This document shows, one piece after another, positions 1 through 64,000 of a stretch of DNA of 64,000 nucleotides. Position numbers and translations under genes: made by a program. How positions within the stretch are numbered: the stretch's first letter is position 1; every line of letters begins with the position of its first letter. The notes below the pieces were generated by a model, which searched no databases, had not been told where the DNA came from, and was given only the letters and a program-made list of their open reading frames with translations. The stretch comes from an uncultured Dehalococcoidia bacterium. GTDB lineage: Bacteria; Chloroflexota; Dehalococcoidia; Lucifugimonadales; UBA826. The stretch covers positions 1,076 through 65,075 of the forward strand of contig CAZRSW010000010.1 in assembly GCA_964602845.1 (NCBI GenBank). The letters run 5' to 3'.

Positions 1-142
1 GAGTTGACTCGGCAATTTAGAAGAGCGAGGAGGATGCTCTAACATATTGCAAGGAAATGTTTAGCTAGCAATTGGAGTTGATTTGCGTTCGGACTTTGGT
101 AGGGGGCTTCTGCATAAGAGGTAATAAAGGGGTTCTTAAGCG

Positions 143-1315
143 ATGATAGAAAGTTATGGAAGCCTTTACGCCGGCCATGTGGATTTTGATCATATAGGAT
201 TTGATGCGGCACCAGTGAATGAACGTTGGTTATCTGAGGAGGCCCTGAATACGGTTTACAGCAAAGCCGAATCGATAGCAAAGGTCATGGACATTAATGG
301 GTTTGATATCTTTTGGTTGGCTGAGCATCATTTCCAACCAGAGGGCTATGAATGTATCCCCAATGTCTTGATGACAGCAGTGCATCTATCCCACCTAACA
401 GAAAATATCCGACTTGGATGCGGGTTTAATATAGCTCCCATGTGGCACCCTCTTCGACTTGCAGAGGATTACGCCACCGCAGATATACTCACTAATGGGC
501 GGGTGGTTTTCGGCGTAGGACGCGGTTATCATACGAGGGAAGTTGAAGTGTTTGGGCAACCAATGTTGGATGTGGAGGCAAACAGGGAGCTGTTTGAAGA
601 ACAGGTTGAAGTTATTTACAAAGCTTTCAACGACACATCCTTTTCTCATGTTGGGAAAGAGTATGTGATTCCGCCGAGAGTTCCCTACAGAGGATATGAT
701 TTGAATAACATAACATTGGTTCCTCGTCCGATTAACAGACCCGTCGATTGTTGGCAGCCGATTGTGAGTGCTAGTGAGAGAAGCATGCGATTTATGGCAA
801 AACATAAAATGAAGGGTATTATCGGAGGAGGCGCGGCAGTTGGAGGGGCCAGAGAGAAGGTCATTCGTGACTGGCAGGCTATTCAGGCCGAATATGGTAT
901 ACATACCGAACTCGGTGGGAATTTGTGCATGGGTTTTTCGTTTCATATCGCCGATACCGCAGATAAGGCCATCGATGAGGCGAGGCCATTTTATGAGGAA
1001 AATATGAAAATGTTTGCCCCACTGGGTTTCGTTGGAGGGCTTACTGACGATCAAATTTTGGCGATTGACAAAGGCGGGGAAACAGCGCGCAATGCCAATC
1101 TTCCAACATTGGAAGATGCAGTAGCCTCGGGTAGTTGGATTGTAGGAACGGCCGATTCCATCGCAGAAAAATTACTTGACATTCAAGAGAGATATCCAGG
1201 TCTCAAAACTGTAAATGTAAGCCAAGTTGTTGGTACTCCTGAAAACGTTGTTGTGGAGCAATTGGAACGGTTTGGGAAGGATGTAATTCCGCTAGTAAAA
1301 AGTACGAACGGCTAA
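143..1315 (+). CDS. LLM-class (luciferase-like) flavin-dependent oxidoreductase
   Basis: 390-aa ORF. The FDIFWLAEHHFQPEGY and GVGRGYH motifs are typical of luciferase-like monooxygenase TIM barrels. Confidence 0.85.
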   Translation: MIESYGSLYAGHVDFDHIGFDAAPVNERWLSEEALNTVYSKAESIAKVMDINGFDIFWLAEHHFQPEGYECIPNVLMTAVHLSHLTENIRLGCGFNIAPMWHPLRLAEDYATADILTNGRVVFGVGRGYHTREVEVFGQPMLDVEANRELFEEQVEVIYKAFNDTSFSHVGKEYVIPPRVPYRGYDLNNITLVPRPINRPVDCWQPIVSASERSMRFMAKHKMKGIIGGGAAVGGAREKVIRDWQAIQAEYGIHTELGGNLCMGFSFHIADTADKAIDEARPFYEENMKMFAPLGFVGGLTDDQILAIDKGGETARNANLPTLEDAVASGSWIVGTADSIAEKLLDIQERYPGLKTVNVSQVVGTPENVVVEQLERFGKDVIPLVKSTNG

Positions 1316-1382
1316 AGCGTTGACAGAATGGAAGGCCAACGAGGATTTAGTTATTTCGAATGATGAAAAAGAAAGTGTATAA

Positions 1383-2081
1383 ATGGTGAAAATGTCTGGT
1401 AGGAAGATTTTAGTGATCACACCACATCCCGATGATGCGGAAAGCGGTGCGGGAGGAACCATTGCCAAATGGTCGGAAGAGGGTGCCACCGTAGTGTTAA
1501 TCGTCTGTACCAATGGCAACAAGGGTACAGATGATCGTTCCAAAAGCTCTTCTGAGATTGCGGAAATTCGTCGTAGAGAACAAGCTGACGCCGCAAAGAT
1601 TTTGGGTATCACGAACGTAATATTTCTTGATCATGATGATCAGGAGTTGCATGATAATGATGCGTTTAGACAGGAATTGGTTCGTGAGATAAGAACTCAT
1701 CGTCCTGATGTAGTTGTTACGATAGATCCGGAGAGGAGGTGGATCAGGCACAGAGACCATTTTGTAACAGGTAGAGTTGCCTTGGATGCTGTTTTCCCTT
1801 ACGCAAGGGACCATCTAGCTTATCCCCTCATGCTAGATGATGGCTTAGAGCCCCATAAAGTTAAGGAGGTCTATCTTTGGGGGAGTGACGAGCCTGATGT
1901 TTTTATTGATGTGGATGGTACCTTCGATAAGAAAGTTGACGCGCTATATTGCCATGTAAGTCAGATGAGTACTTCACGTGAAGATGGGTTGAAGCGTTTG
2001 AGAGATAGGTTCTCAGAATATGGTTGGAAAGTTAACGCCTCAGTAGCGGAACCATTCAAACTACTTCGATTGGGGAGATAA
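1383..2081 (+). CDS. PIG-L/LmbE family deacetylase
   Basis: 232-aa ORF with ILVITPHPDDAESGAGGTIAKW at the N-terminus and a downstream HRDH motif. Confidence 0.85.
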   Translation: MVKMSGRKILVITPHPDDAESGAGGTIAKWSEEGATVVLIVCTNGNKGTDDRSKSSSEIAEIRRREQADAAKILGITNVIFLDHDDQELHDNDAFRQELVREIRTHRPDVVVTIDPERRWIRHRDHFVTGRVALDAVFPYARDHLAYPLMLDDGLEPHKVKEVYLWGSDEPDVFIDVDGTFDKKVDALYCHVSQMSTSREDGLKRLRDRFSEYGWKVNASVAEPFKLLRLGR

Positions 2082-2167
2082 TGTAACATTCTAAAGCCTT
2101 AAAGATAGTTTGGGATATCTACACGGATTACATGGTAAGGGTCACTAGGAGGTCGAATTCCAAAAAG

Positions 2168-2932
2168 CTATCCGGATTGTTGGTTGGCTGATTCAGCCGA
2201 GTCTTGTGGGATGAAGCCGATAATTTTTTTGGCGTGTTCCAAATCCCGGTAGTTCCATTTATTATCTGATGTAGCAAAGAATATATCGTATCTCAGCGTG
2301 TCTGGTGCTTCTATGCATAGTTTCAATATCTGGCAGGCATCACGGTGGCTTAGATATATTGATTGCTGTCTGGTCTCGAGAGGCTTATTCTGCTTTGTAA
2401 CTGATCCGATACGAACACAGAGAATTGACATGTCGTGAGACTCTGAAAAATGACGCCCGAGTGCTTCTCCCCATACTTTGGTTGCTCCATATATATCTGC
2501 TGGTCTTATGTCTTTGTGCGAAACCTTTCTGTATTCAGACGGTACATTTTCGTAATTGCCCGTAGCAATCTCACTGTAAGGATGTATTTTTTCGAATCCT
2601 CTTATGGTACTTCCACTGCTAGCAAAAACGACTCTTTTCACGCCGGATAGTCGAGCTGCCTCATAAACGTTATAGGTACCAATGAGGTTTGTAGGCAATA
2701 AATCTTCGAATTTAGATGAGCTAAGGTTGGCGGCTAAGTGAACCACCACGTCCTGCCCCTTGAAGGCTGGGAGTATTGATTCAAGATCTGATATGTCGCT
2801 TTGGTACGTATGTATTCCAGGGACTTCACTTCTATTCAGGGCAGTCAGAATATAGTCATCCACCCCAGATAGATACGTTCGTAACAACCCCCCTATCAGA
2901 CCGCTCATTCCAGTGACCAGAACCTTTGTCAC
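2168..2932 (-). CDS. NAD-dependent epimerase/dehydratase family (extended SDR)
   Basis: 254-aa ORF with a Rossmann VLVTGMSGLIGG motif and a YGATK (YxxxK) catalytic motif. Confidence 0.8.
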   Translation of the reverse strand: MTKVLVTGMSGLIGGLLRTYLSGVDDYILTALNRSEVPGIHTYQSDISDLESILPAFKGQDVVVHLAANLSSSKFEDLLPTNLIGTYNVYEAARLSGVKRVVFASSGSTIRGFEKIHPYSEIATGNYENVPSEYRKVSHKDIRPADIYGATKVWGEALGRHFSESHDMSILCVRIGSVTKQNKPLETRQQSIYLSHRDACQILKLCIEAPDTLRYDIFFATSDNKWNYRDLEHAKKIIGFIPQDSAESANQQSG

Positions 2933-3072
2933 GTTATTTTTCTCATTTTGGTACGGGCTGTACCCTGTTTTAATAACAAAAGTTCTATGGCAATTAAGTA
3001 CATCTTATCGAGCACGGAATCTGGAATTTATTAAGACGACTAATCTTTGCTCACCTGTCCTAATATGTGTAT

Positions 3073-5310
3073 TCACGATGTAATAGAGGCCCTTATTGAA
3101 CCTGGCTTCAAGGGGAGTTCAGTTATTCGTTGCCCAGTTGCGTGATAGATCGCGTTGGCAATAGCAGCTAGAGGTGGGACTATTGCTACCTCGCCAACAC
3201 CTCGAACCCCATAAGGATGTAGAGGATTAGCGACTTCGACAATCACGGTATCGATCATTGGTAAGTCAAGGGACGTTGGCATTCTATAGTCGAGGAAACT
3301 GGAATTTGCCATGGCCCCATCTTCATTCATGAAATATTCTTCGTTTAGTGCCCAGCCTATGCCTTGCACTACTCCACCTTGAATTTGGCCTTCTACATAG
3401 CTTGGATGGATGGCCTTTCCCGCGTCTTGTATTGCTGTATATCTTAATATGTCTACTTTGCCTGTTTCGGGATCGACCTCGACATCCACTATGTGTGTTG
3501 CAAAAGCACTTCCTGGACCTCGGGGATCCAAATTTGCTCTTCCGACCACTGGCCCCCCAGTATCTGGTAATCGTTCCGCTAGCTCTGCAAATGTAAGCCT
3601 CAAAGCTTCATCTGAGGTATGCTTAAATATCCCATCGACGAGTTCAATTTCATCAATAGAAGCTTCCCAGACTTCGGCAGCTCTTTCAATCATCTGTCTC
3701 TTCACGTCTTGTGCGGCCTCATAGCTTGCCCATCCACTCTTAAAAGCGCCTCCACTTCCCCCTGTCATAGACGTGTAACCGATAGTGTCTGTATCGCCAA
3801 CCTGTGGGTTAATATTTTCCACGGGTATCCCTAGCACTTCCGATGCGTGCTGGGCCGCTACCGGGCGTAGACCTCCGATGTCCATAGAGCCTATCGTCAA
3901 ATTAACAGTTCCATCGAAATTAACATTGGCTGTAGCACACGCTGCTCCACTCCCGTTGATCCAAAAACCTGAGGCTACCCCCCTGCCTTGGTTGATCCCC
4001 TTTAATGGCGTTGAATAATGACTGTGATTTTTTGCAGCCTGAGTGGTTTCTATACAGCCGATTACTGGATTTGTTATACCAGCAGCACGCATCGTGCCTT
4101 CTTTTGCACCATTCATAAGCCTTAGATCTAGAGGGTCCATCCCTAATTTTTCGGCTATCTCGTCAACAATTGTTTCTGCAGCTAAGGATCCGAGAGGTGC
4201 ACCGGGAGCACGATATGCCGTTGTTTTAGGTTTATTCACTACAACGTCATAACCATTAATCAGTATATTTTGCACGTCGTATGGGGTAAATATGCATTGG
4301 GCTGCTGCTCCCACAGGAGATCCGGGAAAGGCACCGGCCTCGAATTTCAGATCAGCTTGCGCTGCGATGAGGTGGCCGTCATTTGTCGCCCCCATCTTTA
4401 CTCTCATGTAGCATCCCGATGTTGGCCCGGATGCCTCCAAGACTTCTGATCTAGTCATTGTCACTCTGACAGGAGCACCTGACTGTTTAGAAAGCATCGC
4501 AGAAATCGGCTCCAAGTATATGGTGGTTTTTCCGCCAAACCCGCCACCGATTTCCATAGGGACAACTTTGATGTCGGAATAGGGGATACCAAGGACTAGC
4601 GATGTTCTGTCCCTGATTTGGAAATGGCCTTGTGAGCTACCCCAGATCGTTACCTTGTTATTGGGTGTCCACCAACCTGTTGCGGAATGTGGCTCAATGT
4701 AACCTTGGTGAACCGTTGCGGTTCTGAATTCCCTTTCTATGACGATGTCGGAGTCTCTGAACCCACTTTCTACATTGCCGATCTCTAGCTTGGTGTGTCC
4801 GGCAGTATTGTTCTTATAGCTTGCATGCAACTGTGGAGCATCATCTTTCAGTGCAGAATCTACGTTACTGACTGAGTCCAGTACTTCGTATCGGACGTCG
4901 ATGAGTTTAAGGGCTTCCTCTGCAGCGTGCACAGATATGGCCGCAACCGCGGCAACAGGATGCCCCTTGTACAGAACTTTGTCTCCCGCCAGTATGTTGT
5001 CTGTTTGTTGCTTTAGATTTATAGGAGGACCAGGTATTTCCGTGACTGATTTGTCTTGATGAGTAGGAAAATCAGATGAGGTAATTACCGCAGATACATC
5101 GGGGTGATTAACTGCCTTTGACACATCGATTGAGATAATTTTGGCATGAGCATGGGGGCTCCTGAGTACCTTGCCTTCTTGTAACCCTGGTAAGTTCACG
5201 TCTGCTCCGTATAGAGCCTTACCGGTCACCTTATCATACCCGTCATGGCGTATTGGCCTTTTACCTACAGAACTAAATTCCTTATTTGAAAGGACTATGT
5301 TGGATGTCAT
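3073..5310 (-). CDS. xanthine dehydrogenase/aldehyde oxidase family molybdopterin-binding subunit
   Basis: 745-aa ORF with IGGGFGGKT and GQIQGGVVQGIGWAL motifs characteristic of CoxL/XdhB-type Mo-binding subunits. Confidence 0.85.
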   Translation of the reverse strand: MTSNIVLSNKEFSSVGKRPIRHDGYDKVTGKALYGADVNLPGLQEGKVLRSPHAHAKIISIDVSKAVNHPDVSAVITSSDFPTHQDKSVTEIPGPPINLKQQTDNILAGDKVLYKGHPVAAVAAISVHAAEEALKLIDVRYEVLDSVSNVDSALKDDAPQLHASYKNNTAGHTKLEIGNVESGFRDSDIVIEREFRTATVHQGYIEPHSATGWWTPNNKVTIWGSSQGHFQIRDRTSLVLGIPYSDIKVVPMEIGGGFGGKTTIYLEPISAMLSKQSGAPVRVTMTRSEVLEASGPTSGCYMRVKMGATNDGHLIAAQADLKFEAGAFPGSPVGAAAQCIFTPYDVQNILINGYDVVVNKPKTTAYRAPGAPLGSLAAETIVDEIAEKLGMDPLDLRLMNGAKEGTMRAAGITNPVIGCIETTQAAKNHSHYSTPLKGINQGRGVASGFWINGSGAACATANVNFDGTVNLTIGSMDIGGLRPVAAQHASEVLGIPVENINPQVGDTDTIGYTSMTGGSGGAFKSGWASYEAAQDVKRQMIERAAEVWEASIDEIELVDGIFKHTSDEALRLTFAELAERLPDTGGPVVGRANLDPRGPGSAFATHIVDVEVDPETGKVDILRYTAIQDAGKAIHPSYVEGQIQGGVVQGIGWALNEEYFMNEDGAMANSSFLDYRMPTSLDLPMIDTVIVEVANPLHPYGVRGVGEVAIVPPLAAIANAIYHATGQRITELPLKPGSIRASITS

Positions 5311-5573
5311 ATGCCGTGCTACCCTCCAAGTGAAAATATCTCACTACAGTCGTTAAATTGCCAAAAAATATCGACTCAAAGTCTGATGATTAGTTGGACC
5401 AGATTTGTACGCGATTGTATCACAGAAATGTTCGTGCAAAATGATAAACTTTGGAGGCTGTATGGTATACTGCGAGTGCTCTAATTTGGCGGGACTGATC
5501 CGCCATTTTTGGTCTTAATCGATTTCTCTAAAATTTTGGAGAGGACGGCTTTTAGTAGGGGAGTTTCCTATTA

Positions 5574-6779
5574 ATGTTTGAAATTATACAAGGTGGCGGA
5601 GTGACTACAGCTCTGGGGTTTAAAGCTGGGGCAGTTTCTGCCGGGTTAAAGATGGAGACAGGAGTTCTTGATATGGGGCTTCTAGTTTCTGACATGCGAG
5701 CAGCAGTGGCCGCTACTTTTACCACTAACAGTATTGAATCTCCCTCGGTCACTGTAAGCAGGAGGAGACTGAAGAAGGGTTATACAAGGGGAGTGATTGC
5801 CAACAGTGGTTGTGCAAATTGCGCCGTGGGTTCCCAAGGTCTCTTAGATGCTGAGGAAATGTCCAGTTTGGCTGCCGACTCAATTGGTGTAGAGAGTGAT
5901 GAATTATTTGTCGCTAGCACAGGCATGATTGGTGTTGAATTGCCCATGGCTCTCATCAGGCAGAATATGGGGAACATCGTGTTGACCGAATCCGGTGGTA
6001 CGGATTTTTCGAAATCCATTATGACGACAGATTCCCATAATAAGGAGATAGCTGTTTCATTCACAGTAGATGGGAAGTCTGCCAGATTAGGTGGAGCAGC
6101 CAAAGGGGTTGGGATGATTCACCCCAACATGGCGACCATGCTGTGTTTTATGACAACAGACGCTAATGTTGAACCTCAATTTCTGCAAGACTCTCTGTCC
6201 GAAGCAGTAGGGGGATCATTTAACATGATCGATGTGGATGGGGATCAGAGCACTAATGATACTGTGATTATCTTGGCAAATGGTGCTTCAGGCAGTTCCA
6301 TTATTGAGAAGGACACCGATGCTGCGATGGCATTTACTGAGGCACTCAGATATGTGACGACTGAACTTGCTAAGGAGTTGGTAAGGGATGGTGAAGGTGC
6401 CCAAAGATTGATGGAAGTGATGGTCGAGGGTGCTTTGACATCAGAGGAGGCGAAAAAGGCCGCCAGATCTGTAGTGTCATCCCTTCTGGTTAAGTCCATG
6501 CTTCATGGGCAGGATCCGAACTGGGGACGCATAATGATGGCCATTGGCAAGGCAGGAGTTCAACTGGATGAGAATAAGCTGGATATTTATGTAAGTGATA
6601 TTCATATTGTTCATCAGGGTGTGGCAATACCTTATTACAAAGACGCTGTAGTATCTGCCATGGGCAGCGAGGAGGTTACCTTCCGGGTGGCTTTGAACCT
6701 TGGCCAAGCTTCTGCGGTTGCTTGGGGTTGTGATTTAACAGAAGAATATGTGATTTTCAATTCCGCTTATAGTACTTAA
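5574..6779 (+). CDS. argJ: bifunctional glutamate N-acetyltransferase/amino-acid acetyltransferase
   Basis: 401-aa ORF with the ArgJ autoprocessing region HPNMATMLCFMTTDA and the C-terminal INSAYST-like end. Confidence 0.95.
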   Translation: MFEIIQGGGVTTALGFKAGAVSAGLKMETGVLDMGLLVSDMRAAVAATFTTNSIESPSVTVSRRRLKKGYTRGVIANSGCANCAVGSQGLLDAEEMSSLAADSIGVESDELFVASTGMIGVELPMALIRQNMGNIVLTESGGTDFSKSIMTTDSHNKEIAVSFTVDGKSARLGGAAKGVGMIHPNMATMLCFMTTDANVEPQFLQDSLSEAVGGSFNMIDVDGDQSTNDTVIILANGASGSSIIEKDTDAAMAFTEALRYVTTELAKELVRDGEGAQRLMEVMVEGALTSEEAKKAARSVVSSLLVKSMLHGQDPNWGRIMMAIGKAGVQLDENKLDIYVSDIHIVHQGVAIPYYKDAVVSAMGSEEVTFRVALNLGQASAVAWGCDLTEEYVIFNSAYST

Positions 6780-6815
6780 AATATGCTAGTTAGCGGGTTG
6801 ACGGAATAGATATAT

Positions 6816-7721
6816 ATGCGTGCAAGCAATAAGAGAGAACCCAGTAACTTCGGAAATTGTGATGTGAGATTTCCCGATACTCATGGATGCGAGGAATTCT
6901 ACCCCGATGTAGAGTCTCAGGGGAATTATGAGGAAGGCCACGAAAAACCGACCATACTGGTTAAGATAGGCGGTAGTACTTTTGGAAGTGGAGACACGAC
7001 CATTGAAGATCTGGTCAATTTGCAAAAACAGGGTGATCAGGTGATAGTCGTCCATGGGGGCGGTAGGACTATTAGTGAGTGGATGGATAATCAAGGCATA
7101 AGGCCAAAATTTATTGGTGGGTTAAGAGTTACGGATCTTCGGAGTCTTGATATTGCAGTATCAGTATTGGCAGGTTTGATTAACAAGTCATTGGTGGCCT
7201 CCATTAATCTGAGAGGAGGGAAAGCAATAGGTCTCTCTGGAGTTGATGGGGCAATGATTCAGGCGGAAAAAGCCAATAACGATCTTGGGTATGTTGGACG
7301 GATCAAGTCTGTGGATGTTGGTCCTTTGAGACACGTTCTGGATTCTGGGTATATACCAGTTGTAGCTCCCATTGGTATTGACCTGTCTCGCGATGTTGGG
7401 CAAGATGGGGAAATGTTGAACATTAATGCTGATACTGTTGCTGGAAAGTTGTCTGAAGCTATGAAGGCCGACAAAATGGTCTTCCTTACAGATGTGACAG
7501 GGGTGCTTGATTCATCGAATCGTCTTATTAGCCGTATTACTGAGCGCCAGGCCTCAACGCTTGTCAGATCAAAAGTAATCGCTGGTGGAATGATACCCAA
7601 AATCGAGGCGTGTCTTTCTGCTGTGAAGGCTGGAGGAGCGTCTTATATTGTTGACGGCCGGGAACCGCGGGCATTAGGCAGGGCGTTATCCGGTCAAGTA
7701 TTGGGAACGCGAATAGGGTAA
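6816..7721 (+). CDS. argB: acetylglutamate kinase
   Basis: 301-aa ORF with amino-acid kinase motifs ILVKIGGS, VVHGGG and NINADT. The exact start is uncertain because the N-terminal ~40 aa are not conserved-looking. Confidence 0.9.
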   Translation: MRASNKREPSNFGNCDVRFPDTHGCEEFYPDVESQGNYEEGHEKPTILVKIGGSTFGSGDTTIEDLVNLQKQGDQVIVVHGGGRTISEWMDNQGIRPKFIGGLRVTDLRSLDIAVSVLAGLINKSLVASINLRGGKAIGLSGVDGAMIQAEKANNDLGYVGRIKSVDVGPLRHVLDSGYIPVVAPIGIDLSRDVGQDGEMLNINADTVAGKLSEAMKADKMVFLTDVTGVLDSSNRLISRITERQASTLVRSKVIAGGMIPKIEACLSAVKAGGASYIVDGREPRALGRALSGQVLGTRIG

Positions 7722-7730
7722 TTATTTAGA

Positions 7731-10499
7731 ATGTCTACTTCCCCGTTCCCCAATTTTGATCCAAATACCTTGAGTGCAATGATGCGCGGGCGAGTCAAAT
7801 GGATTGTGTTGGCAGTGGCAGTGGTTGGGTTGTTTTTTCTCGTTTCTTTTCTCAGATCCGTCTATGCGGATTTACTTTGGTTTAATGAACTTGGGTATAA
7901 GGGTGTTTATCAAAAGGTCATAGTTGTCAGGGTGGTACTGTTCGTCGTTGGTGCTTTAATAGCTGGCGTTGTTTTTGCTGTTAACCTCTATTTCGCACAG
8001 AGGGCGATTGGGGGCCTAAGTAAGCTTTCAGCAGATGGGATTTCTTTGATCGCGAGGCCCTTGATATTAAGCTTTACGATTATTGCTATTTTGGTGATCT
8101 CTTTAATTTTCGGAGTATTGTTATCAACCCATTGGGAATTATTCCTGAGATTTACCAATTCAACATCGTTTGGCATCCTTGATCCGGTATATGACAAGGA
8201 TGTAGGCTTTTATATTTTTCAGCTTCCTCTTTATTCTGTCATTCGTTCGTGGTTATTGATTTTAAGTTTGGCGTCGCTCGTGTCGGTCGGGGTGCTCGCG
8301 TTTGTTAATTTCACTGCTCGGGGAGAAAGGTTTGTAATTCCATCCGGTCTTAAGATACATATGATTGCGGTGGGATCTGTTGTAGTACTGGTAGCTGCTG
8401 CTGGTCAGATCATAGGGATGTATCATCTGGTTCACTCGGATGATGGAGTTGTTTATGGTGCAACATATGCAGACGTAAATGCAAAGAAAATGGCCTACTT
8501 AGTGACAGCAGTACTTGGCGTTTTTGTTGCTATTGTGATGCTAGTAGGTGCATTCGTCGATAGGATCAGGATTGTTGTCGGGGTCGTAGGCTTGTGGGTC
8601 GCACTCATCATCATTTTGGGTTCTGCCTGGCCTAGTGTAATCCAAGAACTGTCAGTAAACCCCAACGAATACGTTAAGGAAAAAGAATTTATTGAAGATA
8701 ATATGCGCTTTACCAGTATTGGTTATGGGCTCGATCAAGTGTCAGAATCATTCTATCAGGCGGAAGGGAAGATCACGGCAAAACTTGTTGAGGAAAACAA
8801 GAAGACCGTCGAGAATATCAGACTATGGGATCATCGACCATTGACCGATGTTTATAGGCAAATTCAGTTGATCCGTCCATATTATGAATTTATAGATGCT
8901 GATGTTGATAGATACACGATTAATGGTGATTATCGACAGGTTATGCTTGCGGCCCGGGAGGTTGCTCCTGAAAAACTAGCAGATGAGGCCCAGACCTGGG
9001 TGAACAGGAAGCTCTTTTACACTCATGGGATTGGTCTAGCGATGAGTCCAGTGACGGAGTTCACCCAAGAAGGAAGACCGGAGTTCTTCGCCAAGGATAT
9101 CCCCGCAGATGGGCAGATACCGATTATGGATCCTGATTCGGACGGTTCCCCCGATTTAATCGTTGAAAATCCGAGGATCTATTATGGAGAATCAGTAGAG
9201 AACTATGTAATCGTTAATACCAACACTGCGGAGCTGGATTATCAAACTGGTGCCGGGGATCTGATTAAGGCTCATTATCAGGGTTCGGGAGGTGTGCAAG
9301 TAGGATCATTCTTGCGTAAATTGGTCTACGCATGGCAAATGAGAGATGTGAATATACTGATAAGTGACGAATTACGAGAAGATAGCAGAATTCAGTATCG
9401 AAGAAATATCCAAGAGAGGGTCAAAACCATAGCGCCATACTTGTCATTAGATAAGGATCCTTATGCGGTTGTGGCTGATGGACAGGTGTTTTGGGTACAA
9501 GACGCTTATGCGACATCCGACTCATTTCCGTATTCGGACCCTTTTGCATCTGAGGAGACTGGCGAGAGCTTCAACTATATAAGAAATAGCGTAAAAATAA
9601 TAATTAATGCATATAACGGTAACGTTGATTTTTATATATGGGATAAGGGAGACCCAATCGCGGCTACGTACTCTAAAATATTTCCAGATCTCTATCTGGA
9701 TGGTGACTCCATGCCTGAATCAATCAAAGCTCATATACGTTATCCACAAGGGTACTTTCAAACACAGGCAGAGAAATATGTGAGATATCACATGAAGGAT
9801 TCTCAGAACTTTTATGGGAACGAAGATTTGTGGTCGTTTCCCAACGAGAAATTTGGCCAAGGCGAAACTCTTCAGCGTGTCAAGCCATATTATGTGATGA
9901 TGAGGTTACCTGGCGAATATAAAGAGGAATTTGTATTGCTTCTCCCTTATACACCAGTTGGTAGGCCAAACATGGTAGGATGGCTCGCGGCTAGGAGCGA
10001 CGGTGATAATTACGGTAAACTTGTGGCTTTTAATTTTCCTAAAGATCGGCAAGTTGATGGGCCGGAGCAAGTTGAAGCTAGAATTGATAATGATCAGGAT
10101 ATATCAGCGTGGTTCACGTTGAGGTGTGCCGAGGGTTCTACTTGTATAAGGGGCAATTTGTTGGTGATACCCATTGGGGACAGTATATTGTACGCAGAAC
10201 CCGTTTATATTCAGGCAGAAGGAGTCAGTTTTCCTGAACTGAAGAAAGTTATATTAGCGTCATCTGATACTGTAGTTATGGAAGATTCTCTGGCCCAAGC
10301 GATATTCTCGCTGAGTGGCTCGGATAGTTTGTCCGTTAAATCACCTCCGGAACAAATTGGGGGAATCAAAGACACCCATAAAGTTACTGATGGGGAAGAG
10401 AGCCCGTTGAAATCCGGAATTGAAAATTTGGAAGATACAATCCAGCGACTGAAAAAAGCCTTAGATTCTTTGGAAGATGCTCTGGAAGGCATTAAATGA
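7731..10499 (+). CDS. UPF0182 family membrane protein
   Basis: 922-aa ORF with about 7 N-terminal TM helices, an LLWFNELGY motif, a large soluble domain and a C-terminal coiled-coil-like tail. This matches the architecture of UPF0182 proteins. Confidence 0.8.
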   Translation: MSTSPFPNFDPNTLSAMMRGRVKWIVLAVAVVGLFFLVSFLRSVYADLLWFNELGYKGVYQKVIVVRVVLFVVGALIAGVVFAVNLYFAQRAIGGLSKLSADGISLIARPLILSFTIIAILVISLIFGVLLSTHWELFLRFTNSTSFGILDPVYDKDVGFYIFQLPLYSVIRSWLLILSLASLVSVGVLAFVNFTARGERFVIPSGLKIHMIAVGSVVVLVAAAGQIIGMYHLVHSDDGVVYGATYADVNAKKMAYLVTAVLGVFVAIVMLVGAFVDRIRIVVGVVGLWVALIIILGSAWPSVIQELSVNPNEYVKEKEFIEDNMRFTSIGYGLDQVSESFYQAEGKITAKLVEENKKTVENIRLWDHRPLTDVYRQIQLIRPYYEFIDADVDRYTINGDYRQVMLAAREVAPEKLADEAQTWVNRKLFYTHGIGLAMSPVTEFTQEGRPEFFAKDIPADGQIPIMDPDSDGSPDLIVENPRIYYGESVENYVIVNTNTAELDYQTGAGDLIKAHYQGSGGVQVGSFLRKLVYAWQMRDVNILISDELREDSRIQYRRNIQERVKTIAPYLSLDKDPYAVVADGQVFWVQDAYATSDSFPYSDPFASEETGESFNYIRNSVKIIINAYNGNVDFYIWDKGDPIAATYSKIFPDLYLDGDSMPESIKAHIRYPQGYFQTQAEKYVRYHMKDSQNFYGNEDLWSFPNEKFGQGETLQRVKPYYVMMRLPGEYKEEFVLLLPYTPVGRPNMVGWLAARSDGDNYGKLVAFNFPKDRQVDGPEQVEARIDNDQDISAWFTLRCAEGSTCIRGNLLVIPIGDSILYAEPVYIQAEGVSFPELKKVILASSDTVVMEDSLAQAIFSLSGSDSLSVKSPPEQIGGIKDTHKVTDGEESPLKSGIENLEDTIQRLKKALDSLEDALEGIK

Positions 10500-10516
10500 A
10501 AATGGGAGGTAGTTAG

Positions 10517-11713
10517 ATGACAAAGACTGAGCAATGGAAGGAGCTTGAATCCAAGTATTACATGTTTTTAGTTAGAAGGCAGCCGATGGTACTGGAAAGA
10601 GGAGAGGGTGCTCGGGTCTGGGATGTGGAGGGGAAGGAATATTTGGACTTCACGTCTGGCTGGGCTGTTAACAATGTAGGACATTGCAATGAATCGGTTG
10701 CGCGAGCTGTATCAGAACAAGCACGAACTTTGGTGCAAACATCAAACCAGTTCTATTCTATTCCTCAACTCAAGTTGGCGGAGATCTTGGTGGAAAATAG
10801 TTGCCTTGACAAGATATTTATTTGTAACAGTGGAGCTGAAGCAAATGAAGGCGCGATCAAATTGGCTAAAAAATATGGAAAGAAAAACAAAAACGGCGCC
10901 TATCACATTATCACTGCCCTTAATTCATTTCACGGTCGCACCATGATGAATGTGTCCGCTACAGGCCAACCTCATTATCAGGAACTTTTTGAGCCAATCC
11001 CTACCGGGTTTTCCCATGTTCCATATAACGATATTGAAGCCATAAAAGGAGCCACCACAAATAATACTGTGGCTGTAATGATAGAACCAGTCCAAGGGGA
11101 AGGTGGGGTTAATATTCCGTCAGTGGAATATTTAAGAGGAGTGAGAGACTGGTGTGATCAAAATAACATGCTCTTAATTTTTGATGAGGTTCAAACTGGG
11201 TTGGGTAGATTGGGAACATTATTCGGATACCAAGGTTTTAATGTTGAACCCGACATTATTACTTTGGCGAAGGGTTTGGGAGGAGGAGTTCCCATTGGGG
11301 CCTTCTTAGCTAAAGATTCTGCTTGTTCATTTGATCCTGGAGACCACGGATCTACCTTTGGTGGTAATCCGTTAACCTGTGCAGCGGCGCATGCGTCCAC
11401 AAAATATATTATTGATAATGAAATATCTGAAAACGCGGCTAAAATGGGAGAATATCTTGGCGAAGGCCTGCGAAAAATACAATCGGATAACGAGTTTATA
11501 ACTGAGGTTAGGGGGATGGGGTTAATTTGGGCGGTCGAATTTGATTCCGAAATGACACCAGATGTGATCGCGGCAAGTAATGATGCGGGATTGCTCATGA
11601 ATCCAATGAGGCCGAATGCCATTCGCTTGATGCCTGTTTTGACTATAACCAAAGAGGAAATAGATGAAGCCTTGGCTAGGTTGGCGACAGGATTAGCCAA
11701 GGCCTCCAAATAG
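10517..11713 (+). CDS. argD: acetylornithine aminotransferase (class III PLP aminotransferase)
   Basis: 398-aa ORF with NSGAEANEGAIKLAKKYG, FHGRT, DEVQTGLGR and TFGGNPL motifs. It sits in an arg operon context. Confidence 0.9.
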   Translation: MTKTEQWKELESKYYMFLVRRQPMVLERGEGARVWDVEGKEYLDFTSGWAVNNVGHCNESVARAVSEQARTLVQTSNQFYSIPQLKLAEILVENSCLDKIFICNSGAEANEGAIKLAKKYGKKNKNGAYHIITALNSFHGRTMMNVSATGQPHYQELFEPIPTGFSHVPYNDIEAIKGATTNNTVAVMIEPVQGEGGVNIPSVEYLRGVRDWCDQNNMLLIFDEVQTGLGRLGTLFGYQGFNVEPDIITLAKGLGGGVPIGAFLAKDSACSFDPGDHGSTFGGNPLTCAAAHASTKYIIDNEISENAAKMGEYLGEGLRKIQSDNEFITEVRGMGLIWAVEFDSEMTPDVIAASNDAGLLMNPMRPNAIRLMPVLTITKEEIDEALARLATGLAKASK

Positions 11714-11724
11714 TCGAGGACCAA

Positions 11725-13011
11725 GTGAATTGGAAGGAAATATACGATAGCGGATCCTCTACTTTTGGAGGGGCGGTCTCGGGTGGATTGGATAGTTGTA
11801 CCGTCACACACTGGTTGTATCAAAATGGTGTCAATGTGCACTGTTTCACCGTAGATCTTGGGCAACCTGATGAGGAAAATTTACAGGCTGTAGCTGATCG
11901 AATGATAGCGTGTGGTGCGACGTCTGCCCACGTCGTGCCGGGAAAAGAGGCGCTCGCGGAAGCAGGTTTAAAAGTCATTCAAGCGCAGGCTCGCTATGAA
12001 GGTGGGTATTGGAACACAACAGGTATTGCAAGACCGGTTACGGTTCAAGCCATTCTAGAAAAATTCCCTAAAGAAGGGATAAATATCCTATTTCATGGAG
12101 CGACGGGTCGCGGCAATGATCAGGTTAGATTTGAGGTCGCCACTAACATGTTGGAACCGAATATTGTGGTGTATGCTCCATGGCGAGATCAAGAATTTCT
12201 AGATAAGTTCCCTGGTCGGGAAGAGATGATCACGTACTGTAACTCAAACAAACTACCTATTAGGCAATCTCATGAATCTAAATATTCTACTGATGCCAAC
12301 TTGTTAGGATTGACTCATGAAGCGGGCGACTTAGAGGATGTTTCTATAAACCCAGAATTTATTCAGCCAGGGATGGGGCTTTGGCCATGGGATGCATCGG
12401 ATCAGTCCGAATCATTGGTACTTAGGTGGGAAGAAGGTAGGCCAGTTGCTGTAAACGGCGAGAGTAGAACCTTGATCGAAATATTCGACCAATGTAATGA
12501 GATAGGCGGTAGGTGTGGAATTGGAATCGGAACTCATGTTGTAGAAAATAGGTTTGTAGGGATAAAATCTCGCGGTATATATGAGTCTCCGGGTATGGAA
12601 GTGCTTGGTAGAAGTTATGAATTCCTGCTGCAGTTCATTTTGGATAGGAGAGCACGGGAATTCTTTGATCAATTGTCAGCCACAATAGGTCGCCAAATAT
12701 ATCAAGGCTATTGGCTAGATATAGCTACTAGCTCGGCTTTATCGGCATTGTCTAGATTCAGTAGTTACGCTACAGGTACTATAGAGCTTAAACTGTACAA
12801 GGGTAATGTGTTTTTTGCGTCTGCAGATGACTCTTTGGAATCTATGCCTCATTCGCTATATACAGACGATGGTTCTATGGAGGCTTTAGGTTCTTTCGAT
12901 CACGTTGACGCAGAGGGTTTCCTTAATATATTGGGTGTCTCTGCTCGGACTCTTGGCATTCGGCAGTCAATTAAATCCAATATGAAGCACCACAATAACC
13001 AGAGCAAATGA
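11725..13011 (+). CDS. argG: argininosuccinate synthase
   Basis: 428-aa ORF with a GTG start, an SGGLDS PP-loop and a GATGRGNDQVRFE motif. Confidence 0.9.
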   Translation: MNWKEIYDSGSSTFGGAVSGGLDSCTVTHWLYQNGVNVHCFTVDLGQPDEENLQAVADRMIACGATSAHVVPGKEALAEAGLKVIQAQARYEGGYWNTTGIARPVTVQAILEKFPKEGINILFHGATGRGNDQVRFEVATNMLEPNIVVYAPWRDQEFLDKFPGREEMITYCNSNKLPIRQSHESKYSTDANLLGLTHEAGDLEDVSINPEFIQPGMGLWPWDASDQSESLVLRWEEGRPVAVNGESRTLIEIFDQCNEIGGRCGIGIGTHVVENRFVGIKSRGIYESPGMEVLGRSYEFLLQFILDRRAREFFDQLSATIGRQIYQGYWLDIATSSALSALSRFSSYATGTIELKLYKGNVFFASADDSLESMPHSLYTDDGSMEALGSFDHVDAEGFLNILGVSARTLGIRQSIKSNMKHHNNQSK

Positions 13012-14171
13012 AATCTCAGACGACCTCTGATTTGGACAGGAGACAGATCATATCTGCTGTGAGGGAGTTCGTCCAAAGAGATGTGAACCCGGTCGCACCA
13101 AAGTATGACGAGGAGGATATTTATCCCCACGAATTGATTCCGATTATGGCAGAGCTCGGCTTATTTGGGATAACGATACCTGTTGAATATGGTGGACTAG
13201 GTCTGGATTATAAAACCTTTGCGATGATTTTCGAAGAAATAAGTAAGGGGTGGATGAGTTTGTCAGGTATATTAGGGACCCACCATTTGCTAAGCCATAT
13301 AATTTGGACTTACGGAAGCGAAGACCAAAAGAGTGAATACCTCCCTCTAATGGCCACAGGAGATCTCAGGGGTGGGTTGGCTTTAACTGAATCAGAGGCT
13401 GGCAGTGATGTCGGTAATATATCTACGCTGGCGGCTAAAGATGGTGAAGAATACGTGATAAATGGGCGTAAGATGTTTATTAGTAATGGTGAACAAGGTA
13501 ATGTGTTTGCACTGTTAGCGAAGACAGATCCTACGTGTGACCCTGGATATAGAGGCATAAGTTGTTTTATTTTTAGGACCCCAGTAAAGGGATTTAAAGT
13601 GGGGCAGCACATAGATAAGCTTGGATATCGCGGTATTGATACAGTAGAACTTATCTTCGACGACTGTCGGATTTCCACAGACAATCTAATAGGGCATCGC
13701 GAGGGAGAGGGGTTTTACCAGGTTATGGATGGGCTGGAAGTAGGCCGTATCAATGTTGCGGCAAGGGCTGTTGGAGTCGCACAAGCGGCTTTTGATGCTG
13801 CCCTAAAATACGCTACGCAAAGAGAGTCTTTTGGTAAGACAATAGGTCGGCATCAAGCTATTCAATTAAAACTTGCTGATATGGCCTCGAAGATCCATGC
13901 TGCTAGGTTGATGGTATATGATGCAGCAGAGAAGAAGGACCAGGGTCAACGTAACGATGTGGAGGCTGCGATGGCCAAGTTATTCGCTAGCGAGATGTGT
14001 GGTGAAGTAGTCATGGAAGCTATGAGGATTCATGGTGGGGTAGGCTATACCAAAGGCCTCCCGATTGAAAGGTATTATAGGGACGCACCGCTTATGATAA
14101 TAGGAGAAGGAACCAACGAGATCATGAAGTTAGTAATTGGAAGGCGACTTCTGGAAAATTATATAAACTGA
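13008..14171 (+). CDS. acyl-CoA dehydrogenase
   Basis: 387-aa ORF with LTESEAGSD and YRDAPLMIIGEGTNEI motifs. Its ATG overlaps the argG stop (ATGA). Confidence 0.9.
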   Translation: MKSQTTSDLDRRQIISAVREFVQRDVNPVAPKYDEEDIYPHELIPIMAELGLFGITIPVEYGGLGLDYKTFAMIFEEISKGWMSLSGILGTHHLLSHIIWTYGSEDQKSEYLPLMATGDLRGGLALTESEAGSDVGNISTLAAKDGEEYVINGRKMFISNGEQGNVFALLAKTDPTCDPGYRGISCFIFRTPVKGFKVGQHIDKLGYRGIDTVELIFDDCRISTDNLIGHREGEGFYQVMDGLEVGRINVAARAVGVAQAAFDAALKYATQRESFGKTIGRHQAIQLKLADMASKIHAARLMVYDAAEKKDQGQRNDVEAAMAKLFASEMCGEVVMEAMRIHGGVGYTKGLPIERYYRDAPLMIIGEGTNEIMKLVIGRRLLENYIN

Positions 14172-14184
14172 GAAGGTATATAGA

Positions 14185-14670
14185 ATGGCTAGTGTTAAAA
14201 AAGTAATTGATTCCCAAACTTCGTTTGGTGGTTGGTATGAGGATTTTGATGAAGGTCAACTCTTCCGACACTGGCCTGGTAAAACTATAACTGAGATGGA
14301 CAACCATCTTTTTTCACTGCTCACGATGAATGATAATCCTATCCACACGGATGAGAATTATATGGCTGATCATCAACATGGCAAGGTTTTGGTTAATGGT
14401 CTTCTAGTCCTAAGTCTCGTTGTTGGCATGAGTGTGAGGCAGACATCGGGGAAAGCTATAGCAAATTTGGTGTATGAAAATGTGACTCATGATGGACCTA
14501 CGTTTCATGGGGATACCATTTACGCCGAGAGTGAGGTCGTTTCTGTTAGGCTGTCAAGAACAAAGGGTGACAGAGGGATAGTGTGTATTGAAAGTCGCGG
14601 ATTCAATCAGGAAGGAGAGAAGGTTTTGACTTTGAGGCGGAAATTCCTGGTTAAGAGGAAGCCACGGTAG
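14185..14670 (+). CDS. MaoC-like (R)-hydratase/dehydratase
   Basis: 161-aa ORF with hot-dog fold pattern (NPIHTDENYM, GDTIYAESEV). Confidence 0.8.
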   Translation: MASVKKVIDSQTSFGGWYEDFDEGQLFRHWPGKTITEMDNHLFSLLTMNDNPIHTDENYMADHQHGKVLVNGLLVLSLVVGMSVRQTSGKAIANLVYENVTHDGPTFHGDTIYAESEVVSVRLSRTKGDRGIVCIESRGFNQEGEKVLTLRRKFLVKRKPR

Positions 14671-14729
14671 ATGGACATCGAGTTCATAGAATCTAAATCC
14701 TAAATGTGTGATTTATACCTCCTTTCAGG

Positions 14730-15392
14730 TCACTGGGTCGCAGCGTAGTCACATATTCTATTTAATGGGCAGCCTCCACAGGATGGTGACTTTCTACAGT
14801 GGAGTTTGCTGTTTTCTACTATGAGAGCATGATATTGTTTATAGATCTGAGTATCCATGTTAATGGCGGTATTAAACATTGATTGCCATGAATCATACGT
14901 ATCCCTCAATGGAGAGATTCCTATCCTACTCATCATTCTACGAGTGTAATTGTCAATTACGAAGAATGGTTTATTGAGGGCATATAAGAGTATGGCATCG
15001 GAAGTTTCAGGGCCTACGCCGTTTATGTTCATCAAGGAGCTTCTTAAAACTGAGCTATTCCAAGATTGTAATTCCGAAACATTGCCGTTGCATGCAGCTA
15101 GAAGAAAACTCACCAGGGATTTTATTCTCTTAGTTTTAACATTGTTGAGACCGGCAGGTCTTATTAATTTAGCGAATTTTTCATCTGTTGAGGATATAAT
15201 TTTTTTGCATGATAACATGTCGGATGAAATGAGTAGTTCCAATACTATCTCCACGTTTTTCCAGGAGGTGTTTTGAGTTAAGATGGCCCCAATCATTATT
15301 TCTAGTTTGGATTGTGCAGGCCACCATTGGAGGTGCCCATATTGGGTCATTAGCATTTCGTAAATAATCTTAATTGATTTTGAATGTGCCAT
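14730..15392 (-). CDS. endonuclease III-related HhH-GPD protein with 4Fe-4S cluster
   Basis: 220-aa ORF with an HhH motif (INGVGPETSDAILLYAL), VIDNYTRR, and the C-terminal cluster C-x6-C-x2-C-x5-C (CRKSPSCGGCPLNRIC). Confidence 0.8.
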   Translation of the reverse strand: MAHSKSIKIIYEMLMTQYGHLQWWPAQSKLEIMIGAILTQNTSWKNVEIVLELLISSDMLSCKKIISSTDEKFAKLIRPAGLNNVKTKRIKSLVSFLLAACNGNVSELQSWNSSVLRSSLMNINGVGPETSDAILLYALNKPFFVIDNYTRRMMSRIGISPLRDTYDSWQSMFNTAINMDTQIYKQYHALIVENSKLHCRKSPSCGGCPLNRICDYAATQ

Positions 15393-15447
15393 GTTTGACC
15401 TTGATGTCGGTTCACTTTCGTTCGGGCTCTAATTTAATGTAAGTTAC

Positions 15448-16332
15448 ATGGATCCGGTCGAAAATTTTATCAGGAGGGCAACTACTGCAGTGGCTACCTT
15501 TGTAGAAAGATTACATAAAATCACTTCAGCCAACAAATCTTTAGTTTGTATTGGATTAGATCCCGATCAAGATCTTCTACCGATTCGGGATGTTTATGAT
15601 TTTTGTGTGAAGATCATCGATGAGGTTCAGGGTGATATTGTGGCACTGAAGCCCAACCTGGCCTTTTTTGAAGCAATGGGAATCGATGGACTCAGAGTGC
15701 TTGAAAGGATAATCACTCATGTTCGTTGTTACTATCCTGAAATACTCCTAATTGGTGATGGCAAGAGATCCGATATTGGTTCAACCAGTATTAAATATGC
15801 TAGTGCAATGTTCCGATTTTGGGATTTTGACGCTGTCACTGTAAATGCTTTTGCGGGCAGAGATTCGATTCAGCCTTTTTTGGATTATTCGGACAAGGGA
15901 GTTTTTGTTTGGTGTAAATCTTCCAACCCAGGTGGATCAGTTTTTCAAAACATAGAGTACTACGATGAAAGTCTGGGTGAAGATTCCCATTTGTACCATC
16001 TCATTGCACGTAAAGTGGTGGATTGGAACGTGAATGGTAATGCCGGACTCATTGTTGGAGCGACCTATCCGTCAGAACTTGCTAGGGTGCGACAAATTGC
16101 CCCAGGATTGCCGATATTGGTGCCCGGTATAGGTGCTCAGGAAGGATCATTGAAGCACGCTGTGGAGTCCGGTATTGATCTCGAACGGCCTAATTTACTT
16201 ATTAGCTCTTCTAGGAAGATATTGTATGCTTCCGGAAGTGTTGATGAATATCCGAAGGCGTCACATCAAGCGGTATTAAACTTGAACCACGAGATAAATG
16301 GTACTTTGGCATCGCTAGATCGTAGGTATTGA
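15448..16332 (+). CDS. pyrF: orotidine 5'-phosphate decarboxylase (type 2, long form)
   Basis: 294-aa ORF with LDPD, ALKPNLAFFE, GDGKRSDIG and PGIGAQ motifs. Confidence 0.85.
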   Translation: MDPVENFIRRATTAVATFVERLHKITSANKSLVCIGLDPDQDLLPIRDVYDFCVKIIDEVQGDIVALKPNLAFFEAMGIDGLRVLERIITHVRCYYPEILLIGDGKRSDIGSTSIKYASAMFRFWDFDAVTVNAFAGRDSIQPFLDYSDKGVFVWCKSSNPGGSVFQNIEYYDESLGEDSHLYHLIARKVVDWNVNGNAGLIVGATYPSELARVRQIAPGLPILVPGIGAQEGSLKHAVESGIDLERPNLLISSSRKILYASGSVDEYPKASHQAVLNLNHEINGTLASLDRRY

Positions 16333-16502
16333 TGGTAGTGGATTTTGAGATAGGGGATTCTATTACATTGAAGAAAAGCCATCCATGTGGAGGGTCTACT
16401 TGGTCGGTTACCCGTGTGGGTGCAGATATAGGATTGACGTGCTTGACTTGTGGGCGTCGAATTACCTTATCTCGACTATTGGTTGGGAAAAACATGAAGT
16501 GA
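16332..16502 (+). CDS. DUF951 family small protein
   Basis: 56-aa ORF, below the ORF-track cutoff. Sequence: MVVDFEIGDSITLKKSHPCGGSTWSVTRVGADIGLTCLTCGRRITLSRLLVGKNMK. The KKxHPCG...W...R.GADI...C..C pattern matches DUF951. Its ATG overlaps the pyrF TGA (ATGA). Confidence 0.7.
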   Translation: MVVDFEIGDSITLKKSHPCGGSTWSVTRVGADIGLTCLTCGRRITLSRLLVGKNMK

Positions 16503-16582
16503 GATGGGTTAAAAGATATATCTCTGATAGAGTGTCTATTGTGATCATAAGGCATCAGCAACTGCATTCGGATCGTTTATCG

Positions 16583-16611
16583 TTGACAGTTTTCCAGTAG
16601 AGCACTAGAAT
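16583..16611 (+). promoter_or_regulatory. near-consensus sigma70-type promoter
   Basis: TTGACA (16583-16588), 17-nt spacer, TAGAAT (16606-16611). It lies ~55 nt upstream of the GTG start at 16665, which has an AAGGAGG RBS. Confidence 0.5.
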
Positions 16612-16664
16612 TCTGAGTCTTTTAGGATCAAATTCGCTTTCAGTGTCGTAAGGAGGTATAGCAG

Positions 16665-17192
16665 GTGCAAGAGCTAGAGATAGAAAGCATCCGTGTTAGA
16701 CCGGAAACTTCTCAAAGGGCTGTAGTGTTGAAAGTGAAGGATTCAAATCTTTTTCTTCCAATATTTATTGGGCAATATGAAGTGGAGGCTATTCGGCTCA
16801 AGTTGTTAGACGTTACTGTGCCTAGACCGATGACTCATGATCTACTCGGTTCGGTAATAGGGAATCTTGGCGGGAAGGTTAGCAGTATAGTGGTTTCTGA
16901 ACTTAAGGAAGATACTTTTTTCGCGAAGATAATAGTAGAGTGCCAAGGCAATGTACTTGAAGTGGATGCAAGACCAAGTGATGCGATAGCCTTGGCCGTC
17001 CGGACGAATTCTCCCATATATGCGGAGGAATCGGTTATAGAGAAGGCAGGGATAGCGCTGGATCAGGACACTGAAGCCGCTGATTCAGGATCGCTAAATA
17101 ACGAAGATAGCGTTTCAGTTGACGATGAAGAACTGGAGAAATTGTCGGCCTATAGCGATTTTATAGACACTCTAGATTTGGAAGAGATATAG
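16665..17192 (+). CDS. bifunctional nuclease (BFN/DUF151) family protein
   Basis: 175-aa ORF with MTHDL and ARPSDAIALAVR motifs and an acidic C-terminal tail. Confidence 0.8.
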   Translation: MQELEIESIRVRPETSQRAVVLKVKDSNLFLPIFIGQYEVEAIRLKLLDVTVPRPMTHDLLGSVIGNLGGKVSSIVVSELKEDTFFAKIIVECQGNVLEVDARPSDAIALAVRTNSPIYAEESVIEKAGIALDQDTEAADSGSLNNEDSVSVDDEELEKLSAYSDFIDTLDLEEI

Positions 17193-17331
17193 TTCGGCAA
17201 AAGAAGTATATTGGTATACCTAACTGACTTGGGACATTAAATATTGTGGATAGCTTCTAGGTACCGTAAAACGTTCGTTGACCCTGTTTTGAGACTTGTG
17301 GTAACCTTGACTATCGCTAGCGAGAGGCTTC

Positions 17332-17553
17332 ATGAGTTCCACAAGGAAAGGGGTCGTTGTCCGTTTACTTGGAATAGGGTGGTACATAGCGATGTGTATC
17401 TCCGGCGGGACTGTGTTTGGTCTCTGGGTTGACAATGTCTACGATTCGAGCCCAATTTTTACTCTGTTCGGGGTAATTTTGGGTGTCGTGTTGGGGATGG
17501 TTGGCATGATAATAATGCTGAAGTTGGTATTGGCTGCTGATGCACCAGAATGA
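17332..17553 (+). CDS. AtpZ/AtpI family protein
   Basis: 73-aa two-TM protein (GIGWYIAMCISGGTVFGLWVD) immediately upstream of atpB. Confidence 0.7.
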   Translation: MSSTRKGVVVRLLGIGWYIAMCISGGTVFGLWVDNVYDSSPIFTLFGVILGVVLGMVGMIIMLKLVLAADAPE

Positions 17554-17576
17554 TGGACTAGGGAGTTTGTGATAAT

Positions 17577-18704
17577 TTGGCTAAATTACTTAGCAATCCT
17601 AGAAACGCCGTGATCCTGTTGTTGTTGATACTGACACTCGTAGTCAGTTTACTGGGAGGGGCTTTAGGGAACGCCTTAGGGCTGGGATTTCTTGCTACTT
17701 CTCTGCCGGCCATACAACTCCCCGCAGAACTAGTTGTTAAACTAGGGCCGTTTCCTCTAATGAATACCATGATCACTACGTGGTTAGCGATGGCAGTTAT
17801 CCTGGTAATAACCTTTCTTATTACGAGGAAACTTAATGAGGTGCCTGGAAGGTTGCAAGCGTTGTTGGAACTTGCCATAGAATTTTTCTTGGGCCTATGT
17901 GAAAGTGTCGCAGGAAAAGAAAGAGCAAGAAAATTTTTCCCACTAGTGTTCACGATTTTCCTATTTGTGGTGGTTGCTAATTGGATGGGTATATTACCGG
18001 GTTTCGGAACTATCGGTAGGATAGCTGATGTCGAAGAAATAGCTCACCATAAGGGCGTACATGATTATCATGATCCCGCCTTGAAACCACATGATACAGC
18101 CTTGGCGCACAGTGGTTCACATTCTGCTTCGCATGAAGACCACGCGGTAGATCTGGATGATGTGAAACTTCATGTTTTTGATTCTACAGGAGCATTTAAT
18201 ATTATGCTCCCAGGATCCCTCTCAGATGAACTAGATTTTTCAGATTATGAGAAGCAACATGGCGATATCGGTGAAAATAAAATTGCGGGACACCTTGTTC
18301 CATTTCTTCGGAGTGCGAATACAGATGTCAACATGACTTTGGCGATGGCCATCGTTGCTATGATTATGGTCCATCTTTGGGGATTTAGCCTATTAGGACC
18401 TTTGCCGCACATAGGCAAGTTTATTAATTTTAAGGAAGGTCCCATCGGGTTCTTTGTCGGGATTCTAGAGATTATAAGTGAAATCGCGAAAGTGATCAGT
18501 TTCACATTCCGGTTATTTGGCAATATATTTGCGGGAGAAGTTTTGCTGATGGCAATGGCATTTCTATTGCCGCTAATAGGAATTGTGCCTTTTCTAGGTC
18601 TTGAATTAATTGTTGGCATCATCCAAGCCTTTATTTTTTCGATGCTAACCTTGGTTTTCGCTGCGATGGCTGGTGTGGGACATTCAGCGGATGGGGATCA
18701 TTGA
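17577..18704 (+). CDS. atpB: F0F1 ATP synthase subunit a, with large internal insertion
   Basis: 375-aa ORF with a TTG start. It carries the conserved NWMGILPG, SANTDVNMTLAMA and FRLFGNIFAGE (essential Arg) motifs. About 95 extra residues lie between the first two motifs. Confidence 0.85.
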   Translation: MAKLLSNPRNAVILLLLILTLVVSLLGGALGNALGLGFLATSLPAIQLPAELVVKLGPFPLMNTMITTWLAMAVILVITFLITRKLNEVPGRLQALLELAIEFFLGLCESVAGKERARKFFPLVFTIFLFVVVANWMGILPGFGTIGRIADVEEIAHHKGVHDYHDPALKPHDTALAHSGSHSASHEDHAVDLDDVKLHVFDSTGAFNIMLPGSLSDELDFSDYEKQHGDIGENKIAGHLVPFLRSANTDVNMTLAMAIVAMIMVHLWGFSLLGPLPHIGKFINFKEGPIGFFVGILEIISEIAKVISFTFRLFGNIFAGEVLLMAMAFLLPLIGIVPFLGLELIVGIIQAFIFSMLTLVFAAMAGVGHSADGDH

Positions 18705-18794
18705 TTTATCGTGGGTAATTGTAGTGATCATTAATGGGATTTGTAATATTTGAAATTAAATTGGTATTATCGACCTTTGGTCAAAATAATGTAA

Positions 18795-19040
<246 letters not shown>

Positions 19041-19111
19041 AGGAGTTTGTGGATTCGACTAATAAAGATTGGTTTGAATACACATAGATTCTTTTATAAT
19101 TTGGAGTATTC

Positions 19112-19609
19112 ATGGATGCTTTAGGAATAAATCTGACAGGACTAATAACACAAATAGTGAGTTTCCTCATACTGTTTTTGCTTCTTTCCAAGCTCTTGTA
19201 TAAACCAATAGTTGGAATGTTAGATCAACGGGCAGAAAAAATACGGTCTAGTCTTGAGTCTGCTGAGAAAGCCACGGCTGAAATAGCCCGCTCAGAGGAG
19301 TCGATTCGGGATCAATTGAATGAGGCTAAAGCTCAAGGGCAAGAGCTTGTGGCTCAAGCAAGAGAGACTGCTGAGAAGTTTAGGGAAGAGGAGATGGCCA
19401 AGGTTCGGCGGGAATTGGATGAAGAGAGGTTGAGGGCTAGCGAAAATATTGAGAGAGAAAAAATAGCTGCTATTGAAGAAGTGAGGTCTGAATTTGCAGG
19501 TCTTGCTATAGTGGCCGCTGAAAAGATTGTGAATGAATCTCTCGACGAGGATGCTCATAGAAGGCTTATTAAGGAAGTGCTTGAACAAAGCACAGTAGGT
19601 GGTAATTAA
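19112..19609 (+). CDS. atpF: F0F1 ATP synthase subunit b
   Basis: 165-aa ORF with one N-terminal TM helix followed by a long charged helix. Operon position supports the call. Confidence 0.85.
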   Translation: MDALGINLTGLITQIVSFLILFLLLSKLLYKPIVGMLDQRAEKIRSSLESAEKATAEIARSEESIRDQLNEAKAQGQELVAQARETAEKFREEEMAKVRRELDEERLRASENIEREKIAAIEEVRSEFAGLAIVAAEKIVNESLDEDAHRRLIKEVLEQSTVGGN

Positions 19610-20149
19610 ATGGCAAAGATACCATCTGGTAGACGCTATGCTCAGGCCGTTCTGCAAATAGCGCTAGAACACGATAGTGTGGAGGAATGGATCAACGACA
19701 TTTCAGCTCTGGTGGATGTACAGGACGATAGAGACTTTATTCTGTTAATGGATTCTCCAGAAATCCCAATGGAAGACAAGGAGAATGTAATTAAGGTGTT
19801 ACTTGAGGGGAATATTGGACAATTGGCTGTTAATTTGATGTGCATCTTAGCGTCCAGAGGCCAGGTTGCGGAGCTGCCTGGTATTGCGGAGTCTTATCAG
19901 GAGCTGGTTGATCGTGAAAGGGCTATAGAAAGGGTGGAGATAGTATCAGCAGTGGAACTTTCCAAGGAAGAGACTGATGAAATAGTAACTAAATTGGAGA
20001 AGATGGTAGGAAGAAAACTGGTAGTTACCAAGAGGATAGACGTGAGTATCATTGGTGGATTCATCGCTGATTTGGGGGACCGAATTATTGATGGTAGTGT
20101 TAAGTCGCAATTCAGAGACCTCCGGAGGACTTTGGTCGGAACTCAATAG
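19610..20149 (+). CDS. atpH: F0F1 ATP synthase subunit delta
   Basis: 179-aa ORF with a RYAQA N-terminus and a C-terminal IIGGFIADLGDRIIDGS motif. Confidence 0.85.
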   Translation: MAKIPSGRRYAQAVLQIALEHDSVEEWINDISALVDVQDDRDFILLMDSPEIPMEDKENVIKVLLEGNIGQLAVNLMCILASRGQVAELPGIAESYQELVDRERAIERVEIVSAVELSKEETDEIVTKLEKMVGRKLVVTKRIDVSIIGGFIADLGDRIIDGSVKSQFRDLRRTLVGTQ

Positions 20150-20245
20150 TATAGACATTTAGGAAACTACCAACGGAAAACATGGCAATATAATTTGCCC
20201 TAGCGGCGAGATGAGGATGATCTCGTCATTATTATGGAGAAATAT

Positions 20246-21757
20246 ATGGCTGACAGAGGACAGGACATAGCGTCGGTTATAAAAAAACAGATCGAAGGAT
20301 TTGGCAAAGATCTTGGGATGGTGGATATTGGAACTGTGATCGAGGTGGGTGACGGTATTGCCAGAGTTCACGGATTGTCGGGAGTTGCATACAATGAGCT
20401 TGTTGAGTTTGACGGTGGGGTTACAGGAATGGCTCTCAATCTCGAGGAAGATAGCGTTGGTATAGTGATGTTGGGGGACTCTCAGCAGGTTAAAGAGGGG
20501 GTTCAAGTCCGGGGTACGGGCCGAGTTGTTCAGGTACCCGTTGGAGATTCGCTGTTAGGTAGAGTTGTTGATGGCCTCGGTAGACCTATAGATGGCAAGG
20601 GTCCGGTGGATTCAGAGGGATCCCGAGAGGTTGAAATTGTTGCTCCGAACGTTGCTATAAGGAAATCCGTGGATACCCCTGTTCAAACTGGCATCAAAGC
20701 AATAGATGCCATGATCCCCGTCGGCAGAGGTCAGAGAGAATTAATAATAGGTGACCGAACAACTGGTAAGACAACAATCTGTCTTGATGCAATTATCAAC
20801 CAGAAGGGTGGTGATCTAGCCTGCATTTATGTTGCCATAGGCCAGAAGATTGGGAAAGTGGCTCAGACGGTCGGTATACTCGAGCAACACGGAGCGTTAG
20901 ATCATACTATTGTCGTAGCAGCAACGGCTTCTGATCCTGCTCCAATGCAATATCTGGCTCCTTATACCGGTTGTTCGATGGCAGAGCATTACATGGCCCA
21001 GGGTAGAGACGTTCTCATAATATACGATGATTTATCCAAACACGCTTGGGCTTACCGTCAGATGTCACTCCTCCTCAAGAGGCCGCCGGGTAGAGAAGCA
21101 TATCCTGGGGATGTCTTTTATTTACACAGCAGGTTATTGGAAAGGGCAGCAAAGTTAGACGATGAACATGGGGGAGGTTCAATTACTGCTCTCCCGGTCA
21201 TTGAAACTCTGGCCGGCGATGTATCAGCATATGTACCCACCAACGTGATATCAATCACTGACGGACAAATTTACTTAGAGCCAGAATTGTTCAATTCAGG
21301 AGTAAGACCAGCAGTAAATGCAGGGTTATCTGTTTCTCGGGTGGGCAGCGCGGCTCAAACACGAGCTATGAGAGGTGTCGCAGGGCGATTGCGCTTGGAA
21401 CTGGCTCAATATAGGGAGCTGGTTACGTTTGCTCAATTTGGCACTGATGATTTAGATGCCGCAACTCGGAGGCAATTGGAAAGAGGACAACGAGGGGTTG
21501 AGATCTTGAAGCAAGGTCAAAATGAGCCGATTCCGGTCGAGCAACAAGTAGCAATTCTGTATGCTTTAAACAATGGATATCTTGATGATGTTGAGATAAG
21601 TAAGGTTCTAACGTGGGAATCTGCATTCCATTCATATATGGTTTCAAACTTTCATGATTTGCTAGGGAAGATTAGAGATGATGCTGATTTGTCTGATGAA
21701 AATGAGCAGACTCTTAACAGCGCTCTTGAGGATTTTAAATCGAGTGGGCTAGTCTGA
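20246..21757 (+). CDS. atpA: F0F1 ATP synthase subunit alpha
   Basis: Walker A GDRTTGKT. The start is placed at the ATG at 20246 (GGAG 7 nt upstream). The ORF-track start at 20234 adds 4 aa. Confidence 0.9.
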
Positions 21758-21760
21758 AAT

Positions 21761-22621
21761 ATGCCTAGTGTAAGACAGATATCACGTCGGATCCGGAGTG
21801 TGGAGAACACTGCCAAAATCACCAAGGCAATGTCGATGATTGCTGCGTCGAAACTTAGACGTAGCCAAGAGGCTGCCACAATGGGGAGATCATATAGGGA
21901 ACGTATGGCATCCATGGTGACAAACTTAATGGGTCAGTTGCATGATAAAGATGATATCCACTCTTTATTAACAGGGCGAGAAGTAAATGTGGCATCAGTA
22001 GTGTTAGTCACGCCTGATAGAGGCCTTACAGGAGGGTTGAATTCCAACATTCTTAGGGAGGTTGGAGACTATATAGAAAATCAAGGGGATTCAGTTAAAA
22101 TATTGGCTGTGGGCAAGAAAGGATCCGATTATGCGAGACGGGCGGGCTTAGAAGGGTTCGGTCAGTTTGTTGGGGTCGGTGATAGACCGAAATTGGAGGA
22201 CACACTTCCGATAACGGAAGCTGTCATTACTGAGTTTGTATCAGGTCAGGTCGACTCTGTTGCAGTGGCCTATACGAGATTTGTCAACACGACATCCCAG
22301 ATTGCGGTCGTTGAACCCTTGTTACCCATTGATCCTCACGATTTTGAGGATAATAACAACAGAGACTATATATTAGAGCCGGATGCCAGCGATGTACTGG
22401 CGAGGATTCTTCCACGATATGTTGGAACGATAATTCATCATGCCATATTGGAAAGTATTGCTAGCGAGCAGTCTGCACGTATGGTCGCTATGAATAATGC
22501 TACGGACAATGCCAATGAGATGGTGGAAGACCTCACACTAGTTATGAATAAATTGAGACAAGAATCCATCACTAATGAATTGTTGGATATAGTTGGTGGT
22601 GTCGCTGCGATAGAGAATTAA
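21761..22621 (+). CDS. atpG: F0F1 ATP synthase subunit gamma
   Basis: 286-aa ORF with an I.S..NT.KIT.AM..IAASKLRR N-terminus and an ITNELLDIVGG C-terminus. Confidence 0.9.
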   Translation: MPSVRQISRRIRSVENTAKITKAMSMIAASKLRRSQEAATMGRSYRERMASMVTNLMGQLHDKDDIHSLLTGREVNVASVVLVTPDRGLTGGLNSNILREVGDYIENQGDSVKILAVGKKGSDYARRAGLEGFGQFVGVGDRPKLEDTLPITEAVITEFVSGQVDSVAVAYTRFVNTTSQIAVVEPLLPIDPHDFEDNNNRDYILEPDASDVLARILPRYVGTIIHHAILESIASEQSARMVAMNNATDNANEMVEDLTLVMNKLRQESITNELLDIVGGVAAIEN

Positions 22622-22652
22622 GTAGATGTTTGTTAGGAATGTTTAGGAGTAG

Positions 22653-24038
<1,386 letters not shown>

Positions 24039-24084
24039 GATTCTTAGATATTGTCTACTAACACGTGTGCTAGTTTGAGGTCAT

Positions 24085-24339
24085 ATGAGAATAGAGATTG
24101 TCACCACAGAGGAAATTGTTTACTCCGGTAGTGCAGATGCCATTGTGGTCCCAGGTGTGGAAGGCCAGCTGGGTATACTTCCGCGACACGCCCCTCTGAT
24201 AACTGCAGTCGCCAAGGGCGAGGTGGTTGTGCGTGATCAAGGTCAAACTACAACCCTATTGCTCTCTGGAGGGTTTATGGAAGTTTTTGAAGATGTCGTA
24301 ACCATATTAGCTGATAGTTCTACGGGGATGGTTGAGTAA
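24085..24339 (+). CDS. atpC: F0F1 ATP synthase subunit epsilon (N-terminal beta-sandwich only)
   Basis: 84-aa ORF with GQLGILPRHAPLIT and GGFMEV motifs. It ends right after the beta-sandwich domain. Confidence 0.8.
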   Translation: MRIEIVTTEEIVYSGSADAIVVPGVEGQLGILPRHAPLITAVAKGEVVVRDQGQTTTLLLSGGFMEVFEDVVTILADSSTGMVE

Positions 24340-24442
24340 TTTTTGATACCGTATTCTGTGTATTATTTAACGAATTTCCGAGGATAACTTAGGAGCTTCC
24401 TTGTTTCTCCTGTCGGGACGTTGGAATTTTGCGAAGATGTTC

Positions 24443-24472
24443 TTGACTTGAATTTACGTGGATTGCTAAAAT
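24443..24472 (+). promoter_or_regulatory. candidate promoter with extended -10
   Basis: TTGACT (24443-24448), 18-nt spacer, TGcTAAAAT (24464-24472). It lies ~80 nt upstream of the citrate synthase ATG. Confidence 0.45.
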
Positions 24473-24554
24473 TGGGGGGATTTGTCGTCAAAAGGGGGGA
24501 GGTTAGGTGGTTGCCTAGGTAGCAGGCATATTACGTATAAACTGGAGGAAATTC

Positions 24555-25694
24555 ATGGTTGATGGGAAGGCTACTCTCCATAGGGGTTTAAGGGAAGTTT
24601 ACATAGATCGGACAAAGTCGAGTTTCATTGATGGTAAAGTCGGCAAACTCTTGTACCGTGGATACAACATTGATGATTTGGCGCAGAACTGCTCTTTTGA
24701 AGAAACAGTTTATTTGGTAATGAATGGGGATCTCCCAACTAGGCAGCAGCTGGAAAACTTTGATGAAGAGTTAAAACGGAACAGAAATGTCTCTGAAGAC
24801 ATAGTTCAGATCATAAATATCATTAAGGATGCCCATCCCATGGATGTGCTTAGGACGGCGATCTCTGCGATGGCTGCCTTCGACCCTGATGTGAATGATA
24901 ATTCAAAGGAAGCGACTTTGAGGAAGGGTATGCGTTTGACCGCCCAGGCTCCTAGTATTGTGGCGATGCACGCAAGGATCAGAGACGGAAAAGATCCTAT
25001 TCTACCTGATTCGAATTTGGGCCTTGCGGCTAATTTTCTGTACATGTTGTTTGGGGAGATTCCTCATCCCGAAGATGCTAAATTGCTGGATAGGGACTTT
25101 GTGCTTCATGCCGAACATGGTCTCAACGCCTCCTCTTTTGCTGCTAGGGTCTCTGCATCTACTGAGGCAGATCTTCACTGTGCAATCACTACCGGGATTT
25201 CGGTATTGAAAGGACCATCTCACGGAGGTGCAGCCGAATCTGTAATGCAGATGTCACTAGATATTGGAAGTGAGGAAAATGCTGAGAGTTATGTAAAGGA
25301 TACCCTTGGTAGTGGGGGAAGAATTATGGGTTTTGGGCATAGGGTATACAGAGCGGTTGACCCGCGATCGCTGCATCTTCAGGATGATCTCAAGGAACTC
25401 GGCTTGAGAAAGAACCAACCGAAATGGTACTCAATACTGTTGAAGGTGGTTGAAGTTATGCAGCCGTATGCGAGGAGAGGTATATGTCAGAATGTAGACT
25501 TTTTTTCGGGTGCGATGTATTACCTTCTTGATATACCTGATGACTTGTTTATATCAATATTTGCTATGGGAAGAGTGCCGGGATGGACGGCTCAAGTTGT
25601 CGAACAACTTGAACATAATATCTTATTGAGACCGAGGCTCTTATATGTTGGGGAAATGGATCGTACATTCGTTCCGATAGATGAGAGGGTATGA
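24555..25694 (+). CDS. gltA: citrate synthase (citrate/2-methylcitrate synthase family)
   Basis: 379-aa ORF with HAEHGLNASSF, GPSHGGA, GFGHRVY and NVDFFSG motifs. Confidence 0.9.
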   Translation: MVDGKATLHRGLREVYIDRTKSSFIDGKVGKLLYRGYNIDDLAQNCSFEETVYLVMNGDLPTRQQLENFDEELKRNRNVSEDIVQIINIIKDAHPMDVLRTAISAMAAFDPDVNDNSKEATLRKGMRLTAQAPSIVAMHARIRDGKDPILPDSNLGLAANFLYMLFGEIPHPEDAKLLDRDFVLHAEHGLNASSFAARVSASTEADLHCAITTGISVLKGPSHGGAAESVMQMSLDIGSEENAESYVKDTLGSGGRIMGFGHRVYRAVDPRSLHLQDDLKELGLRKNQPKWYSILLKVVEVMQPYARRGICQNVDFFSGAMYYLLDIPDDLFISIFAMGRVPGWTAQVVEQLEHNILLRPRLLYVGEMDRTFVPIDERV

Positions 25695-25706
25695 TGATTC
25701 TTAGGA

Positions 25707-25907
25707 GTGTATTTTAACACCAAACTGAAAGGGAAAAAATTGAGTGATCAAATACTAACAGAGTGTAATCATCATTGGGTGATAGACCAACCTAACGGGC
25801 CCACGAGTAGCGGTGTGTGTAAATTGTGTGGTTTAAGAGAGGAGTTTAAGAATTCGATGCCAGGCACGGGCTGGGATAGGAATAGTCAGGCTAAGAAGAC
25901 GAAGTAG
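25707..25907 (+). CDS. small hypothetical protein, zinc-ribbon-like
   Basis: 66-aa ORF with a GTG start. It has a C-x-HH ... C-x2-C pattern (TECNHHWVIDQPNGPTSSGVCKLCG). The start is uncertain. Confidence 0.4.
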   Translation: MYFNTKLKGKKLSDQILTECNHHWVIDQPNGPTSSGVCKLCGLREEFKNSMPGTGWDRNSQAKKTK

Positions 25908-26024
25908 ATAAGGTTACTTCTGATCAGGTTTGTATGTGACAATCCGTTGGGAGCTGGTGAAAGGTGGGTTTTGGATACTTTATTGGAGGGGCAGTAGTTG
26001 TCGATAAAGTAACGTTGAAATGAG

Positions 26025-27167
26025 GTGACAGCCGTATCTTTAGTGAGTGAGCTTATCAGGGAAAGGATTCGAAGGGATGGTAGAGTCCCTTTCAATGTTT
26101 TCATGGACCTTGCCCTATATTCACGAGATGGGTATTACCAAGATAGCCAGTTTCTGGGTTCGAATCGGGATTATTACACTAGCCCCAAAGTCCATCCTAT
26201 TTTTGGTATGTTGATGGCGATTCAACTGTGGGTCCTTTGGTGCCATCTAGGTAAGATCTCTAAGTTTCCTATAATTGAGCAGGGTGGTGGAGATGGGCAC
26301 TGGGCAGAGGATATCCTATCTTTTGCATCTATTGTATCTCCCGAGTTTGGTGAGGCGTTGGAATATGTGCTCATAGATCGGCATATTGTGATTGACACAC
26401 CCAATAATTTGAATCATTTAATAGCAAATAACATACCTTTGTTGGGCCAGAACGGAGTAGTTATTTCTAATGAATTGTTAGATGCTTTTCCTTCAAAGCT
26501 TTTTGAGATAAGAAATGGACGTCCTCTGGAGGTCTACGTGGGTCTAAATAAGGAAGACCAATTTGTAGAAATCTTGGATATTCCCGAAACAATTGTATTG
26601 GAACGAGCTCTATCCGAAATAAACGTTATGGAATTAGAGGGATATAGAGGTGGCTATAATACCGGTTTGGATAGCTGGGTAAATAATGTATCAGACGCTT
26701 TGAAAAGTGGGTTCGTTATTACGATCGACTATGGATACGATAGAGAGGTTTATTACTCAATGAATAAATCTAATCGTTTATTCCAGACGTATTACAAACA
26801 TGTCGATGGTGGTAGCCCTTATGAAAGAGTTGGGGATCAAGATATGACAGCACATATAAATTTTGGTGAATTGATTGACTTGGGAAGACTAGGAGGGTTA
26901 TCGCCGATTTATTATGGCACGCAAGCTGATTGGCTGATGCGGTTGGGTTTTCGTGACTTATATAATAGCTATATAGATAGATTACCTGAGTATAAGACTC
27001 GCACAGTGCGTTCAAGGGCTCTTATAGACTCAAATGGACTTGGTGGATTCAAGGTTCTAATTCAAGAGAAAGATACGGAACTGAAGAATGAATGTTTGTT
27101 ATTTTATAAAGACCTGAGGTTCTCGGATTGGGATCTCTTGCCCCTAGATAGTCGTTATTTGGTATAG
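26025..27167 (+). CDS. class I SAM-dependent methyltransferase (COG1565/NDUFAF7-like)
   Basis: 380-aa ORF with a GTG start. It has FMDLALY..DGYY, YYTSPKVHPIFG and VISNELLDAFP motifs. Confidence 0.8.
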   Translation: MTAVSLVSELIRERIRRDGRVPFNVFMDLALYSRDGYYQDSQFLGSNRDYYTSPKVHPIFGMLMAIQLWVLWCHLGKISKFPIIEQGGGDGHWAEDILSFASIVSPEFGEALEYVLIDRHIVIDTPNNLNHLIANNIPLLGQNGVVISNELLDAFPSKLFEIRNGRPLEVYVGLNKEDQFVEILDIPETIVLERALSEINVMELEGYRGGYNTGLDSWVNNVSDALKSGFVITIDYGYDREVYYSMNKSNRLFQTYYKHVDGGSPYERVGDQDMTAHINFGELIDLGRLGGLSPIYYGTQADWLMRLGFRDLYNSYIDRLPEYKTRTVRSRALIDSNGLGGFKVLIQEKDTELKNECLLFYKDLRFSDWDLLPLDSRYLV

Positions 27168-27542
27168 GGATGGGGTTATTTGACTGAGTGCACGGTTTAT
27201 TGGGCAGTCAGGCTGCAGTATTAGGGTATGCTGTGTGTCCGTGGTTATAAATAAAACCTGTGTGTGTAACCATCCCATGTTATGGACGGACAGATCGACC
27301 TCCAACCGCCTATCGGCTGCCCAAAGGCTCAACGATATTGATCTATTCGAAATGACATTCTGTTTTATGGTGTTGACGAATGGATAATGGCGGGCAAAGT
27401 GGTAAGAGAATTCTCCCGTGGTCTTATGTAAGTCATACCTCTTTCAAGCAGGTGTGAAGGTCCAGGCTTGCCAAACAAAATGCTGTTGATGTCACATCCA
27501 GGGATATTTTGATAGTGAATGGAAAACTTTTGTTAAGGGGTC

Positions 27543-28013
27543 TTAAATATTAGCTATTTCGGCTAATATATCCCTCGGATCTAGATCAGTTGCATTATCA
27601 TATATCTTTGAGAACCTTACAGTGCCTTGAGTGTCTATTATTATTATTGCTCTTTTGGGGGTGCCGCGCTCGTTGTCAAAAACACCATATGCTTTAGAGA
27701 CATCTCCATGTGGGTAAAAATCTGAGAGTATAGGATATGGGATTGACCCGAGAGATCCTCCGAAGGCTACCTGAGATGGTCTAGAATCACAGCTGATACC
27801 CAGAACCTGGGTATTCTTATCCTCGAAACCTGAATTGTGAATTCGGAAAGAGGATACTTGGTGTGTTCAACCACCTGTGAAGGAATATATGTGAAATGAA
27901 AGCACTACATTCTTTTCACCAGCATACTTATCAAGCCGGATAGGATCTCCATTGTGTGCCGGCAGTTCAAATCCAGGTGCTTTTGATCCGATTTTAATCA
28001 AAGTATCCACCAT
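27543..28013 (-). CDS. peroxiredoxin (AhpC/TSA, Bcp/PrxQ-like) with in-frame TGA at the peroxidatic position; candidate selenoprotein, or else a pseudogene
   Basis: AGGAGG lies 4 nt before the ATG at 28013. It is a single frame of 156 codons with one TGA at 27867-27869 in the motif SFTGG[TGA]THQ (family FTxxCTxE). Prx similarity is present on both sides of the TGA, and the frame ends at TAA 27543-27545. Confidence 0.6.
27818..27856 (-). promoter_or_regulatory. SECIS-like mRNA hairpin downstream of the in-frame UGA
   Basis: The hairpin begins 10 nt after the UGA. UAUCCUC pairs with GAGGAUA (7 bp), followed by an internal loop, then CC/GG plus GAAU/AUUC with an A bulge. The apical loop is UCACA. 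Confidence 0.45.
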
Positions 28014-28136
28014 GTACCTCCTGTTTATTCGTGGGGGAGTCGTTTTACAACGGATATCGTACCTTATCTAAATGGTATTAGCCATAAATATAGAAGGGAG
28101 TTTCTCCTTGTTGATCTCAGGATGTATTCCTCCTGT

Positions 28137-28514
28137 TCAAGCGGATATACCATCTTTAAAGGTTGCTATAGCACGGATGTGTTCATCAGGAAATTTCATT
28201 GCACAGTTCATGGTATTGATAGATAAATGCGTGGCCCCCAAGGCCTTCCATTCTTCGACATCACGCAACATTTCTCTAGATGGTAAGTCATTATAGTTAA
28301 CCCAACTGTCTATTTTTCTACCCCGTTCATGCAGATACATAGCAAGATTGTCCAGTAGCCTGTTTCTTGTACAATCCGGTTTCCTGTTGGTATCCAACCA
28401 TCGCCTATTTTTGTGATAAGTATCCCTAATAAATGAAAGATTATGGAATTGAGCTGACGGATGTGGGATAACAGAAACAATCCGATTAGCAGGGGATATT
28501 ATATATAAAAACAT
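28137..28514 (-). CDS. hypothetical protein; C-terminal part resembles the C-terminus of LLM oxidoreductases (possible gene remnant)
   Basis: 125-aa ORF starting 10 nt after the tRNA-Thr 3' end with no RBS. The tail SREMLRDVEEWKALGATHLSI...DEHIRAIATFKD resembles LLM C-termini. Confidence 0.35.
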   Translation of the reverse strand: MFLYIISPANRIVSVIPHPSAQFHNLSFIRDTYHKNRRWLDTNRKPDCTRNRLLDNLAMYLHERGRKIDSWVNYNDLPSREMLRDVEEWKALGATHLSINTMNCAMKFPDEHIRAIATFKDGISA

Positions 28515-28523
28515 TTCTATTTA

Positions 28524-28598
28524 TGGAGCCAACGGGCGGATTTGAACCGCCGACCTGCTGTTTACGAAACAGCTGCTCTGCCCCTGAGCTACGTTGGC
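28524..28598 (-). tRNA. tRNA-Thr (anticodon CGU)
   Basis: Manual cloverleaf: GCCAACG/CGUUGGC acceptor, GCUC/GAGC D stem, GCUGU-UUCGUAA-ACAGC anticodon arm, GGCGG-UUCAAAU-CCGCC T arm, encoded CCA. Confidence 0.9.
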
Positions 28599-28658
28599 AA
28601 CATGTTACCGTCTAGCAAATTATCTTAGCATAGCCCAAGATGGTGGCAGTCTTTTTGG

Positions 28659-30368
28659 TCATTGTTTTATTACTATCAATGAATCCTCTGATTTAGCTGC
28701 CTCAGAACCTTTGGACACGTCAACCCACTTCAGCAATATGGTGCCCGCTATAATTATCAAAAGTAGGGATGAAACTGCAATTCTCTGATCAAACATGCTG
28801 GTGAATAAGATATACATCGTAGGACCGATCACCGATGATGCCCTGCTCATGAATCCAAAAAACGAGAAAAATTCACCACTTCTAGTAAGGGGGGTTATCT
28901 GAGCAAATAGGCTTCGCGCAAGTGCTTGGCTGCCTCCCATAACAGTTCCAACCAAAACGCCAAGTATCAGCCATTGATAACCAGCTTCTAAGTTTAAGGG
29001 TGACCATATATTTGTCCTGACGAATGAAGGCCATTTATTGATAATATTGTTATCTAAGATTGCAGTATGGTTGACATTTATGGAGGTAAAACTATCGAGA
29101 GGACCTCCCCGGAACACAATTGAAAATCTCGAAAGTGCAGACTTGTCGACCTCGTTGAGTAACTTATGACTTTCAGAGGTGGTCAAGTATTTGTCTCCCA
29201 TTAACGGGCTGATACTAGTTTTCCAGTCATTATCGATCTGATTATTGTTCAGAGTGGGAGCCTGAGTTAGCTCATATTTCTGATAGTGATTGTTGTATGT
29301 TAGGCCATAGTCAAATTGAGTGTATTTCGATGGGACAAGAGGCGCTGTTGATATCCCAAATAACACTATAACGCTCCAACCAATGAGGGAAATAATGAGT
29401 GCTCTTTTTGTGCTTGTTAAATTGGAGGCCCAATTAAATACCATTGTTCCTGGAGCTGCTACAAATTGGATTATTAATATGGTAGCCATATTGAACACCA
29501 ACGGGACTCCCAAAGTTTCGGCCGCGAAAGCCCCAGCTATCCCCATGACTGTCTGAATACCATCGTTAAACAGCAGATAAGCTAGTAGATAAAGGATTAC
29601 GACAGGAAATTTAGCTATGTTATTGATCGAATTTATTAGTTCTACAAAAGATATTTTGATCAGTTTTGGCAAGGCTAATCCCCGTTGATCCATAGATATG
29701 TCTGGCTCTGGTACCACTTTCAAGGTCCAGATGGACCACCCAAACCACCAGATACCGATGGATGCTATACAGAGTCGTGTTACGAGATCTTCTTTGGCTG
29801 AATCTGACGCCTGCATTATTATCAGTAGATGAACAAGTAGTAATACCCCTCCTCCCAAATATCCGTAAGCAAATCCCCGACTGCTGACGTTATCAAGGAA
29901 TTGTCTAGGCGATATATGGGGAAGCAGGGAATTATAAAAAACTAACGCGCCGGCAAAACCAATATTCCCTACGATAAAACAAATTAAAAGCCATGCCCAC
30001 GCATGGGAAACGTAGGAAGAAAAGAAAGCTAGTGTTGTAAATAATGATCCTGCAAAAGTGAAGAATAATAGGAGGACTTTTTTCATTCTTCGACGGTCTG
30101 TTAACACGCCTAATACCGGACTGGCGATTGCGACTATTAGAGTTGATGAAATAATTCCAAAGCTCCATACCGAGCTCCCGGTAAAATTTGTACCCATAAA
30201 TAGAACATTGTCGCCAAAGGAGTTTCGGAAAGACAAGATGAAGTAGACGGGAAAAATTGCTGCTATCCCGCTTGTTGCATAGGCGGAATTGGCCCAGTCG
30301 TACATGCACCAAGCTCGTATTATTTTGCGTCTTCGGCGGCTTAAATTGTTAAATTTATTGGATTCCAT
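28659..30368 (-). CDS. MFS transporter, UMF1/Atg22-like family, with large extracytoplasmic insertion
   Basis: 569-aa ORF with CMYDWANSAYATS at the N-terminus and 12 predicted TM segments. A ~120-aa hydrophilic loop lies between TM9 and TM10. Confidence 0.8.
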   Translation of the reverse strand: MESNKFNNLSRRRRKIIRAWCMYDWANSAYATSGIAAIFPVYFILSFRNSFGDNVLFMGTNFTGSSVWSFGIISSTLIVAIASPVLGVLTDRRRMKKVLLLFFTFAGSLFTTLAFFSSYVSHAWAWLLICFIVGNIGFAGALVFYNSLLPHISPRQFLDNVSSRGFAYGYLGGGVLLLVHLLIIMQASDSAKEDLVTRLCIASIGIWWFGWSIWTLKVVPEPDISMDQRGLALPKLIKISFVELINSINNIAKFPVVILYLLAYLLFNDGIQTVMGIAGAFAAETLGVPLVFNMATILIIQFVAAPGTMVFNWASNLTSTKRALIISLIGWSVIVLFGISTAPLVPSKYTQFDYGLTYNNHYQKYELTQAPTLNNNQIDNDWKTSISPLMGDKYLTTSESHKLLNEVDKSALSRFSIVFRGGPLDSFTSINVNHTAILDNNIINKWPSFVRTNIWSPLNLEAGYQWLILGVLVGTVMGGSQALARSLFAQITPLTRSGEFFSFFGFMSRASSVIGPTMYILFTSMFDQRIAVSSLLLIIIAGTILLKWVDVSKGSEAAKSEDSLIVIKQ

Positions 30369-30492
30369 AAGTCTCTACTAAACATGGACTGTGATGAACG
30401 GGATTTGGGACGGCTGATTCTGATATCTATGCTACATTGATAGTGTTATTAGTTCTAGTCATTATTTTGATCGAAACGAGAGGTGATTAAGT

Positions 30493-31650
30493 ATGCTGGA
30501 TTATTTAGGGACTCGAGGAATGTTTGATTCTGAAGATCGTCAGGTGCAGATGTACGCTCGGGAATTTTTGGAAGCGGAGGCGGCACCTCATATTGATCAA
30601 TGGTGGAATGATGAGCAATTCCCGAGTCATTTGATCAAGACTTTCGGAGATATGGGTTTCTTGGGGGCCAATTTACCGGAGGAATACGGTGGTGCTGGTC
30701 TAAACAATATCTCTTATGGATTAATCATGTATGAACTAGAAAGGATTGATTCCGGTCTACGGAGTTTTGCGAGTGTACAAAACGCACTTGTGATATACCC
30801 AATTTACCGATATGGGTCAGAAGAACAAAAGAGGACCTATTTACCCCAACTCGCGTCTGGGGCCCTGGTAGGCTGTTTCGGACTAACAGAGCATGAAGGC
30901 GGGTCGGATCCCGGAGGAATGATAACTAGGGCAACTCTAAGAGGGGACTCTTACGTGTTAAATGGGTCAAAGATGTGGATTACCAATGGGAATATAGCTG
31001 ACTTGGCATTAATTTGGGCTATGGATGATGAGGACATCGTAAGAGGGTTTTTAGTATCAACGGATCTGCCTGGGTGGTCTGCGAATTTGGTTAAGAGGAA
31101 GATGAGCATGAGGTCTTCCATAACCAGTGAATTGGTTATGGAAGACCTTGAAGTCCCGAAAACAGCTCTTTTGCCAGGAAGTGATGGTCTCTCCACTCCG
31201 CTGTCTTGTCTAACCCAGGCTCGCTATGGGATTGCGTGGGGGGCGTTGGGTGCTCTGGAAAGTGTATATGACGAGGCGAGAATATTTGCTAATGAAAGAA
31301 GCACTTTTGGCAAGGCCATTGCCAGCAGACAACTAGTTCAGGGTAAATTAGTTGATATGGTTTCAGATCATACAAAGGGTTTGTTATTGGCCTGGAGACT
31401 TGGGGTATTGAAAGATTTAAATGCATTAAAATATACCCATGTGTCACTTGCTAAGCGAGATAATGTCAGAGCTGCTCTCAGAGGGGCGAGAAGTGCTAGA
31501 GAAATTCTAGGTGCTAGTGGGATAACTCTAGATTATGGTGTCGTTCGGCATATGTTGAACTTGGAAACGGTCGATACCTATGAAGGGACAAGAGATATTC
31601 ACACGTTAATTGTGGGTCGAGATATCACAAACTTAAACGCGCTCACATAG
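30493..31650 (+). CDS. acyl-CoA dehydrogenase (glutaryl-CoA dehydrogenase-like)
   Basis: 385-aa ORF with GCFGLTEHEGGSDPGGM and YEGTRDIHTLIVGRDIT motifs. Confidence 0.85.
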   Translation: MLDYLGTRGMFDSEDRQVQMYAREFLEAEAAPHIDQWWNDEQFPSHLIKTFGDMGFLGANLPEEYGGAGLNNISYGLIMYELERIDSGLRSFASVQNALVIYPIYRYGSEEQKRTYLPQLASGALVGCFGLTEHEGGSDPGGMITRATLRGDSYVLNGSKMWITNGNIADLALIWAMDDEDIVRGFLVSTDLPGWSANLVKRKMSMRSSITSELVMEDLEVPKTALLPGSDGLSTPLSCLTQARYGIAWGALGALESVYDEARIFANERSTFGKAIASRQLVQGKLVDMVSDHTKGLLLAWRLGVLKDLNALKYTHVSLAKRDNVRAALRGARSAREILGASGITLDYGVVRHMLNLETVDTYEGTRDIHTLIVGRDITNLNALT

Positions 31651-31771
31651 AATCTATAACATTGTGCGGCGATGGGATTATTCTTGATACATAGGCCTAA
31701 CATAATTTAAGAATATGCTGACTGATCTTGCAGTAATGGCTGGATTTGCGTGGTGAAATGGTTCGTTGTGA

Positions 31772-32677
31772 TTAGAGTATTGAAACAGCGATAATCCCGC
31801 CAACTGTTAGAACAGTTCCTGTGGTTCTTATATACATTGCCTGACCCTTAAATGGTTCCTCGAAGATACCTATAAATGGCAAACTTAAAATCATACTGAT
31901 GATAAACACAAATAGTGGTCGTGTTGCCATCACTGTAGAGGTAAGGTAGACCTCCCCGGAATATATGGACAGAAATAAAAATAGACTAGCGAAAAATACT
32001 AACACGGCCTCTGTGCCCATTATATAAACGATCGATTTCGGTTTGCGGAATAAAGACTTAACGTTCCCGTATATTCCGGGTAGCATGATCAAGGAGCCGC
32101 AGGTTAATGACACTCCTATGTTGCGCCAAAATAATTGATGCCATAGGGATATTTCTTGGGAGATAGCTTTTGTGATGAATTGACTCAACCCAAATGCTAG
32201 ACTTGCCAGTAAAAGTAAGAATAAGGCTGAGATCGTACCTTTCGTCATATTGGGGTTTTTTGATGGTCCTAGTGAAACTAGTGCCGCTCCTACAACCGTC
32301 GTGAATATTCCGACCCAAGCTAGTCCCGTGACGCTTTCCCCTAAGAAAACCAATGCCAATAATGCAACGAATACCGGATAGGTGGATACCACGGGTACGA
32401 CACGAGAAACTTCTTGGGATGCTAATATGCTGAACATAATTATTAGATAGGTTCCAGATATGATTCCCGATAGCAATGATAAACTTATACTGGTAGTCGT
32501 AAATGAGGAATTAACAGTTAGAGGATAGATTAATAATGCTATGGAGAATTGAGCTATCCCAACCATAACGATAAATGTTTTAGCGTTAGGGACATGATGG
32601 GATATCAACATTTTATCTAGGACCGTCACAGTACCAAATGTGGAAGCACTTGCTAGGGCGAAAATAAGCCAGTCCAT
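31772..32677 (-). CDS. EamA/DMT family transporter
   Basis: 301-aa ORF with 10 hydrophobic segments in a two-EamA-repeat layout. Confidence 0.8.
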   Translation of the reverse strand: MDWLIFALASASTFGTVTVLDKMLISHHVPNAKTFIVMVGIAQFSIALLIYPLTVNSSFTTTSISLSLLSGIISGTYLIIMFSILASQEVSRVVPVVSTYPVFVALLALVFLGESVTGLAWVGIFTTVVGAALVSLGPSKNPNMTKGTISALFLLLLASLAFGLSQFITKAISQEISLWHQLFWRNIGVSLTCGSLIMLPGIYGNVKSLFRKPKSIVYIMGTEAVLVFFASLFLFLSIYSGEVYLTSTVMATRPLFVFIISMILSLPFIGIFEEPFKGQAMYIRTTGTVLTVGGIIAVSIL

Positions 32678-32894
32678 TGGGTCAACATGCTCCGGTATGA
32701 AATACCGTTGTCCGGGTTGAATAGCGGCATATTGATTGTATTTTATCTATCATTGGATATAGGCTCTTAACATTACTGATTTTTGCTGAACTAGTGCGAA
32801 GCAGTGTGATTCGTGGACGATAGATGGCAATTTTGGAGTTGGGTGACGACGTATCTTGGTTTATAGATTGCTTGACTTGTTCGGTGCAATCGAA

Positions 32895-34244
32895 TCATTT
32901 CGTATCTACCTCTTTCTGCATGGGATTTTGATCTATTTGGTGAACCGGTATTCCCTCTCTATAAATGTTACGCAGATTTTTTAGTGACCAACTCATGAAA
33001 ACTATTCCTATGAACATTATGCCTCCGCTAGTAAGCATGGTGGAAGCTGGAGACAGGGTGATAATCCCCTCAAATAGATTGATGTTTAGAAATGATTGGT
33101 CCGACAAAGCTCCGTTGACTAAGTTGATGCTTGCCATTATTCCGCCTATATGAACAGAGTAAATAGCACCAACACGACCACGTATTGAGTCCTCTGTTAT
33201 TGACTGGATCATAGTGTGCGTTAAGGTCATATAACCGGCTTGGGAGGCGCCCATTATGATTGCGCCTATTATCGCCATAGGCATGTTAACTGAGAAGGCT
33301 AAAATGACTGGTGCTAGTCCGCTTATCAGTCCTAAGTTTAGGAACAGCCGTCCCTTTGTTGACTCAGCCTCTATCCCTGATAATGTAATCACGCTGATTA
33401 AAGCACCAGCGCCTATTGCCATCATCAATAAACTAAAATCACACCCTTGGTTGGCTCCCAGTTGGGATACCGATAGAACAGGTAGAACAGATTCAAATGA
33501 CATTGTGAGTCCACAATGGAAAAATGCCATTAATACTATTGCGGAAAGTTGAGGGTGTTTGTAAACGTAAGGTATACCCTCAATGAAATTTTGTATGAAT
33601 CCTCTAGTTTGGTCTATCTTACCTGTCGAGAAAGTTCTTATTCTGAGAGTTTGAATAAGGCTTATAGCATAAAACCCGGTACACAATAGAAAGGCCCATT
33701 CTATGCCAACAGTGGCTAGCAGCGGGCAGATTAGTAGAGGACCAAAAAGCCTGGATCCGTGCATCGTTGCTTGACTCAAAGCTACCGCATTTAACAAGAG
33801 TCTCTTAGGGACTAGATTCGGTAGAAGTGCTTGCCCCACAGGCATTTGCGCTGCCCTGGCGGAACCGTTTACGAAGGCAAGTGCCATTACTTGCCACATT
33901 AAGATATCACCTAGGAAAATTAGGCCCGCTAATATGAGATTATGGCCCAAGTTCAAAGCGAACATTGCTGCCATCACGTGGCGTCGATCAAATCGGTCTG
34001 CTAGGTAACCGGTAAAGGGTGGTATGAGTACTCTTGGTACCATCGCTAGGAAAGTGACCAGACCTACATAGAGGGATGAGTCAGACATGTCCCATATCAG
34101 CCAGCCCCTGGCGACTATTAAGGCCCAAGCTGCAGCTCCTGACGATAGGTTTACTGTCCAGAGTGTACGATAATCAGTATATTGAAGTGCGGCTAGAAAA
34201 CGAGATGAAGTTAATCTATTGGAAGTCAAATTTTGCTGTTTCAC
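32895..34244 (-). CDS. MFS transporter
   Basis: 449-aa ORF with a GYLADRFDRR motif between TM2 and TM3 and about 12 TM segments. Confidence 0.8.
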   Translation of the reverse strand: MKQQNLTSNRLTSSRFLAALQYTDYRTLWTVNLSSGAAAWALIVARGWLIWDMSDSSLYVGLVTFLAMVPRVLIPPFTGYLADRFDRRHVMAAMFALNLGHNLILAGLIFLGDILMWQVMALAFVNGSARAAQMPVGQALLPNLVPKRLLLNAVALSQATMHGSRLFGPLLICPLLATVGIEWAFLLCTGFYAISLIQTLRIRTFSTGKIDQTRGFIQNFIEGIPYVYKHPQLSAIVLMAFFHCGLTMSFESVLPVLSVSQLGANQGCDFSLLMMAIGAGALISVITLSGIEAESTKGRLFLNLGLISGLAPVILAFSVNMPMAIIGAIIMGASQAGYMTLTHTMIQSITEDSIRGRVGAIYSVHIGGIMASINLVNGALSDQSFLNINLFEGIITLSPASTMLTSGGIMFIGIVFMSWSLKNLRNIYREGIPVHQIDQNPMQKEVDTK

Positions 34245-34578
34245 CTCAAAAATAAAGTATCGGGAAGGTCTAGAACTCGAGCCAATAGTGGGAAGATACC
34301 TATTGTCGATATGTTATCACCGTATCTTTCCTTATCAATCTAATTCAAATGAAAGTTTGGCGTAAGAGGTATGCGATATGTGGTTTCTTTGGGGCATTAT
34401 TTTGTAAGGTGGATTGACGAGTTGGGAAATATTCAGATTCATATCGAGATATTCCCGTCAGATAGTATTCATGAAATCACACAGTAGTTCTGCTAGACAT
34501 AATGTTTCCAAATGAATTATTCTTTCATCCGTTTCCTTATAATATTTAGATGTTCGGGAGAACAATTAGGGAGGATCT

Positions 34579-35637
34579 ATGGCTAATTACAAAGTGATTT
34601 CCCAGAAGCCTGCTGGTGTGACATTTGATTTGGCTGATGGGGAATATCAGTTAGAACGTCGTTCCCTTGATCCAATCGGGGCAGAGATTATAGAAGTGGA
34701 TGCCACTACTGAGGAAGAGTTCATCGCAGAGGCTAGGGATGCGGATGCCATTATAGCCAGAGGCCGTAAAATAACTCGAAATATTATAGAAAATTTGGAG
34801 AACTGTAAGGTTATCTCGCTCGGGAGTGTAGGTGCTGACTCGGTGGATGTTCAGGCTGCCACGGAAAAAGGCATCCCAGTCACCAATGTACCAGACACCT
34901 TCATAGAGGAAGTAGCGGATCATACGATGGCCTTACTTTTAGCGTCGTTTAGACGGTTAAATTTAATGGACCAAATGGTTCGAGAGGGTAGATGGTCCGA
35001 GGGGCGACCGTTTTTATCTCAAATTCCGCGGTTGTGGGGTCAGACTTTGGGATTCATATCTTTCGGGCACGTTGCACGGGCTACGGCGATTCGTGCCAGA
35101 GCTTTTGGAGTTCATTTAATAGCTTTTGACCCGTATATTGAAGAGCTAATGATGACTGAGCATGGAGTGGAACCGATGAGTAGCCTAGAGGATTTATTAG
35201 AGCGTTCAGATTTTGTCTCTATGCATGCTCCTTCTACTCAAGAAGTTCACCATCTCATGTCAGAGGAACAGTTCAGATTGATGAAACCTACGGCGCTATT
35301 TATTAACAACGGAAGAGGGCCAACAGTTGATGAAAAAGCGCTGATTCGGGCGTTGGAAGAGAAATGGATTGCCGGGGCTGGCCTAGATGTTTTTGAGCAG
35401 GAACCTCCGGATCCAGAAAATCCTCTGCTGCATATGGAGAATGTCATTTTGTCACCTCACGTGGCCTCAGCCTCGGAACGGATGGCTCCCGAGACTCGTA
35501 GAAGAGTTGGGCATGAGATATCACTTGTGTTGAGCGGCAAATGGCCCCGCACATGCGTGAATCCCTCCGTCTTGGCCGATACTGCATTGAAGCGTTGGCA
35601 ACCGTATTCGATGGGACGTGGTCCAGGGTCGGGCTAA
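34579..35637 (+). CDS. D-isomer-specific 2-hydroxyacid dehydrogenase (CtBP-like)
   Basis: 352-aa ORF with NNGRGPTVDEKALIRAL, GAGLDVFEQEP and SPHVASAS motifs. Confidence 0.85.
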   Translation: MANYKVISQKPAGVTFDLADGEYQLERRSLDPIGAEIIEVDATTEEEFIAEARDADAIIARGRKITRNIIENLENCKVISLGSVGADSVDVQAATEKGIPVTNVPDTFIEEVADHTMALLLASFRRLNLMDQMVREGRWSEGRPFLSQIPRLWGQTLGFISFGHVARATAIRARAFGVHLIAFDPYIEELMMTEHGVEPMSSLEDLLERSDFVSMHAPSTQEVHHLMSEEQFRLMKPTALFINNGRGPTVDEKALIRALEEKWIAGAGLDVFEQEPPDPENPLLHMENVILSPHVASASERMAPETRRRVGHEISLVLSGKWPRTCVNPSVLADTALKRWQPYSMGRGPGSG

Positions 35638-35877
35638 ATCAACATACTGCTGCGAGATTCTGGATACCAGAACATCTGGTTTGCTTGATCAACCATGATA
35701 ATATCTTGAACTTTACGACGTTTGCAGTGTGATCGCACGTTATTCGGAAAAATAAAATCTAGTTGAGACGGCATTCTGGATAGACACTTTTAACTGCAAA
35801 GTTCCTTTAAAAGTTCTGAGGCAACATTTTAAGAGTAAAATGTGTGTGGTGACTCTCTTGTGATCGGATAGTGGGGA

Positions 35878-35900
35878 TGCTAAAATTTCCCTGCTAAAAT
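35878..35900 (+). promoter_or_regulatory. two tandem extended -10 elements (TGCTAAAAT)
   Basis: TGCTAAAAT occurs at 35878-35886 and 35892-35900, just upstream of ino1. The same 9-mer occurs in the gltA promoter candidate. Confidence 0.35.
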
Positions 35901-35926
35901 GTTTTATCTGTTTCCCTGTCATTTTC

Positions 35927-37063
35927 ATGTTATGTCTGCCTTTAACCGCGGACGAGGAGAGTAAATTAACATTGGCTGAAATAAAGGTGGCGATAATTGG
36001 GGTAGGAAACTGTGCATCGTCTCTAGTTCAAGGGGTGACCAAATATGCAGATGCTACTCCTGAAGACAATATTCCAGGATTGATGCATCCTGTTTTAGGT
36101 GAATACGGTATAGGGGATATTAAGTTTGTGGCGGCCTTTGACGTGGATGCAAGTAAAGTTGGGAAAGACATTTCGGAAGCCATATTTCAGGAGCCGAATA
36201 ATACACTGAAATTTCAAGATGTACCGGATCTAGGGGTTAAAGTGCAAAGAGGTATGACTCATGATGGGATTGGTCGGTATACCTCTGATCTGATCAAAAA
36301 AGCTGAAGGTGGTACGGATGATGTTGCGGCTATCCTGAAAGAGAGAGAAGTTGATGTAGTGATAAATTATTTGCCGGTGGGATCAGAGGAAGCAACGAAA
36401 TGGTATGCGGAACAGGTCCTGAAAGCAGGGTGTGGATTTGTGAATTGCATACCGGTGTTCATTGCTAGTGGCGAGAATGATTATTGGCAGAATAGGTTTA
36501 GGGATGCAGGCTCTCCCATAATAGGGGACGATATAAAAAGCCAGGTTGGGGCAACGATTACCCATCGGGTTCTTACTAGACTATTCATGGATCGGGGAGT
36601 GGAATTAGAGCGTACCTACCAGTTGAATTTTGGTGGCAATACAGATTTTATGAACATGCTGGACAGAGACAGGCTGACGTCTAAAAAAATATCAAAGACA
36701 CAATCAGTAACTTCCCAGGTTGATTATGGTGTGACTGACGATAACGTTCATGTGGGTCCCAGTGATTTTGTGCCATGGTTGTCTGATAGAAAGTGGTGTT
36801 ACATACGGATGGAAGGCAAAAGCTTCGGCGATGTGCCTCTAAATTTAGAGTTAAAACTTGAAGTGTGGGACAGTCCAAATTCCGCTGGTGTAGTGATCGA
36901 TGCGGTCAGATGTGCGAAAATTGCTAAGGACCGCGGGATTAGTGGGCCTGTGACGGCGCCATCGTCCTATTTTATGAAATCCCCCCTAGTACAGTACACA
37001 GATGACGAAGCAAGAATGTTGGTTGAGGAATTTATTTCTGGTGAGGAGCATGCGCAGGGTTAG
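35927..37063 (+). CDS. ino1: inositol-3-phosphate synthase (myo-inositol-1-phosphate synthase)
   Basis: 378-aa ORF with [17 protein letters not shown] and [11 protein letters not shown] motifs. An alternative in-frame TTG start at 35972 is possible. Confidence 0.85.
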
Positions 37064-37085
37064 ACCTTGAGCTAATAATCAACTT

Positions 37086-38258
37086 GTGGTTCGAGCTCAA
37101 TTAATCACAGGCGGGGTCCCTCCACATATAATGGATCGTAATCTACATATTGGTCTTTTCTCTCCGTATGACTTTTCATCCCATGGAGGGGTTAACCAAC
37201 ATATAAAAAACCTGCAAAAACAGTTTTTGCTTCAAGGGCACTCTTGTAAAATTGTTGCTCCTTCTTCCATAGAGCATACTTCTATCGATCGGAATTTTAT
37301 TCGTATGGGCGGGGTGGTGCCTATCCGATCACGAGGATCCGTCGCAAGGATTTCATTGTCCCTCTGGCTCATGCCAAAGATTAAATCTTTGCTTGCGCAA
37401 GAGGGATTTGATGTACTGCATCTCCACGAGCCATTTGCCGGTGCAATTACCGCCAGTGCACTTTCTGTAAGCTCAGGAACTGTTCCTGTAAAAGTCGCAA
37501 CATTTCATACTTCCAATGGCACTAACTTGTACAAGCTGGGCTTTGCTAAACTTGCTGCGCCATACTTCAGAAAACTCGATGGGAGAATAGCAGTGTCCCC
37601 TTCTGCTAGGGATTTTATAGCTAGGCACTTATATTCAGAATTCGAGATTATCCCAAACGGTATTGACCTTGAGGAATATGACATAGCTGAACCTGCCAAA
37701 GAATTGATGGATGGTAAATTGAATATCCTGTTTGTCGGCAGATTTGAGCAGAGGAAAGGTTTGCGTTATTTGATCTCGGCATATTGCAATTTACGGAGGA
37801 GCTTGGATGGAGTCAGGTTGATAATAGCTGGATCGGGAGAATTGGACCCTGATTCAGCCAGGATAATTGCCGAAAGAGGTTCTGAAGACATCTTGTTGAA
37901 GGTAGGGATATCAGACGAATATAAGGCTAGTTTATTTCGCAGCGCAGATATATTTTGTGCACCATCCACAGGAAATGAAAGTTTTGGAATCGTTTTATTG
38001 GAAGCTATGGCAACGAGCACGACTATAGTAGCTAGCAACATCAATGGTTATTCTTCGTTAATCATTAACGAGGAAGATGGATTCCTATGCCCTCCCAAGG
38101 ATGAAAATGCCTTGACTGAGATTCTTATACGCTTGGTAGGTGATAAAGCAATGAGGGAAAGGGTGGGCCAGAGTGGTCACAAGAAAGCCAGAGACTTTAG
38201 TTGGGATATCGTATCCAGAAAGGTTCTCGACTATTATAGTTTAGTTGGAAGGTTTTAA
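37086..38258 (+). CDS. GT4 glycosyltransferase, PimA-like
   Basis: 390-aa ORF with a GTG start (alternative ATG at 37131). It has an IGLFSPYDFSSHGGVNQH N-terminus and a C-terminal E-x7-E region (ESFGIVLLEAMA). Confidence 0.8.
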   Translation: MVRAQLITGGVPPHIMDRNLHIGLFSPYDFSSHGGVNQHIKNLQKQFLLQGHSCKIVAPSSIEHTSIDRNFIRMGGVVPIRSRGSVARISLSLWLMPKIKSLLAQEGFDVLHLHEPFAGAITASALSVSSGTVPVKVATFHTSNGTNLYKLGFAKLAAPYFRKLDGRIAVSPSARDFIARHLYSEFEIIPNGIDLEEYDIAEPAKELMDGKLNILFVGRFEQRKGLRYLISAYCNLRRSLDGVRLIIAGSGELDPDSARIIAERGSEDILLKVGISDEYKASLFRSADIFCAPSTGNESFGIVLLEAMATSTTIVASNINGYSSLIINEEDGFLCPPKDENALTEILIRLVGDKAMRERVGQSGHKKARDFSWDIVSRKVLDYYSLVGRF

Positions 38259-38310
38259 AATATTGTTGCTAAGGGACACTGAGACCAAATAAATAGGGCA
38301 AGCATGCTGC

Positions 38311-38916
38311 ATGAACAGAAATGATATTAGACGGATCCTGCAGAAGTACTTTGAAGATCCAGTTGTAGGCGGGTTCTCATATTTGGGTTTCTCTCCCAAC
38401 GGGGTGACAATTTTGGGATTAATGGTTGCTGGTTTGGCGGCTGCGGTAATATCCTTTGGATATCTTTGGGTTGGTGGGATAGTCATGCTAGCAGGAGCAT
38501 GTTTGGACCTCGTAGATGGATCGCTAGCGCGAAGGAAAGGACTAATATCGGATTTCGGTGCGTTATTAGACTCTGTTTTGGACAGATTACAAGAGGCAAT
38601 AATTCTGCTGGGTTTGTTGATTTACTTTCTCCGAGATTCCAATGATGTTGGGATTGTTCTGGTTTATACAACATTTGTGTCGTCTGTGATGGTTAGTTAC
38701 TTGAGGGCGAGATCTGAAGGTTTAGGGATTGAATGCAAAACAGGTCTTATGACGAGACCCGAAAGAGTTGTGATTATGTCTGGGGGCATTATTGCAAGTG
38801 CTTGGATAGAAGAGGGACTTTTCGCTTGTATGGCTGTTATTAGTGTTTTGGGTCTTATGACGGTAGCACAAAGATTGATTCACTCTTTTCGTATGTTTCG
38901 TCGTAAATCTGGATGA
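38311..38916 (+). CDS. CDP-alcohol phosphatidyltransferase (phosphatidylinositol-phosphate synthase-like)
   Basis: 201-aa ORF with the signature D-x2-DG-x2-AR-x8-G-x3-D-x3-D (DLVDGSLARRKGLISDFGALLDSVLDR). It is a multi-TM protein. Confidence 0.85.
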   Translation: MNRNDIRRILQKYFEDPVVGGFSYLGFSPNGVTILGLMVAGLAAAVISFGYLWVGGIVMLAGACLDLVDGSLARRKGLISDFGALLDSVLDRLQEAIILLGLLIYFLRDSNDVGIVLVYTTFVSSVMVSYLRARSEGLGIECKTGLMTRPERVVIMSGGIIASAWIEEGLFACMAVISVLGLMTVAQRLIHSFRMFRRKSG

Positions 38917-38935
38917 TTATGCAAACGATAAATAC

Positions 38936-40363
38936 ATGCATATGGTTGTCGGTGAGGGACATTTCTTAGTGATGGTTAAATTGGCAGGAAAGATAATACC
39001 GTATGCCAGTGCATGCTTGTTGTTCGTCATAACAGGAGTAGTAGAAGTTTATGCTGAAGGGTCGGGAGTGGAGGTTACAAATTTATCCGTTCAAAGCGAC
39101 TTTCCAAAGGGCATACGATTTTCTGTAACAGCGGAATCAAAGGATTTGATTGAAGAAATCAAATTGACACTGCGGACAGGTGAGCAGGACACGTCAGTTT
39201 ATGAGTATTTTAAATTTCAACCAAGCCAAAAAGTTGAATCGGAGCTTTATTGGCGGACTGGTACCAGTTCTAGGTACATACCGCCTGGTACGACTGTCAG
39301 ATACCAGATTGAAATAAGTACCTCTAGTGGTTTTATTGATAATAGTGTAGAGGAATTCTTATACCTCGATTCGAGGTTTGATTGGGATTCCATCCGAGAT
39401 CGTGACGTCACGGTTTTTTATCACGGTCCTGTAAAATCTAGGGCGGAAGATATAATGGAGTCTATCATTGATACTCTCGACGTTATGGGCCCTATACTTG
39501 GTGCGAGTATTGACGAACCGATAAGAGTTACGGTTTACAACAATGTGAAGGAAATGTTGGTGGCACTGCCTCCAGGCAGTACCACGATCAGGAGAGAATT
39601 GGTCACGGAGGGTCAGGCCTTTAGTGATGTTAGCAGTCTGCTTGTATTGGGTGGTGGTCGAATGTCCACGGGGACAGCATCTCATGAAGTGGCACATATT
39701 CTAGTATTTAGAGCTGGTGGACGGATGGTACCTTCTTGGTTGAATGAGGGGATCGCTGAATTCGCAAATGTTTCACCGAGCTTTTCCTACGATATAGCTT
39801 TGGACTACGCGGTAAATGCTGGTACTTTGCTCCCAATTACTTCTATGTCTGCATTACCAGGCAACCCCGAAGATGTAATAACATTTTATGGTCAGGCAAG
39901 TTCCATAGTAGAATATATGATCTTCCGCTATGGAGCTGTACCTCTCAGGGATTTGTTAAGCTATTTTAAAGAAGGTATGAATATTAATAATGCCTTTGAG
40001 AAAGCCTACGGTAAGAGTAAAACGGACTTAGAAAATGAGTGGAGGGATTTCATAGGTGCTCCTCTTTATGAAGTCGTAAATTTGGAAGAAATGCTTCCCA
40101 CAGCGATTCCTAGGACCCAAGTGAAGGCATTTACACTCACACCACAGGCTGACACTATGCCTGTGGGTACTCGTCCCAAAACAAATCCTGAAGTCGTCCC
40201 TACGCTTGAGAATCCGGGCGCAAAGACTTTATCAGTAGATGAGGAATCTCAGGATAATTTTATGGGGAGTTGTTCAGGAACCCGGACTAATGGTGTTGTC
40301 TACGGATCATCAGTGATCCTGATCGTTTTCACCTTCGGGTTATCTGCTAGGAAATTTCTGTGA
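38936..40363 (+). CDS. peptidase MA-like (Peptidase_MA_2) secreted/anchored metalloprotease
   Basis: 475-aa ORF with an N-terminal signal-like segment, HEVAHIL (HExxH) plus NEGIAEF, and a C-terminal hydrophobic anchor with a basic tail. Confidence 0.6.
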   Translation: MHMVVGEGHFLVMVKLAGKIIPYASACLLFVITGVVEVYAEGSGVEVTNLSVQSDFPKGIRFSVTAESKDLIEEIKLTLRTGEQDTSVYEYFKFQPSQKVESELYWRTGTSSRYIPPGTTVRYQIEISTSSGFIDNSVEEFLYLDSRFDWDSIRDRDVTVFYHGPVKSRAEDIMESIIDTLDVMGPILGASIDEPIRVTVYNNVKEMLVALPPGSTTIRRELVTEGQAFSDVSSLLVLGGGRMSTGTASHEVAHILVFRAGGRMVPSWLNEGIAEFANVSPSFSYDIALDYAVNAGTLLPITSMSALPGNPEDVITFYGQASSIVEYMIFRYGAVPLRDLLSYFKEGMNINNAFEKAYGKSKTDLENEWRDFIGAPLYEVVNLEEMLPTAIPRTQVKAFTLTPQADTMPVGTRPKTNPEVVPTLENPGAKTLSVDEESQDNFMGSCSGTRTNGVVYGSSVILIVFTFGLSARKFL

Positions 40364-40393
40364 AGGCTCTAAGCGCTGGCACATTGTTATATA

Positions 40394-41146
40394 ATGGTGC
40401 GGTTTGAAATATACGCCTTTCGATGTGGAACGTTAAGTAGCATGAATGATTATCCGGATTGGATGAAAGCTGTCGAACAGACCTATGTAGTTAAGTTTCC
40501 CAAGCAGCATCTAGCCACTTTTGGTACGACAAATATAAATTATTATGTGGTTACTGAGCCAATATATACAGCTATTGATCCTGAGAAAAAAGAACTTGAG
40601 GGGGTTATACGTAAGGGACGGGTTATAGCAGAAAAACCAGCTCTTATAACCCCCAGGTATGCTATGAATTTGAGTGGTTTCAGTGACGACGCATATGATT
40701 ATATGAAACGCGCAGCTCAAATATACGGGCCCAATAGCCCAGGTATCCTCTACAAGTATAGAAAAGAGGAAGGGAACTTGGATGTGGTCAGTGGTATACC
40801 TCAGGAGATTGCATGGAATATTAGTAATGAATTGGACAGGAAGAAGGACAATTTATCTGTTGTTATGGTTGGCATTGACGAATTTTGGGATGTAGCCCTA
40901 CTTAAATTTATATATGAGTTCACTTCATCTTCCATCTCATACAACACCCGTGAGTTTGATTCTTCTGGTTTGATGAATCCGATAGCATCTTCTGGGGGTA
41001 TTCCTAAGGCTGCCGTTAACCAGATAGAAGACATGTTCAGATCGGTTCAGAAAGGCGGTAGTGTTGATACTCTTAAGGATGAACTAGATAAGTGGGGGAT
41101 ATTTGAGCACTATGAAGAACGATTTCTGGATCTTTTCAGGGGTTGA
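40394..41146 (+). CDS. hypothetical protein
   Basis: 250-aa ORF with no motif I can assign. The real start is probably the internal MNDYPDWMK. Confidence 0.5.
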   Translation: MVRFEIYAFRCGTLSSMNDYPDWMKAVEQTYVVKFPKQHLATFGTTNINYYVVTEPIYTAIDPEKKELEGVIRKGRVIAEKPALITPRYAMNLSGFSDDAYDYMKRAAQIYGPNSPGILYKYRKEEGNLDVVSGIPQEIAWNISNELDRKKDNLSVVMVGIDEFWDVALLKFIYEFTSSSISYNTREFDSSGLMNPIASSGGIPKAAVNQIEDMFRSVQKGGSVDTLKDELDKWGIFEHYEERFLDLFRG

Positions 41147-41280
41147 TGGGTAATTAATGGGCGGATTGAGATTTTAGCCTATGAATTCCTTAAGGAAGTA
41201 AAAGGTTATTTGGAAGTAGTTTTTTGTTTTACTGGGGTCAAACTGGTGTGATATGTGGTACCATTTAGCTGTGAACTGCA

Positions 41281-42318
41281 ATGTATAGACAACAAGAACC
41301 AGAAATTAACTTAGAGCAACTGTTGTCCCGTTTCAAGGGAATCTTTGGAAGATTCGGTGGGAAGGGGAAGGGAATAGGACCGTTGATAGTGGTTGCGATT
41401 TTTGCCATCATCGTCGTATTGTGGGCGGCCAGTGGTATTTACACAGTGCAGCCTGGAGAACAGGCTGCGGTTAGACTGTTTGGCAAGTACTCTAGCGCTC
41501 AGGAATCGGGTCTTCATTGGTGGTGGCCTGGTCCCATTGGAGCAAAAGATGTCGTTCGTGTGGACGAGGTTAGGAGACTGGAACTTGGTGTGAGGGGGGA
41601 CACTGCTATTTTAAGCGAGTCCCTTATGATCACGGGTGATCCGGATGAATCAGGCATGCCAGGAGAGGCTCCTAATATCGTAGATGCCCAGCTTCTAGTG
41701 CAGTATGACATTAAGGATATACGAGATTTCTTATTCGAGGTGGTTTCGCCGGAAGTGGTTACCCTCAAAGATGCGGCGGAAACATCGCTGAGACAAGTTG
41801 TAGGGAGTAGGCCCATAGATGACGTTCTAACTGATAAAAAAGAGGATGTTCAGATCGAAACTAAGCAGAAACTGCAGGCAATTCTGGATGAGTATAACTC
41901 AGGTATCAGGATCAGGGAGGTCAAGCTACTCAATGTGTTTGCGCCTGAACAGGTTAAGGATGCTTTCGATGATGTGGTAAGAGCCAAAGAAGACAAGGCA
42001 AGAATAATTAATTTGGCGGATGCCTACAAAGAGGATATTTTGCCGAAAGCGAGGGGTGAGGCGGCGAGGATGCTACAGGCGGCGGAAGGATATCGGCAAC
42101 AGAAAATAGCGGTAGCAAATGGGGAGTCAGAAAGATTCATTGCCATACAAGAGGAATACAGCAACTCGCAGAATATCACCAGAAAACGATTATATCTTGA
42201 AGCAATGGAAGATATATTGCCAAGGATGACGAAGATTTTGGGAGATCCAGGAGAAGTGATCCTCGTGAATCCTGAGGAAAAAGGTCTTTTACCATTACCA
42301 ATACCGAGCTCAGATTAA
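41281..42318 (+). CDS. hflK: FtsH protease modulator HflK (SPFH/band-7)
   Basis: 345-aa ORF with an N-terminal TM helix, an SPFH domain, a coiled EGYRQQKIAVANGESERF region, and pairing with hflC. Confidence 0.85.
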   Translation: MYRQQEPEINLEQLLSRFKGIFGRFGGKGKGIGPLIVVAIFAIIVVLWAASGIYTVQPGEQAAVRLFGKYSSAQESGLHWWWPGPIGAKDVVRVDEVRRLELGVRGDTAILSESLMITGDPDESGMPGEAPNIVDAQLLVQYDIKDIRDFLFEVVSPEVVTLKDAAETSLRQVVGSRPIDDVLTDKKEDVQIETKQKLQAILDEYNSGIRIREVKLLNVFAPEQVKDAFDDVVRAKEDKARIINLADAYKEDILPKARGEAARMLQAAEGYRQQKIAVANGESERFIAIQEEYSNSQNITRKRLYLEAMEDILPRMTKILGDPGEVILVNPEEKGLLPLPIPSSD

Positions 42319-42330
42319 GGTGCTGAACAA

Positions 42331-43494
42331 ATGCGATTAATTGCCATAATCCTGATTGCGGTAGTTGTGATAGCTGCTATCATGCTGCCTCAATTGTTTT
42401 TTATTGTGGATGAAAACAAAGTAGCGATTGTTACTAGATTTGGTCAGATAAAATCTGAAATTCAATCACCAGGTTTGAATATAAAAACTCCTTTTGTTGA
42501 CCAGGTTACCTATTATGAGAAAAGGCTCCTGATATTTGACGCACCCCCAGATTCATTGTTAACGAAGGATAAGAAGCGCCTCATTATTGATGTATATGCT
42601 AGAGGGAGTATAACCTCCCCAAGGACTTTTAGAGAAAGACTCGGAGACGAGCAACGCGCTGTCGACAGGGCGGTCGATATCCTGTCATCTGAGTTGCGCA
42701 GGGAAATTGCTAGTCATAATCAATCCGAGATTATAACCACTCAGCGGGATGCGATGATGGCCAATGTTCAAAATGCTGTTAGCCCCAAGTTGAAGGAATT
42801 CGGGATTACCGTGACAGATGTTCGTATAAAGAGAGCTGATTTCCCGGCAGAAATCGCCGATAGCGTTTATGCAAGGATGCAGGCGGAACGTAAGAGAAAA
42901 GCGGATAAAGAACGTGCGGAGGGTGCGGAGGTAGATGCCCAAGTGAGGGCTAACGCAGATAGAAATGCCACTATAATACTTGCCAATTCTCGGAGAGATA
43001 GTGATATCATCAGGGGATGTGGGGAAGCGGAAGCTACCCGTGTATTTGCTGCGGCGCTGGAACAAGATCCTGAATTCTATACATTCCAACGGTCCCTAGA
43101 GGCCTACACTAAATTTTTATCTGCAAACACTACCGTAGTTATGCCCGTAGGCGGCATAGGCCAGCTTTTCGAAGATATACGGAAGGGAGTTGAGGAAGCT
43201 ACAACTCTGGACGAAGAAGATATGAGGAAGGTGGTAAGAGATGCTGATGCTGGGTCTAAATGCGCGGAGGTATCGGCAGCTTGGTTACTCGCTGCCGAGC
43301 TGAAAGTTGACCAGCCGGAATTAATATTTCTATCCGTTGTTCCGAAATCGTGGCCTGACAGGAATTTAGGTTGTGTAGACACATCGGCTGCTGAATCCGA
43401 TTCTATTCCGGGATTTCAGGTGCAATTTTCACATAATGGAAATGAATATACCGTCCGAACGAACCAATACGGTTCTTCAGTAGCCATCTGCTAA
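42331..43494 (+). CDS. hflC: FtsH protease modulator HflC with C-terminal extension
   Basis: 387-aa ORF with an N-terminal TM helix, FIVDENKVAIVTRFG, an SPFH domain and EFYTFQRSLEAY. About 95 extra C-terminal residues follow. Confidence 0.85.
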   Translation: MRLIAIILIAVVVIAAIMLPQLFFIVDENKVAIVTRFGQIKSEIQSPGLNIKTPFVDQVTYYEKRLLIFDAPPDSLLTKDKKRLIIDVYARGSITSPRTFRERLGDEQRAVDRAVDILSSELRREIASHNQSEIITTQRDAMMANVQNAVSPKLKEFGITVTDVRIKRADFPAEIADSVYARMQAERKRKADKERAEGAEVDAQVRANADRNATIILANSRRDSDIIRGCGEAEATRVFAAALEQDPEFYTFQRSLEAYTKFLSANTTVVMPVGGIGQLFEDIRKGVEEATTLDEEDMRKVVRDADAGSKCAEVSAAWLLAAELKVDQPELIFLSVVPKSWPDRNLGCVDTSAAESDSIPGFQVQFSHNGNEYTVRTNQYGSSVAIC

Positions 43495-43579
43495 GGATTT
43501 TGCAAGTTAGTTAAGTGATTATGACCCGTTATCCGGATATAGTTTCATCAGTATAAGATCGGTAGTTTTTAGTTGACGT

Positions 43580-44092
43580 ATGCGAGACCTATTGTGTGTT
43601 AATCTCATAGTAGAGGTGGAAGAAGCTAACGAGATATTGTCCGAGAGGCAGGTTAAGATCGCAGAAAGAGTTTTGTCGCATTGTGCTGTAGATCACGGAT
43701 ACAGTAACATCGTTATTGTGAATGAGGGTACCATTCGACAGCTTAACATGGATCATAGGGGACTGGATGAAGTAACTGACGTGTTGGCCTTTTCTATGGA
43801 TCACGAAGGTTATTTCTACGGAGAAGACACGGAAGGGCGTTACGAGAGAAGTCATCAGGAATTCGTATTACCCCCAGGGGCTCATCTACATCTGGGAGAA
43901 GTTGTCATTTGTTTTTCGCAGGCTATGAAACAAGCTACGTCATTTCATATATCTGTGGAGGATGAAATAAACAAGTTGGTAGCTCATGGCTTTCTACATT
44001 TGATGGGTTACGATCACGTTGAGCCAGAGGAGGAACGGGAAATGAGTCTCCTACAAGAGAAGATTGTCGCGGAGGTAATTGACTTTGAGTGA
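43580..44092 (+). CDS. ybeY: rRNA maturation RNase YbeY
   Basis: 170-aa ORF with the HGFLHLMGYDH zinc motif. Confidence 0.9.
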   Translation: MRDLLCVNLIVEVEEANEILSERQVKIAERVLSHCAVDHGYSNIVIVNEGTIRQLNMDHRGLDEVTDVLAFSMDHEGYFYGEDTEGRYERSHQEFVLPPGAHLHLGEVVICFSQAMKQATSFHISVEDEINKLVAHGFLHLMGYDHVEPEEEREMSLLQEKIVAEVIDFE

Positions 44093-45752
44093 GGTGTTGT
44101 ACCGTAAATGGAGACCGAACCATTTAACGGATGTCGTTGGCCAGGAACATGTTACTAGGATCCTAGAAGCGGCGATTTCCACCGGACGGATAGCTCATGC
44201 CTATCTCTTTTGTGGTCCTCGGGGCACCGGTAAGACAAGTACGGCGCGTATTCTTGCGAAGGCACTAAATTGTATGTCGCCTATTGAGGGTGATCCGGAT
44301 AATGAATGTGCGGTGTGCCTTGCAATCAATGAAGGTCGATCATTAGATCTAGTGGAGATCGATGGTGCCAGCAATCGTAGGATCAACGATATTCGGGATT
44401 TATCGGAGAAGATCCATTATGGGCCAACTGAAGGGAAATACAAAGTCTATATCATTGACGAAGTACATATGCTTACAACGGAGGCGTTTAATGCCCTGTT
44501 GAAAACTCTGGAAGAGCCCCCTGATCATGCAATAATTATACTAGCGACCACGGACATTCATAAGGTGCCCTTGACGATAATATCACGGTGTCAACGCTTT
44601 GACTTCCGTCGAATACCCATCGCCGCAATCAAAGAAAAGTTGACGCGCCTTTGTGTATCAGAGGGTGTCAAGGTTGATCCGGAGGCTTTAGAGTTCATAG
44701 CGAGGCGATCTGGAGGTAGTTTGAGAGATTCGGAGAATCTTTTGGATCAAGCTATTGTTACATTTGAAGAGCCGATAACTTTGAGCGATTTGAATGACCT
44801 GTTTAATGTTGTTGATCAATCTTTACCATTACAGTTATTGGAATCTATTTCTAAAAAAGACGTGATAAATAGTGTCGAAGTCTTGGGTAGGTTCGTTGAA
44901 AACGGTGGCGATATCAGGCAGATGCATGGAGCTCTTATTGATCTACTTCGCACTCTGGTGTTGATCAAATCGGATGCAATAAATAGTGATGAGGATGGTG
45001 AAGAGGTAGATTCTAGGTTGCGCCTCATGGCTTCCGGATTCGACCTCGTTGAGGTTTTTGGACTTATGAAGACTTTGGTTAATCTGGAGTTTAACAACTC
45101 ACTTTATTCGGACATTATTTTAGAAATGGCTATTATTGAGACTTGTACCGTTAAAGCTAGTGCGGAATCGTTTGGTTCGAATAAAGCTGAGACACAAACA
45201 AGTAAGGTAAAAGATGTAGCACCGGTGTCACGCCGGGTTGCTGGGCCGCCGGACAGGTTGTCAGTTGCCCCTAGTAATATAACAAGTGCTACTTCTTCCA
45301 AAGAACGTGTAAAACAAAAAGTTGATAGTGCTGGTGGTATTATCGATCGGGAACCGATTTCTAAGGATGATGCGTCCGTGGAATCGTCCGATCTAGATAT
45401 ACATTGGAATCGATTGCTTCAATCTCTTCGTCAAACGGGCAACCGGTTTAACATCGGAGCCCTTTTACGTGGGTGTCATGAAAGAAAATTGGAAGAGGAT
45501 AGGGTGTTTTTCATGTTCCGGTATGGGTCTCATGTTGAAAGGATGAAAAGTGAATTATCGGACCCAAATGTTAAGAAAGGTCTTGAAGATGCGTTAGAGT
45601 CGGTTTTGGGAAAGAAGATGGGCGTTGAAATTAAATTGGCAGACGATGACTCTGTAAGAAGGTCAAAGCCAGTATCCCAAAGAAGTCATCTTGTCAGAGC
45701 GGCACAGGCAATGGGGGCTCGTATAATTCAAGAAAAGGAGAAGTCCAGGTGA
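44079..45752 (+). CDS. dnaX: DNA polymerase III subunit gamma/tau
   Basis: 557-aa ORF with LYRKWRP, Walker A GPRGTGKTS, a Zn module CxxC, and SRCQRF. The start is more likely the TTG at 44085 (GGAGG 9 nt upstream). Confidence 0.9.
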   Translation: MTLSEVLYRKWRPNHLTDVVGQEHVTRILEAAISTGRIAHAYLFCGPRGTGKTSTARILAKALNCMSPIEGDPDNECAVCLAINEGRSLDLVEIDGASNRRINDIRDLSEKIHYGPTEGKYKVYIIDEVHMLTTEAFNALLKTLEEPPDHAIIILATTDIHKVPLTIISRCQRFDFRRIPIAAIKEKLTRLCVSEGVKVDPEALEFIARRSGGSLRDSENLLDQAIVTFEEPITLSDLNDLFNVVDQSLPLQLLESISKKDVINSVEVLGRFVENGGDIRQMHGALIDLLRTLVLIKSDAINSDEDGEEVDSRLRLMASGFDLVEVFGLMKTLVNLEFNNSLYSDIILEMAIIETCTVKASAESFGSNKAETQTSKVKDVAPVSRRVAGPPDRLSVAPSNITSATSSKERVKQKVDSAGGIIDREPISKDDASVESSDLDIHWNRLLQSLRQTGNRFNIGALLRGCHERKLEEDRVFFMFRYGSHVERMKSELSDPNVKKGLEDALESVLGKKMGVEIKLADDDSVRRSKPVSQRSHLVRAAQAMGARIIQEKEKSR

Positions 45753-46054
45753 TGAACAAAAATATGTTGAAACAAGCTCAGCAACTCCAGAAGCAGATGG
45801 CTAAAGTGCAAGATGAAATAGAAACCACTACGGTGGAGGCATCCTCCGGGGGGGGCGCAGTGAAAGTTGTTGTATTAGGTAAGATGGTTGTTCAATCTAT
45901 ACATATAGAGGCCGCCGCAGTGGATCCAGAAGATGTCGAATTATTAGAGGAAATGGTGTTGACTGCGATAAATGATGGCCTAAGTAAAGCTCAAGAACTG
46001 GCATCTTCTAAGATGAATGCCCTAACGGGCGGCTTAAATTTACCTGGGTTTTAG
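45749..46054 (+). CDS. ybaB: YbaB/EbfC family nucleoid-associated protein
   Basis: 101-aa ORF with MLKQAQQLQKQM and SGGGAVKV motifs, in the canonical dnaX-ybaB-recR context. Confidence 0.9.
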   Translation: MMNKNMLKQAQQLQKQMAKVQDEIETTTVEASSGGGAVKVVVLGKMVVQSIHIEAAAVDPEDVELLEEMVLTAINDGLSKAQELASSKMNALTGGLNLPGF

Positions 46055-46112
46055 AGTAGAACCACTGAAATTTCGAAATGCTGATGTTAAAGAGTAGGAG
46101 TGGCTTTGTACG

Positions 46113-46724
46113 GTGTCTTTAGAAAATGCTTCAGAAACCCCTCAAGTAAAAAGGTTAGTTGAGGAATTTAGTCGACTCCCTGGAATAGGTCCAAAAACAG
46201 CACAGAGGTTGACGTATTATCTGATCCGATCGTCTGTGGAGCAATCAGAAAGTTTGGCTTCCGCTGTTTTATCAATCAAGAAATCAATTGTTCTTTGCAC
46301 TGTATGTTTCCACATCACTGAGAAAGATCCTTGTGGGATATGTGCAGAAGAAACCAGAGATTCTGGTCGTATATGCGTTGTTGAGGAACCACTAGATGTT
46401 ATCGCATTGGAGAGGACTGGGAGTTTCGACGGTTTATACCATGTTTTGCATGGGGCGATTTCTCCGATTAATGGGATTGGGCCGGCTGATTTGCAGATAA
46501 ATTCACTAATTGAACGGTTAACGGATGGTTCTGTGAAGGAGGTGATCCTTGCGACCAACCCAAATTTAGAGGGTGAAGCAACATCCATGTATATCAACAA
46601 CTTAATTTCTGGGATGGATATACTAGTCACTCGTCCAGCAAGAGGCCTGCCAGTGGGAGGTGATTTGGAATATGCGGACGAAGCTACGCTTGGGAGAGCC
46701 CTAGAAGGCCGACAGACCTTTTGA
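46113..46724 (+). CDS. recR: recombination protein RecR
   Basis: 203-aa ORF with LPGIGPKTAQRL (HhH), a C4 zinc finger (CxxC...CxxC) and a Toprim domain. Confidence 0.95.
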   Translation: MSLENASETPQVKRLVEEFSRLPGIGPKTAQRLTYYLIRSSVEQSESLASAVLSIKKSIVLCTVCFHITEKDPCGICAEETRDSGRICVVEEPLDVIALERTGSFDGLYHVLHGAISPINGIGPADLQINSLIERLTDGSVKEVILATNPNLEGEATSMYINNLISGMDILVTRPARGLPVGGDLEYADEATLGRALEGRQTF

Positions 46725-46731
46725 ATCAGAA

Positions 46732-47535
46732 ATGAATGAGGTTATATATTTAACCGATGCCTACACTATGAATAACAGAAATTATCAAACTAAAGCGATA
46801 GTGCTGAAACAGCGCCCTATGGGAGAGGCTAATCGGTTGCTTACTCTTTACACGGAAACTTCCGGAAAAATTTCCGCGATAGCACGAGGTTCCCGGAAGC
46901 CTGGCAGTAAACTTGGAGGTAATCTTGAATTGCTTAACTTGGTAGAAGTTTCTCTTGGACGAGGCAGGAATCTTGACCATATCAACGAGTGCTCCGTAAT
47001 TGACAGGTATAGGTATGTGAGGGAGGATCTGGCCAAGATTGCTCATGGGCTTTATCTGGCGGAATTGTGTGAGGTATTTGGTGAAGAGAGGTCTTCAAAT
47101 CCGGGGTTATTTAGATTGCTAAAGGACACGTTGGTTCGTTTAAATGGGGAGAATTTTTCGGATCTAGTTTTGCGAGAGTTTGAGATGCGATTATTACTTC
47201 ATTGCGGATTTTATCCGGAGTTAAACGAATGTGTCGAATGTAGGGATAAATTACAGCCAAAGATGTGTGCATTCGTCCCGTCGTTTGGTGGTGCTATATG
47301 CTCTGGTTGCGAGAGTGAGATTGGAGAATTTAAGGTAAAACTTTCCGTTCCAGGTATGAAGTTGCTGAGACATGTCCAAAGAAGTAATGGTAGTCAAAGT
47401 GAGGTCGGTGTAATACGGGTGCCACAGGAAGTTTCGAATGAAATTCAGAATGTGTTGAAGACGTATTTGGAATTCATAATGGAGAAAAAGATAAAATCGG
47501 CAACATTCTTAGACTTGGTGTCTAATGGGAACTAG
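46732..47535 (+). CDS. recO: DNA repair protein RecO
   Basis: 267-aa ORF with an OB-fold N-terminus (TKAIVLKQRPMGEANRLLTLYT) and a C-terminal CxxC...CxxC. The real start is perhaps the ATG at 46768. Confidence 0.85.
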   Translation: MNEVIYLTDAYTMNNRNYQTKAIVLKQRPMGEANRLLTLYTETSGKISAIARGSRKPGSKLGGNLELLNLVEVSLGRGRNLDHINECSVIDRYRYVREDLAKIAHGLYLAELCEVFGEERSSNPGLFRLLKDTLVRLNGENFSDLVLREFEMRLLLHCGFYPELNECVECRDKLQPKMCAFVPSFGGAICSGCESEIGEFKVKLSVPGMKLLRHVQRSNGSQSEVGVIRVPQEVSNEIQNVLKTYLEFIMEKKIKSATFLDLVSNGN

Positions 47536-47677
47536 GTCGCCATAACTAAAATCCAGTTCCCTCGTCCAAAATCTATGATGCAGGTTCAAGGTGCCTAGAG
47601 ACATATTAGAGCATGGGATTTGTTGCTTTTTTACTTAGAACGTTAGAATAGAATGGCGATTTGGTACTAACATGATT

Positions 47678-47753
47678 GCCCCTATAGCTCAGGAGGATAG
47701 AGCACCGGTTTCCTAAACCGGGTGCACAGGTTCGAGTCCTGTTAGGGGCACCA
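47678..47753 (+). tRNA. tRNA-Arg (anticodon CCU)
   Basis: Manual cloverleaf: GCCCCUA/UAGGGGC acceptor, CCGGU-UUCCUAA-ACCGG anticodon arm, ACAGG-UUCGAGU-CCUGU T arm, encoded CCA. Confidence 0.9.
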
Positions 47754-47855
47754 CTCTTTTTATGCACGGAATCACCCTGTTTACCGAATAGCCTTATCCG
47801 AGGAAAATAAATTTCTAAGTGCGGTGAATCTGATATAGGAATTGGGAGCAAAGCC

Positions 47856-48548
47856 ATGATACACAAAGACTTTAATTGCGAAATATATTTTATTCGGCAC
47901 GGGGAATCGGAATCGAACGCTACCCCTGGCCTTGCAGCCGGTATTAATTTTGATGCACCACTGACTAAACTAGGACATGAGCAAGCAAAATTATTAGGGA
48001 AAAGATTTAAGAATGAAAAGATTGATTTTGACAAGGTGTTTAGCTCAACTTTGACTAGAGCTGTTCAAACAACGGAAAACATTTTTATGGGTATGGATAA
48101 TCCAACGAATAGGTTTCAGAAGGTTCCAGCGATAATAGAACAACAAATTCCCGGGTGGCGTGGTGTTCCAACTGAGGAAGCTTATACCAACGATACAATG
48201 ACTTACATCATGGAAAAAGGTAAGGATTTTGTAGGTCCGGATGGGGAAAGCATAAGAGAAGTACAAAAACGAGCGACGAATTGGCTTGAAGATGAACTGA
48301 TTTATAATCGAAAACTCTGTAGCAGCCCTCAATCATTGAAGGTAGCGATCATAGGTCACGGGAATACTATGAGGTCGATATTTCATTATATTATGGGTTT
48401 TGACCAAAGGTTGATATATAAAATCGGTGTAGATAACACCTCGATTTCTAGATTTATATTCAACAGTCAGGGATGGTCTGTTGTTTGTTTAAATGATAAC
48501 TCGCATTTAAAAACAAACCCTTCCGGAACGTTTGAAACTAGAAGCTGA
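47856..48548 (+). CDS. histidine phosphatase family protein (phosphoglycerate mutase-like)
   Basis: 230-aa ORF with the IYFIRHGESESN catalytic RHG motif and a later GHGNTMR motif. Confidence 0.8.
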   Translation: MIHKDFNCEIYFIRHGESESNATPGLAAGINFDAPLTKLGHEQAKLLGKRFKNEKIDFDKVFSSTLTRAVQTTENIFMGMDNPTNRFQKVPAIIEQQIPGWRGVPTEEAYTNDTMTYIMEKGKDFVGPDGESIREVQKRATNWLEDELIYNRKLCSSPQSLKVAIIGHGNTMRSIFHYIMGFDQRLIYKIGVDNTSISRFIFNSQGWSVVCLNDNSHLKTNPSGTFETRS

Positions 48549-48595
48549 ATGTCCATCCTTATAATCAAATATTTTTTAGAATAAGGAAGTCAAAC

Positions 48596-49939
48596 ATGAA
48601 GATCCAAAATACAGGTTTAAAAGTAAATAGTATAGAAATTACCGATCTGAGAGTCCCCACTTCGGATACTTTGTTAGGGTCAGATCCATTTCATAAAAAA
48701 ATAAATTACTCCTGCGTATACACTCAAATAAAACTCACTAATGGTACGGAAGGTAATTCTGTCTGTTTTACAGCGGGAGCAGGCAATGACTGGATTGCTT
48801 ATGGAGTTAAAGATATAGCTAAGTTATTGGAAAGTTATTCTTTCGATGAGTTTATCCACAATCCAGGATCAATTTATAAATTCATCAATGATCATCATCA
48901 ATTAAGGTGGTTGGCAGATGGAGTTAACAGAATGGCCATGGGGTGCATTATTAACTCCTTGTGGGATGCTTGGGCAAAAATTGAAGAAAAGCCAATGTGG
49001 AAACTGTTGGTTGATCTAGAGCCTGAAAAAGTTATTGATTCTATAGACTGGAGGTATCTAGAAGATGCTTTGTCTAAGAGTGAAGCAATAGAAATTTTAA
49101 AGGAACGCGAAGCAGATCATGAAGATCTAGAGCTTGCATTGAAAAATAAAGGTCCAAAGGCCTATTCTACGGCTGGTTGGATAGGTCTTACAGATGAAGA
49201 AATTATTAAAACAGTGAAGGAAATGCAATCAAATGGTTTTGATTGCTTCAAGATGAAGGTTGGGCAGAGCCTTGAAGATGACAAGGAAAGATTGAGGTTT
49301 ATAAGGGAAGTAATCGGAAGTGATTCCAAATTGATGTTGGATTGTAACCAAGTATGGGGAGTGAACGAGGCTATAGACTATATGGATGAGCTCGCTGAAT
49401 TCAATCCTCTCTGGATAGAAGAGCCAACCGCAAGAGATGATGTTCAGGGTCATTTAAAAATAGCAAAGTCTCTAGAAAGTCTTAATATCAAGGTAGCAAC
49501 AGGGGAACAAGTTCCTTCGCCAGTCATTTTTAAACAATTACTCCGCTCTGGAGCTATAGGTTATTGTCAGATTGATGCTAGTCGTCTTGGGGGGGTTAAT
49601 GATGTGATGGCGGTAATTTTATTAGCCAAAAAATACAAGATTCCTGTCTGTCCACATGGAGGTGGAATTGGTCTTTGCAATATGATTGTTCATTATGCAA
49701 TCTGGGATCAAATAAAAGTTGCAAGTCATTCGAATGATCAAGTTGTGGAATATTTAGAGTTTTTACAGGATGAGGTCTTTAAGTTTCCCGTGCGTGTAAA
49801 GGATGGTAACTATGTAACTCCAGAAGTGCCTGGGTGGGGTTTGGAGATGCAAGAAGAATTTTTTGATTCCCACATTTATCCTACCGGAACAATATGGAAA
49901 GAAAGGGTGGAATCCGGAAGCATAACTTTTCTTCCATAA
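48596..49939 (+). CDS. enolase-superfamily dehydratase (mandelate racemase subgroup, L-fuconate dehydratase-like)
   Basis: 447-aa ORF with FKMKVG, LMLDCNQVW, IEEPT..DD and CQID motifs. The gene is visibly AT-rich. Confidence 0.8.
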   Translation: MKIQNTGLKVNSIEITDLRVPTSDTLLGSDPFHKKINYSCVYTQIKLTNGTEGNSVCFTAGAGNDWIAYGVKDIAKLLESYSFDEFIHNPGSIYKFINDHHQLRWLADGVNRMAMGCIINSLWDAWAKIEEKPMWKLLVDLEPEKVIDSIDWRYLEDALSKSEAIEILKEREADHEDLELALKNKGPKAYSTAGWIGLTDEEIIKTVKEMQSNGFDCFKMKVGQSLEDDKERLRFIREVIGSDSKLMLDCNQVWGVNEAIDYMDELAEFNPLWIEEPTARDDVQGHLKIAKSLESLNIKVATGEQVPSPVIFKQLLRSGAIGYCQIDASRLGGVNDVMAVILLAKKYKIPVCPHGGGIGLCNMIVHYAIWDQIKVASHSNDQVVEYLEFLQDEVFKFPVRVKDGNYVTPEVPGWGLEMQEEFFDSHIYPTGTIWKERVESGSITFLP

Positions 49940-50052
49940 TAGTAAATATAGATAGAAATCGGTTTGGGCTCATCAGAATTAGAGGACATAGCAATGAACT
50001 CAACGGTTAATAGATGAAAGATATTGATTTTGATCAGTGGCTAGAGGCCTAT
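49784..50052 (+). repeat. copy A of a diverged ~270-bp duplication (enolase 3' end, spacer, first 13 codons of apt)
   Basis: Alignable by eye to 51460-51726. A 27-nt identical run ATGAAAGATATTGATTTTGATCAGTGG occurs in both copies. Confidence 0.75.
50014..50052 (+). pseudogene. 5' fragment of apt (13 codons, MKDIDFDQWLEAY)
   Basis: About 92% identical to the first 39 nt of the intact apt at 51688. It then runs into tRNA-derived sequence, and the chimeric reading frame stops at 50083-50085. Confidence 0.75.
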
Positions 50053-50096
50053 TTCCTAAACCGGGTGCGCAGGTTCGAGTCCTAATAGGAGCACCA
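50052..50096 (+). repeat. partial copy of tRNA-Arg(CCU) 3' half (anticodon loop to CCA); att-like direct repeat
   Basis: 41 of 45 nt are identical to 47709-47753. The 5' half of the tRNA is absent. Confidence 0.8.
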
Positions 50097-50215
50097 CTGC
50101 CTCTCAGCATGAATACGGGTGACGATGTTGTTTAAATGATCAATTCAGGGTGCTTCTTTTAGGGTTTGATAGCAGTCCAAGTAATTAATGGTTCTTCAAG
50201 GAAGCAGAGGTCTCG

Positions 50216-50758
50216 TTATCCTTGTTTTTCTAATACTACCGAATTTTCCATTTGCTTTAGGGGGACTTGCCAATATCTTTGCAACAATCGATTCGTTTGT
50301 TTCTTTGTATGGCGTACAAAATCATTTTTCATATAGAACGTAACTGCCCATGTCGCATCTTGCCATGTGCCAACAAGCAACCTAGAGTTCCTATTCATTT
50401 TAAATAAATGTTGTAACAACGCTTTTCCTATACCTATTCCTTGGTAATTAGACAGTGTATAAGCATGCCTTATTAAAGTGACATCTTCTACTTCTTGGAA
50501 TCCCATTACCCCGACTAGTATATTGTCTTTATCGTAGCCGAATATACGAACCCCATTGTCAAATTCATGAATCATCTCTTGCTCTCGCATGTATGGTTCT
50601 TTCCAGCAACTGTCCGGGATGACCCCTTTATATTTTGAAGCAGCATTGTTAATCACGTAGATGATTTGATGAATGTCTTCTTTTGTATATTCAGATATCA
50701 TGAAAACTAAGTATAGGTTTTGAGAATTGATTTTTCCATTAGAATTACTATTTGACAA
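50216..50758 (-). CDS. GNAT family N-acetyltransferase
   Basis: 180-aa ORF with a TTG start. The likely real start is the ATG at 50701 (MISEYTKEDI). It has an acetyl-CoA motif region (YQGIGIGKALLQH). Confidence 0.8.
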   Translation of the reverse strand: MSNSNSNGKINSQNLYLVFMISEYTKEDIHQIIYVINNAASKYKGVIPDSCWKEPYMREQEMIHEFDNGVRIFGYDKDNILVGVMGFQEVEDVTLIRHAYTLSNYQGIGIGKALLQHLFKMNRNSRLLVGTWQDATWAVTFYMKNDFVRHTKKQTNRLLQRYWQVPLKQMENSVVLEKQG

Positions 50759-51011
50759 CCAATCGCATCACAAAATAAATGTGATGAATACCCGAGGGCT
50801 TGTTGGAGAACAAATTGTGGGAAGGGAAACCATTTAGATAGCCCTCCAAGCAACGATTCGGAGGATTATTCGTTTCAGGTGAAATCAACCATGCTGCATC
50901 TAAAGCTTGTGCTAGTACACCCAAGACTAATCGTTCTAGCTCAGGTGAGGAACGAGTGGTGTAGGGTTTTGTTAGAATACTAGCCTATCTATAAGTTTTG
51001 AGGAGGTAAAA

Positions 51012-51380
51012 ATGGCAGGAATAAATAGCAACGACTTTTCGTCCCCTGACGAAGTGATGGCATTTGATAAGGCAGAGATGAAGGTGGCTAATCTGGCTAA
51101 TATCAAAGTTGCTCGTGGTGTAATACAGCCAGGATGGAGTTGGTCTAGTTGTATGAAACCTGTGGTTGGCACTGAAAGTTGTGCGACTAGACACGTTGGT
51201 GTTGTTTTTAGCGGCTGCATGGTTGCTACTCACGACGACGGTACAGAAATGAAGCTGTGTGAAGGGGACGCCTATGTAATAGAACCCGGGCATGATGCAC
51301 GAGTTGAAGGAGACGAGGCTGTAATTATCTACGAGTTTAATACTGGGGCGATCGAACACTTTGCTGAATACTCCGAATAA
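51012..51380 (+). CDS. cupin domain protein
   Basis: 122-aa ORF with a strong GAGGAGG RBS and a small beta-barrel-type sequence (GDAYVIEPGHDARVEGDEAVIIYEF). Confidence 0.65.
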   Translation: MAGINSNDFSSPDEVMAFDKAEMKVANLANIKVARGVIQPGWSWSSCMKPVVGTESCATRHVGVVFSGCMVATHDDGTEMKLCEGDAYVIEPGHDARVEGDEAVIIYEFNTGAIEHFAEYSE

Positions 51381-51459
51381 ATATATGAGATTGAAGTGCC
51401 TAAGATATAGGGAGCAAATTTGAAGGCTATTCCATTTTTATATTCCTTATCCAAAGGAG

Positions 51460-51613
51460 GTTCCTATGCGTGTACAGAATGACAAATATGCGACACTATG
51501 ATCACAGAGAAAGCGTTTGTGCGATGAATGAGGAGTTTTGTGTCCCCATATTTATCCTAGAGCAAGAGTATGAAAAAACAGTGGAGCCTATAACCATAAC
51601 TTTTCCATCCTAA
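51460..51613 (+). pseudogene. 3'-terminal remnant of an enolase-superfamily gene (paralogous to 48596..49939)
   Basis: VPMRVQNDKYATL matches FPVRVKDGNYVTP, and ...ITFPS* matches ...ITFLP* of the intact gene. The remnant is broken by stops and frameshifts. Confidence 0.65.
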
Positions 51614-51726
51614 TAGTAGATATAAATAGAAACATGTTTGGTCACCTCCGGATTAAAGGTGACGACAATTAATTGACGGGTTAACGGATGAAAGATATTG
51701 ATTTTGATCAGTGGATAGGAGCCTAT
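51460..51726 (+). repeat. copy B of the diverged duplication (enolase remnant, spacer, start of intact apt)
   Basis: See copy A at 49784-50052. Confidence 0.75.
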
Positions 51727-52209
51727 CCTGATTTTCCTAAACCAGGAATCTTATTTAGAGACATAAGCCCTTTGTTGGCAAGTCCAGTAGGTATGAAGCT
51801 GGCGAAAGAAAAATTATGTGAAGTAATTCTGTCATGGGACGTTGACTTGATAGCTGGAATAGATGCGAGAGGATTTTTGTTTTCCACTCTAATTGCGGAT
51901 CAACTTGGGCTTGGCTCTTTAATGATCAGAAAGCGAGGTAAGCTTCCGGGTGAATTAATTGACCAACACTATGAGCTCGAATATGGAAAAACCGAACTTG
52001 CGATGCAGAAAACCCAGGATCTAAGGGAGGGGCGCATCGTCATAGTTGATGATCTTCTGGCAACAGGAGGAACTATCAAGTGTGCTAAAGATTTAATAGA
52101 ATCGCAAGGGGCCCGAGTCGTCGGATGTGCCTTCATTGTCGAACTTCTTTCGTTGGATGGTAATAAACAAATTGATTGTCCTGTATTTAGTCTGAAAAAG
52201 TATGACTAG
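51688..52209 (+). CDS. apt: adenine phosphoribosyltransferase
   Basis: 173-aa ORF with FPKPGILFRDISPLL and the PRPP motif IVIVDDLLATGGT. Confidence 0.9.
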   Translation: MKDIDFDQWIGAYPDFPKPGILFRDISPLLASPVGMKLAKEKLCEVILSWDVDLIAGIDARGFLFSTLIADQLGLGSLMIRKRGKLPGELIDQHYELEYGKTELAMQKTQDLREGRIVIVDDLLATGGTIKCAKDLIESQGARVVGCAFIVELLSLDGNKQIDCPVFSLKKYD

Positions 52210-52756
52210 TTTTTCAAAAAACAATACTTTAGTAGTTGTTGCTCTCGAAGATGAGTTGCCAAGAAAATTGGTAAAAGATTGGAGAGTAATATACACGGGT
52301 ATAGGGAAAGTAAATGCGGTGATTGAAACTAGCATCGCTGTAGAAGTACAAAAGCCAGATTTCATTGTAAATTTTGGTACTGCTGGCTCTTCTAACGAAA
52401 ATATAACAGGACTGCATGAAGTAACTCTTTTTAAGCAAAGGGATATGGACCTTTCACCGCTGGGCTTTGATAAAGGCATAACTCCATTGGATGAAATAGC
52501 TGATATCAGCTTAGGAAGAGAAGGACTGAGTTGTGGTACGGGAGACAACTTTGTTGATGGAGATCAAGAGGTTGTAACTGACCTTTATGATATGGAGGCA
52601 TACGCCCTAGCAAAATTCTGTTTAAAAAAACATATTAATTTCTATTGTTTTAAATTTGTATCGGATCAAGCTAACGAAGACGCCCCCAAAGACTGGAAGG
52701 ACTCGGTTTCATCCGGGGCGGACGTTTTCATTGAATCTGTCCTTTTGAATGGTTGA
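52202..52756 (+). CDS. nucleoside phosphorylase family protein (MTA/SAH nucleosidase-like, short)
   Basis: 184-aa ORF overlapping apt by 8 nt. It has PNP_UDP_1-like motifs (GIGKVNA, NFGTAGS, DMEAYALA). Confidence 0.65.
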   Translation: MTSFSKNNTLVVVALEDELPRKLVKDWRVIYTGIGKVNAVIETSIAVEVQKPDFIVNFGTAGSSNENITGLHEVTLFKQRDMDLSPLGFDKGITPLDEIADISLGREGLSCGTGDNFVDGDQEVVTDLYDMEAYALAKFCLKKHINFYCFKFVSDQANEDAPKDWKDSVSSGADVFIESVLLNG

Positions 52757-52956
52757 TGAATCCGAATCAAAAGTATGAGAAGTTCACTATGAGCTATTTA
52801 ATCTAACGTGGCACAACGAAATATGACCACAGGTAGGTTTGGTGCAATTACCAGACCACGTGCCGAGGGTCGAGATATTTTAGCAGTACTAATTTCTTCT
52901 GATTAAAATATCAATGTGATATAAGTCCGGATGTTATGGGATCGTAAGCGACATAC

Positions 52957-53871
52957 TCAGTATTTGTCACTAATCCCAACCGGGTATGATTTCTCGTAGC
53001 AAAATTTAACCCATTGTTGATAAAAAGTGTGTCGATGCATTTTCCACACATTTAAAGGGTTTGTAAAATCAAAATTTTTAATTGGCGGTACATTTGGATC
53101 GGCAGAATCCCTTTTCGCCTCATATGCTAGTCGGCTTGAATTATATTCGGGATGTCCGAGATGAATTACTTGTTTATGGTCAGGGGTCTCATATATCGGA
53201 TACCCTACCTCTTCACTATAGGCTAGGGCTTTTAAGTCACCTCTAGATTCAGCTTTTTCTATATCTTCATTGTCCATACCAGCATTTCGGCTTTGCGGAC
53301 AAAAAAATCTATCATCGGTAGCACTCATTATTGGATGATTAGGGGCCTTATTTTCAAGCTGAAATACCCCAAACAATTTCTGTTCATATACTATTTTTTT
53401 TACTCCTAGCAAATATGCCATTGCCATACCCGCCCAACACAATCCTAGAGTGCTTGGTACGTTATCACGAGCATCATCCATGATACTTACGATTTCATTC
53501 CAATAAGTAATTTCTTCAAACTTAAGATGTTCTAAAGGTGTGCCAGTTATGATAAAACCATCTAAATTTCCTTGATCTTTAGCTTCTTTGTAAGTGACAT
53601 AAAATTTTTCCACGTATCCGTTGGGCCAAGTTTTGTAGGTGTGTGTTTTTAATTTGATCCAAATAGGCTCTATGACAAAGTTCGTAAATCCAAGCGAGTT
53701 TAATATATTTAGCTCATATTGATGCCCGATTGGCATAATGTTCAGTATCCCTATCCTTAGATGTCTAGATGCTGGCAAGTCATCTGTTTGGTCACTAGGA
53801 ATCCATTGGATGAGGTTGTTTTGCTGTATTTGTTGAATCGAGTGGTAATCAGAAGGAAGAATTAATGACAT
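52957..53871 (-). CDS. metA: homoserine O-acyltransferase (MetA family)
   Basis: LRIGILNIMP and LGLCWAGMA motifs. The start is placed at the ATG at 53871 (AAGGAG RBS). The ORF-track start at 53910 lies inside an intercistronic hairpin. Confidence 0.85.
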   Translation of the reverse strand: MSLILPSDYHSIQQIQQNNLIQWIPSDQTDDLPASRHLRIGILNIMPIGHQYELNILNSLGFTNFVIEPIWIKLKTHTYKTWPNGYVEKFYVTYKEAKDQGNLDGFIITGTPLEHLKFEEITYWNEIVSIMDDARDNVPSTLGLCWAGMAMAYLLGVKKIVYEQKLFGVFQLENKAPNHPIMSATDDRFFCPQSRNAGMDNEDIEKAESRGDLKALAYSEEVGYPIYETPDHKQVIHLGHPEYNSSRLAYEAKRDSADPNVPPIKNFDFTNPLNVWKMHRHTFYQQWVKFCYEKSYPVGISDKY

Positions 53872-53936
53872 CTTAACTCCTTGGTTACTCGCTGTTGTGA
53901 TGGGAAACAACCCATCACAACAGTTGGTTATGACAA

Positions 53937-55283
<1,347 letters not shown>

Positions 55284-55324
55284 CTAAATTTAAGATTGTC
55301 TTTTTGAATTAGTCTTCTTGTTGC

Positions 55325-55360
55325 AAAAAAAAGACCTCACTCCGGAGTGAGGTCTTTTTT
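55325..55360 (-). terminator. intrinsic terminator hairpin in the metY leader (symmetric, bidirectional in form)
   Basis: AAAAAAAAGACCTCACTCC/GGAGTGAGGTCTTTTTT is a perfect GC-rich palindromic stem with an A-tract and a T-tract. It lies 60-100 nt upstream of the metY ATG. Confidence 0.8.
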
Positions 55361-55850
55361 ATTTTGATTAAATAGATTGAGTTTTAGATAATCAGGTAAA
55401 TCAAACCTCGCTAATGTTATCGCTGTATCTACAACAACGCTCGATGGTGTTTGAAATCGATATTCTAAGTATATTTGTAGGCATGGATAAATTTAACAGT
55501 TTGAGAGTATGTTCAAAAAATTTGTTGTGAACACCGTAACATACATACTACGGTTTGTGAATTTTTATGAAAGTAATTGACTAATAATCGGTTTAAATCC
55601 TCTTAAGTGGGTCATTTCATACAGTCACAGATTCGTTTGTTTCCTGGGTTCATGCTATCTTCTGGATTCAGGTAACCATGAAATTGCAGAAGCATGTAGA
55701 AAGATGTGTCATAAGTACAGTCTAAGGTGTTGATTAAAAGGTTAATTGGAAAATATCAGGTTTACATCTTTAATCCCCGAAAGATAAGCTTTAATCTCAC
55801 CACTTTGCTCATGCTATCATCGCGGCCGAATTACTACCTTCAACAAGGAT

Positions 55851-57116
55851 GTGACTTTGAATTTATCAAGGATGCTGTCGAATAGAACACCGTTCTTTTA
55901 CGGGTGGGTGGTTTTGGGCACATCTGGTGCAACCCAAGTTGTTAGAAACGCTGCTGGTAGTCTAACTCTGGCGATCTTCATGTATCCAATGCACCAGGAC
56001 TTAGGATGGAACATAACATTGATTGCAGGGGCAGTCAGTGCAGGGGCGCTAGCTTCGATTGTCTTTTCTCCGATCACGGGATGGATGATCGATCGATATG
56101 GAGCTAGAGTTGTTCTAACCTCCAGTATCTTAGTCCTCGGTCTAACAACCTTCCTCACTGGCTGGGCTACTATACCAATCTTTTTTTATATTACTTATGG
56201 AATAGGTCGGGTTATATTCAGTAGTCCTGTTCAGATCGGATCCTCTGTAGTGGTGTCACGGTGGTTTATTCGCAGGAGAGGTAGAGCAAACGGTATGTTG
56301 TCATTTTGTCATTCAATTGGGATGACGGGATTCCCCCTGATGGCATCTATCTTGATCGCCATATACGGATGGCAGGTTACATGGCAAATTTTGGGAGTCG
56401 CTGTTTGGTTAATAGCGTTGCTCCCTGTCTACTTTTTTCTCGCTGAAACGCCCGAATCAGTTGGTGTTCTCCCTGATGGTGATGAGCTGTTAGCATCCAA
56501 ACTAGAAATGATTGAACCAGATTCAATGAATGATCCGATGTGGAATTTAAGTAGCGCAATTCGTACTCCAGCGCTATGGCAGTTAGCAGTTGGTGGAGGG
56601 CTTTTATATGTGATACATTCGGGCACTAATACGCACCTTGCCGCACATCTACAATCAATAGGCATGACTGGAACAATAGCTGCCTCAGCGGTTATCCTAA
56701 ATGCGGTTTTCACTGGAGTCGGCGGACTCTGCTGGGGGTGGCTCGCGGAGAAAATACAGATCCGTTTCTGTTACGCCTTAGTTGCCCTTGTAATGGCGGT
56801 GTCTGCAATGCTATTTGTGTTTGTCAGTTCAGCATTGGGCTCTCTACTTATCGCATCTTTATTCGGAATCTCATTGGGAGGAATGCTTGTTGTACCCTCC
56901 GTATCCTTCGCTGATTATTTTGGTAGGGAATCTCTAGGCTCGATTAGAGGTATATCGGAACCGTTCGTGGGATTGGGACAAGCAGTAGGTGCCTTGATGT
57001 CTGGGATTATTTATGATCTGACGGAGAGCTACCACGTGGCATTTTATACTATGGCTATCCTCGCAGTACTCACTATAGTGATGACTGTAACAGCTGAGAA
57101 ACCGAAAATACGATGA
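55851..57116 (+). CDS. MFS transporter (oxalate/formate antiporter-like)
   Basis: 421-aa ORF with a GTG start, an FFYGWVVLG N-terminus and 12 TM segments. Confidence 0.8.
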   Translation: MTLNLSRMLSNRTPFFYGWVVLGTSGATQVVRNAAGSLTLAIFMYPMHQDLGWNITLIAGAVSAGALASIVFSPITGWMIDRYGARVVLTSSILVLGLTTFLTGWATIPIFFYITYGIGRVIFSSPVQIGSSVVVSRWFIRRRGRANGMLSFCHSIGMTGFPLMASILIAIYGWQVTWQILGVAVWLIALLPVYFFLAETPESVGVLPDGDELLASKLEMIEPDSMNDPMWNLSSAIRTPALWQLAVGGGLLYVIHSGTNTHLAAHLQSIGMTGTIAASAVILNAVFTGVGGLCWGWLAEKIQIRFCYALVALVMAVSAMLFVFVSSALGSLLIASLFGISLGGMLVVPSVSFADYFGRESLGSIRGISEPFVGLGQAVGALMSGIIYDLTESYHVAFYTMAILAVLTIVMTVTAEKPKIR

Positions 57117-57367
57117 GAATCGATGCGATAGAACTATAGTGCGGGGTAGTAGCATTTCTGGCTGTTCATTTACGAATGGGATCCATGTTGTCAACTCAGA
57201 AGTACATCCTATTCTCGGATCTATCCCCACGGAATGAGATTGCCATCTTTTTGTGGGCGAAGTGGAGACTTTCCTATACAATACAGTCGACGGATCAAAG
57301 GATGTATTTTACGCCCTTTTCTACAAACGCATGGTATGAATGAGTGAAAGTATAAAGTGAAAAGATA

Positions 57368-58981
57368 ATGACAAGAATGACGGGAGCCCAAGCTCTTGTG
57401 AGGCAATTGCAATCTGAAGGGGTTGATACGATATTCGGACTGCCTGGAGTCCAGATTATGGCAGCTTTTGATGCTTTGCATGAGGTTCGAGATGGAATGA
57501 ACCTTGTCCATGTAAGACATGAGCAGGCCACTACGTATATGGCTGACGGTTACGCCAGAGCCACCGGGAAGGTTGGGGTTGGTATGGCTGTGCCTGGTCC
57601 AGGTGCTCTTAATGCGACTGCTGGACTTGGGACTGCATTTGCTTGTTCGTCTCCTGTGTTGCTAATTTCTGGGCAAATAGATAGTGGATCCTTGGGGAGA
57701 CGGCAAGGACAATTACATGAGGTAGATGAACAATTAGATGTATTCAAGCCCATTACGAAGTGGAATCATCGCGTCACGCGAGTCGAAGAGATTCCAGAGG
57801 TAGTCCATGAGGCTTTTCGCCAGATGCGAACAGGTAGGCCGCGTCCCGTGGAACTAGAGATTCCTCCAGACACTCTGGGGAAAAAGGGAACAGCGCACAT
57901 TATAGAGCCCGAAGAGTATCACCCTAAGGCTGCTAGTCCGGGAGATATTGCGGAAGCCGCTCAAATGTTGTTGGAAGCTCGGCGTCCGGCAATCATCGCC
58001 GGAGGTGGGTCTCTGATATCGGATGCTGGAGATGAACTTGCTCAAGTTGCCGAGATGATTCAGGCTCCCATCATGACCACTCAGGGCTCTAAAGGCGTTA
58101 TATCAGAGGTAAATCCTTTTCACACGGGAACAAACTATATTGAAGTGGGTCCGGCGTCTGAGATCATTCCAGATTGCGATGTGCTTTTGGCTGTGGGGAC
58201 TCGTCTGCTGCTGAAAGAACTAGAGCGAAAAACTCCTCGTATAATTCACGTGGATGTAGATCCAGGCGAAATAGGAAAGAACTTTTCCACGGAGGTAAGA
58301 GTTATTGCTGATGCTAAGGTTGCTATGGGACAATTAGCTAAGCAATTGAAAGTGATGAGATGTTCTAAGCCGTCAAGGTTAGAGGAAATTGCTCAATACA
58401 AACGCAGGACGGAAGCTTCAGTCTTAAAACTTGCCCCAAATCAAGTAGGAATTATTCAGTCGATGCGTGACCAATTGGATGATGATGCTGTTGTGGTTGC
58501 TGGTGTTACCAACATAGGATACTGGAGTAATGTGGCCTACGAAGTTCGCCAGCCTAGATCGTATGTTACGTCCGGTTATTTTGGCACTCTAGGGTATGCA
58601 TTTCCCACGGCCCTGGGAGTCAAAACTGCCGTTCCCGACAAGCAAGTTGTGGCATTGTGCGGAGACGGTGGATTCATGTACAGTCCGCAAGAACTTTCTA
58701 CTGCAGTGCAATATGGGATCAACATAGTAGCTGTTGTGTTCAATAACAATGCTTTCGGTGCGTCCCGCTGGGATCAGACTCATCGCTATGATGGGAGATT
58801 TATAGGCACAGGTTTGGCGAACCCGGACTTTATGAAACTGGCAGACTCATTCGGGGTTTTAGGAATCAGGACACACTCGGATGGATTTGGCGATGCTCTA
58901 GGGGAAGCTTTAAAAGCAGATGCTCCAGTGCTGTTGGAGGTTGATGTACCAGTAGAGATGCCTCCTTTCCAAATAATTTAA
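57368..58981 (+). CDS. thiamine-pyrophosphate-dependent enzyme (acetolactate synthase large-subunit-like)
   Basis: 537-aa ORF with GVDTIFGLPG, GPGALNA and the TPP motif GDGGFMYSPQEL...NN. Confidence 0.85.
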   Translation: MTRMTGAQALVRQLQSEGVDTIFGLPGVQIMAAFDALHEVRDGMNLVHVRHEQATTYMADGYARATGKVGVGMAVPGPGALNATAGLGTAFACSSPVLLISGQIDSGSLGRRQGQLHEVDEQLDVFKPITKWNHRVTRVEEIPEVVHEAFRQMRTGRPRPVELEIPPDTLGKKGTAHIIEPEEYHPKAASPGDIAEAAQMLLEARRPAIIAGGGSLISDAGDELAQVAEMIQAPIMTTQGSKGVISEVNPFHTGTNYIEVGPASEIIPDCDVLLAVGTRLLLKELERKTPRIIHVDVDPGEIGKNFSTEVRVIADAKVAMGQLAKQLKVMRCSKPSRLEEIAQYKRRTEASVLKLAPNQVGIIQSMRDQLDDDAVVVAGVTNIGYWSNVAYEVRQPRSYVTSGYFGTLGYAFPTALGVKTAVPDKQVVALCGDGGFMYSPQELSTAVQYGINIVAVVFNNNAFGASRWDQTHRYDGRFIGTGLANPDFMKLADSFGVLGIRTHSDGFGDALGEALKADAPVLLEVDVPVEMPPFQII

Positions 58982-59038
58982 TTTCTCATAGACTTTCGGT
59001 TTGATGGGTAACATTAAGTCAATTTGAACACTCAAAAA

Positions 59039-59929
59039 CTACTTCATTGTTCTCTTCGTGTATCTTCTGCCTATTTCTGCAGTTTCCCGACTTTGACCAG
59101 CTATAATTCTGGCACCGGAATCGATAACTTCGGTAATGTTTTGTGGGGTTCCTGTCTCCAAGAATTTGACCCCATTCGTGTCGCAAGCAGTTTTAACTCT
59201 TTGTGAAGCGTCTTTTAATCTTTGGTCAGGTGGTGCACCAGGGACCCTTAAAATTTTCATGGACATTGACATATCCCCGGGGCCCATTTCGGCAAATCCA
59301 ATACCTGGAACGCTTAGAATTTGCTCGCAGTTGTTTAATCCTTCTAGGGTTTCTATTTTTAGGCCGAGTAAAAGTTCACCGATTGGGTTTAGTGGCCATG
59401 GGTCAGCCTTCATTCTGTACTCGCTGTCTTCTTCAAGCCCCCATTTTTGCTTTGCTTTGAATTCTGAACCTACCCCCCTAGTGCCGTCCTTAAGACCATA
59501 ACCGACACCTAAATCGTTAAGCTTATATCTGCACGACTCAATGAAAGCAGCTACTGCCTCCGGCGATGTTGCTTCACATAATAGTATCCCGTGTACTCCT
59601 CTAGCTAAGATTTGTCTAATTTGCCAGGAGTTATATCTGATAATCTCTGCATTTTCACCCTGAACGGGAAGTTCCACTATTACGGATGGAGTGAGATGCC
59701 CTGAGAGTGTCGGGCCACCATCGACCAACCCATCCATATAGGCTTCTAATCCAGTCATGTCAAAAGAACCATGTTCCATACCTATATTTATATAATCGGC
59801 CCACGTCGAGGAATCTTTTATGCCCTGTTCGTAGGTTAGGAAATCTCTAGAAAAGGAATGTAATCCTGTATAGTAAACAGGTTGATCATTTTCTAATAAC
59901 TCAATAGCTTTGTTAATTCTTTCAGCCAA
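59039..59929 (-). CDS. HpcH/HpaI aldolase family protein
   Basis: 296-aa ORF with INIGMEHG (xDxEH-type) and GFAEMGPGD motifs. Confidence 0.7.
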   Translation of the reverse strand: MAERINKAIELLENDQPVYYTGLHSFSRDFLTYEQGIKDSSTWADYINIGMEHGSFDMTGLEAYMDGLVDGGPTLSGHLTPSVIVELPVQGENAEIIRYNSWQIRQILARGVHGILLCEATSPEAVAAFIESCRYKLNDLGVGYGLKDGTRGVGSEFKAKQKWGLEEDSEYRMKADPWPLNPIGELLLGLKIETLEGLNNCEQILSVPGIGFAEMGPGDMSMSMKILRVPGAPPDQRLKDASQRVKTACDTNGVKFLETGTPQNITEVIDSGARIIAGQSRETAEIGRRYTKRTMK

Positions 59930-60008
59930 GCGTAAACCTCCCGTAATGTGTTCCGTTGCATATTATTGTAATGGTACTAAATGGGTTCGGCACATGCCGG
60001 AGATGAGG

Positions 60009-61175
60009 TTACCAATTAGTGAATGCCCCGTCATTTCTTCTGAGCTGTGGTAGCCATCCTGTGGGGTCCACCATCCTATCTATGGCCAATGCCTCGTTGA
60101 AATCCACTCCCATCCCCGGTTCATCAGGACACCAAGCATAACCGTCTTTCCATTGAATTTGTTTTGGGAACAAATCGGTTGCGTAGGAGCCAGGCTTTCT
60201 GGGCATTTCTTGTACGCCCACGTTTGTTGTAGCCATACATAATGACACGCAAGCGGCTGCGCTTACAGGCCCTAGGGGGTTATGGGGCACAATGTCGATG
60301 TAATGTGTTTCCGCCCAGTGGGTTATCTTTAGGGCTTCAGTTATGCCGCCTACAATGCATAAATCTATTCGAGCATAATTTATCAATTCTTCTTCTATAA
60401 CCTCTCTAAATGGCCATTTGCTGGCCCATTGTTCCCCTGCTGCGATTGGCAATGACACATGTCTCGCCAGAGTTCGGTAGCTTGCGGGGTTTTCTGATCG
60501 CAAGGGGTCTTCTATGAAGAAGGGCCTATAGGGTTCCACGGTTTTGCAAAATGCTACGGCGTGAGCCGTATCCAATCGGGTGTGGATATCAAAACATATT
60601 TGTATGTCAGGCCCAACAGCTTCTCTAACGGCAGCGATTTGCTCTTCACCTATCCGCATTGATTCAACTGGCTCGAGGGTATTTAAATTATTAACATAGA
60701 GTGGTGATGGTCCGGTCTCTGGTTGGTGCCAGCGCACAAACTTCCAACCGTCGTCAACGTGATATTTGCAGTTATCCAGTAGCTCAATAAGTGTGTCTCC
60801 TTGGGTATGGGGGTAGCATACGACTTTGTCTCTTACGGGCCCTCCAAGGAGCTTGTATAGAGGCATTTCCAATGCCTTTGATTTGATATCCCATAATGCA
60901 ATATCTATTCCACTAATGGCGCACGAATAAACCTTATCGGCAGGAAAAAAACCGCCTCTAAACATTTGTTGCCACATTTTTTCAGTGCTAAATGGATCTT
61001 GACCTACAACAACTTGAGATAAATGTTCGATGGCTTTACCAATGGCCCCACCCCAATGTGGGATTCCAACTTCACCTAGACCGTACACTCCTGAATCCGT
61101 TTCAATTTTTACGATGTAGTACAACTTACCTTTTTCATCGGTAAATGGGAATTGTTTAATTTGTGTTACTTTCAT
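60009..61175 (-). CDS. enolase-superfamily sugar-acid dehydratase (mandelate racemase/muconate lactonizing family)
   Basis: 388-aa ORF with a GLGEVG capping domain and metal-ligand regions FDIH, IEDP and AGEQ. Confidence 0.85.
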   Translation of the reverse strand: MKVTQIKQFPFTDEKGKLYYIVKIETDSGVYGLGEVGIPHWGGAIGKAIEHLSQVVVGQDPFSTEKMWQQMFRGGFFPADKVYSCAISGIDIALWDIKSKALEMPLYKLLGGPVRDKVVCYPHTQGDTLIELLDNCKYHVDDGWKFVRWHQPETGPSPLYVNNLNTLEPVESMRIGEEQIAAVREAVGPDIQICFDIHTRLDTAHAVAFCKTVEPYRPFFIEDPLRSENPASYRTLARHVSLPIAAGEQWASKWPFREVIEEELINYARIDLCIVGGITEALKITHWAETHYIDIVPHNPLGPVSAAACVSLCMATTNVGVQEMPRKPGSYATDLFPKQIQWKDGYAWCPDEPGMGVDFNEALAIDRMVDPTGWLPQLRRNDGAFTNW

Positions 61176-61412
61176 TACATTACCTTTACAATCGTCAAGT
61201 TGTTTAAAGTTTTGGATGTTAAAGGAGCATTTTAAGGACGGTATAGCAGGATAAAATCTATGTCAATCAGCTGTTTTAAGAACGATGTTTGGTACTAATG
61301 CTATATAGTCAATGGTAATATTAGCCCTAGCCCTTATTCACTGGAGACGATAGCGATAAGATATGTATTAGTTCTAAATCCGCACAGCGGAAAAAAACAG
61401 AGCTCCAGGGTT

Positions 61413-62243
61413 TTGAAAATGGTGAAGACTGTTTTTGATGAAGCGGGGGTAGATCTGTCTGTAATCGTTACTACTTACCCTGGGCACGCCAAGGAACTTG
61501 CCGCGCGATTGAAGTTTGATGGATATGATGGGTTCCTGATATTAGGTGGTGATGGAACTTTTCACGAGGTGGTTAATGGCATGTTTGAGCGGGGCGACAG
61601 TGCCACTTTACCTATTGGCCTGATTCCGGGTGGATCTGGCAATTCTCTGCTACATGATCTTGAACTTACAGATCCTATATCAGCTGCTGAGGCAATAGTT
61701 TCTCAAAACACTCGTTTTATAGATGTGGCACGGATCGAGATGAACCAGATGGTAATGTACTCGGTTAATCTTATAGGATGGGGACTTGTGACGGACGTTG
61801 GGAGACGAGCGGAAAGGCTTCGCTGGCTAGGTACTAGCCGTTACACGATTTCGAGTATTGTTGAAATACTTCTGAGAAAGACTCGAAGAGCTAGGTTAGT
61901 TATTGATGATACAACGTGCGTTAAAGATTTCACTTTTGCAGTGGCCTGTAATTCCATTCATGTAGGTAGGGGTATGAAAATGGCTCCTTATGCTGAGTTG
62001 GACGATGGCTTTATCGATCTTATTATTGTGGATGGCAATATAAGTCGGCGCAGGCTGTTTTTAGTTCTGCCAAAGCTCTTTGACGGTACACATATTAATG
62101 AGCCAGAAGTTTCTTATCATAGAACTTCCGGGTTTTCCTTATTACCTGAAGTAGACGATATTCTAAACATTGATGGGGAAATGGTTGGCATGACACCTAT
62201 TAGCGTGAAAATACTTGGGAAGGCAGTTGAGATATTTGCCTGA
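61413..62243 (+). CDS. diacylglycerol/lipid kinase family protein (YegS/BmrU-like)
   Basis: GGDGTFHEVVNG motif. The ORF-track start is a TTG. The conserved N-terminal RYVLVLNPHSGKK motif lies in frame upstream (61359-61397), so the true start is upstream and non-canonical. Confidence 0.8.
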   Translation: MKMVKTVFDEAGVDLSVIVTTYPGHAKELAARLKFDGYDGFLILGGDGTFHEVVNGMFERGDSATLPIGLIPGGSGNSLLHDLELTDPISAAEAIVSQNTRFIDVARIEMNQMVMYSVNLIGWGLVTDVGRRAERLRWLGTSRYTISSIVEILLRKTRRARLVIDDTTCVKDFTFAVACNSIHVGRGMKMAPYAELDDGFIDLIIVDGNISRRRLFLVLPKLFDGTHINEPEVSYHRTSGFSLLPEVDDILNIDGEMVGMTPISVKILGKAVEIFA

Positions 62244-62321
62244 AAATTAAGATGTATAACCTAAATCTTCGGATGCGATAAACGTTGATTGTAGCTATTT
62301 TGAGGGTGTAATGGGATCATG

Positions 62322-63539
62322 TTATCTGGTCCTCAATGCCTCCGTAGGGGACATGCTTGCAGCTCTCATAGCGGGATAAAATCCCGCCACCCCACCAATC
62401 AACACTGACGACAGTATTCCCCCAACAATAGCATAAACTGGAATCACAATAGTCCAGTCCCTGGATATTGCATAGATAGCGGTGACAAGTATTCCCACTA
62501 TTATGCCAGTAAGACCACCTATAATGGAAAGTAGTAATGACTCTGTTAAGAATTGACTTGCAATATGGAATTTAGTCGCTCCCAACGCTCTTCTCAATCC
62601 AATTTCATTGCGGCGCTCGATCACGGCTATTACCATCACGTTAGCAATCCCAATGGTACCCACTAACAATGCAACGGCACCCAATCCAACGAAGAGATTG
62701 AGAAAAGTATCGGAAGCGGCAATCTTGGCTTCTAATACGTCGGATGCACGCCCAACTTGTACCTCCTCAGGATTTTCTGGGTTGACTGTTGCGGGTATGA
62801 CTGATCGGACATCATGGATGTGTTCGGGATATGCTCGAACATAAATGACTTCCGGTGTCTCGTCGAACTTTAGGAATTTCTCTGCAGCATCATAGCCAAT
62901 GAGTGCAGATCTATCTAGGTCTGCTGCCAAGGGTAAAGGCTCCAGGATGCCAATTACTGTAAACCATTCTTTTTTCAGCCAAACTTTCTGTTTTTTCGTG
63001 GTGTCTCTGACACCTAGCCTCTCAGCAGCAATTGAACCTAGAACTACGAAAGGAAACTGCGATGTGATTGAATCAAGGAATTTGCCCGATTTCAGTTCTC
63101 CTCTCTGAGTTTGTAATAGGTTGAGATCTGCGGCCACTATCGTTATCCCTTTTGTTCGACCATCCTGAATAAGATCGTTTGAAAATACCCCCCCACTAAT
63201 TTTTGTAGTTGCGGACACCTCGTATACCGGAGTTATTCGTTTGATCATGCCAGCGGCATCCCAAGATAAACTTGCTTCTTCGGATCTAAAACCAGCCCCT
63301 GCTTGAATGGTGAGGAGGTTAGTACCTAATGCGTCGAGATTTTTTTGCAAATCCGCGCTTCCTGATTGTGACAGCCCTAGTATTCCTACTAGTGCTGCTA
63401 TACCTATAGTGATACCTATTACGGATAAGGCTGCTCTAACTCTTCGCGTTCTTAGCCCTGAACTCCCTACACGCAATGTGTCCCAGAGACTCATTTTGCT
63501 AGTGAAAAATAAGTCCTTGGCTTTATTTGTGTCATTCAT
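62322..63539 (-). CDS. ABC transporter permease (FtsX/MacB-like)
   Basis: 405-aa ORF with an N-terminal TM helix, a large periplasmic domain and a C-terminal FtsX 3-TM bundle ([13 protein letters not shown]). Confidence 0.85.
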
Positions 63540-63551
63540 AAATCTAAACGC

Positions 63552-64000
63552 TCACAAAATCGAATCATACTCTACTCGACCGTCTTTCAAAGTGATTCTT
63601 CTTGTTGCGGATGCCGCAACTTCAAGGTCATGCGTAATGAAAATCACCGTGGTGCCCTCTTCGTTTAAGGTGGTAAACAACTTCATCAAAGATTCGGTGT
63701 TTTCAGAATCTAGATTTCCCGTTGGTTCGTCCGCTAGGACAAAAGACGGATTGTGGACCAGGGCTCGTGCAATCGCCACACGCTGCTGTTCCCCTCCAGA
63801 TAGCTCATTGGGTAAATGATCACCTCTGTGAACCAGTCCAACTCTGCTGAGCATGGCCAGGGCCCTATCGCTTCGTTCCCCGGACGAAACTCCGGAGTAC
63901 AAGAGGCCATTTGCAACATTTTCCAAGGCTGTGAACCCCGGTAAGAGAAAAAATTCCTGAAATACGAAACCTATTTTTTGTGACCGAACTCCGGATAATT
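63552..64000 (-). CDS. ABC transporter ATP-binding protein (MacB/LolD-like), 5' end beyond window
   Basis: [15 protein letters not shown] signature, Walker [12 protein letters not shown] and Q-loop GFVFQEF. The frame remains open to the window edge. Confidence 0.85.

What the first reader, a model, noticed from the sequence alone, without database searches (positions are those of the whole stretch)
27543..28013. Unannotated peroxiredoxin gene with an in-frame TGA exactly at the peroxidatic-Cys codon (candidate selenoprotein)
On the minus strand an AGGAGG lies 4 nt upstream of the ATG at 28013. Reading straight through gives MVDTLIKIGSKAPGFELPAHNGDPIRLDKYAGEKNVVLSFHIYSFTGG-[TGA 27867-27869]-THQVSSFRIHNSGFEDKNTQVLGISCDSRPSQVAFGGSLGSIPYPILSDFYPHGDVSKAYGVFDNERGTPKRAIIIIDTQGTVRFSKIYDNATDLDPRDILAEIANI-TAA. 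Both halves are in the same frame and together make one complete ~156-aa AhpC/TSA (Bcp/PrxQ-like) protein. The TGA occupies the position of the catalytic Cys in the family motif FTxxCTxE. The ORF track misses the gene because the stop splits it. TGA is an ordinary stop elsewhere in the window (pyrF, DUF951, argG), so this is not genome-wide recoding. A Sec-containing peroxiredoxin (PrxU of Eubacterium acidaminophilum) and Prx-like selenoproteins from ocean metagenomes are established precedents. The alternative explanation is a recent TGT/TGC-to-TGA pseudogenisation.
Basis: partly seen in the sequence, partly recalled or inferred. Interest (0 to 1): 0.75.

Follow-up and report, generated by a model that had tools for sequence, protein, structure and literature searches.

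The report
Selenocysteine peroxiredoxin gene in SAR202
The in-frame TGA is real and almost certainly encodes selenocysteine at the catalytic site of a small AhpE-type peroxiredoxin of a marine SAR202 bacterium; the gene is genuine but unannotated, and it belongs to a selenoprotein family known since 2001-2005.

Summary
A 156-codon minus-strand reading frame (28013..27543) has one in-frame TGA (27869-27867). It matches Pfam AhpC-TSA at 7e-30. The TGA aligns with the peroxidatic Cys45 of M. tuberculosis AhpE.

The selenoprotein reading is strongly supported.
- 68 of 71 related marine metagenome loci (40-98% protein identity) carry TGA at the same codon.
- 60 distinct orthologue sequences have no other stop in 141 codons, and codon-position diversity is the same on both sides of the TGA.
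- A hairpin starting about 10 nt after the UGA is conserved, with compensatory changes at synonymous sites. A second hairpin follows it. Both are missing from the closest Cys-type relatives.
- TGA terminates 22 of 52 window genes, so the genome is not recoded.
- A distant TGA-type homologue sits next to a tRNA-Sec gene.

- The protein is AhpE-like (1-Cys type), not Bcp/PrxQ-like.
- It is not an equivalog of PrxU.
- The canonical Pro of PxxxTxxC is Ile.
- The Shine-Dalgarno spacer is 3 nt.

The Sec machinery (selA, selB, selC, selD) is not in the window or its flanks, and I could not check it in the rest of the genome.

Novelty is modest: Prx with a TxxU motif is a well-known marine selenoprotein family.

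The parts
27543..28013 (-). Complete peroxiredoxin gene of 156 codons plus TAA, AhpE-like, read through one UGA. The start may instead be the in-frame GTG at 28010.
   Evidence: Pfam AhpC-TSA 7e-30. (MtAhpE 1.4e-25). AlphaFold model of the 94%-identical orthologue P0001, pLDDT 94, TM 0.91-0.93 to MtAhpE.
28017..28022 (-). Shine-Dalgarno AGGAGG, 3 nt before the ATG at 28013 and 6 nt before the GTG at 28010.
   Evidence: Read directly from the sequence.
27867..27869 (-). UGA codon 49, the proposed selenocysteine codon at the peroxidatic position (FTGG-U-THQ).
   Evidence: Aligned to Cys45 of MtAhpE. TGA at the same column in 68 of 71 related metagenome loci.
27818..27856 (-). SECIS-like hairpin 1. 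Lower stem 27856-27850 pairs with 27824-27818 (7 bp). An internal loop follows. Upper stem 27846-27840 pairs with 27836-27829. The apical loop is CAC at 27839-27837. The first paired base lies 10 nt after the UGA.
   Evidence: Window fold -21 kcal/mol, z -2.1. The hairpin recurs in 51 of 54 orthologues. Lower stem is 88% paired, with 3 pairs showing compensatory changes at synonymous sites. Mean z is -3.4 in Sec-type against -0.3 in Cys-type homologues, p = 1e-7.
27796..27814 (-). Second conserved hairpin, AAUACCCAG-GUU-CUGGGUAUU (8 bp), over the codons for N-T-Q-V-L-G-I. Its role is unknown; it may be an auxiliary part of the recoding signal.
   Evidence: 94% of cells paired across 54 orthologues, with 2 covarying pairs (A-U to G-C, G-C to A-U). 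Only 5 of 8 pairs form in the four closest Cys-type relatives, against a mean of 7.5 of 8 in Sec-type.
28087..28114 (-). Weak sigma-70-like promoter match (TCAACA, 16 nt, TATATT) about 70 nt upstream of the start codon.
   Evidence: The match is 9 of 12, and the number of such sites in the region is no higher than in shuffled sequence, so this is only a candidate.
28524..28598 (-). tRNA-Thr(CGU) upstream of the gene. It is a synteny marker that shows the metagenome loci are true orthologues, not part of the mechanism.
   Evidence: The same tRNA lies 1-5 kb upstream of prx in 23 related loci.

Best explanation
This is an intact, expressed-type gene for a small (156-aa) AhpE-like peroxiredoxin of a SAR202-clade bacterium (Chloroflexota). 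Its peroxidatic residue is selenocysteine, encoded by UGA codon 49.

Proposed mechanism:
- When the ribosome reaches the UGA, the stem-loop that starts about 10 nt downstream acts as a bacterial SECIS element. It would recruit SelB-GTP-Sec-tRNASec, so Sec is inserted instead of termination (inferred, not shown).
- The enzyme would then reduce H2O2 or organic hydroperoxides through a selenenic-acid intermediate at U49. U49 is activated by the invariant T46 and R121.
- No resolving Cys is conserved, so recycling is probably by an external thiol or redoxin, as in 1-Cys AhpE (inferred).

Shown here: the gene anatomy; conservation of the UGA; coding constraint across the UGA; the conserved, covarying RNA structure specific to the UGA-type genes; the Prx fold; and the active-site alignment.

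Inferred: Sec rather than another residue; SelB dependence; the substrate; the reductant.
For: - The UGA sits at the peroxidatic Cys column of MtAhpE. T46 and R121 align with Thr42 and Arg116.
- 68 of 71 related marine metagenome loci (40-98% aa identity) have TGA there. The only TGY forms are a separate FTKGC clade at 46-50% identity.
- In 60 distinct orthologue sequences there is no other in-frame stop in 141 codons. Nucleotide diversity by codon position is 0.31/0.17/0.63 downstream of the TGA and 0.27/0.19/0.63 upstream. T46 and R121 are invariant.
- The downstream 107 codons have no start codon of their own in the window.
- For hairpin 1 plus hairpin 2, 83% of cells are paired against 36-47% for slid controls, with 110 compensatory cells against 11-54. 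C-G to U-A switches occur at third codon positions of Ser and Glu codons.
- The hairpin is specific to UGA-type genes: z -3.4 against -0.3, Mann-Whitney p = 1e-7. The closest Cys relatives pair only 1-4 of 9 lower-stem positions.
- The apical loop starts 23-31 nt after the UGA in the 51 orthologues that form the hairpin. This is within the 16-37 nt that I recall from the published bacterial SECIS model.
- TGA is the normal stop of 22 of 52 window genes.
- The orthologue at the syntenic site of a 1.49-Mb SAR202 contig also has TGA plus the hairpins, and the gene caller left it uncalled.
- A distant TGA-type homologue (41% identity, PxxxTxxU) lies about 120 nt from a tRNA-Sec gene.
- Prx with a TxxU motif is an established selenoprotein family: 43 genes in the Sargasso Sea (PMC1088965), 253 in GOS (PMC2398784) and 78 genomes (PMC5029168). 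Five independent Cys-to-Sec conversions have been inferred for it (PMC1794560).
Against: - No selA, selB, selD or tRNA-Sec was found in the 64-kb window, in the 1.5 kb to the contig end or 10 kb beyond the other window end, or within 10 kb of the orthologues. The rest of the genome could not be read.
- No other selenoprotein candidate turned up in about 740 kb of window plus related loci.
- No Rfam family matches the hairpin region, even at E <= 10.
- The predicted apical loop in the window is CAC, without the guanosine described as typical of bacterial SECIS loops (PMC1088965). Loop sequences vary between orthologues.
- Three orthologues (L065, L068, L073) keep the TGA but have a degraded hairpin 1, with MFE about -4 kcal/mol.
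- One orthologue cluster has TCA (Ser) in place of TGA.
- The canonical Pro of PxxxTxxC/U is Ile42.
Confidence: 0.9

Rival explanations
1. Recent pseudogene: a TGY-to-TGA nonsense mutation inactivated a Cys-peroxiredoxin gene in this genome.
For: A single-nucleotide change from TGT or TGC gives TGA. No Sec machinery is seen in the window.
Against: TGA sits at the same codon in 68 related loci down to 40% protein identity. No further stops occur in 60 distinct sequences, and purifying selection on codons is equal on both sides of the TGA. A conserved covarying hairpin follows the TGA.
Confidence: 0.01
2. UGA is a sense codon in this organism (genetic code 4 or 25: Trp or Gly). The gene would then encode a Trp or Gly at the active site.
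For: Public gene callers translated about 30 orthologue clusters with W at this position.
Against: TGA ends 22 of 52 long ORFs in the window. Among these are full-length Pfam matches such as argG, citrate synthase and ATP synthase alpha. The W is an artefact of code-4 gene calling on short contigs: P0007 equals L063/L074 and P0012 equals L067 when TGA is read as W. A Trp or Gly at the peroxidatic position would destroy catalysis while T46 and R121 stay invariant.
Confidence: 0.01
3. The UGA is recoded by the downstream structure to an amino acid other than Sec. One route would be Cys, through a tRNA-Sec-like tRNA-Cys(UCA) of the kind I recall being described for some bacteria (from memory; the attempt to read PMC5389517 failed). 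Another route would be structure-stimulated near-cognate read-through.
For: The Sec machinery was not observed. The window's apical loop lacks the typical G. The two-hairpin arrangement is not the textbook SECIS.
Against: Sec insertion is the general mechanism for a UGA at a redox Cys position followed by a hairpin in bacteria. Prx TxxU is an established selenoprotein family (PMC1088965, PMC2398784). A distant TGA-type homologue is adjacent to a bona fide tRNA-Sec (Rfam RF01852, 68 bits). Keeping a costly UGA brings no benefit if the product is simply the Cys form.
Confidence: 0.05
4. Translation simply stops at UGA. A 48-residue peptide is the product, and the downstream part is untranslated or made separately.
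For: This is how annotation pipelines treat the locus. Database entries of 99-101 aa start at an internal Met in some orthologues.
Against: The downstream 100 codons show the same 1st/2nd/3rd-position constraint as the upstream part. In the window there is no start codon giving an ORF of 40 aa or more downstream. Neither half alone forms a thioredoxin fold, and the catalytic Arg121 lies in the second half.
Confidence: 0.01

Closest known systems
Selenoprotein family 'Peroxiredoxin (Prx), TxxU motif' of Zhang, Gladyshev and co-workers (Sargasso Sea 2005, GOS 2008, genome surveys 2006-2016)
   Same: AhpC/TSA domain. Sec replaces the peroxidatic Cys in a T-x-x-U motif. A stem-loop lies directly downstream of the UGA. 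The family is abundant in marine metagenomes and has many Cys homologues (PMC1088965, PMC2398784, PMC5029168).
   Different: Those surveys define the family broadly (pfam00578 / COG1225) and do not assign it to SAR202. This clade is AhpE-like, has Ile in place of the motif's Pro, and carries a second conserved hairpin.
AhpE of Mycobacterium tuberculosis (Rv2238c), a 1-Cys peroxiredoxin
   Same: It is the best match by sequence (1.4e-25) and by structure (TM 0.91-0.93, rmsd 1.4-1.6 A over about 153 residues). The length is the same. The Thr/Cp/Arg triad aligns. There is no conserved resolving Cys: 19 of 60 orthologues have no Cys at all.
   Different: Identity is only about 32%. Sec replaces Cys45 and Ile replaces Pro38. 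It comes from a different phylum, and mycothiol or mycoredoxin recycling cannot be assumed.
PrxU of Eubacterium acidaminophilum (NCBIfam NF040737), the biochemically characterised Sec-peroxiredoxin
   Same: It is a peroxiredoxin with Sec at the peroxidatic position, and it is the top NCBIfam hit.
   Different: It scores 57 bits against an equivalog cut-off of 270. PrxU is a 233-position Prx1/AhpC-type model, so this is a different subfamily and probably an independent Cys-to-Sec conversion (five are inferred for Prx in PMC1794560).
Escherichia coli fdhF SECIS element (the textbook bacterial SECIS; from my own knowledge)
   Same: Both are hairpins inside the coding region that begin about 10-11 nt after the UGA, and both are required to coexist with the protein code.
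   Different: The window's apical loop is CAC rather than a G/U-containing loop, and the loop sequence is not conserved between orthologues. The upper stem sits on a long 7-9 bp lower stem. A second conserved hairpin follows 3 nt later. There is no Rfam match.

Membership tests
Peroxiredoxin (AhpC/TSA, Pfam PF00578) | Significant match to the family profile over its full length | tested here: met
   103.9 bits against a cut-off of 26, profile positions 1-123 of 124.
Peroxiredoxin (AhpC/TSA, Pfam PF00578) | Thioredoxin-type fold with the peroxidatic residue in the first turn of helix alpha2 | tested here: met
   The AlphaFold model of the 94%-identical orthologue P0001 has pLDDT 94.2. Residue 49 lies at the start of helix 47-58. 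Top PDB matches are AhpE chains with TM 0.91-0.93. The window protein itself could not be submitted because of the TGA.
Peroxiredoxin (AhpC/TSA, Pfam PF00578) | Catalytic Thr, peroxidatic Cys/Sec and Arg | tested here: met
   T46, U49 and R121 align with AhpE T42, C45 and R116. T46 and R121 are invariant in 60 orthologues.
Peroxiredoxin (AhpC/TSA, Pfam PF00578) | Pro of the universal PxxxTxxC/U motif | tested here: not met
   Position 42 is Ile, invariant in the clade (SFHI[YFH]SFTGGU). It aligns with the Pro of AhpE's PLAFTGIC motif.
Peroxiredoxin (AhpC/TSA, Pfam PF00578) | Peroxidase activity | not testable with these tools
   This needs an enzyme assay.
Bacterial selenoprotein (SelB/SECIS-dependent UGA recoding) | In-frame UGA aligned with a redox-active Cys of homologues | tested here: met
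   Cys occupies this column in P0045, P0048-P0050, P0064 and L109-L113, and it is AhpE Cys45.
Bacterial selenoprotein (SelB/SECIS-dependent UGA recoding) | UGA conserved among diverged orthologues, with protein-coding constraint on both sides | tested here: met
   68 of 71 loci have TGA. There are 0 extra stops, and codon-position diversity is equal upstream and downstream.
Bacterial selenoprotein (SelB/SECIS-dependent UGA recoding) | Stem-loop immediately downstream of the UGA, supported by covariation | tested here: met
   The apical loop starts 23-31 nt after the UGA in the 51 orthologues that form the hairpin.
Bacterial selenoprotein (SelB/SECIS-dependent UGA recoding) | Guanosine in a small apical loop (bacterial SECIS consensus, PMC1088965) | tested here: inconclusive
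   The window's MFE loop is CAC, with no G. Some orthologues have a G in the first loop positions (GGCUA, GCAAA, GCACA) and others do not (UCA, ACACA). No Rfam family matches.
Bacterial selenoprotein (SelB/SECIS-dependent UGA recoding) | selA, selB, selD and tRNA-Sec present in the same genome | tested here: inconclusive
   They are absent from the window, from the contig flanks that could be fetched, and from within 10 kb of the orthologues. The remaining genome could not be read. A distant TGA-type homologue in another phylum lies next to a tRNA-Sec.
Bacterial selenoprotein (SelB/SECIS-dependent UGA recoding) | Selenium actually incorporated at the UGA position | not testable with these tools
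   This needs 75Se labelling or mass spectrometry.
PrxU (NCBIfam NF040737 equivalog) | Score at or above the curated equivalog cut-off | tested here: not met
   57.1 bits against 270.
   NF006960 (Bcp) scores 49.8 bits against a cut-off of 140, and PrxQ scores 38.5 against 260. All AhpE chains rank above the Bcp structures by sequence and by fold. There is no Cys at Cp+5.
AhpE subfamily (1-Cys peroxiredoxins) | Closest similarity to AhpE and no conserved resolving Cys | tested here: met
   C75 is present in only 36 of 60 orthologues, and 19 have no Cys at all. A phylogeny against all Prx subfamilies was not made.

The most novel reading that the evidence does not exclude
The SAR202 clade is one of the most abundant bacterial groups of the dark ocean, and no paper in the searched library connects it with selenium. 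It may depend on selenocysteine through a clade-wide, syntenic AhpE-type 1-Sec peroxiredoxin. The recoding signal would be an unusual two-hairpin element without the canonical apical-loop G. This enzyme may be the only, or nearly the only, selenoprotein that justifies keeping the Sec machinery. It may serve to remove peroxides made by the clade's many flavin monooxygenases (speculative).
Probability: 0.3. Interest if true: 0.5.

Novelty: new member of a known kind. Interest (0 to 1): 0.4.

Why it matters
- Annotation: this gene is systematically missed. It was left uncalled on a 1.49-Mb SAR202 contig. Elsewhere it is split into fragments of about 100 aa, or mistranslated with Trp by code-4 gene calling in about 30 public protein clusters. 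The catalytic residue of a widespread marine antioxidant enzyme is therefore wrong or absent in databases.
- Ecology: it implies that SAR202 bacteria decode Sec and so need selenium. Selenium is a trace-element requirement that the genome papers I checked for this clade do not mention.
- Mechanism: it gives about 60 natural sequence variants of a coding-region SECIS, with clear covariation and a second conserved hairpin. That makes a convenient test set for what a non-enterobacterial SelB recognises.
- It does not change what is known about selenoprotein families as such.

Tried and rejected
- Rfam found only two tRNAs at gathering thresholds in the whole window. It found nothing at E <= 10 on 27740-27900, so no curated SECIS model applies.
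- An alternative register for the upper stem (i+j = 77) was rejected: 29% of cells paired, against 63% for i+j = 76.
- I looked for a neighbouring SelW-like selenoprotein gene, since Prx/SelW pairs are reported in GOS. Six-frame translation of 27100-27545 and three-frame minus-strand translation of 28014-28530 showed none.
- I scanned for other UGA read-through genes. In the window only prx qualifies. In about 740 kb of window plus related loci only the Prx cluster is conserved; the other clusters are frame artefacts.
- Pfam on about 40 window ORFs, plus synteny-based annotation of the ATP-synthase block, found no SelA, SelB or SelD.
- Walking out of the window on the source contig (ENA ERZ23495044 scaffold_136, 125.6 kb) gave 1.5 kb to the contig end on one side and 10 kb on the other, with no Sec genes.
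- An exact look-up of the neighbouring 569-aa transporter found nothing.
- The genome-contig scan with the single protein used peptide patterns specific to the window. It found only relatives at 47% identity or less, so close SAR202 genomes were probably missed rather than absent.
- Literature searches for SAR202 with selenocysteine or selen* returned only reference-list hits in the two SAR202 genome papers I opened, and no listed title or abstract concerned selenium use.

Full report
**1. Observation**

On the minus strand, 28013..27543 reads as one 156-codon frame. It has a single internal stop, TGA at 27869-27867 (codon 49), and a terminal TAA.
- AGGAGG lies at 28022-28017, 3 nt before the ATG. 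An in-frame GTG at 28010 would give a more usual 6-nt spacer.
- The mechanical ORF list contains only the 48-aa N-terminal piece. It lists no ORF of 40 aa or more for the downstream 107 codons, so these have no usable start of their own.
- With Cys at codon 49 the protein matches Pfam AhpC-TSA over the whole profile (7.3e-30, 103.9 bits).

**2. What protein it is**

The best solved relative is the 1-Cys peroxiredoxin AhpE of M. tuberculosis (1.4e-25).
- The alignment puts codon 49 on the peroxidatic Cys (FTGIC / FTGGU), T46 on the catalytic Thr and R121 on Arg116.
- The Pro of the universal PxxxTxxC motif is Ile42 here.
- An AlphaFold model of the 94%-identical orthologue P0001 is confident (pLDDT 94.2, pTM 0.91), and residue 49 sits at the start of helix 47-58.
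- The model's top twelve PDB matches are all AhpE chains (TM 0.91-0.93, rmsd 1.4-1.6 A).
- In NCBIfam the top hit is the PrxU equivalog, at 57 bits against a cut-off of 270. Bcp and PrxQ models are also far below their cut-offs.

The protein is therefore AhpE-like. It is neither Bcp/PrxQ-like nor a PrxU orthologue.

**3. Is the TGA conserved?**

A protein search found two groups of close relatives.
- About 30 clusters of full-length relatives (53-94% identity) carry W at the TGA column.
- About 15 clusters of roughly 100 aa begin just after it.

The W is an artefact. P0007 and P0012 match loci L063/L074 and L067 exactly when TGA is read as Trp.

A scan of metagenome contigs returned 73 related loci. 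In 71 the codon could be read. It is TGA in 68, at 40-98% protein identity, and TGT or TGC in 3. These three, together with L110 (Cys read from its translation; the codon was not extracted), form the FTKGC clade at 46-50% identity.

Many loci share a tRNA-Thr(CGU) just upstream, as the window does, so they are true orthologues.

Over 141 codons, 60 distinct orthologue sequences contain no other stop.
- Diversity at codon positions 1/2/3 is 0.31/0.17/0.63 downstream of the TGA and 0.27/0.19/0.63 upstream.
- T46 and R121 are invariant.
- C75 is present in only 36 of 60, and 19 sequences have no Cys at all.

The gene is therefore translated through the UGA. It is under purifying selection as a whole and has no conserved resolving Cys.

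**4. The RNA signal**

In the window a hairpin begins 10 nt after the UGA.
- It has a 7-bp lower stem (UAUCCUC/GAGGAUA), an internal loop, an upper stem and the apical loop CAC.
- Its energy is -21 kcal/mol, with z = -2.1.
- The same architecture folds in 51 of 54 distinct orthologue sequences.

On the gap-free alignment A3 the lower stem is 88% paired. Three of its pairs switch between C-G and U-A, or between A-U and G-C. The switches fall at third positions of the Val, Ser, Phe, Glu and Glu/Asp codons. The upper stem is 63% paired and uses many pair types.

A second hairpin, ACCCAG-GUN-CUGGGU over the T-Q-V-L-G codons, is 94% paired, with two covarying pairs.

Overall, 83% of cells are paired against 36-47% when partners are slid. 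There are 110 compensatory cells against 11-54. An alternative register for the upper stem is worse.

The structure is specific to the UGA-type genes.
- Mean z is -3.4 for 54 Sec-type sequences and -0.3 for 14 Cys-type homologues (p = 1e-7).
- The four closest Cys-type relatives pair only 1-4 of 9 lower-stem positions and 5 of 8 hairpin-2 positions.

Caveats:
- No Rfam family matches.
- The window's loop has no G.
- Loop sequences are not conserved.
- Three orthologues (L065, L068, L073) have a weak hairpin 1.

**5. Alternatives**

- Genome-wide recoding is excluded: TGA terminates 22 of 52 long ORFs in the window.
- A recent pseudogene is excluded by section 3.
- Termination at codon 49 is excluded by the coding constraint downstream and by the lack of an internal start.
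- Insertion of some residue other than Sec cannot be excluded by sequence alone, but it has no positive support.

**6. Sec machinery and organism**

The window holds only tRNA-Thr and tRNA-Arg. Pfam annotation of its ORFs shows no SelA, SelB or SelD. The ATP-synthase block was annotated by synteny.

AtpD is 89-91% identical to proteins named SAR202 cluster bacterium, Chloroflexi or Dehalococcoidia. The gene content fits SAR202: luciferase-like monooxygenases, enolase-superfamily enzymes and acyl-CoA dehydrogenases.

The source contig is ENA ERZ23495044 scaffold_136 (125.6 kb). The 1.5 kb and 10 kb that could be fetched beyond the window contain no Sec genes.

A 1.49-Mb SAR202 contig has the orthologue, with TGA and hairpins, at the syntenic site. 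The gene caller left it uncalled. The rest of that contig could not be read with these tools, so the machinery test stays open.

Indirect support comes from other phyla. TGA-type homologues occur in genomes of several of them (L004, L007, L011, L013, L043). In L013 the gene (VFYPFAFTPVUTSQ) lies about 120 nt from a tRNA-Sec gene (ARAGORN and Rfam RF01852, 68 bits).

**7. Comparison with what is known**

- Peroxiredoxin with a TxxU motif is a long-established selenoprotein family: PrxU of E. acidaminophilum, 43 genes in the Sargasso Sea, 253 in GOS, and 78 genomes (PMC1088965, PMC2398784, PMC5029168, PMC13188914).
- Five independent Cys-to-Sec conversions are inferred for Prx (PMC1794560).
- Chloroflexi are listed among the phyla with selenoproteins.
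- No paper in the library links SAR202 with selenium.

This gene is a new, well-supported member of a known kind. Its modestly new features are the AhpE-type scaffold, Ile in place of the motif Pro, the SAR202 host and a second conserved hairpin.

**8. Verdict**

Interest is moderate (0.4). It is a correct and useful annotation catch, with some ecological and mechanistic side value, but it is not a new kind of system.

Noticed in passing
L013 3001-3453 (+) and 3578-3667 (-): In a Candidatus Aquilonibacter MAG a distant TGA-type peroxiredoxin (VFYPFAFTPV-U-TSQ, 41% identity) lies about 120 nt from a tRNA-Sec gene (ARAGORN; Rfam RF01852, 68 bits).
   Followed up: yes
L123 1091-1549 and L124 679-1137 (protein P0015): One orthologue cluster (31 member sequences, seen in two independent assemblies) has TCA (Ser) in place of TGA. 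Over the stretch read downstream of that codon, both hairpins included, it is otherwise identical to the TGA-bearing L055. It looks like a natural Sec-to-Ser variant, which should be catalytically dead.
   Followed up: partly
Proteins P0001-P0030 (public ENA, MGnify and JGI gene calls): About 30 public protein clusters of this family carry Trp at the Sec position, apparently because short contigs were gene-called with genetic code 4. Others are stored as C-terminal fragments of about 100 aa. This is a systematic database artefact for selenoproteins.
   Followed up: yes
L004, L007, L011, L043 (GTDB genomes: Chloroflexota SP301, Caldilineaceae, two Terriglobales): More distant peroxiredoxin homologues in other lineages also have TGA at the peroxidatic column. 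L004 shows a similar hairpin 13 nt after the UGA.
   Followed up: partly
L065, L068, L073 (A3 alignment columns 19-59): A small orthologue subclade (FRLNN) keeps the TGA, but its hairpin 1 is degraded (two lower-stem mismatches, MFE about -4 kcal/mol) and hairpin 2 is weakened too. This is unexplained.
   Followed up: no
window 28137-28514 (-): A 125-aa ORF between tRNA-Thr and prx has no Pfam or NCBIfam match. In the syntenic SAR202 contig L121 the tRNA-Thr-to-prx interval holds an aldo-keto reductase gene instead, with a TrmI-like methyltransferase gene just downstream of prx and a GDPD gene just beyond the tRNA, so this neighbourhood has been rearranged.
   Followed up: partly
window 24339-24555, compared with L121 11684-12331: The gene with Rex-type Pfam domains (Put_DNA-bind_N, CoA_binding) found between atpC and citrate synthase in the related SAR202 contig is absent from the window.
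   Followed up: no
window 50758-51688: A 930-bp stretch without any long ORF lies inside a lower-GC region (0.39-0.40 over 48-56 kb). Its only plausible ORF is 51012-51380 (+), 122 aa, which I did not characterise.
   Followed up: no
window 40394-41146 (+): A 250-aa ORF upstream of two SPFH/Band-7 genes has no Pfam match (E <= 1e-8) and no NCBIfam match.
   Followed up: no

Follow-up and report, generated by a model that had tools for sequence, protein, structure and literature searches.

What leaves the beginning of one gene fused to the end of another, with both parent genes intact close by? The question is raised by positions 50014-50098 of the window (the whole 64,000-nucleotide stretch of DNA analyzed here, from an uncultured marine Dehalococcoidia bacterium), where a 5' fragment of apt is joined to the 3' half of a tRNA-Arg gene. 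The parent genes, tRNA-Arg and apt, have the same orientation as their fragments at the junction. A first-pass annotation had recognized this chimera and read it as the footprint of an integrase. Its alignments were reproduced: positions 50014-50052 agree with the first 13 codons of apt (51688-51726) at 36 of 39 nt, and positions 50052-50096 agree with the tRNA gene (47709-47753) at 41 of 45 nt. A repeat finder extended the tRNA-side repeat to 47 nt (43/47 identical), ending 2 nt beyond the CCA. The chimera of apt 5' fragment and tRNA-Arg 3' half is genuine and stands in direct orientation with both parents. On the apt side the 39-nt match holds, but it is part of a repeat whose full extent is ~260 nt (~49793-50052 versus ~51468-51726), so the limit of 39 nt does not.

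How do the two pieces meet? The apt fragment (50014-50052, +) comprises the start codon and 12 further codons (MKDIDFDQWLEAY); codons 1-9 are identical to those of apt, and the three differences fall in codons 10-13. Its reading frame runs on as a 23-codon ORF with a stop within the T arm of the tRNA half. The switch had been placed at a microhomology. A look-alike does lie near the join, but an in-register crossover was not borne out: the offset is 7 nt, and the two parents strictly share 1 nt there (one T). Intact apt reads GCCTAT-CCTGATT-TTCCTAAACCAGG, and the junction reads GCCTAT-TTCCTAAACCGGG. The 7 nt of apt CCTGATT are absent at the junction between GCCTAT and TTCCTAAACC, and the 11-nt identity sits 7 nt downstream in apt. 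The window contains exactly three copies of this 11-mer, TTTCCTAAACC, one within the tRNA, one at the junction and one within apt (51733); 0.03 would be expected by chance. The apt occurrence belongs to a look-alike of the anticodon loop and 3' stem (51733-51746, +), TTTCCTAAACCAGG, which encodes FPKPG and matches the tRNA at 13 of 14 positions, 11 of them contiguous. By direct sequence reading against the 17-bp anticodon arm of tRNA-Arg (CCGGT-TTCCTAA-ACCGG), the apt look-alike matches at 12 of 17 positions, and the 7-nt loop is identical.

Might the tRNA half itself still function? This fragment (50052-50098, +) is copy 2 of a repeat that we designate repeat A. Two of its T-stem pairs and one acceptor pair are broken, it showed no tRNA-like fold relative to shuffled sequences (z=+0.7 and +1.9), and an Rfam search with it gave no match at E<=1. 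The intact gene folds better than its shuffles (z=-2.8). Folding, the Rfam search and the broken stem pairs rule out a functional tRNA or tRNA-like element. The first-pass annotation had allowed that its reading would fail if the 45-mer were an independently conserved functional element; the 45-mer is absent from the three relatives L022, L024 and L025. We conclude that the tRNA half is a dead fragment. It matches the tRNA of a further relative, L030, at 43 of 46 nt, slightly better than it matches the resident tRNA, and T-stem position 49 is G in both the tRNA half and the L030 tRNA and A in the resident tRNA. A weak third match to the tRNA half lies at 52847-52893, 3' of the nucleosidase gene; at 62% identity it was treated as chance, which it probably is.

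The gene order around the junction is recO, tRNA-Arg, a first gene block (X), the apt-tRNA fusion, a second gene block (Y), intact apt, a nucleosidase gene, and homologues of metA and metY. The intact tRNA-Arg(CCU) gene (47678-47753, +) was called by ARAGORN and matches Rfam RF00005 with 68.4 bits. It holds copy 1 of repeat A (47709-47755, +), which spans the last base of the anticodon stem through CCA plus 2 nt. The first block then carries a 230-aa gene of the histidine phosphatase superfamily (47856-48548, +; Pfam His_Phos_1, E=2e-37) and a 447-aa gene of the enolase superfamily (48596-49939, +; Pfam MR_MLE_C, E=3e-56), whose homologues bear the JGI name L-fuconate dehydratase. The last ~49 codons of the latter, a 74-nt spacer and apt codons 1-13 make up copy 1 of a second repeat, repeat B (49793-50052, +). 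After the tRNA half comes the sequence CTGCCTCTCAGCATGAATACGGGTGACG, in a spacer (50099-50215, no strand assigned) that reaches the 3' end of the first gene of the second block, a 161-aa GNAT N-acetyltransferase gene (50216-50701, - strand; Pfam Acetyltransf_10/7/1). The other gene of this block (51012-51380, +) encodes a 122-aa protein, weakly cupin-like by sub-threshold Cupin_2/Cupin_3 matches and without a Pfam or NCBIfam match at threshold; a single-sequence structure model of it (pLDDT 47) was not usable. Next lies a decayed, frameshifted remnant of the last ~49 enolase codons (51468-51613, +), which is 66.7% identical to 49793-49939 with indels and whose in-frame tail ...EEFCVPIFILEQEYEKTVEPITITFPS matches ...EEFFDSHIYPTGTIWKERVESGSITFLP. 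Together with a spacer and codons 1-13 of the functional apt, this remnant forms copy 2 of repeat B (51465-51726, +), and the two copies are 70.7% identical overall. The intact apt gene (51688-52209, +) encodes a 173-aa adenine phosphoribosyltransferase (NCBIfam NF002636, 191 bits versus a cutoff of 125; Pfam Pribosyltran).

Counted with its ends, the first block extends from the anticodon loop through the phosphatase and enolase-family genes to apt codon 13; the second, in tandem and collinear with it, extends from the tRNA 3' half through the GNAT gene, the 122-aa gene and the enolase remnant to apt. Both blocks open with tRNA sequence (repeat A) and close with enolase 3' end, spacer and apt 5' end (repeat B). 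The repeats have the same order and orientation, and tRNA and apt are both intact. Since apt codon 13, at the end of the segment, abuts the anticodon loop with which the segment starts, and since both parents are intact, this is a duplication-type joint; collinear repeats at both ends are the signature of such a head-to-tail joint. Elsewhere in the window (1383-2081, 7731-10499 and 35927-38258) are a mycothiol-type set, comprising a PIG-L deacetylase, an inositol-1-phosphate synthase and a GT4 glycosyltransferase, and a UPF0182 protein. Mycothiol-type gene families and UPF0182 are best known from Actinobacteria.

Perhaps the assembler had simply misjoined two strain variants of the locus? The locus is strain-variable, contig ends cluster nearby, and a 909-bp contig (L007) links sequence from upstream in the first block to intact apt. 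The first-pass annotation had itself raised the concern of an artefact, which we tested across contigs of other samples, found by exact-protein look-up with the apt product, the 122-aa protein and the enolase-family protein. The 45-nt junction string, with 0-1 mismatch, is present in contigs of seven other samples: L001/L012 (SAMN05991696, 125.9 kb), L009/L013 (SAMN05991682, 125.6 kb), L002 (SAMN05991710), L014 (SAMN05991717), L015 (a k141 contig, ERZ27252554), L016 (SAMN11874521) and L021 (a JGI contig). The carriers show at least two kinds of contig naming. They are 98.9-100% identical to the window, yet they differ among themselves; since they are not identical to each other, they are independent observations. 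Moreover, the 11 nt shared by the parents are out of register and too short for a graph-based misjoin. With the same junction in seven other samples, two of them represented by scaffolds of ~125 kb, it is not an assembly artefact, an explanation to which we give practically no credence. We conclude that an old head-to-tail recombination left this junction as a genuine scar, present population-wide and fixed in the species.

Several contigs at this locus showed features of their own. Codon 10 of the apt stub (50041-50043) is CTA in the window, L009, L013, L014 and L016 and CCA in L001, L002, L012 and L015, a SNP segregating inside a dead gene stub among conspecific contigs. L007 consists of window positions 49872-50013 and 51688-52454 with zero mismatches on either side. 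Could it be the ancestral empty site? Other conspecific contigs, unlike L007, differ by 1-7 SNPs; hence L007 comes from the same strain as the window, and we rejected it as an empty site. It is either a deletion between the B repeats or a low-coverage misassembly, via a 28-nt stretch identical in both copies. In L014, positions 1-2813, which hold the flank with dnaX, ybaB, recR and recO, are only 66-70% identical to window 44000-47677, and from the first tRNA-Arg base onward the contig is 99.6% identical to the window, junction included. Either the scaffold is a chimera joined at the 76-nt tRNA, or the whole tRNA-proximal block was recently transferred between distant relatives by way of a crossover at the tRNA. 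Finally, five short contigs from different samples begin or end within window 51369-51439, in the gap that separates the stop codon of the 122-aa gene from the enolase remnant: L003, L004 and L006 start there, and L010 and L011 end at 51396/51397. These ends suggest a population-level structural variant or a repeat boundary at the module junction.

We then asked which parts of this arrangement are old. A scan with apt gave a single match among species-representative genomes (GTDB), the Dehalococcoidia MAG contig L025; a RecO scan of the genome collection gave no match. Protein names, too, are in accord with a Dehalococcoidia affiliation. In L022, L024 and L025 (~80% nucleotide identity), the enolase-family gene is followed directly by intact apt, without the tRNA half, the GNAT gene or the 122-aa gene between them. 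Because three relatives have this order, the enolase-apt adjacency is ancestral and the 1,674 nt between the two copies of repeat B are an addition. On the other side of the locus, the intact tRNA-Arg is identical in L031 and 96.5% identical in L030 over 86 nt spanning the tRNA. L030 (87% nucleotide identity) has recO, tRNA-Arg and the same phosphatase gene. In L031 (81.5%), homology ends 20 nt past the tRNA, after a trailer conserved at 19 of 20 positions with the window, and unrelated sequence follows. A distant relative, L032 (10001-11604), is syntenic with the window from the inositol-1-phosphate synthase gene as far as recO. Past recO it lacks tRNA-Arg and continues with a metallo-beta-lactamase-fold gene, placing the break in synteny at the tRNA position. 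Since L030, L031 and L032 differ just past this position, the region after the tRNA is a variable spot.

The second block is a mosaic: the nearest relatives of its GNAT and 122-aa modules sit in other contexts. Relatives of the GNAT module (50222-50739), at 75-82% amino acid identity, share a different conserved context, in which MR_MLE, a 61-aa gene, GNAT and a DEAD helicase follow one another. The closest of them, L035, shares the 3' spacer up to its contig end, 42 nt past the stop codon. The 48 nt 3' of the GNAT stop, at the end of the spacer (50174-50221), are 98% identical to L035, the GNAT gene itself being ~87% identical; this stretch may represent a conserved 3' element, for example a terminator or a regulatory site. 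Homologues of the 122-aa module (50960-51463) occur in unrelated contexts at 84% amino acid identity, and in L017 the gene is 98% identical in amino acids (96% in nucleotides). Positions 338-1028 of L017 correspond at 96% to window 50966-51659, which holds the 122-aa gene, the enolase remnant and half of the spacer upstream of apt, and they lie between moaD-like and moaE-like genes, beside tRNA-Ser and miaB. Since the enolase remnant accompanies the 122-aa gene there, sequence that originally belonged to the enolase-apt locus has relocated to another site, where we saw neither a target duplication nor inverted repeats. Values of dN/dS (0.14-0.21 for the GNAT gene and 0.11-0.13 for the 122-aa gene) indicate purifying selection on both.

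Was an integrase responsible, as first proposed? Genomic islands in tRNA genes are marked by a regenerated tDNA and a displaced 3' fragment, the principle behind Islander (PMC4383910). Measured against it, our locus has an intact tDNA (47678-47753) and a cognate 3' fragment (50052-50098), both on the + strand, and an identity block at a known sublocation, from the anticodon-loop border to CCA plus 2 nt. No tyrosine integrase is encoded in the 2.3-kb interval between tRNA and fragment, which holds only the His_Phos_1 and MR_MLE_C genes. A search for integrases, which the first-pass annotation had suggested, was run on ~62 kb of the window and found none: recombinase or transposase domains were absent from 29 ORFs of at least 150 aa in window positions 1-39 kb and from the called genes between 38.6 and 62.2 kb. 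The relatives offered no empty site, the tRNA being followed by the phosphatase gene in L030 and by unrelated sequence in L031; among the fetched contigs, a limited sample, none carried an intact tRNA directly before the flank that begins at 50099. Composition is not foreign, GC being flat at 36-43% throughout the region, which rules out a compositional island. BLAST against phages and plasmids matched only the tRNA, no IMG/VR contig contained this tRNA half, and a looser pattern matched only phage tRNA arrays; a prophage, plasmid or IMG/VR origin was rejected on these grounds. Hence the classic footprint of an integrase was not upheld: the interval contains phosphatase and enolase-family genes, with an ancestral enolase-apt adjacency, and the att model does not predict repeat B.

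A less orthodox role for such an enzyme deserves consideration. A tyrosine recombinase specific for tRNA-Arg(CCU), encoded elsewhere or since lost, might have used the apt look-alike as a pseudo-att site; attB would span the anticodon stem-loop to the CCA end, and the outcome would follow from element insertion or from unequal exchange between chromosome copies. The extent of repeat A, from anticodon loop to CCA end, matches a described type of tRNA attB, and identity falls sharply 2 nt past the CCA, from 4 mismatches in 47 to 12 in 20. For ICEBs1, the primary site is a 17-bp stem-loop in a tRNA gene (a 5-bp inverted repeat with a 7-nt spacer), and secondary sites in protein genes have 2-12 mismatches of 17 (PMC3715440), a range that includes the apt site with its identical loop. 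Integrase is also on record as rearranging chromosomes at non-att sequences (PMC5495485), and the 7 nt missing here equal the typical length of a crossover region. Against this, none of the ORFs and called genes scanned across ~62 kb encodes an integrase, neither block has a mobile-element gene, and no viral contig carries this tRNA half as attP. A precise crossover in the shared TTCCTAA would have retained CCTGATT, which is absent. Nor would repeat B be expected; an element would have needed its own enolase remnant, spacer and apt 5' end. We regard catalysis by an integrase as distinctly unlikely. Of the two possibilities that had been offered, a pseudo-att site or illegitimate recombination, we favor the latter; a precise pseudo-att crossover does not fit a switch 7 nt off the look-alike. 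A narrower conjecture, that the stretch of apt encoding the conserved FPKPG motif is a secondary attachment site at which a tRNA-Arg-specific recombinase not encoded nearby stacks alternative gene blocks by apt, is a long shot. If true, an integrase would drive gene capture without leaving an element behind, in the streamlined genome of a marine Dehalococcoidia bacterium.

Could the blocks instead have arisen from one another in a single genome? Unequal exchange between sister chromosomes, pairing the anticodon loop with apt codons 13-16, would duplicate the 2.3-kb segment; in the second copy, the GNAT and 122-aa modules would later have displaced the phosphatase gene and all but a remnant of the enolase gene. 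Formally, the structure is the joint of a tandem duplication whose parent genes are both intact. Unequal pairing could have occurred at the look-alike, the enolase remnant of the second block is directly explained, and no donor allele was found among the contigs of the fetched relatives. Such a duplication predicts similar divergence throughout, one copy being unconstrained. We observed instead that the enolase remnant plus spacer differ between blocks at 71 of 218 positions (33%), versus 7 of 86 (8%) for the apt stub plus tRNA half (Fisher p=4e-6). Site patterns of repeat B against the three relatives gave 17, 45 and 21 changes, and the second-block copy has a long branch that splits about as deep as the ~80%-identity relatives; by comparison, the tRNA half and the apt stub seem far younger. 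The trailer that is so well conserved between the window and L031 is also unrecognizable past the half copy, where the spacer from 50099 onward has no significant similarity to it (12 of 20 positions mismatched; local alignment p=0.97). In-situ duplication needs added replacement steps and gene conversion, and we consider it unlikely. Gene conversion between repeats could mimic such heterogeneity in divergence. The contrast between 33% in unconstrained sequence and 8% in tRNA and apt favors a merger of two diverged versions of the locus: divergence that follows functional constraint would be expected if the copies had diverged in separate lineages, each with a working tRNA and apt, and had been joined comparatively recently.

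The explanation that we prefer, at about even confidence, is that two diverged versions of the locus were merged by one illegitimate and one homologous crossover. The blocks would represent one chromosomal region as it had diverged in two related lineages, one of which would already have exchanged the phosphatase gene and the greater part of the enolase gene for the GNAT and 122-aa genes. DNA with this alternative version (tRNA, GNAT gene, 122-aa gene, enolase remnant and apt) would have recombined with the resident chromosome and been added, not swapped in. On the right, a homologous crossover would have taken place within apt or past it; on the left, the incoming DNA, with its end broken in the anticodon loop, would have been joined illegitimately to resident apt at codon 13. 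Pairing at the look-alike probably helped the left join, with the 7 nt lost then or later. The outcome would be that the second block was added and the first kept, with tRNA and apt both functional. Because the resident tRNA survived, as did a complete apt together with its own upstream region, the event did no harm. The orphaned tRNA half and the apt stub would since have decayed by ~8%, aside from the 7-nt loss, and the arrangement became fixed in the species. On this reading the 83-nt feature is the novel joint of a head-to-tail recombination, and neither a functional element nor an att site with an element.

In favor of a merger are the fixed junction, the repeated ends, the ancestral enolase-apt adjacency, the absence of recombinase and transposase domains across the ~62 kb scanned and a look-alike 7 nt from the breakpoint, and also a tRNA half nearer to the L030 tRNA, a mosaic second block and cargo genes under purifying selection. 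Several points stand against it. The donor arrangement (intact tRNA-Arg, the spacer from 50099 onward, GNAT gene) was absent among the fetched contigs of RecO and GNAT relatives, a limited sample in which the nearest GNAT contig, L035, ends 42 nt past the stop codon. The 7-nt offset obliges us to assume a later 7-nt deletion or untidy end processing. Finally, the boundaries of repeat A also resemble those of an att identity block.

By whichever route, the event gained two small genes beside apt, and no integrase or mobile element was found at work. A direct repeat of a tRNA 3' half, the signature used in island mapping, can thus arise or persist without an integrase; hence island finders, and readers too, should demand an integrase and an empty site as well. 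In this uncultured ocean bacterium, a flexible tRNA-adjacent region acquired two selected genes when a second version of the locus was added alongside the first, not in its place. The locus also provides a dated example of the speed at which an orphan tRNA and gene stubs decay. It is otherwise an ordinary, if well-documented, rearrangement scar.

How does this scar compare with known systems? As in tRNA-gene islands (PMC4383910), an intact tRNA is followed downstream by its cognate 3' fragment in direct orientation. Unlike in those islands, the interval lacks an integrase or mobility gene and its content, a phosphatase gene and an enolase gene next to apt, is ancestral chromosome; the fragment is fused to a protein-gene stub, and a second, unrelated repeat brackets the neighboring block. 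As at the secondary sites of ICEBs1 (PMC3715440), the look-alike lies in a protein gene and differs from the anticodon arm at 5 of 17 positions. Unlike with ICEBs1, there is no element and no integrase here, and the crossover is out of register with the look-alike. Tandem-duplication novel joints form at short repeats, and our joint resembles them in linking a segment's end to its start, in having intact parents and in the collinearity of its repeats; unlike in such joints, the copies differ in gene content and their divergence is non-uniform. The proposed mechanism follows the pattern of homology-facilitated illegitimate recombination, which reportedly accompanies DNA uptake in Acinetobacter and Streptococcus pneumoniae; for our organism an uptake route is putative. 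In both cases one end of the added DNA is homologous (here apt), the other is joined non-homologously beside a short look-alike, and foreign genes are gained beside the anchor. Unlike in that system, the join at our locus is 7 nt off the best microhomology, and the event's donor, route of DNA uptake and direction are all inferred.
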